From Gammaproteobacteria bacterium (GTDB lineage: Bacteria > Pseudomonadota > Gammaproteobacteria > Eutrophobiales > Eutrophobiaceae), in the NCBI GenBank assembly GCA_965222155.1, contig CBDCTH010000002.1, forward strand, positions 1-21,786: DNA of 21,786 bases, read 5' to 3'. Shown one piece after another: positions 1 through 21,786 of the stretch (its first letter is position 1; each line of letters opens with the position of its first letter). The notes under the pieces were generated by a model that had not been told where the DNA came from, searched no databases, and was given only the letters and a program-made list of their open reading frames with translations. Position numbers and translations under genes: made by a program.

Positions 1-1285
1 GTCAGGTTTGGCTATGAACAATAACAACATAACCGATGTGGATAGGTTATTCTTTAGAAGAACCACCGGTTCGGTTGATCCGTACTTGGAGGCAGTCGGC
101 GGTGAAATATTTGCATACATCTACGGCGTAAAAAAGAGCATAACCGGCGGAAGTGGGAGTGGAACCTCAAGCTGGATCGGTTTAGCAGCGTCAGACTTGA
201 GTATGAATAACAACGACATAGACGACGTGGGCAAGTTATATTTTCAAAAAAGCAACTATTCCAGTGATATTGTCGATTATGATCAGTATTTGGAGGGGGA
301 CTATGAGGGCTTAAATTACAAGGCGCGCAGGCATGATTTTTACGCCGCAGGTCTTAGAGGGTTTTCCGTGTCCGCTAAAGTTGTAAGATGTAGCAAGTTG
401 CTACAAATAAAAGGACCCAAAGCAACCCGCACATTTGACGGCGACATGTGGTTAAGCAACACAAACGTGTACGTGCGTAGCGGAGGCGCGACCTACAATC
501 TGTCAGATATCGGGAGCGGGAGCGGGAGCGGGAGCGGGGGCGGAAGCGGGAGCTCGTCTTGGGTCAGTTCGGCAACGTCAAATCTGGACATGAATAATAA
601 CGACATAGACGATGTTGACAGACTATACTTTAAACGAACCAGTGGATCACTCGATCCGTACCTGACGGCAGTAGGATCTGCGATATTTGCGTATATCGGC
701 GGCGTGAAAACGGCCATAACCGGGGGCGGAAGCGGGAGCTCGTCTTGGGTCAGTTCGGCAACGTCAGATCTGGACATGAATGATAACGACATAGACGACG
801 TGGATAAGTTATACTTTAGAAAAACCATCACCGGTTCGAGTGATCCATATTTGACGGCAATCGGAGATGAAATATTTGCGTATATCGGCGGCGTGAGAAA
901 GAGCATAATTAATGATGATGGTGGCGGAAGCGGGAGCTCGTCTTGGGTAGCGACGGCAACGTCAGACTTGGATATGGACAATCATAACATAGACAACGTG
1001 GACAGGTTATATTTTCAAAAAAGCGGCGCTGTTGGCGGAACAGCACAAACTCAATATTTGGAGGGGCATAATACTGGCTTGCATTACACGGCACTCACAC
1101 ATGAATTTTACATCAGCAGTAGCCGCATATTTAGCATATACGATGATGAAATATACTGTCGCAAGCCGCTACACATGGCCGCATCAGAAAAATCAGGCGG
1201 TGCGGATAACGGTGACATATGGATAGACGGCAGAGATGTGATGATACGCAGCGGCAACAAAGACGTGAATATAACTAACTTGTGA
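1..1285 (+). CDS. Repetitive tail fibre/adhesin-like protein, 5' truncated (frame open from position 2)
   Basis: Five repeats starting (S)xLxMNNNDIDDVDxLYF separated by GSGS linkers. The frame is open upstream of the called start (SGLAMNNNNI matches the repeat SDLSMNNNDI), so the gene begins before the window. Confidence 0.7.
   Translation, partial: SGLAMNNNNITDVDRLFFRRTTGSVDPYLEAVGGEIFAYIYGVKKSITGGSGSGTSSWIGLAASDLSMNNNDIDDVGKLYFQKSNYSSDIVDYDQYLEGDYEGLNYKARRHDFYAAGLRGFSVSAKVVRCSKLLQIKGPKATRTFDGDMWLSNTNVYVRSGGATYNLSDIGSGSGSGSGGGSGSSSWVSSATSNLDMNNNDIDDVDRLYFKRTSGSLDPYLTAVGSAIFAYIGGVKTAITGGGSGSSSWVSSATSDLDMNDNDIDDVDKLYFRKTITGSSDPYLTAIGDEIFAYIGGVRKSIINDDGGGSGSSSWVATATSDLDMDNHNIDNVDRLYFQKSGAVGGTAQTQYLEGHNTGLHYTALTHEFYISSSRIFSIYDDEIYCRKPLHMAASEKSGGADNGDIWIDGRDVMIRSGNKDVNITNL
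511..1020 (+). repeat. Intragenic direct repeats (GGCGGAAGCGGGAGCTCGTCTTGGGT...GGCAACGTCA at ~539, ~725, ~923) and a (CGGGAG)n hexamer run at 511-537
   Basis: Near-identical DNA blocks visible directly; they encode GGSGSSSWV.ATS.LDM. Confidence 0.85.
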
Positions 1286-1592
1286 CCTTTTTCTTCTTCT
1301 TCTTTAGCTTTGCAAGTTCCAAAGCGGTTCGTTTTATCGTGTTTTCGTATGATTCGATTATGATGTCTATCGAGCTGTTTTGCAGGGCCAGGTACGAGCC
1401 GCGAATGACGTTAAGCTGCGTCTTGTACTCGGCCGGCATCTCTCCTATGACGCTGTCCCCGAACATCCGTGCGAGCAAGTCATTATACTCTGATGTAATG
1501 GAGTCGTACATCTGGTTTACCGCTGCAAAGTACGCGCCCTTTTTGTCGCTGATCGAAGTGAGCCCGTCCGGGAGCCTGCCTTCCGAAGTCAT
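1275..1592 (-). CDS. Hypothetical helical protein with Lys-rich C-terminus
   Basis: 105-aa ORF coupled to 1589..1825 by an ATGA overlap; converges on the fibre gene. Confidence 0.65.
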   Translation of the reverse strand: MTSEGRLPDGLTSISDKKGAYFAAVNQMYDSITSEYNDLLARMFGDSVIGEMPAEYKTQLNVIRGSYLALQNSSIDIIIESYENTIKRTALELAKLKKKKKKVTS

Positions 1593-1825
1593 GCCGTCAG
1601 TAGTTTTGATGCCCGGGCAGTCACCGCGTTGTAAATCTCCAGTCGGCGTTCGTCGGTCATTATCGCGCCGGTGTCACGGTCAATAACCACGTCGTTTACG
1701 CTGTCCATGTGGATCGAAGACAGCGTGCTCAGGCAGTTAGAGTATGCGTCCTCGTCCCGGCGGCATTTCTCCAAAGCGGCGATAAGAGCGTCTATGTGTT
1801 CTTGTATGGTCTCTTCAATTATCAT
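1589..1825 (-). CDS. Hypothetical protein
   Basis: 78-aa ORF in a co-directional run with an ATGA overlap. Confidence 0.65.
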   Translation of the reverse strand: MIIEETIQEHIDALIAALEKCRRDEDAYSNCLSTLSSIHMDSVNDVVIDRDTGAIMTDERRLEIYNAVTARASKLLTA

Positions 1826-1846
1826 ATCTAGTCTTACGTTATGATA

Positions 1847-2500
1847 CTATATATTTGTGGTGCCAAATTCAGGCGGCAGATCAAGTGTCGTAGTTACCCC
1901 CGATTTTTCACAGTTATAGCATCGGCCGCCGGCCGCCAAGATCCGCTTGATCCTCTCACCGTATAGCAGCATGTGGCAGATATGGCACCTGACAAAAGGG
2001 GAACATTGGAATTTTACGTGGCAGTCGAGACAGCATGCCAAGCCGTCGGCCACGGCTTCGGTCTTCCATGATTTGCATTTGCACCTCCATCCTGTCCAGC
2101 CCATGTATATCGCCGTGTCACGGTTTGTGGGGTTACAGCAATATGGTTGCGGCAATTTGCCCCGGAGCAGCCTGTGGACGTATACGGACCGTATCCACCT
2201 CTTATGCTTGCTCATTGTGGCCAATTTGTATTTTTGGAACAGGATTCCCACCTTTAGGAACGACTCCATGGTAAGCCACATCTCGGTCAAAACCAGGTAA
2301 AAACGCGTCGGATTCTTGATGTGCATGTTATATGTTTCATAAACCGTTTCCACTATGACCTGTATGTCATGTGACATGGCCTTTACGAGCTTGGGATCGA
2401 CGTTCTCATAATCTGCGGAGGTCATTCGCAGATTGTGGATGATCATTTTCAGTATTTTTGACATCATTATCAAGTCGTTTACCAGGGATTCGTTAGGCAT
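1847..2500 (-). CDS. Hypothetical protein with C-terminal multi-CxxC zinc-ribbon region
   Basis: 217 aa; CKC, CLDC, CHIC and CYNC motifs. Confidence 0.7.
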   Translation of the reverse strand: MPNESLVNDLIMMSKILKMIIHNLRMTSADYENVDPKLVKAMSHDIQVIVETVYETYNMHIKNPTRFYLVLTEMWLTMESFLKVGILFQKYKLATMSKHKRWIRSVYVHRLLRGKLPQPYCCNPTNRDTAIYMGWTGWRCKCKSWKTEAVADGLACCLDCHVKFQCSPFVRCHICHMLLYGERIKRILAAGGRCYNCEKSGVTTTLDLPPEFGTTNI

Positions 2501-2557
2501 GGATATTATTGGTGATCCGGGGGTATTTATGTTGAGATCATGCGTATATGTTGCCTA

Positions 2558-2800
2558 TTACATGCGTGCTCCTATCTCACGCATCCATGCTTCCCATTTG
2601 CTCCGGCGCATCGCTATCGTGTCATGACCCAAATAATACAAATACTTCGATGGCGAGTTGTTATATACTTCAATACATCTGCTGCATAACCACGGCATGC
2701 GAGTGACAAAGTAATCAGGCGGCTGGAAGAGTCGTTTGTTGGTTGTATGGCATATATCGCATGTACCACGGCGACCAACGGCAATAAGATCGGACTTCAT
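2558..2800 (-). CDS. Small zinc-finger protein (GTCDIC...WLCSRC)
   Basis: The ATG at 2800 overlaps the TGA of the upstream ORF 2797..2946 and is preferred over the longer track call starting at 2896. Confidence 0.65.
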   Translation of the reverse strand: MKSDLIAVGRRGTCDICHTTNKRLFQPPDYFVTRMPWLCSRCIEVYNNSPSKYLYYLGHDTIAMRRSKWEAWMREIGARM

Positions 2801-2946
2801 GCCGCTACCCGATAAAGCCTGTCTACGGCTTTGGCGAAATCGTTGACGCGTGAGGCGTACTGAGAGATTAGATTGCCGGCGTCGTTTGCGTCGCAATCGT
2901 CGCAGTTCAGGCGGCCACAGTGCTGGCAGGCAGTTGTCTCTTTCAT
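2797..2946 (-). CDS. 49-aa CxxC microprotein (MKETTACQHCGRLNCDDCDANDAG...)
   Basis: Translated by hand (below the track cutoff). A TATA-like sequence lies at ~2966-2975 on the minus strand, and there is an ATGA overlap with the next gene. Confidence 0.6.
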   Translation of the reverse strand: MKETTACQHCGRLNCDDCDANDAGNLISQYASRVNDFAKAVDRLYRVAA

Positions 2947-3041
2947 AGTATAATAAAGTAGCACTAATATATAAGTATGAGTATTATATTTTAGGCATTA
3001 GCAATACCAAGTTATATATGTAACAAGGAGCATAAGAAAAC

Positions 3042-3233
3042 ATGGACAGATACAGATATCTCAAGCCGAGTTGCTCGGGCAAACGCCACCAATGGGTTCC
3101 GCTTCCCGGACCAAGTGGTGGCAGCGGAGCGGAGATGTACTACTGCCGCCATCGATGCCGCGTGTGTGGACACGTGAGACGCACGTATGACGACACGAAC
3201 GGCACATGCATTGTCGACTATTTGAGACAATAG
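3042..3233 (+). CDS. Small Cys/His zinc-binding protein (C-x4-H-x-W...CxxCG)
   Basis: 63 aa; TTATATAT at 3012-3019 upstream; followed by a T-run at 3246-3252. Confidence 0.6.
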   Translation: MDRYRYLKPSCSGKRHQWVPLPGPSGGSGAEMYYCRHRCRVCGHVRRTYDDTNGTCIVDYLRQ

Positions 3234-3251
3234 CCGCCATCCCCCTTTTTT

Positions 3252-3437
3252 TCATTTCCGTTCCAAAATTTGGACCGTACTCTGGGTTTTTCGCAATGCC
3301 ATCCTTTTACCATACCAGGTTATATGATATAATTTTCCAATTACCATCAGTTTGGATTTATAGATCAGATACTCTTGGTTGTTAGAATATTCGACATGCA
3401 CCGGAGATTTAGACACTAGGTATCCCGCCTTGGCCAT
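3252..3437 (-). CDS. Hypothetical small basic protein
   Basis: 61-aa ORF with protein-like composition. Confidence 0.55.
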   Translation of the reverse strand: MAKAGYLVSKSPVHVEYSNNQEYLIYKSKLMVIGKLYHITWYGKRMALRKTQSTVQILERK

Positions 3438-3528
3438 ATCGTCTGTCGTTCACGGTATATGCTGGATGATCTTTACATATAAATTTGACAAACCAATACT
3501 TTTATGGTAGTGTTGTCTTGCCGTATAC

Positions 3529-3771
3529 ATGAACGACGGTCGCGGGCGATATTATGACGCGCTAGCCAACAAAAGCACGCAAGATCTGGAAGAATGGATC
3601 GCATACGTGGCAGTCCATCCCGTCAGGGTACACGGCTTTGCGGCATGCGCCATTTGCCAAAAAGAGACGCATTACGACAAGATAACCACGTTTGATTACA
3701 CACGGTCACCGCCTATAGGCATAGTGTGTGATGATTGCAGAAACGACATACGAAGGGGCGATCCGCAATGA
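3529..3771 (+). CDS. Small zinc-finger protein (CAIC...CDDC)
   Basis: 80 aa; ATGA overlap with the next gene. Confidence 0.6.
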   Translation: MNDGRGRYYDALANKSTQDLEEWIAYVAVHPVRVHGFAACAICQKETHYDKITTFDYTRSPPIGIVCDDCRNDIRRGDPQ

Positions 3772-4304
3772 GCGGGAGCGCGAACAGGATACAATCCGGT
3801 GCGAGGGCGGCCCAGTCCCGCGTCAAGCAGGGAAGATGTCGCGTCACGGGGACAGTCACCACACAGGTGTATGACAAGTATGGCAAGCTAAGGTTTACGA
3901 GTCAAACGGAGAATCTGCTGACAAACGCCGGAAAAGAGTACATGTTCAACGTCCTCTTTGAGCGGGGGGCACTCCCGGTTACGATGTCACAATTCAAGTA
4001 TCTCGGCCTGGGCAACGCCGCCCTTGGCGGGCTGGACGTCACCGATACAGCGCTAGAAACGGAGATCACTGGAAGCGGCTTGGGCAGGGCAATAGCCACA
4101 TCAGGGGATAACTCGTCAGGCGATGCCTCAATCAGTCTGGCAAAGGAGTTCACCGCGACCGCAGACGTGGCAAATATCGGGCAGACGGGACTATACAACG
4201 CCGCATCGGCGGGCATACTAGGACACGTAGACGACTTTGACGCGACGTTCTCACTCAAGAACAAGGAAAAAGTAAAGATAACGTGGGAAATAACGATAAG
4301 CTAA
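3768..4304 (+). CDS. Virion structural protein (tail/baseplate-associated, NLLTNAG...LGLG...DTALETE type)
   Basis: The ATG at 3768 overlaps the upstream TGA. The motif pattern is typical of phage tail-collar/minor tail proteins, and the gene precedes a large adhesin-like gene. Confidence 0.6.
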   Translation: MSGSANRIQSGARAAQSRVKQGRCRVTGTVTTQVYDKYGKLRFTSQTENLLTNAGKEYMFNVLFERGALPVTMSQFKYLGLGNAALGGLDVTDTALETEITGSGLGRAIATSGDNSSGDASISLAKEFTATADVANIGQTGLYNAASAGILGHVDDFDATFSLKNKEKVKITWEITIS

Positions 4305-4305
4305 G

Positions 4306-7300
4306 ATGCCGCTTGATGGAACCGTACAGCTTCCCGGTATAATCGGATCCCCGCATGCAGCGACACATATACGCAATTTCCTGATAACGCTTGATGACGC
4401 GGACAAGAAAATATACAAGAGTGACGCAAGGTACGTGGTATCAGGCTCCATATCATATCCTAATACGATAACGCTCCCGGCTGGAATTGCGGGGCGGCAT
4501 CCCAACACGTATGCCGTACTGGATCAGTCGCAGAAGAAGATACTCATATCAGAGGAGACCCCGTTTCGGGCCAATTTTGATGCCGAGGTGACATGCTCGC
4601 CAGACAACGGGCGCCCCTCGGGGCTCGGCACGTTCGGATATTATGACATCTGGGCACACGGATTTTCTGCGGTAAAGTCAGTCGCCATGGGAAAAAACTA
4701 CATTGCCATAAACGGGACGCTGAACGGGACACAAAGGTGCTACGTGAGACATCTGGACGGCACCGCATACAAGGACTTTGCCATCGATTCACGGCACGTG
4801 ATAGCGTTTGGGTATGGCACGGACGTGCTGTACGCGTACGGCCCCATAACCACGAGTGTTGATCCGCCGCCGCAACAGTTGCGACGGGGCGACGTAACCC
4901 GGAATCCTGTATTGACGCAAAGATGGCAAGACGCTAGGGCCCCCCAAAACGTGATAGGAATGGCCGCCGATGCCTACGTGACGCTCCTGACGGACACCAC
5001 GATATACTCGTATAGCACTAGCAGGTATATATCGTTCCAGTCGCTGGCACACGGCATATCCGGCGCGCGTGACGTGTGCCATTTGGGGAACGCGACGCTG
5101 GGCATTTTGGGCGCCGAGATGAGGATAGTGACCGCAAACGCCCACCTGCTGACCATATCTGATGATATCATAAAAGTGCCGTCGGGAACGCTGCACGTGG
5201 CGGGGGACTCGGGATACCTCACGTATGACGGTACGAATATCAGGATGTTCCGGTTGAGGAAAGGTTTTTCGTCATTCTCAGGTATAACCGGATCCCGGGC
5301 GGCAATATACAAGGGCCGCATCATATACATGTCCGGCTCAGACCTGATGGAGATGTCAGCTGACGGCTTAACGTCTGCCAAGGTGATGACGCTGTCTGGA
5401 TCAAAGGCTATAGCCGTATCCGGCAACACACTATACCAAGAGGACATGTCGACCCCCAGGATATACCGGTATAACTTGGTGACGAAGGCCAAAATGACGG
5501 ATATCACGGTAGTGGGTTTGGGATATAATTTCCCGATACAGGACTTGTTGGTCACCTCAAACGGCACGATATACTATCGCAGTGGAGCCGAGATAGATCG
5601 CAAAAGACCCTCCGACCTGTACTTTAAAAGTTATCACACATTGGCGGCAGCGGTTCCGATATTTCTGGTCGGCGACTCGATATACAAGTATGCGGACTCG
5701 GGCATGTCGGGGTACAACAGCTCCCGCATATGGCACAAGACTGGAACGACGGGGGTAACGAAAGTACTATACACAAACAATCACGTATACGTGGCAAAGT
5801 CGACGGGATGGGAGCGGCAGTCCAATCCCGGGATGTTATGGGTATGGCCGGGAGTGGACTCTTGGGTTGCCGGCGATAAATCGACATCTCATGTCTTCTT
5901 TTATTCCACCGTAATCAGGAATATCAGGATAGGCGCGCAAGCCGACAGGTTGGACGTGGCGGGGCATCACCTGTACGTCCTGTCAGGAAATACCATATCG
6001 GCATATGACTTGCGCGACATGCAGGCGGCTACATCACTTGCCATCGACATCACTTCCCCAGAGTACGTGATCACGTTGGCCGCAGGCAACACGGCACCTG
6101 TGAGCGTAGCGTCCGGCCCGGGAACCATAGATGTCATCGACGGGGCAACCGACACAGCATATCGCTACACGCGGACGCTGCTGACACCGGAGCTGGTCAG
6201 GGGGTCGGTGACGGTCTCGGGCGCGACGCGGACAGCCACGGACCGATATATCCGGGATTCCATATTGTTCAAAAAGGCGCCGTACCACACCAGGTCACGA
6301 AAACTGTCCCAGATCAAAAAGGCGGCCGGCGTGACCAAACATGGGCAGTCATATTATGCCGTGGACTCGCAGACTGACATGATATACGAGTATGACGACA
6401 CGCTGACATACCGGAGTAATCACGCGCTAGCCAGCGGCAACGCCAATCCTACAGGTATCGTATACCATAACGGGCGGTTATACGTCTCGAACGTGACGGG
6501 GGCGACATACACAATACACGAGTATGATCCGGTGTCGTACCTGAGGACGGCGACATATACCGTACCCACGGCCGAGCCGATACGGGGGCTGTCGTCTCGC
6601 GGGGACTGGCTCGTCATGCTTACGGATACGGCAATATACGAGTATGACTTGTCGATCCTGCGAAAGGTCTGCGACGTCTCGGTTATAGGGCGGGCCATAC
6701 ATTACCAATACGGGCTGTACTTTGTGTTATTGCAGGCGCGTGTGATGGCCGTCGAGCCCCGGGGAGCCGTGCGGGCATCAATGGGATTCGGGCTGGTGAC
6801 AACAAAATCATACGCGATGACGGGGGACGACACAGCGATATATGTTCTGGACAGAAATGATATGATGTACAAGTACGAGTATGGCTCGGGGGACGACGCG
6901 TCTTACGATTTGCGAAAAGTCGCGTCTGATGTCATCGGTATGATAGGCAGGACGCAAAACAGTGCGGGGAGGTATATCGTCACGAAAATAGGCATGGCCG
7001 CAGATGCCCTACGGGGACTGAACCTCATGCAGACAGGTGTCATAAGCGTGTCCACGCACACCAAAAAGGATCTATCATATATCGTATATGTGGCCACACT
7101 GATTGCAGCCAAGAGTCACTCTTCGTACGGCAAGATTATGGCGGGAGCGATGTCCATAACGGTGGATGTCCTGCGGGACCTAAACCTCATGCGGTCAGAT
7201 GCCATGAGCGTGTCCATATATGTCAAAAAAGATCTGTCATATGTCGTATATGTGGCCACGCTGATTGCGGCCAAGAGTCACTCTTCGTACGGCAAGATTA

Positions 7301-7965
7301 TGGCGGGAGCGATATCCGTGGCAGGCATAACAAGTGACATAAAACACTACGTCAGAACCATACCCGTCTCGGTTGGAGTGGCGGGTCATAACGGCATACG
7401 GTTGAGCCTATACGTGAGTGTCGCGCATGCCATAACCGGCGACATCACGCATGCCAAAACTTTTCTTTTGGACGCGGCGCATGTGATGACTGCCAGGGCA
7501 TCACGCGTCGCCGGATATTCTAGAGTGATCCCGGGCATAATCAACATAACCGGCATGATCAGAAATGAGGGAGAACATGTCATAAAAGCGGCATATGCCA
7601 TATCATCTGCTGTTAGCACCATACGATCCACCATACATATGACGGCAGATGGCATAAGGTTGTCATACGGTGTGGGGCAGTTAAGTTTTCTGGGGCAGGC
7701 CGTTCAGGCGGACTTGGCGATTGGCGTAGACATAAGCAAGGGATTTGCCAAGTATATACGGGAACGGGCGTCCGTGGCTGGCCGCGTCTCGTCTGCCGCA
7801 CAATATGCCCGCAAGATGTTGGAGGACGTACGCATCGTGGCGGGCATGATGCGTACGAATCCCGCGATAGGGGTCTGCGTCATATTTTCACACTCCGCCG
7901 AAGAATGCATAAGCGTCGGCATCACGAAAGAGTCATGCGTAAATACCAGTATAAGAGAAGGATGA
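4306..7965 (+). CDS. Large tail fibre/receptor-binding protein with predicted beta-propeller repeats and a repetitive C-terminal stalk
   Basis: 1219 aa; blade-like motifs (LASGNANPTGIVYHNGRLYV, YYAVDSQTDMIYEYD, LAAGNTAPVSVA...VIDGATDTAYRY); 54-aa internal duplication. Confidence 0.6.
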   Translation: MPLDGTVQLPGIIGSPHAATHIRNFLITLDDADKKIYKSDARYVVSGSISYPNTITLPAGIAGRHPNTYAVLDQSQKKILISEETPFRANFDAEVTCSPDNGRPSGLGTFGYYDIWAHGFSAVKSVAMGKNYIAINGTLNGTQRCYVRHLDGTAYKDFAIDSRHVIAFGYGTDVLYAYGPITTSVDPPPQQLRRGDVTRNPVLTQRWQDARAPQNVIGMAADAYVTLLTDTTIYSYSTSRYISFQSLAHGISGARDVCHLGNATLGILGAEMRIVTANAHLLTISDDIIKVPSGTLHVAGDSGYLTYDGTNIRMFRLRKGFSSFSGITGSRAAIYKGRIIYMSGSDLMEMSADGLTSAKVMTLSGSKAIAVSGNTLYQEDMSTPRIYRYNLVTKAKMTDITVVGLGYNFPIQDLLVTSNGTIYYRSGAEIDRKRPSDLYFKSYHTLAAAVPIFLVGDSIYKYADSGMSGYNSSRIWHKTGTTGVTKVLYTNNHVYVAKSTGWERQSNPGMLWVWPGVDSWVAGDKSTSHVFFYSTVIRNIRIGAQADRLDVAGHHLYVLSGNTISAYDLRDMQAATSLAIDITSPEYVITLAAGNTAPVSVASGPGTIDVIDGATDTAYRYTRTLLTPELVRGSVTVSGATRTATDRYIRDSILFKKAPYHTRSRKLSQIKKAAGVTKHGQSYYAVDSQTDMIYEYDDTLTYRSNHALASGNANPTGIVYHNGRLYVSNVTGATYTIHEYDPVSYLRTATYTVPTAEPIRGLSSRGDWLVMLTDTAIYEYDLSILRKVCDVSVIGRAIHYQYGLYFVLLQARVMAVEPRGAVRASMGFGLVTTKSYAMTGDDTAIYVLDRNDMMYKYEYGSGDDASYDLRKVASDVIGMIGRTQNSAGRYIVTKIGMAADALRGLNLMQTGVISVSTHTKKDLSYIVYVATLIAAKSHSSYGKIMAGAMSITVDVLRDLNLMRSDAMSVSIYVKKDLSYVVYVATLIAAKSHSSYGKIMAGAISVAGITSDIKHYVRTIPVSVGVAGHNGIRLSLYVSVAHAITGDITHAKTFLLDAAHVMTARASRVAGYSRVIPGIINITGMIRNEGEHVIKAAYAISSAVSTIRSTIHMTADGIRLSYGVGQLSFLGQAVQADLAIGVDISKGFAKYIRERASVAGRVSSAAQYARKMLEDVRIVAGMMRTNPAIGVCVIFSHSAEECISVGITKESCVNTSIREG
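7003..7326 (+). repeat. 162-bp tandem duplication inside the large structural gene
   Basis: Copies begin at 7003 and 7165 and share GCCAAGAGTCACTCTTCGTACGGCAAGATTATGGCGGGAGCGAT. Confidence 0.9.
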
Positions 7966-8042
7966 CATGTCAACAAAGTGCAAGGGTCGACGTAATCGTC
8001 GCCTACCTTGGCGTAAATGTCCCGACATAGGGGAAGAATGAC

Positions 8043-8333
8043 ATGGAGTTAGGCGTAAACCCGATCGGCGTGCGACTGGGCATGACGCTCAAGGAGTGCA
8101 ACGTCACCGAGACCATAATAACCGGGTATGCCTCCCAGCACATGATCTTTTACGGCCCAACGGGTCTGAGAATGCAAAAACCCGCGATGTATGACTCCGC
8201 CAAAAAGGAACTATACTATATCACCGCAGACGGTGACCTGACAGACAGGGGAAAATGGGAGTATACCATGAAGTTTACGAAGAACCACCTAACGTTGGAA
8301 GTAGTCACCCGAGTGCTGTTTTATATCGCATAG
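8043..8333 (+). CDS. Small virion protein, Ig-like/BppU-N-like
   Basis: The LYYITADGDLTDRGKWEY motif resembles baseplate upper-protein N-terminal domains; it follows the fibre gene. Confidence 0.5.
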   Translation: MELGVNPIGVRLGMTLKECNVTETIITGYASQHMIFYGPTGLRMQKPAMYDSAKKELYYITADGDLTDRGKWEYTMKFTKNHLTLEVVTRVLFYIA

Positions 8334-8342
8334 GTACGCCCA

Positions 8343-8400
8343 TGCACAGTATGCATACTCTGCATACTCTGCATACTCTGCATACTCTGCATAGTATGCA
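8343..8400. repeat. 9-bp tandem repeat (TGCATACTC x4 plus degenerate flanking copies)
   Basis: TGCA recurs every 9 bp at 8343, 8352, 8361, 8370, 8379, 8388 and 8397. Confidence 0.9.
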
Positions 8401-8420
8401 GTAGATCAGATAGCGGCACT

Positions 8421-8440
8421 CAAAAAGTCTTAATATATGA
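8421..8440 (+). promoter_or_regulatory. Archaeal BRE/TATA-like promoter of the packaging operon
   Basis: AAAAAG followed by TTAATATA, 21-28 nt upstream of the ATG at 8458 (leaderless geometry). Confidence 0.5.
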
Positions 8441-8457
8441 TATTGGTAACATAGGCA

Positions 8458-8868
8458 ATGCGGAGAAAGTCCACGGAATACTCTGAAATCGAAATGGCGA
8501 TAATGACAACCAACTGTCTCGGGATTAGGGGAAGTCAGGCGCTGAGTTGCATCAAGGCGCTAACCAACCAGGAAATAACCGAGGGTACGATGCAAAGGCT
8601 CAGAAAACGGCTGCGAAATAAGGTTGACAGCCAAATATATTCCATCGCCATGAACATGCGCGAATACCACATGCACACGCTGTTTGAGTTGGATCTAATC
8701 AAAAAAGAGATGTGGAAGAATTATGAGTTGGAGACACAGCCGATAAAAAAGACATCAATCCTAAACTCAATCCGTGACATGATCCCGTATATCACGGCAT
8801 ACATAGAAGCGACGCAGCAACTCGTCCAGCAATCCGTCTCGCGTGAACTGGTACGCAAGATGGATTGA
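8458..8868 (+). CDS. terS: Probable terminase small subunit (HTH-like N-terminus, helical body)
   Basis: Lies directly upstream of, and overlaps, the terminase ATPase gene; size and helical character fit. Positional call. Confidence 0.55.
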   Translation: MRRKSTEYSEIEMAIMTTNCLGIRGSQALSCIKALTNQEITEGTMQRLRKRLRNKVDSQIYSIAMNMREYHMHTLFELDLIKKEMWKNYELETQPIKKTSILNSIRDMIPYITAYIEATQQLVQQSVSRELVRKMD

Positions 8869-9713
8869 AAAAGATCATCGCATATCCGTTGATGGCAGAA
8901 TCCAAGCCTGTTCCGCCAGAGACGAGCATGCCTGACGGTTTCTTGGAGTGGAACCAATTTATCGGGATGCCCCTTCACCCGGCCACGTTGCAGCCGGGCA
9001 TGTTTACCAGGGCCCAGACGGAGGTAGCGTCCATGATAGATCCAAAAAAGCCGACGTGGATACACCTCGTAAAGGCCCGCCAATGCGGCTGGACCGAGCT
9101 TTTTTTACGAATCGTGGCGTATAACGGGTTCCACAAGTACAAAAACCGCAAAGTGGGAATAATAGCCGGAACCCGGACAGATACAACCTCGCAGATATTC
9201 GGAAGGCTGGTTGACTTGTTTGACGCAATCCCGGATACGATAGAAGATCAGTCTTCGATGTACCTGCGGCTGCGCACGGGCACTGAATATTACGGGGGGC
9301 CTGCGGCCGTAGAGACGTTTACGGGCTGGACGAAATTTGGGGGCATAATGGCTGACGAGTCCGCAAAATGGAGGTTCACAGACGATCGACCCGTGGTAAA
9401 TTCGCTGTTGCCGCTGGCCCGCAGCAATGCGGCAGACGTGTTCATGCTGTCGACCCCCAACGGGCCGTTTGGCTTTTTTTATGACATAGCGATGCAGACT
9501 TCCCGCACCAATTTTTTGCGCGTATCCTATGACATATGGGCCGGAGGCTCAGAGTTGTACTCCAAAGCACAGATACAGGACATGCTGGATTCCTCAGAAG
9601 AGGATCCGGCGCAAGAATACCTGTGTCAGTTTACCATAGGCCGTGACAGTATCTGGGGCATGCTAAAAGACGAAGACCACACCAATGAGTATAAGGAGGC
9701 CATTTATGCCTGA
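8865..9713 (+). CDS. terL: Terminase large subunit, ATPase domain only
   Basis: Deviant Walker A (KARQCGWT), Walker B (IMADE), coupling motif (STPNG) and QEYLCQF. Confidence 0.85.
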   Translation: MKKIIAYPLMAESKPVPPETSMPDGFLEWNQFIGMPLHPATLQPGMFTRAQTEVASMIDPKKPTWIHLVKARQCGWTELFLRIVAYNGFHKYKNRKVGIIAGTRTDTTSQIFGRLVDLFDAIPDTIEDQSSMYLRLRTGTEYYGGPAAVETFTGWTKFGGIMADESAKWRFTDDRPVVNSLLPLARSNAADVFMLSTPNGPFGFFYDIAMQTSRTNFLRVSYDIWAGGSELYSKAQIQDMLDSSEEDPAQEYLCQFTIGRDSIWGMLKDEDHTNEYKEAIYA

Positions 9714-10350
9714 CGGAATCAGAATATGCGCCTGTGATCCCGGCAAGAGGCGCGACTCATTCGGGCTCGTGTCGCTGTTCGTGGATGTCGAAAAGAATCG
9801 CATATTCGTGGAGTTCGCCAAGAGGTGGCTGCGCAAAGACTACATGTATGTGGAAGAACAGGTCGCGCTGTACCATCAAAAAGCCCATTGGAGTGACATA
9901 TTCGTGGAACAAAACAACACCGGAGAGCATGTCATAGAGATGCTGCGGAAAAAATACGCCCTGCCCGTAAGGGCGGTGACCACCGTGGGAAAAATCACCG
10001 ACCCAAAAAAACACCACAAGCTGAAAACCATGTCAAAGTCGGAGATGGTGAACTGGTTTCTCAAGGCAAAACAGCGGCATATGGTGCTGTTCCCACACTC
10101 GCTTAACGTTGACATGCTTGAGCTAAAACGGCAGATAGCGATATTTGCCGAATATCGCACGGATGCCGGCAACGTGACGTATCACGCCCCGGGAAACGAG
10201 CATGACGACTTGGTGATGGCCATGTTGATCGCGTGCTTTGGGGCGCGCAGGTGGATACGCATAGGATCTGCTGACAACCAACTGGTATGGGGGCCGATCA
10301 CGTATCATGACCCTTATATGGACGAGCTGGGAGAAGTGACATATGTCTAG
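9706..10350 (+). CDS. terL: Terminase large subunit, RNase H-like nuclease domain as a separate gene
   Basis: ACDPG...D, VEQN and HDDLVMA catalytic motifs; has its own SD (AAGGAGG, 9693-9699) before the ATG at 9706. Confidence 0.85.
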   Translation: MPDGIRICACDPGKRRDSFGLVSLFVDVEKNRIFVEFAKRWLRKDYMYVEEQVALYHQKAHWSDIFVEQNNTGEHVIEMLRKKYALPVRAVTTVGKITDPKKHHKLKTMSKSEMVNWFLKAKQRHMVLFPHSLNVDMLELKRQIAIFAEYRTDAGNVTYHAPGNEHDDLVMAMLIACFGARRWIRIGSADNQLVWGPITYHDPYMDELGEVTYV

Positions 10351-11779
10351 TTTTGCGGGGCCCCTGTCAATCACGGACACAGACATTGAAGATCACGTCC
10401 CGCTGCAACAGCTGGTGGCCATAGACGAAAAAACACTCTCTCCGCTTACGGCCGGCGAGCTGACTGCCAGGGTAAATCTTAACAGCATGCCGGAGCTTTA
10501 CCATAACCCGATGCACGAATTAGATTATCGCGTGTACGAGGCGATCGTGACCAAAACACTCGTCGGGAGTCTGATAGACACGCTGGTGCGGTATATAATG
10601 GGCACCGGCTTCCAGCCGGAACTAGAGCTGCTCAACCCCGACGAGGACTCCCAGAAAAACTCCGAAACAATAGAGAACAACCAGGATATAATAACGGCCC
10701 TAAAGTCAATCGACGACCAGATAAGCACTCCGCCCGAAGGGGAACATGACGTAACGTTCCAAATGAAGGTCGCGGCGATGATAACCAGTTGCTTGACTTA
10801 CAACAGAAGTGCCCTGATATTTCAGAAAGAGTCAGGCAGGACGATCAAGGTAAACGGGGTCTTATACCCACAGATACCCACGCACCTGCATTTCGCGCAT
10901 GCCCGGGATCTGGGCATGATAAGGATAAGCCCGGAGACCCGCAGGATGACGGCAGTCGACTGGCGCCATTCGCAACAGATGATCGGGGTAAAGGACATGA
11001 TATACCTATGGAACCCGTCAACTGCCGCCAAGACGCACAATTCATGGTATTACGGCACGTCCATGTTGACTCCGCTAATCAGTTCCGCCAAGGTAATCCG
11101 GCAACTCCTTGCGCAGTCGTTTCCGGCAATGTCGACCAACGCTTGGGCCGGGCTATACCTGTTGGTGGTAAAGAATGACGGGGCGGACGTCAAGGCCAAG
11201 CAAAAAGAGTACGAGGAGTTGGTTGACAAACTTCCCGCCGGCAAAACCAGCATTCTCCTAAAAGACCCCGAAGACACAGAACTGCACAATATACACTTTG
11301 ATCCCAAAATAAGCGAGTTTCAGAAGCTATTGGAAAGTCTGGTAAAGATGTGCATTTCCGTCGTCGGGTTGCCGCATTCGGGATATTATGACCAGGCGTC
11401 TGCCAACCGCGCCACGCTAATCGGAAAGATACAGCTCACGTTGCGCACTGTGATAGAGCCGCTGCGGGAATGGATCTCGCAGGTATTGGAATCGCAATGG
11501 TATATGCGGAATTATCGCCGCATATACCCAGATCGGCAGGACGAGTTCCGCGTTTCGGTCGCATGGAGTGACCTCCACGTATCTGAGTGGCACGACACGA
11601 TAGACTCCATATTGCGTCTGGACTCCAGGGCTCCGCTAAAGGATTCCGATTTCGGGGATCTGGTCGGGCTGCCAGCCTATCCGGGAATGTTGGAGCCGGG
11701 CGGCGAAGTGACCCCGGGAGGCTACACGATGCGAAGCTCAAAAGAGGATGATTCTTCCTCAAAACCCAAGATACCATGA
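10343..11779 (+). CDS. Portal protein
   Basis: 478 aa directly after the terminase; YYGTSMLTP and ISVVGLP...SANRAT motifs typical of portals. Confidence 0.8.
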   Translation: MSSFAGPLSITDTDIEDHVPLQQLVAIDEKTLSPLTAGELTARVNLNSMPELYHNPMHELDYRVYEAIVTKTLVGSLIDTLVRYIMGTGFQPELELLNPDEDSQKNSETIENNQDIITALKSIDDQISTPPEGEHDVTFQMKVAAMITSCLTYNRSALIFQKESGRTIKVNGVLYPQIPTHLHFAHARDLGMIRISPETRRMTAVDWRHSQQMIGVKDMIYLWNPSTAAKTHNSWYYGTSMLTPLISSAKVIRQLLAQSFPAMSTNAWAGLYLLVVKNDGADVKAKQKEYEELVDKLPAGKTSILLKDPEDTELHNIHFDPKISEFQKLLESLVKMCISVVGLPHSGYYDQASANRATLIGKIQLTLRTVIEPLREWISQVLESQWYMRNYRRIYPDRQDEFRVSVAWSDLHVSEWHDTIDSILRLDSRAPLKDSDFGDLVGLPAYPGMLEPGGEVTPGGYTMRSSKEDDSSSKPKIP

Positions 11780-12369
11780 CTCAATGCGACTGCTGCCAAG
11801 AAAAACGCGTCATGCGCGTGCTAAACGGAATACGCTCCCACATGGAGCCCCAGACGCAAATGGTCGTGGAGACGTTTTTGATATCGGACAAGCCGAACAA
11901 ACAGGGCTGGTACACCTCGTGGGACAGCATAGTAAAGAACGCAAAAAGCTTCATCGGGCGGCCCGGGGTATTATACGAGGAATGTGACATGCATGAATGC
12001 AAACTCAAACATCCCTCTACGATAAACCAAGAGAAATACGCAGTATCCCGTATAACGTCGGTCAATCTGGACGAGTCCGCGCATACCGCATACGCCGTAC
12101 ATGAGATCACGGATCCTGCGTTTGCCGTGAAATTGCGTCAGAATGACAACGTATACGTGTCCCCTTCCATTCTTCCGATAAATCAACCTACCCCAATCTA
12201 CAGGATGGACGGCAGCGGATTGGTGTGGAATACGGGAGACTGGTTAGGGCTACACTTGGCGTGGGTCGACAGCCCGGCGTACGGCAGCGTGGCCGGGATC
12301 AGGCGTATTTTGAGCGCGACGACAAAGGAACGCATTGATCGTGTTATCAGTGGTATAAAACGACTATAG
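11776..12369 (+). CDS. Probable prohead maturation protease
   Basis: Follows the portal by an ATGA overlap; PNKQGW, conserved His, VSPS and HLAWVDSPAY resemble HK97/herpes-fold capsid proteases. Confidence 0.6.
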   Translation: MTQCDCCQEKRVMRVLNGIRSHMEPQTQMVVETFLISDKPNKQGWYTSWDSIVKNAKSFIGRPGVLYEECDMHECKLKHPSTINQEKYAVSRITSVNLDESAHTAYAVHEITDPAFAVKLRQNDNVYVSPSILPINQPTPIYRMDGSGLVWNTGDWLGLHLAWVDSPAYGSVAGIRRILSATTKERIDRVISGIKRL

Positions 12370-12385
12370 ACGGTACATCTGCATA

Positions 12386-12454
12386 GGCGTACATACTCTG
12401 GCGTACAAACACGCGACGTACAAACACTCGGCGTACAAATCACGGCGTACAAAC
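12386..12454. repeat. GGCGTACAAAC short direct-repeat array 1 (5 copies, 14-15 bp period)
   Basis: Copies at 12386, 12400, 12415, 12430 and 12444. Confidence 0.9.
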
Positions 12455-12757
12455 GAGGTTATGCCTTCTGTGTTCACGATCATTGAGCGCGTCCACTTGG
12501 CATTCCATTTTCTCAGCGAGCGCGTATCCCTTGGATCCCCATCCGAGGCCCATATGGACAGCATATGCAATCTTTATTATACGGACGTTGCCTTTGCGGG
12601 TCTCCCGGATCGTCTTCGGCTCGTGGTCTGGATCGCACTCAAGAATTGCCAGGTTACGGTATTCTACATGTCTTGAGAACGCACATTTGGACAAAAAAAG
12701 GTATTTACGCGGCCCTAGCGGGAAGGAGCACTGATCGCATCTGGTTATGGTGTCCAT
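12440..12757 (-). CDS. Hypothetical protein, GPRKY family paralog 2
   Basis: Shares GPRKY.FL, NLAI.ECD, I.ETRKGN.RI and LNDRE with 12745..13047. Confidence 0.8.
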   Translation of the reverse strand: MDTITRCDQCSFPLGPRKYLFLSKCAFSRHVEYRNLAILECDPDHEPKTIRETRKGNVRIIKIAYAVHMGLGWGSKGYALAEKMECQVDALNDREHRRHNLVCTP

Positions 12758-13047
12758 ATCTCTCCCTCCCTGATGCTCAGTTCACGATCGTTGAGGCCGG
12801 CTATTTCGCCCTCCATCTGTTGCGCGAGCCGATATCCAAATGATCTGTCGCTGGCGCCTACATAGACGTTATATCTGGCGTCCATTATGCGGGCGTTGCC
12901 CTTGCGGGTCTCTTTGATCATTTGGGGGGTATGACTCTCGTCACACTCGATGATCGCCAGGTTGTAGTACCCGGTATGTTTTGAGGGGGCGGTTTTTTGT
13001 AAAAAAACGTATTTGCGCGGCCCTATTTGGTTTGGTTTTGCTGCCAT
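12745..13047 (-). CDS. Hypothetical protein, GPRKY family paralog 1
   Basis: First gene left of palindrome 1; clear paralog of the next gene. Confidence 0.8.
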   Translation of the reverse strand: MAAKPNQIGPRKYVFLQKTAPSKHTGYYNLAIIECDESHTPQMIKETRKGNARIMDARYNVYVGASDRSFGYRLAQQMEGEIAGLNDRELSIREGEIWTP

Positions 13048-13050
13048 GCT

Positions 13051-13186
13051 TATTATGACGGCATCCTCATATATAAGGATATGTAACTTAATATGTGTAA
13101 ATTGTGATACTATAGATAAGCCTATAGTATCACAATTTACGTATATTAGGTCGCATATCCTTATATACTAGTATGCCGTCATAATA
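13051..13186. promoter_or_regulatory. 136-bp imperfect palindrome, bidirectional promoter 1
   Basis: Perfect arm pairs 13051-64/13173-86, 13070-83/13154-67 (TTATATA box) and 13097-115/13122-40, with a 6-nt centre ATAAGC. The ATGs at 13047 and 13190 are mirror-symmetric. Confidence 0.85.
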
Positions 13187-13189
13187 GAT

Positions 13190-13501
13190 ATGGAAAAACC
13201 ATACATCACGAACACGATCATAACCGCAGAGCCCACATTTTTTGTGGAGACGGGCTTCTGCGGGTCAGCGATCAAAGCAGCCTCCTGGGATGAGGCTATG
13301 AGCAGAGCGGCCGAATATATGGCCGAGTTGTATTACGGTGCCGACGAGCACGAGACACGACGGACCAGCTATACAGTATATCGGCTGCCCGCCGGAACGA
13401 CGATCTGGGACGGGGACGGTATCTCGCCGGCAGATATGCACATCTGCGAGGTGACGGGCGAGTCGCGGGACGCGACGTATTTGGAGGAGGGAGGGATATA
13501 A
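13190..13501 (+). CDS. AASWDEA-family small protein
   Basis: PTFFV...IKAASWDEAMSRAAEY...SYTVYRL...ESRDATYLEE. Confidence 0.8.
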   Translation: MEKPYITNTIITAEPTFFVETGFCGSAIKAASWDEAMSRAAEYMAELYYGADEHETRRTSYTVYRLPAGTTIWDGDGISPADMHICEVTGESRDATYLEEGGI

Positions 13502-13516
13502 CACAACAAGGGATGT

Positions 13517-13797
13517 ATGATCTCTGAGTCCATATTTTTGTTATGTGGGGACTCTTACGGCCTCAAGATCAAAGCGGCCTCCTGGGACGAGGCCATGGAT
13601 AAGGCATTCATACACATGGTCGAGTCCGACTATGAGGATGACGGGCAAGTCGAGTCCGACTATGGGGAACGGAGCGGATCAGCTACAACGTGTACAAGCT
13701 GCCTGCCAGCGTGCATGGCGACTCCTACATTCCGCCGGCCGTCCTGGATGGATGCGAGTCGCGGAACGGGACGTATGTCAGGGGGCGGGAGGCATGA
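13517..13797 (+). pseudogene. AASWDEA-family gene, frameshifted near 13664
   Basis: The N-terminal frame has IKAASWDEAM; the C-terminal family motifs (GTERISYNVYKLP...GCESRNGTYVRGREA*) lie in another frame after a duplicated GTCGAGTCCGACTATG. Confidence 0.7.
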
Positions 13798-14003
13798 CCT
13801 CGTCCACATTTTTTGTGAAAAGCGACTTTTGCGATTCCGCGTTCAGAGCGTCCTCTTGGGACGAGGCCATGGATAGGGCAGCCGAATATGTGGCTAAATC
13901 GTACTACGGAGGTGACGAGCACGGGACGCAGCGGCCCACCTATACAGTATATCGGCTGTCTGACGGATCAGACGGATGTGAGTCGCAGGAGGACGTGCTT
14001 TGA
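13794..14003 (+). CDS. AASWDEA-family small protein
   Basis: MTSSTFFV...RASSWDEAMDRAAEY...TYTVYRL...CESQ; starts at a GGAGGC-ATGA junction. Confidence 0.8.
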   Translation: MTSSTFFVKSDFCDSAFRASSWDEAMDRAAEYVAKSYYGGDEHGTQRPTYTVYRLSDGSDGCESQEDVL

Positions 14004-14072
14004 GGAGGGGGGTTAGGTTCTGACGCGGATTCCATATCTTATAATACTAGACTAATCTAATAATATGCAGTT

Positions 14073-14807
14073 TTGACACTTATAGCAAAGACAAGAGGCT
14101 CCGACGGAATAAAGGCGGTCATGTCTGCGATCTCCACTCTGGTAGAGGAGGCCACGTTTGTGGCCAATGCCGCTGGGATCACGTTCCGTGGCATGGATCC
14201 TTCACACGTGGGGCTGATAGACATTCTGTGGCCCAGTTCCGCCTTTGAGAGGTATGAGTGCGACGGCGACATAAAATTTGGCGTGAGTGTAGACGAGCTC
14301 TTAAAGCTGCTCAAGCGGGCAGGCAAGAAAGACGACATTGAGATAAGCATCTCAGAGAAAAATATGCTTCTGATCGCGATGGGCAAGGACAAAAAGTATG
14401 AGATGCGGTTGATTGAGAGCTCCGTTACGGACTCGCCGCTGCCAAAGGTTACCTTTGACGCAAGGATTGAGATTGATTCTAAGATCTTTAACAGGGTATT
14501 GGGGGATGTGCGTGTCATATCTGATTACATTGTCATATCCGCGACAAAGTCGGGCGCGACATTCTCTGGGACGGGAAATATGGGTAAGGTGACAGTCGAA
14601 CTGGGTGCGGATATAAAGAGTATCGAAGTAAAGACTGACTGCTCCGGGTCCTACAGCCTGGAATATCTCACTCCGTTGGTAAAGGCCGTGGGGGACACAG
14701 CCAAAATCATCACGTGTGAGTATTCAGAGGAACAGCCACTTCGCATAGAATTTATGATAAGGGACGTTAGAATCCACTTTTACCTGGCTCCCAGTGTAAA
14801 CAACTAG
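14073..14807 (+). CDS. pcn: DNA polymerase sliding clamp (PCNA), thaumarchaeal type
   Basis: FRGMDPSHV, YECD, PLPK, YSLEYL, PLRIEF and HFYLAP signatures; TTG start; TTATAATA at 14039-14046. Confidence 0.95.
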   Translation: MTLIAKTRGSDGIKAVMSAISTLVEEATFVANAAGITFRGMDPSHVGLIDILWPSSAFERYECDGDIKFGVSVDELLKLLKRAGKKDDIEISISEKNMLLIAMGKDKKYEMRLIESSVTDSPLPKVTFDARIEIDSKIFNRVLGDVRVISDYIVISATKSGATFSGTGNMGKVTVELGADIKSIEVKTDCSGSYSLEYLTPLVKAVGDTAKIITCEYSEEQPLRIEFMIRDVRIHFYLAPSVNN

Positions 14808-14829
14808 ATATCAGTTATGTATGTATGTA

Positions 14830-14917
14830 TTTGTTTATCTTTACCGGTATAAAGTAAACGTTTGTTTACTTTTACTGGTGTAAAGTAAACGTTTGTTTAT
14901 TTTTACAGCGTTAAAAA
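14830..14917. repeat. 31-bp tandem repeat, ~2.7 copies (TTTGTTTAYYTTTACYGGTRTAAAGTAAACG)
   Basis: Copies at 14830, 14861 and 14892 (partial). Confidence 0.9.
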
Positions 14918-14942
14918 TTTAGCTCATAAGATCAACAAGAAA

Positions 14943-15037
14943 CTTAATAACAATTCATAACATCGCCCGCGTTTCTTAATAACAATTCATAACATCTCCC
15001 ACATTTCTTAATAACATTTCCCACATTTCTTAATAAC
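14943..15037. repeat. CTTAATAAC-core direct repeats x4
   Basis: At 14943, 14975, 15007 and 15029; the first two extend to CTTAATAACAATTCATAACATC. Confidence 0.9.
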
Positions 15038-15290
15038 TTTCCAAATTGCAGGCCCGTGGCATATTGCCAGATTATGATACTATTGTCATACGCGTACAGT
15101 ATATTACCGATTTATTGACATTATTGACATTTATTTCTTGCTTTGTATATATTTTCGAAAAAAGAGAAAGACGTAAAACGCTAATTACAAAAAAGCATAA
15201 CAAAACAACGTCAATAATGTCAATAATGTTGACGTACTTGCTACAATAATATACTCACATCTACCAGGGGCCTGCAATCTTACCAGCCCC

Positions 15291-15417
15291 GGCGTACAAA
15301 CAGGCGTATACTCTGACGTACAAACGCTCGGCGTATACTCTGGCGTACAAACAGGCGTATACCCGGTGTACAAACACTCGGCGTATACTCTGGCGTACAA
15401 ACGCCCGGCGTATACAC
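15291..15417. repeat. GGCGTACAAAC / GGCGTATAC alternating repeat array 2 (10 units)
   Basis: Units at 15291, 15303, 15315, 15330, 15342, 15354, 15365, 15380, 15392 and 15407. Confidence 0.9.
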
Positions 15418-15663
15418 CTACTTTACGCGCATAAAGTCGTCTGGTATCCTGTCAACCATCCTGACCACGTATGGGTATAGTCTGGGATCCATTTCACGCA
15501 CCAAGTATAGTTTTTGGCGGCGTATCTTGTTGGAGCTCGTCAGGGCCCTGATCACGCCTAGTGTGCCCTCATACGCGGTGGCCAACAGCGTTCCGCGATG
15601 GCCTTCGGCGCCAATGCAGAACTTGTTATCGTCCCCCTCAGGCGAGTCGCGGGGGGAGATCAT
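15418..15663 (-). CDS. Small protein with MISPRDSPEG leader, possibly a divergent AASWDEA-family member
   Basis: Identical 10-aa N-terminus to 15660..15983; GGAGGC-ATGA junction. Confidence 0.7.
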   Translation of the reverse strand: MISPRDSPEGDDNKFCIGAEGHRGTLLATAYEGTLGVIRALTSSNKIRRQKLYLVREMDPRLYPYVVRMVDRIPDDFMRVK

Positions 15664-15983
15664 GCCTCCTCCTCCAAATACGTCGCGTCCTGCGACTCGC
15701 AGGTATCCAGGACGAATTGTGAGACGATATCTTTGTTCCAGATCGCCGTCCCGGCGGGTAGCTTATAGACCGTATAGCTGATCCACTGTTCTTCGTATAT
15801 ATCACACGGGTGGTCGGCTTCGGCTATATACTTGGCCGCTCTACTCATAGCCTCATCCCAGGAGGCTGCTCTGATCGTGGTGCCGTCGATGGATCCGAAC
15901 CCAACAAAAAATGTGGACTCATCGGCTATGGTTTTCTGTGGTATGTTGTATTCTCCCTCGGGCGAGTCGCGGGGGGAAATCAT
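15660..15983 (-). CDS. AASWDEA-family small protein
   Basis: ESTFFV...IRAASWDEAMSRAAKY...SYTVYKLP...CESQDATYLEEEA; the ATG at 15983 overlaps the upstream TGA. Confidence 0.8.
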   Translation of the reverse strand: MISPRDSPEGEYNIPQKTIADESTFFVGFGSIDGTTIRAASWDEAMSRAAKYIAEADHPCDIYEEQWISYTVYKLPAGTAIWNKDIVSQFVLDTCESQDATYLEEEA

Positions 15984-16291
15984 TCTTCCCACCCCCAGGC
16001 ATATGTCGCGTCCTGCGATTCGCAGTCCTCTAGGATCTCTAGATATGCGTCGCCTTTGGGATCGACATATACGTCCTCAGGCACCCGGTATACGGTGTAG
16101 CTGACCCATTGGGGCCCGTATTTGTCAGTTACTGTCTCGTTACAGTAGCCTGATTCGAGCATGAGTTTGCGTCCTTTGTTGTGTGCCTCCTCCCAGGAGG
16201 CTGCTTTGATGCTGGAGCGAAAAGAGTAGGCAGTGATAATAAATGTGGACTCTTCGGCTGCGCTTGCGTACGGTATGCTGATTTTTGGCAT
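15980..16291 (-). CDS. AASWDEA-family small protein
   Basis: ESTFII...IKAASWEEA...SYTVYRVP...CESQDATY; first gene left of palindrome 2. Confidence 0.8.
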   Translation of the reverse strand: MPKISIPYASAAEESTFIITAYSFRSSIKAASWEEAHNKGRKLMLESGYCNETVTDKYGPQWVSYTVYRVPEDVYVDPKGDAYLEILEDCESQDATYAWGWEE

Positions 16292-16312
16292 ATGTTCCTG
16301 TACTCGTCCTCA

Positions 16313-16410
16313 TATATAAGGATGTGTAACCTAATATGCGTAAATTGTGATACTATAGATTGTGCTATAGTATCACAGTTTACGCATATTAGGTGACATA
16401 TCCTTATATA
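16313..16410. promoter_or_regulatory. 98-bp palindrome, bidirectional promoter 2 (homologous to promoter 1)
   Basis: 46-bp arms at 16313-58 and 16365-410 (43/46 complementary), centre ATTGTG. The ATGs at 16291 and 16432 are mirror-symmetric. Confidence 0.85.
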
Positions 16411-16431
16411 GCGGGCGAGGTATAGGGAAAT

Positions 16432-16677
16432 ATGTCCAAAACACGCAAACAGCACGCAAGCGCAACAGCCGGAGTTCTTTTTTGTCTACATGACGACTAC
16501 GGCTGTTCCAGCACATTTAGAGCGTCCTCCTGGAAGGACGCGATCACCAAAGTGGCCAAATATGTGGCCAAGATCGACTATAACGTCGACGAGGGCCGTA
16601 TGCAGCGGGCCAACTACAACATATGTAGACTGGCTGCATGCCGGCATGCAGAACACGTTAAGGAGGGGGAGGCATGA
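16432..16677 (+). CDS. AASWDEA-family small protein
   Basis: FRASSWKDAITKVAKY...NYNICRL...EGEA. Confidence 0.75.
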   Translation: MSKTRKQHASATAGVLFCLHDDYGCSSTFRASSWKDAITKVAKYVAKIDYNVDEGRMQRANYNICRLAACRHAEHVKEGEA

Positions 16678-16907
16678 TCTCTTCCTTCCACATAAGCGAA
16701 GCAAAGCCCACATTTTTTGTCGAGACCCGGCCGGATGGCTCTGGGATCCTCGCGTCCTCCTGGGAGGACGCGCTGGCCAAGGCGGCATGCAAGGGCAATC
16801 CCTATCATGAGGCCGACGATCACGGGATGCCACGGATCAGCTACAGTGTCTACAGGATAGCTGTAGCCCTGCAAGATGGCATGCGCACAAAGGAGAGAGA
16901 GGCATGA
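16674..16907 (+). CDS. AASWDEA-family small protein
   Basis: PTFFVET...LASSWEDA...ISYSVYRI...EREA. Confidence 0.8.
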   Translation: MISSFHISEAKPTFFVETRPDGSGILASSWEDALAKAACKGNPYHEADDHGMPRISYSVYRIAVALQDGMRTKEREA

Positions 16908-17080
16908 TCCGCATCCACGAACAGACAATGGCGGGATCCCGCTATCTAGCGGTCAGCGACTCTGGGCACTCCTGCAACTTCCGTGCCCTCTCCTGGGAGG
17001 GTGCGCATAGGCTCGCGATCAAATACCTGGGCGAGCACAATACACAGCCGATCCGATACTGGCTGGAGAGGGAGGCATGA
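16904..17080 (+). CDS. 58-aa divergent AASWDEA-family protein (not in ORF track)
   Basis: Translated by hand: MIRIHEQTMAGSRYLAVSDSGHSCNFRALSWEGAHRLAIKYLGEHNTQPIRYWLEREA; ATGA overlaps at both ends. Confidence 0.75.
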   Translation: MIRIHEQTMAGSRYLAVSDSGHSCNFRALSWEGAHRLAIKYLGEHNTQPIRYWLEREA

Positions 17081-17349
17081 TCACTCCACAAGCAACGCCA
17101 GACTGCCCTCACGGCGAGCACGAGTTCGTGTCCACCGTAGAGCACGAGGGTGGATTGGCGGAGAATCCCGGCACCTGGGGGCACGGTGGCGCATGCGTCA
17201 TCCAGAGTCACTGCGTGCACTGCGGACTCCCGAGAACCGACGACTACTGGGACGACGCCGCCAACCAGCACGTTCCCGCTGGCATCACGTCATATGGCGA
17301 GATACCAGATGACTGGGATTGTGCACACACCGAGGAGGAGGAGGCATGA
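17077..17349 (+). CDS. Acidic Cys/His zinc-binding protein, unrelated to its array neighbours
   Basis: CPHGEHEF...CVHCG; bounded by the same GGAGGC-ATGA junctions. Confidence 0.75.
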   Translation: MITPQATPDCPHGEHEFVSTVEHEGGLAENPGTWGHGGACVIQSHCVHCGLPRTDDYWDDAANQHVPAGITSYGEIPDDWDCAHTEEEEA

Positions 17350-17609
17350 TCTCCTCCGGGTCCACATTTTTTGTCCAGACCGACTCTTACGGCGGCGGGT
17401 TCAAAGCGGCCTCCTGGGCCGATGCCATGACCCGGGCGGCTGAATACATGGCCGAAGCCTACCACAAGGGCGACGGGCCCTGGACGCGGCGGATCATCTA
17501 CACAGTGTATCTGGTACCCGACGGCTGGAGCACGGGCGGCACCATACTGGACACGCTGGACGAGTGCGAGTCGCAGGACGCGATACATATCGTGGAGGGG
17601 GAGGCATGA
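17346..17609 (+). CDS. AASWDEA-family small protein
   Basis: STFFV...FKAASWADAMTRAAEY...YTVY...CESQDA...EGEA. Confidence 0.8.
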   Translation: MISSGSTFFVQTDSYGGGFKAASWADAMTRAAEYMAEAYHKGDGPWTRRIIYTVYLVPDGWSTGGTILDTLDECESQDAIHIVEGEA

Positions 17610-17821
17610 TCTCTCCTCGCGCAACAACCAAGGCCCTCTATGTCGTCCTCGACGAGGCCGGTTGCGTCAGTCTATACTGGACCGCCTCCCGGGGGGAGGC
17701 CCTGCGGCGGGCCACACAATATATCGCTGCGGGCGAATATGGTACCGACGAGTGTGACATACAAATGATCCGGTTCACCATATATCGGGTATCTGCCTGC
17801 CCGCAGGAGAGAGGGTATTGA
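17606..17821 (+). CDS. Divergent AASWDEA-family protein
   Basis: MISPR...TASRGEALRRATQY...RFTIYRV. Confidence 0.7.
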   Translation: MISPRATTKALYVVLDEAGCVSLYWTASRGEALRRATQYIAAGEYGTDECDIQMIRFTIYRVSACPQERGY

Positions 17822-18105
17822 CCCAAATACAGTGGACTCGGTATGCCGGCACCTGGTGCTTATACGTCCCGCGAGTCTGCAACGTCGATCCGGGCGAGCA
17901 GGTGACTGTATGCCGCCGTGACGGCACCACGTCCCTGGTGTGGCTCGGTCAGATCATGGAGGAACTCCCTGGGTATCGCGTGCACGCGGTGGGCGCCGCT
18001 CCGCGACGATCCCGGTGCAGTGATTGTGGCCTCCCAATACAGAGTATGTACAGCCGCTGCCGTGACTGTTATCAGGCGGCACGCGAAGAGTCGTTTGCGG
18101 ATTAG
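17818..18105 (+). CDS. SH3-like beta protein with C-terminal CxxC zinc finger
   Basis: PGEQVTVCRRDG; CSDC...CRDC; TTGA overlap. Confidence 0.6.
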   Translation: MTQIQWTRYAGTWCLYVPRVCNVDPGEQVTVCRRDGTTSLVWLGQIMEELPGYRVHAVGAAPRRSRCSDCGLPIQSMYSRCRDCYQAAREESFAD

Positions 18106-18107
18106 CC

Positions 18108-18117
18108 TTTTTTTTTT
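18108..18117 (+). terminator. Oligo-T archaeal terminator
   Basis: T10 run directly after the last stop codon of the rightward array. Confidence 0.55.
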
Positions 18118-18124
18118 GCTTGGA

Positions 18125-19000
18125 TCCTTAAAATCAGAACCTCTCTTGAAGCCTTGTTGCTTGACATCTGTAACTCCACTCTGGTCTGATCACGTGATAA
18201 TCACTGTACATATCACGGATGTACGGGATGTCGTTGTATGACAGTATCCATTTATCTCGACCATGGAGAATCTTGGCCAAGCCCTCGTGATCAAACCCAC
18301 GGTGCATGTTGCCGTTCTTTCCGTACAGATTGCAATTTTTGAGCGGATACGGGGATCAAGATACAGCGATACTATCCCGTGACCTGCTTATGGAGTCCTT
18401 AAAGTCCATCAATTCAACGGATATGTTTTGCACTCTAAAGTTCGTCACCCGTTCAATCGACGATTCCGTAAACCCGGATGATTCGGCGACATCCCGCATG
18501 AAAGCGTTATCCCCGAAAATGACGACCTGTTCGGCATAAAATATCGCGGCCCTGGATCGGGGTTTTCTTGAGGATCTTGACCGGTTTTGATAATACCCCC
18601 TTATGATCTCTGCCAGTTTTTTTGGGCGGTTTAGGATGCACTGCCAAAACTCTACTAACGGTTTAAAGTTGTCATAACCGTAAACACGTATACCGTGGTT
18701 TGCGCATGCCAGCTCCACTGACCCCCCTCCTAGGAACGGCGAAGCCATCTCTTGGGTATTGTCAGGAATGAAGTTAAGTATTTGCAACACGCCTTTTGAT
18801 TTGCCGCCTGGGTATCTTAACGGTGATCTGGATTTCAATTTCCCGGCCATCTGAAGTCTCATGGCATCTGTTGCACCAAGGCTACTGTATATGCGGTGGC
18901 ATGCATCACATAACCATAACAGGTGCTCGTTCGGGTAAATAAACCATGGATGGAGCCGCACGTTGCTTCGTTTGCATCTTTTGCAAGTACCGCGATTCAC
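18125..19000 (-). pseudogene. dam: D12/Dam-family N6-adenine DNA methyltransferase, multiply frameshifted, with an N-terminal zinc-finger segment
   Basis: PLRYPGGKS and SPFLGGGSVE are intact. NRSSFSG, LYLDP(P)Y and the terminal SREVLI are recoverable only via frameshifts, and FDHE and WILSYND lie beyond an in-frame TGA at 18356-58. The 3' end is approximate. Confidence 0.8.
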
Positions 19001-19083
19001 GGCAGCCTATCGTCCGGGTGATGAAACCATAGCTGGAGCCGCATGCAGCTTCGTTTGCGTCTTTTGCAAGTGCAGCGATTCAT
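18997..19083 (-). CDS. 28-aa mini-ORF, degenerate duplicate of the next gene's N-terminus
   Basis: MNRCTCKRRKRSCMRLQLWFHHPDDRLP versus MNRGTCKRCKRSNVRLHPWFIYPNEHL; ATGA and GTGA overlaps. Confidence 0.5.
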   Translation of the reverse strand: MNRCTCKRRKRSCMRLQLWFHHPDDRLP

Positions 19084-19763
19084 GGAACGCGCATGCCTTT
19101 GCGTGGTATGAGCACAGCGGAGTCAAATGCTCCCAGCCGCGCATGCAGTTGTAGTAACCACCATTTCGACTGGGACTTAAATTCTTGCACCGTGTCGGTG
19201 CCTTCTACACTGCATAGCACGACGACCTGACTTATTTCCTTGCCCGTCAACTCCTTATACATGACGGCATATGCCGTTGCCTGTATATAATAATCGGTCA
19301 TCCATCCTTCCGACTGCGGTTTCCTTTTTGTCTTATAATCCAGTATGGTGTCCTGGCCGTCGTATTTGCAGATCAGATCAGCAGTGCCTGCCATCCGGTG
19401 TACGTCTGAGTATAGTCTCATTTCAGTCCCATAAACAGTGCTAACCTTGTCTATATATGGCCGAAAATTCTTGTGATGCTGATTCACGAGCGGGCCGTAT
19501 TCACAGTCCATATCCTGTGTTTTGCCTAGCAGGTATAGTTCATTCAGTTTATGGACACTTCGCCCGATCGTCCCGGCCCTGTTTTTGATACGATCCGCCT
19601 CCGCACTCCCTACGAGATCAATCCATTTCCGCAGCGAAGTCTTGGCGAACTCCGGCCTGGTGTGACTCAATATGGTCGTGATGCCCGGATATTGGTGTCC
19701 TGACGGCGTCTTATAGACGTGATCGTGCTGTCTTTTTAGAAGCGTGGGCTGCTCAAATTTCAT
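19080..19763 (-). CDS. PD-(D/E)XK exonuclease (RecB/Cas4-like superfamily, phage exonuclease type)
   Basis: YPGITTIL, G..VH, E..LYS, AGTADL, LDYKT and QATAY motifs. Confidence 0.85.
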   Translation of the reverse strand: MKFEQPTLLKRQHDHVYKTPSGHQYPGITTILSHTRPEFAKTSLRKWIDLVGSAEADRIKNRAGTIGRSVHKLNELYLLGKTQDMDCEYGPLVNQHHKNFRPYIDKVSTVYGTEMRLYSDVHRMAGTADLICKYDGQDTILDYKTKRKPQSEGWMTDYYIQATAYAVMYKELTGKEISQVVVLCSVEGTDTVQEFKSQSKWWLLQLHARLGAFDSAVLIPRKGMRVP

Positions 19764-20005
19764 ACATTTGTATAATGTTCGTTATATATATACATATTGT
19801 TGTTAAAACTGTAAAAATTACATACAGGTGTCACGCCCCACTGATCCTGGCATGTACGCAAGGCAGTGCGAGGTAGTAGGTAGGTGTGGATCAGGGGGGA
19901 CGTAAACACTTACAAACACTACATATACCGCCTTTTTATAGCTTTAATATGCCGGGCTATGATATCCAGGCCACGACATCAGGGTTTATTACATAGGACT
20001 TACCA

Positions 20006-20386
20006 ATGGATGACATGATCCCAAAAAAGCACAGGGTTAACGCGGCGTTCCGCACGGGAGTCGACGCGCTGGAAGATCTGTGCGGATACGTGCTGCGCGG
20101 GAACGACGTGCGAGCTCACAAGCAGAAGGCAATCGTGGAACGATGCGTCACGGGCATAATGGATTGTCTGGCCGAAGTGCCTGCCACTCCCATGTATAGC
20201 CCGGAAATGGGCAAAGGTGGCCAAATGCTGCCCCTCTGCGGCTACTGCACGGAGAGTGACGGGGTAAATATAAAATCCTCAAAGTACGCCGATACGGACG
20301 AGCCGACGCACCTTTGCAACAAATGCTGCACATCTACCACGGAGATGGCAGCGAGCAGCATAGACCTGACGCATTACCGGGGGTGA
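20006..20386 (+). CDS. Hypothetical protein with CxxC...CxxC
   Basis: 126 aa; LCGYC and LCNKC; TTTATTA at ~19985. Confidence 0.6.
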   Translation: MDDMIPKKHRVNAAFRTGVDALEDLCGYVLRGNDVRAHKQKAIVERCVTGIMDCLAEVPATPMYSPEMGKGGQMLPLCGYCTESDGVNIKSSKYADTDEPTHLCNKCCTSTTEMAASSIDLTHYRG

Positions 20387-20576
20387 TGACATAACCACAA
20401 AAAGCAACACCATACCCAGACGGGCCGTGAAGGGTCTTTGCAGTTGGTGCCATACGTCCAACGTTAGTATCGTGATACGAGGCGACCATAGCGTCTGCCT
20501 GCCGTGCATAAAAAAGTACAAGGGTATTAATGGATACCTCTCGTACCAGGCAGCCCAAGGCGGTCAGGATCGCTAG
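20386..20576 (+). pseudogene. Zinc-finger ORF lacking an in-frame canonical start (KGLCSWCHTSN...VCLPC)
   Basis: Open frame from ~20370 to the TAG at 20574-76. The ATG at 20386 after GGGGGTG is out of frame, implying either a frameshift or an ATA start at 20391. Confidence 0.45.
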
Positions 20577-20624
20577 GTATACCGGCATGCGCCATTTTAA
20601 TACCACGGGATCAACATACATCTG

Positions 20625-20939
20625 ATGGCCGACATTAGACTAGACGAGACCACGCTGATCCTGACCGTCCCGGCAGACGATACCGAGCTTATGGTGTCTG
20701 ACGTATCCGAGTCCCAAGACGGGAGAAAAGTCAAGAAGATCACGCTGGCAAACCTGATCAAGATACTCGACGGGCCGCAGAAAATGCAAATACAGACGAG
20801 CCATCCGGCCGTCCCCAACGGCTCCGATTACAACCTGATTTACGCTTATTCACCGGGCGTGGATCAGGACACGCAGGTATACGTGGCGCTCCGGCAGGCC
20901 GACGGCACGTATACAAACAGCGAGGTGCGCGTTGCCTAG
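20625..20939 (+). CDS. Probable virion protein (fibre N-terminal-like, DDTELMVSD...KKITLANL)
   Basis: The D..l.v.D....KK.T..nl motif is common at the N-termini of phage fibre proteins. Confidence 0.55.
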   Translation: MADIRLDETTLILTVPADDTELMVSDVSESQDGRKVKKITLANLIKILDGPQKMQIQTSHPAVPNGSDYNLIYAYSPGVDQDTQVYVALRQADGTYTNSEVRVA

Positions 20940-21786
20940 ATATGCCAAGATCGGCGTCGGGCATTATGCCGGGCAGTCATGGTACGACAAGCCCGAAACC
21001 GACTCTGACGCGGACGTGTCCAAGACGCTCCTTGAGCGTGACACCGGCAGGCACTTTATCCTATACGAGGGCGACTTTTGGAACTTCCAAAAGTATGAGG
21101 AGTCCATACGCAACGAGCCAAACTTTGATCATCAGCACAGGCCGTCCCAGCACCGGCAACTCGGCGACTCGCTGTCACGGGCCGTCCTGCGGTTTTGTTG
21201 GAGGCTCGACGGCGTTGACACCGACATTGACGACTTAAACTCTCTGTCACTCACCACCAACCCAAGCTGGCCCCGCTCAGAACTGTACCCGTTCCGGGGC
21301 GAAAAGTCATTCGCATTCAACGGCACGAACCACGGCGAGGTGTCGTATCCCGACTTTGACGCGACCGAGGGGTTTTTGATCGGGGGCTGGTTCAAGACGA
21401 TCAGCGAAGCGGAGTCAACCATATTCAAGTATCGCGACGGCGCCGGCGCCTACGTGGAGGTGGCAATGAACACGACGGCAGGCAAGATAGAGGCCACCGT
21501 ATCCGGGAGCGGCGGCAGGAACGCCGACGCGCCAGAAGTGGACATAACCGACGACAGGTGGCATTACGTGGGAGTGATGTACGACGAGCGAACGGGCGAC
21601 ACGTACCTCATAATCGCCACACGATACGAAATAGAGTACTTTGCAAAATTCAAGGCGGGCGGAATGTGGAATTTCACCCCGGTAAACGGCAAGCTCGTGC
21701 TGGGCGCCGGATATGACGGCTCCGCGACGGAGGACAATTTTATCGGGCAGGCAAAGAATTTCAGCGTGTACAAGCATCCTGACATT
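20932..21786 (+). CDS. LamG/concanavalin A-like domain virion protein, 3' truncated (not in ORF track)
   Basis: TTG at 20932 with SD GAGGTG; frame open to the window end. FAFNGTNHGEV, IGGWFKT, ITDDRWHYVGVMYD, LVLGAG and NFIG..NFSVY form a LamG-like pattern. Confidence 0.8.
   Translation, partial: MPRYAKIGVGHYAGQSWYDKPETDSDADVSKTLLERDTGRHFILYEGDFWNFQKYEESIRNEPNFDHQHRPSQHRQLGDSLSRAVLRFCWRLDGVDTDIDDLNSLSLTTNPSWPRSELYPFRGEKSFAFNGTNHGEVSYPDFDATEGFLIGGWFKTISEAESTIFKYRDGAGAYVEVAMNTTAGKIEATVSGSGGRNADAPEVDITDDRWHYVGVMYDERTGDTYLIIATRYEIEYFAKFKAGGMWNFTPVNGKLVLGAGYDGSATEDNFIGQAKNFSVYKHPDI

Follow-up and report, generated by a model that had tools for sequence, protein, structure and literature searches.

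Two modules of small genes on either side of pcn

The window, a stretch of 21,786 nt, is an entire viral contig (C2) that was binned with a bacterial genome; the virus is tailed and has a PCNA of archaeal type. As the earlier note had described, it carries the same architecture twice in the same orientation, in modules at 12386–14003 and 15291–18117, each comprising a GGCGTAYA array, a palindrome and overlapping small genes. Between the modules, again in agreement with that description, lie the pcn gene (14121–14807, + strand; Pfam PCNA_N 6e-17 and PCNA_C 1.6e-15, with matches to PCNAs in the PDB down to 1.5e-39) and an AT-rich repeat region that contains a candidate replication origin.

In module 1, leftward operon 1 (12440–13047, − strand) contains two GPRKY-family genes (12745–13047, then 12440–12757), confirming the pair reported to the left of the palindrome, and rightward operon 1 (13190–14003, + strand) contains three AASWDEA genes (13190–13501; 13517–13797, which is broken; and 13794–14003). 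Module 2 has a leftward operon (15418–16291, − strand) with AASWDEA genes at 15980–16291 and 15660–15983 followed by a gene for an 81-aa protein (15418–15663); the earlier assignment of AASWDEA genes to the left of palindrome 2 is therefore correct for these two, but members of the family also lie to the right of both palindromes. Its rightward operon (16432–18105, + strand) includes seven genes, at 16432, 16674, 16904, 17077 (Cys-rich), 17346, 17606 and 17818 (zinc-ribbon-like). Directly after the last stop codon of this operon, a run of ten T (18108–18117, + strand) is a likely terminator, immediately behind which sister contig C3 bears a 1.6-kb insertion.

Viral contigs and probable host

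Three co-assembled variants were compared: C2 and its sister contigs C3 and C5, which together span 55.9 kb and comprise about 35 kb of non-redundant viral sequence. No end overlap was found between C2 and C3, and the virus genome recovered is thus incomplete. PCNA_N matched in four of four archaeal versus none of ten bacterial control genomes, and within the assembly it matched only on C2, C3 and C5. The 16S rRNA in the assembly is bacterial and a search of the assembly for TBP found none, which marks the viral contigs as foreign to the bin. C3 also encodes a D5-like primase-helicase. No relatives were found in IMG/VR, JGI metagenomes, GTDB genomes or GenBank phages. Together, PCNA and the promoter geometry described below suggest that this is most likely an uncultured tailed virus with an archaeon as its host.

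Repeat arrays and a candidate replication origin

Array 1 (12386–12454, + strand) consists of five GGCGTACAAAC-type units spaced 14–15 nt apart and occupies the gap between a convergent late gene (11776–12369) and leftward operon 1. Array 2 (15291–15417, + strand) contains about ten alternating GGCGTACAAAC and GGCGTATAC units at a spacing of 11–15 nt. Allowing up to two mismatches, GGCGTACAAAC has 15 matches in C2, compared with 5.9 ± 2.3 in shuffled sequences (n = 100, none of which reached 15); 11 of the 15 fall within the two arrays (12386–12454 and 15291–15417), all on the + strand. Array 2 occurs in each of the three variants (8, 13 and 9 exact GGCGTAYA cores). In C5 and one independent run (X4), unrelated sequence stands where array 1 would be, as if this array were a dispensable second copy. 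The notion of a constant non-coding scaffold accordingly holds only in part: array 1 is absent from C5, and a palindrome is rebuilt there.

Downstream of pcn lies an AT-rich repeat block (14808–15044), with 31-nt repeats in 2.5 copies (14830–14906) and 32/22-nt repeats (14943–15037), whose copy number varies among the variants. It is followed by the candidate origin core (15045–15278), in which nested inverted repeats (15045–15064/15259–15278 and 15112–15139/15199–15226) surround a 59-nt AT-rich centre, and which includes one palindrome half-site at 15075. A segment of 265 nt (15026–15290) is 99.6% identical in C3 and 98.1% identical in C5, with flanks at 82–95%. Three kinds of direct repeats, array 2 included, flank the core.

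Iteron-type origins occur in plasmids and phages, and archaeal origins have inverted repeats around an AT-rich unwinding element. Like these, the locus has an AT-rich centre within nested inverted repeats and flanking direct repeats of strain-variable number, near replication genes (pcn here, the D5-like primase-helicase on C3); as in an iteron origin, the AT-rich region and its tandem direct repeats stand next to pcn. Unlike in iteron origins, the repeats are irregularly spaced and the end of another operon, 2.9 kb away, carries a second array; the spacing of 11–15 nt and the distant, dispensable array 1 fit poorly with classical iterons. We consider the AT-rich core between the modules to be probably a replication origin with iteron-like protein-binding sites.

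Possibly, although with the smaller share of our confidence, the GGCGTAYA arrays are not origin iterons but boundary elements that close the leftward operons, acting as protein roadblocks, terminators or packaging (pac) sites; as roadblocks or terminators they would stop early transcription from running into the late genes and the origin. The two arrays have the same orientation and each is located precisely where a leftward operon has its 3' end, and array 1 lies where early and late genes converge, just downstream of the terminase–portal block. However, the transcribed strand of the arrays has no T-run of the archaeal terminator type, array 1 is dispensable, and array 2 borders directly on the best-conserved non-coding core.

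Palindromes as putative divergent promoters

Palindrome 1 (13044–13193) has arms of 72 nt (13044–13115/13122–13193) that are 85% complementary; those of palindrome 2 (16259–16464) measure 100 nt (16259–16358/16365–16464), are 79% complementary and extend on both sides into the first codons of the flanking genes. The two have 104 nt in common at 89% identity (13064–13167 versus 16307–16410), bearing out the homologous ~100-bp palindromes noticed earlier. Further copies are present on C3 (one) and C5 (three), and none elsewhere in the 4.5-Mb assembly. Each palindrome contains outward-facing TTATATA motifs (palindrome 1: 13070–13076 on the − strand and 13161–13167 on the + strand; palindrome 2: 16313–16319 on the − strand and 16404–16410 on the + strand), between which lie inverted half-sites GTGATACTATAG (at 13104 and 13122, and at 16347 and 16365, respectively). 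Across C2, C3 and C5, the centre of TTATATA is 25–26 nt before the start codon in nine of ten palindrome arms and 29 nt in the tenth, and no sigma-70-like site was found in either palindrome. The first genes beside the palindromes have a start codon without a Shine-Dalgarno site.

These features suggest that each palindrome comprises two outward-facing TATA-box promoters. Lying about 25 nt after a TATA box and having no ribosome-binding site, the first gene on each side is probably leaderless. The inverted half-sites between the promoters form a putative operator that probably binds a dimeric regulator.

It is quite unlikely that the palindromes serve mainly as DNA structures, for instance as replication origins of the cruciform or hairpin type or as recombination hot spots prone to breakage, and as promoters only secondarily. 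Near-perfect palindromes of 150–200 bp with 6-nt centres do form very stable single-strand folds (palindrome 1 as a DNA hairpin: −46.3 kcal/mol, z = −12.3, 0 of 200 shuffles as good), and the two repeat each other in direct as well as inverted orientation (98 nt, 87% complementary), so that they could invert or exchange the 3.1-kb pcn–origin segment and leave every gene under a promoter. However, what is invariant across five palindrome copies is the TATA boxes and the half-sites of 9–12 nt, while the spacing of the half-sites varies (19, 21, 31 and 37 nt from start to start), and a half palindrome in C5 still heads a gene, all of which is more in keeping with protein binding than with a need for a hairpin. 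In addition, among the 15 joints listed of 29 in metagenome contigs, one joins opposite strands, and it lies away from the palindromes.

Stop/start joints and cassette genes

Genes after the first in each operon would be translationally coupled through one conserved joint of about 20 nt, GGAGG..GAGGCATGA (GGAGG-n-GAGGC-ATGA-TC), which unites a Shine-Dalgarno site with an overlapping stop and start codon. In rightward operon 2 the conserved stop/start sequence is present at five of six joints. C2, C3 and C5 (55.9 kb) contain GAGGCATGA at 16 positions, every one a gene joint within the modules, compared with 17 in the remaining 4.5 Mb. The conservation of the joint could result simply from translational coupling and common descent.

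The cargo consists of real small orphan genes under purifying selection: dN/dS is 0.05–0.52 in nine differing orthologous pairs, and a tenth pair is identical. It belongs mainly to one expanded family, AASWDEA, whose profile gave 11 matches corresponding to 10 genes on C2, and further includes the GPRKY family, the Cys-rich protein and the zinc-ribbon-like protein. Compared with known families and folds, no cassette gave a match; the GPRKY family has six related clusters among 5.8 billion proteins, and its AF2 model (pLDDT 81.8) has no fold match. The broken gene at 13517–13797 is disrupted by a 17-nt duplication that is missing in C3, C5 and the contigs of three of four runs. The early, host-takeover or anti-defence role proposed for the cassettes is a guess.

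Cassette order and content differ between variants

Fixed gene order and content among relatives had been named beforehand as the outcome that would count against exchangeable cassettes; instead, C3, C5 and metagenome contigs contain permuted, missing, extra and re-headed cassettes, and the variants are mosaics of one another. Gene order is A–B–Cys in C2 versus Cys–A–B in C3; two C3 genes are absent from C2, and C2 genes are absent from C3. Two leftward AASWDEA genes are present in C2, and one at the same place in C3 and C5. The right-hand side of module 2 in C5 includes a GPRKY-type gene that has a promoter arm to itself. One gene body that starts with MISPRDSPEGEYNIPQK at its internal position in C2 starts with MEKYSIPQK beside the promoter in C5.

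Breakpoints between relatives fall at palindromes and stop/start joints. Five of the six boundaries of C2/C3 similarity blocks lie within 21 nt of a joint or operon end, a match that is partly built in because alignment blocks tend to stop where conserved sequence stops. The metagenome records are contigs of 150–1079 nt aligned at 85% likeness, at which paralogues could give some false joints; contigs from four runs of three studies have joints at the same places, for example 17086>17356 and 16429>13188 (three runs each), and C3 and C5 agree with independent runs.

Neighbouring cassettes differ in dS (0, 0.14, 0.24, 0.13 and 0.49). This bears on the possibility of one old segmental duplication that diverged slowly into a static multigene family without ongoing exchange, which is largely refuted and which we regard as very unlikely. 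The modules are plainly of common ancestry, given the 89% identity of their palindromes and paralogous genes that are 62–85% identical in stretches, and purifying selection on the orthologues also counts in its favour. However, order and content differ among the three co-assembled variants and the contigs of three studies, and dS values from 0 to 0.49 in adjacent cassettes could not come from clock-like divergence of one linked block.

Probable recombination at conserved joints

As the earlier note had remarked, no recombinase gene is visible: across the assembly, Phage_integrase (PF00589) has six matches and Resolvase (PF00239) three, all of them outside C2, C3 and C5. Its proposal of a dedicated, undescribed diversification system did not hold up. 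There is no integrase and there are no attC-like sites on the viral contigs, the arrays do not flank cassettes, and all observations fit ordinary recombination at conserved joints.

We favour, on balance, a hyperplastic accessory-gene region of a probably archaeal tailed virus, in which ordinary recombination at conserved joints shuffles the genes next to a probable origin. Palindromes, joints and paralogues present the same sequences many times over, so that recombination through full or short homology, whether inside a single genome or between strains that infect the same cell, could move, duplicate, delete and re-head whole genes at the joints, and a dedicated recombinase would be unnecessary. 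A site-specific cassette system of the integron or shufflon kind, with the joint or palindrome as its site and its recombinase encoded either by the host or in viral sequence missing from the assembly, is barely credible: the uniform ~20-nt joint at cassette boundaries, the breakpoints at joints and promoter–gene borders and the incomplete genome would suit it, but about 35 kb of non-redundant viral sequence contains no tyrosine or serine recombinase, the joint is wholly accounted for as a Shine-Dalgarno site with overlapping stop and start, breakpoints vary rather than falling at one fixed base, and paralogue-to-paralogue deletions such as 15696>16020 resemble homologous recombination.

Comparison with known systems

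PeSL (promoter-early stem-loop) cassettes have been described in the hyperplastic regions of T4-type phages (Arbiol et al. 2010, PMC2839356; see also Comeau et al. 2014, PMC4122927). In the account of Arbiol et al., ~100-bp repeated motifs with a promoter and an inverted repeat are clustered among small orphan genes; close relatives differ by insertions, deletions and replacements at these motifs, which is ascribed to inter-repeat recombination with no dedicated enzyme (PMC2839356). The analogy with PeSL drawn at the outset suits the behaviour of the region, with its repeated ~100-bp motif among variable orphan genes and the differences between relatives at the motifs; the best reading is that it is PeSL-like in working, yet neither PeSL nor integron. 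PeSLs have a sigma-70-type early promoter, whereas the putative promoters here are of the archaeal TATA-box type; they provide one motif per gene, whereas one palindrome here serves a divergent operon pair; and their borders are promoters, whereas most cassette borders here are stop/start coupling joints. The inverted repeat here folds strongly but lies between outward-facing putative promoters, and so may not be a transcribed terminator of the PeSL stem-loop kind.

In the haloarchaeal tailed virus HGTV-1, a conserved TATA-like box and inverted repeat before most left-arm ORFs has been described, with a proposed function in transcription control and PeSL-like shuffling (PMC3950731). By that description, the present region resembles it in belonging to a tailed, probably archaeal virus and in its repeated TATA-like box with an inverted repeat. 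However, the HGTV-1 motif precedes most single ORFs, whereas the present region has two large palindromes at the head of coupled operons of several genes, and its shuffling at the population level is observed directly.

The integron-array analogy fared less well. The region shares with integrons one promoter region, a row of promoterless small cassettes and variable order and content between relatives, but C2, C3 and C5 have no intI-type integrase and no attC-like imperfect inverted repeat per cassette, no inverted repeats were found between cassettes, the joints are 20-nt Shine-Dalgarno/stop/start sequences, and breakpoints occur at no fixed base. Nor does the region qualify as a shufflon or invertible segment, with no match to a serine or tyrosine invertase (PF00239, PF00589) on the viral contigs.

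Implications

New here is the finding that, in distant relatives, the AASWDEA family is fused to the Cys-rich cassette. It is conceivable, albeit unlikely, that the AASWDEA genes descend from a two-domain viral protein as its detached and multiplied N-terminal half, with the joint as the old interdomain linker, such that one Cys-rich subunit was kept and about ten exchangeable N-domain paralogues are shuffled. If so, they would be combinatorial specificity subunits for one common effector across the virus population, for example against variable host defences, and the palindromic operator would time expression of the N-domain set. The fused form ties the expanded family to its Cys-rich partner and offers a testable hypothesis for orphan genes.

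Such regions break assemblies, as in this case, where a single virus became three contigs binned with a bacterium. Accessory-gene shuffling at regulatory repeats is well described in T4-type phages, and archaeal viruses have offered only hints of it. Here the cassette border is a stop/start coupling joint, besides the promoter motif, and joints, gene families and population-level rearrangements are visible together in one 6-kb region, making it a compact archaeal-type case.

Duplicated modules and divergent palindromic promoters

The duplicated architecture described in the earlier note is present: module 1 (12386–14003) and module 2 (15291–18117) each contain a repeat array, a palindrome and small overlapping genes on both sides of the palindrome (positions without another label are those of contig C2). 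Tandem Repeats Finder and a mismatch search placed array 1 at 12386–12454 on the forward strand, with five GGCGTACAAAC-type units 14–15 nt apart, and array 2 at 15291–15417 on the same strand, with approximately ten units in which the GGCGTACAAAC type alternates with GGCGTATAC. Allowing up to two mismatches, the repeat unit has 15 matches in the window versus 5.9 ± 2.3 in shuffled sequence, a number reached by 0 of 100 shuffles. Palindrome 1 (13044–13193; predicted fold −46.3 kcal/mol, z = −12.3) and palindrome 2 (16259–16464) have 104 nt in common at 89% identity; their Rfam matches, all to plant and animal microRNA hairpin models below threshold, were discarded as generic hairpins. The main small-gene family, AASWDEA, had been assigned to the left of module 2, where it does occur, but it is also found to the right of both palindromes; its profile gave 11 matches on C2, corresponding to 10 genes.

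Each palindrome arm carries TTATATA. Across C2 and its sister contigs C3 and C5 from the same assembly, the motif is centered 25–26 nt before the A of the first start codon in nine of ten arms, and at 29 nt in the tenth, which lies ahead of a gene remnant. The first genes beside the palindromes lack a Shine–Dalgarno sequence, and no sigma-70-like site was found within the palindromes. Archaeal promoters have a TATA box centered near −26, and first genes are frequently leaderless; by these rules, the palindrome arms have the geometry of putative leaderless transcripts. The two TATA boxes enclose inverted half-sites, GTGATACTATAG. When five palindromes were aligned (a sixth, from C5, was omitted as an exact duplicate of C2 palindrome 1), the half-site cores GTGATACTAT and TAGTATCACA and the right-arm TTATATA were invariant, and four of the palindromes retained the left-arm TATA box. 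The half-sites vary in spacing, a pattern more in keeping with a putative operator bound by a dimeric protein than with a hairpin that has to form.

All internal genes are connected by the joint GGAG(G/A)-n-GAGGC-ATGA-(T/C)C, made up of a Shine–Dalgarno site and overlapping stop and start codons. The 9-mer GAGGCATGA occurs seven times on C2, five on C3 and four on C5, in every case at a GGAG(G/A)-containing joint, and 17 times in the other 4.5 Mb of the assembly.

Cassette order in strain variants and metagenomes

C3 and C5 represent other strains of the C2 virus: C5 corresponds to C2 5482–12368 at 99.2% and C3 to C2 19958–21786 at 100%, with a mosaic of identity among the three contigs between these near-identical ends. 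The earlier note had called for cassette order (a cassette being one small gene) to be compared between relatives, and both order and content vary across C2, C3 and C5. The right operon of module 2 reads 16432, A, B, Cys, D, E, Zn in C2 and X, Y, Cys, A, B, E, Zn in C3, where Cys and Zn denote Cys-rich and zinc-ribbon-like genes (17077–17349 and 17818–18105, respectively, in C2). In C5, it comprises a frameshifted gene of the type of the second family, GPRKY, which has a half-palindrome and a TATA box to itself, a further AASWDEA gene, and B. The C5 GPRKY-type gene occupies two frames on the reverse strand, at positions 10628–10912 of the reverse complement (L032), and the half palindrome upstream of it is accompanied by what is left of an AASWDEA-type first gene, ten codons long. 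Left of module 2, two AASWDEA genes are present in C2 and one each in C3 and C5; the gene in common has two heads, MISPRDSPEGEYNIPQK when internal and MEKYSIPQK when beside the promoter.

Five of the six boundaries of the C2/C3 similarity blocks lie within 21 nt of a joint or operon end. Nine of ten orthologous cassette pairs differ, with dN/dS of 0.05–0.52; the orthologous cassettes are real genes under purifying selection. A single old duplication followed by linked divergence is ruled out by the mosaic and by the unequal synonymous divergence of neighboring genes (A 0, B 0.14, Cys 0.24, E 0.13, Zn 0.49 and PCNA 0.04). By these sequence comparisons, the cassettes move. The observation in the earlier note is confirmed, and its interpretation is partly supported.

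In four public metagenome runs from three studies, the region is represented in part, by numerous short variant contigs; these were aligned at 85% likeness, with the proviso that paralogues can mislead and short sides are unreliable. The public runs listed include no RNA data set. Among the joints listed (15 of 29), the same ones recur at borders between cassettes: 17086>17356, in three runs, replaces the Cys-rich gene; 16429>13188, also in three runs, places palindrome 2 ahead of a module-1-type first gene, as in C3; and 15696>16020 and 15607>15944 each delete a single gene on the left. A 17-nt duplication that breaks C2 gene 13517–13797 is missing in three runs. These contigs represent standing diversity, not the rate or mechanism of change.

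Of the 22 representatives of the family profile, 13 were examined, and six of these (P0018, P0022, P0024, P0031, P0034 and P0035) carry an AASWDEA domain followed by a Cys-rich domain in a single protein. The fused Cys-rich domain is homologous to the product of 17077–17349, which has 58% identity to P0022. The fused linker (..ATHVERPTEPECPHG..) aligns with the end of a C2 AASWDEA protein (..HIVEGEA, stop) plus the start of the Cys-rich protein, MITPQATPDCPHGE, so the coupling joint sits at the position of the relatives' interdomain linker. A predicted complex between the AASWDEA and Cys-rich proteins scored 0.02. The ESM Atlas clusters nearest to a fused relative are archaeal (Nitrososphaerota) hypothetical proteins.

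A candidate replication origin and the repeat arrays

The most conserved non-coding stretch is the 265 nt at 15026–15290, with 99.6% identity in C3 and 98.1% in C5 between flanks at 82–95%. It consists of nested inverted repeats around a 59-nt AT-rich center, together with one palindrome half-site. Direct repeats of 31 nt and 32/22 nt flank it on the left and array 2 on the right, and the copy number of each differs between variants. Because the PCNA gene pcn (14121–14807) adjoins this conserved core and a D5-like primase-helicase is encoded on C3, we read it, with modest confidence, as a candidate replication origin with iteron-like sites. Alternatively, the arrays may be boundary, roadblock or packaging elements. 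In C5 and in run X4, unrelated sequence stands in place of array 1, leaving module 1 array-less; array 1 is thus dispensable. The non-coding scaffold previously proposed as constant is only partly so, with array 1 missing and the palindrome rebuilt in C5.

Virus identity and rarity

C2 is one complete contig of a 12-contig assembly with bacterial 16S rRNA, and it encodes a terminase (in two ORFs), a D12 methyltransferase, a PD-(D/E)XK nuclease and a PCNA clamp that matches solved PCNAs down to 1.5e-39. The PCNA_N model matched four of four archaeal and none of ten bacterial control genomes, and within this assembly its matches are confined to C2, C3 and C5. No TBP was found in the assembly. 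From the PCNA_N distribution, the bacterial 16S rRNA and the lack of TBP, we infer that C2, C3 and C5 belong to a tailed virus, with a putative archaeal host, that was binned with a bacterium; the bin containing them has a contamination figure of 7.28%.

The lineage is rare. The AASWDEA and GPRKY families have only seven and six clusters, respectively, among 5.8 billion proteins, and the family profile found only 22 representatives among 1.84 billion. No relative with DNA was found across IMG/VR (0 matches to the palindrome core, PCNA or GPRKY alignment), GTDB genomes and JGI metagenomes (no confirmed relative by the GPRKY alignment), GenBank phages (no match by DNA or by the 478-aa protein 10343–11779) or relatives of the bin (AASWDEA profile, 0 of 60). 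The searches also returned no tRNA genes and no spacer-like matches linking the viral contigs to other contigs of the assembly, and 4-mer palindrome counts were unremarkable, with no sign of restriction-site avoidance.

Other features of the viral contigs

The large terminase is divided between an ATPase ORF (8865–9713) and a nuclease ORF (9685–10350), the latter with its own Shine–Dalgarno site and ATG. As the sequence is identical in C5, this is probably a true split gene, not a sequencing error. A 136-aa gene (8458–8868) precedes the terminase, and upstream of it a perfect tandem repeat of TGCATACTC (4.7 copies, 8352–8393) could be a packaging or regulatory site.

The D12 adenine methyltransferase gene is intact in C3 (5962–6885; 307 aa) and interrupted in C2 (18134–19000). 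Immediately after the T-run at the end of operon 2 (18108–18117 in C2), C3 has a 1.6-kb insertion (4363–5981), missing in C2, in which a thymidylate kinase is encoded together with a C5 cytosine methyltransferase. The 34 nt at C2 18551–18584 match this thymidylate kinase gene, found only in C3, at 100% and look like the scar of an earlier rearrangement. An 83-nt tandem repeat (1.9 copies, 83% matches; 18927–19082) lies where the methyltransferase and PD-(D/E)XK nuclease genes meet. Finally, a 5'-open ORF in 1–1285 has internal repeats of approximately 190–260 nt (GSGSSSW..NDIDDVD.LYF units) and a 1219-aa ORF has a 162-nt tandem duplication (7003–7317, 85% identity); both are probably fiber or tail proteins with repeat domains.

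Comparison with known systems and cassette function

Among known systems, the analogy to the promoter-early stem-loop (PeSL) cassettes of T4-type phages fits: the region works like their PeSL-rich hyperplastic regions (PMC2839356). For the haloarchaeal virus HGTV-1, a motif that pairs a TATA box with an inverted repeat is reported and proposed to play the same part (PMC3950731). The present region differs from both in combining an archaeal-type promoter with a single large palindrome for each divergent operon pair and in having a stop/start joint as its usual cassette border. The suggested likeness to an integron array fails, with no tyrosine or serine recombinase on C2, C3 or C5 (in agreement with the earlier note, which saw none on C2), no attC-like sites found, and arrays that do not flank the cassettes; a shufflon reading likewise fails, with neither recombinase on these contigs.

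Searches of Pfam, PHROGs and NCBIfam gave no cassette match at or above cut-off, and A2 and A5 likewise had no hit in PDB profile searches. AF2 models of two cassette proteins were moderately confident (pLDDT 78.8 and 81.8), and neither matched the PDB in Foldseek at E ≤ 0.001. The best Z scores in a wide VIA-align search (4.6 and 4.7) fell below the tool's stated background, in lists that included the small phage inhibitors T7 Gp2, AcrIF9 and Gp1.2, to which no weight is given; the best ESM Atlas scores (0.79 and 0.82) are leads only. A HicB-like fold, guessed from sequence pattern, was missing from every list and was dropped. By analogy alone, an early, host-directed or counter-defense role for the cassettes is plausible.
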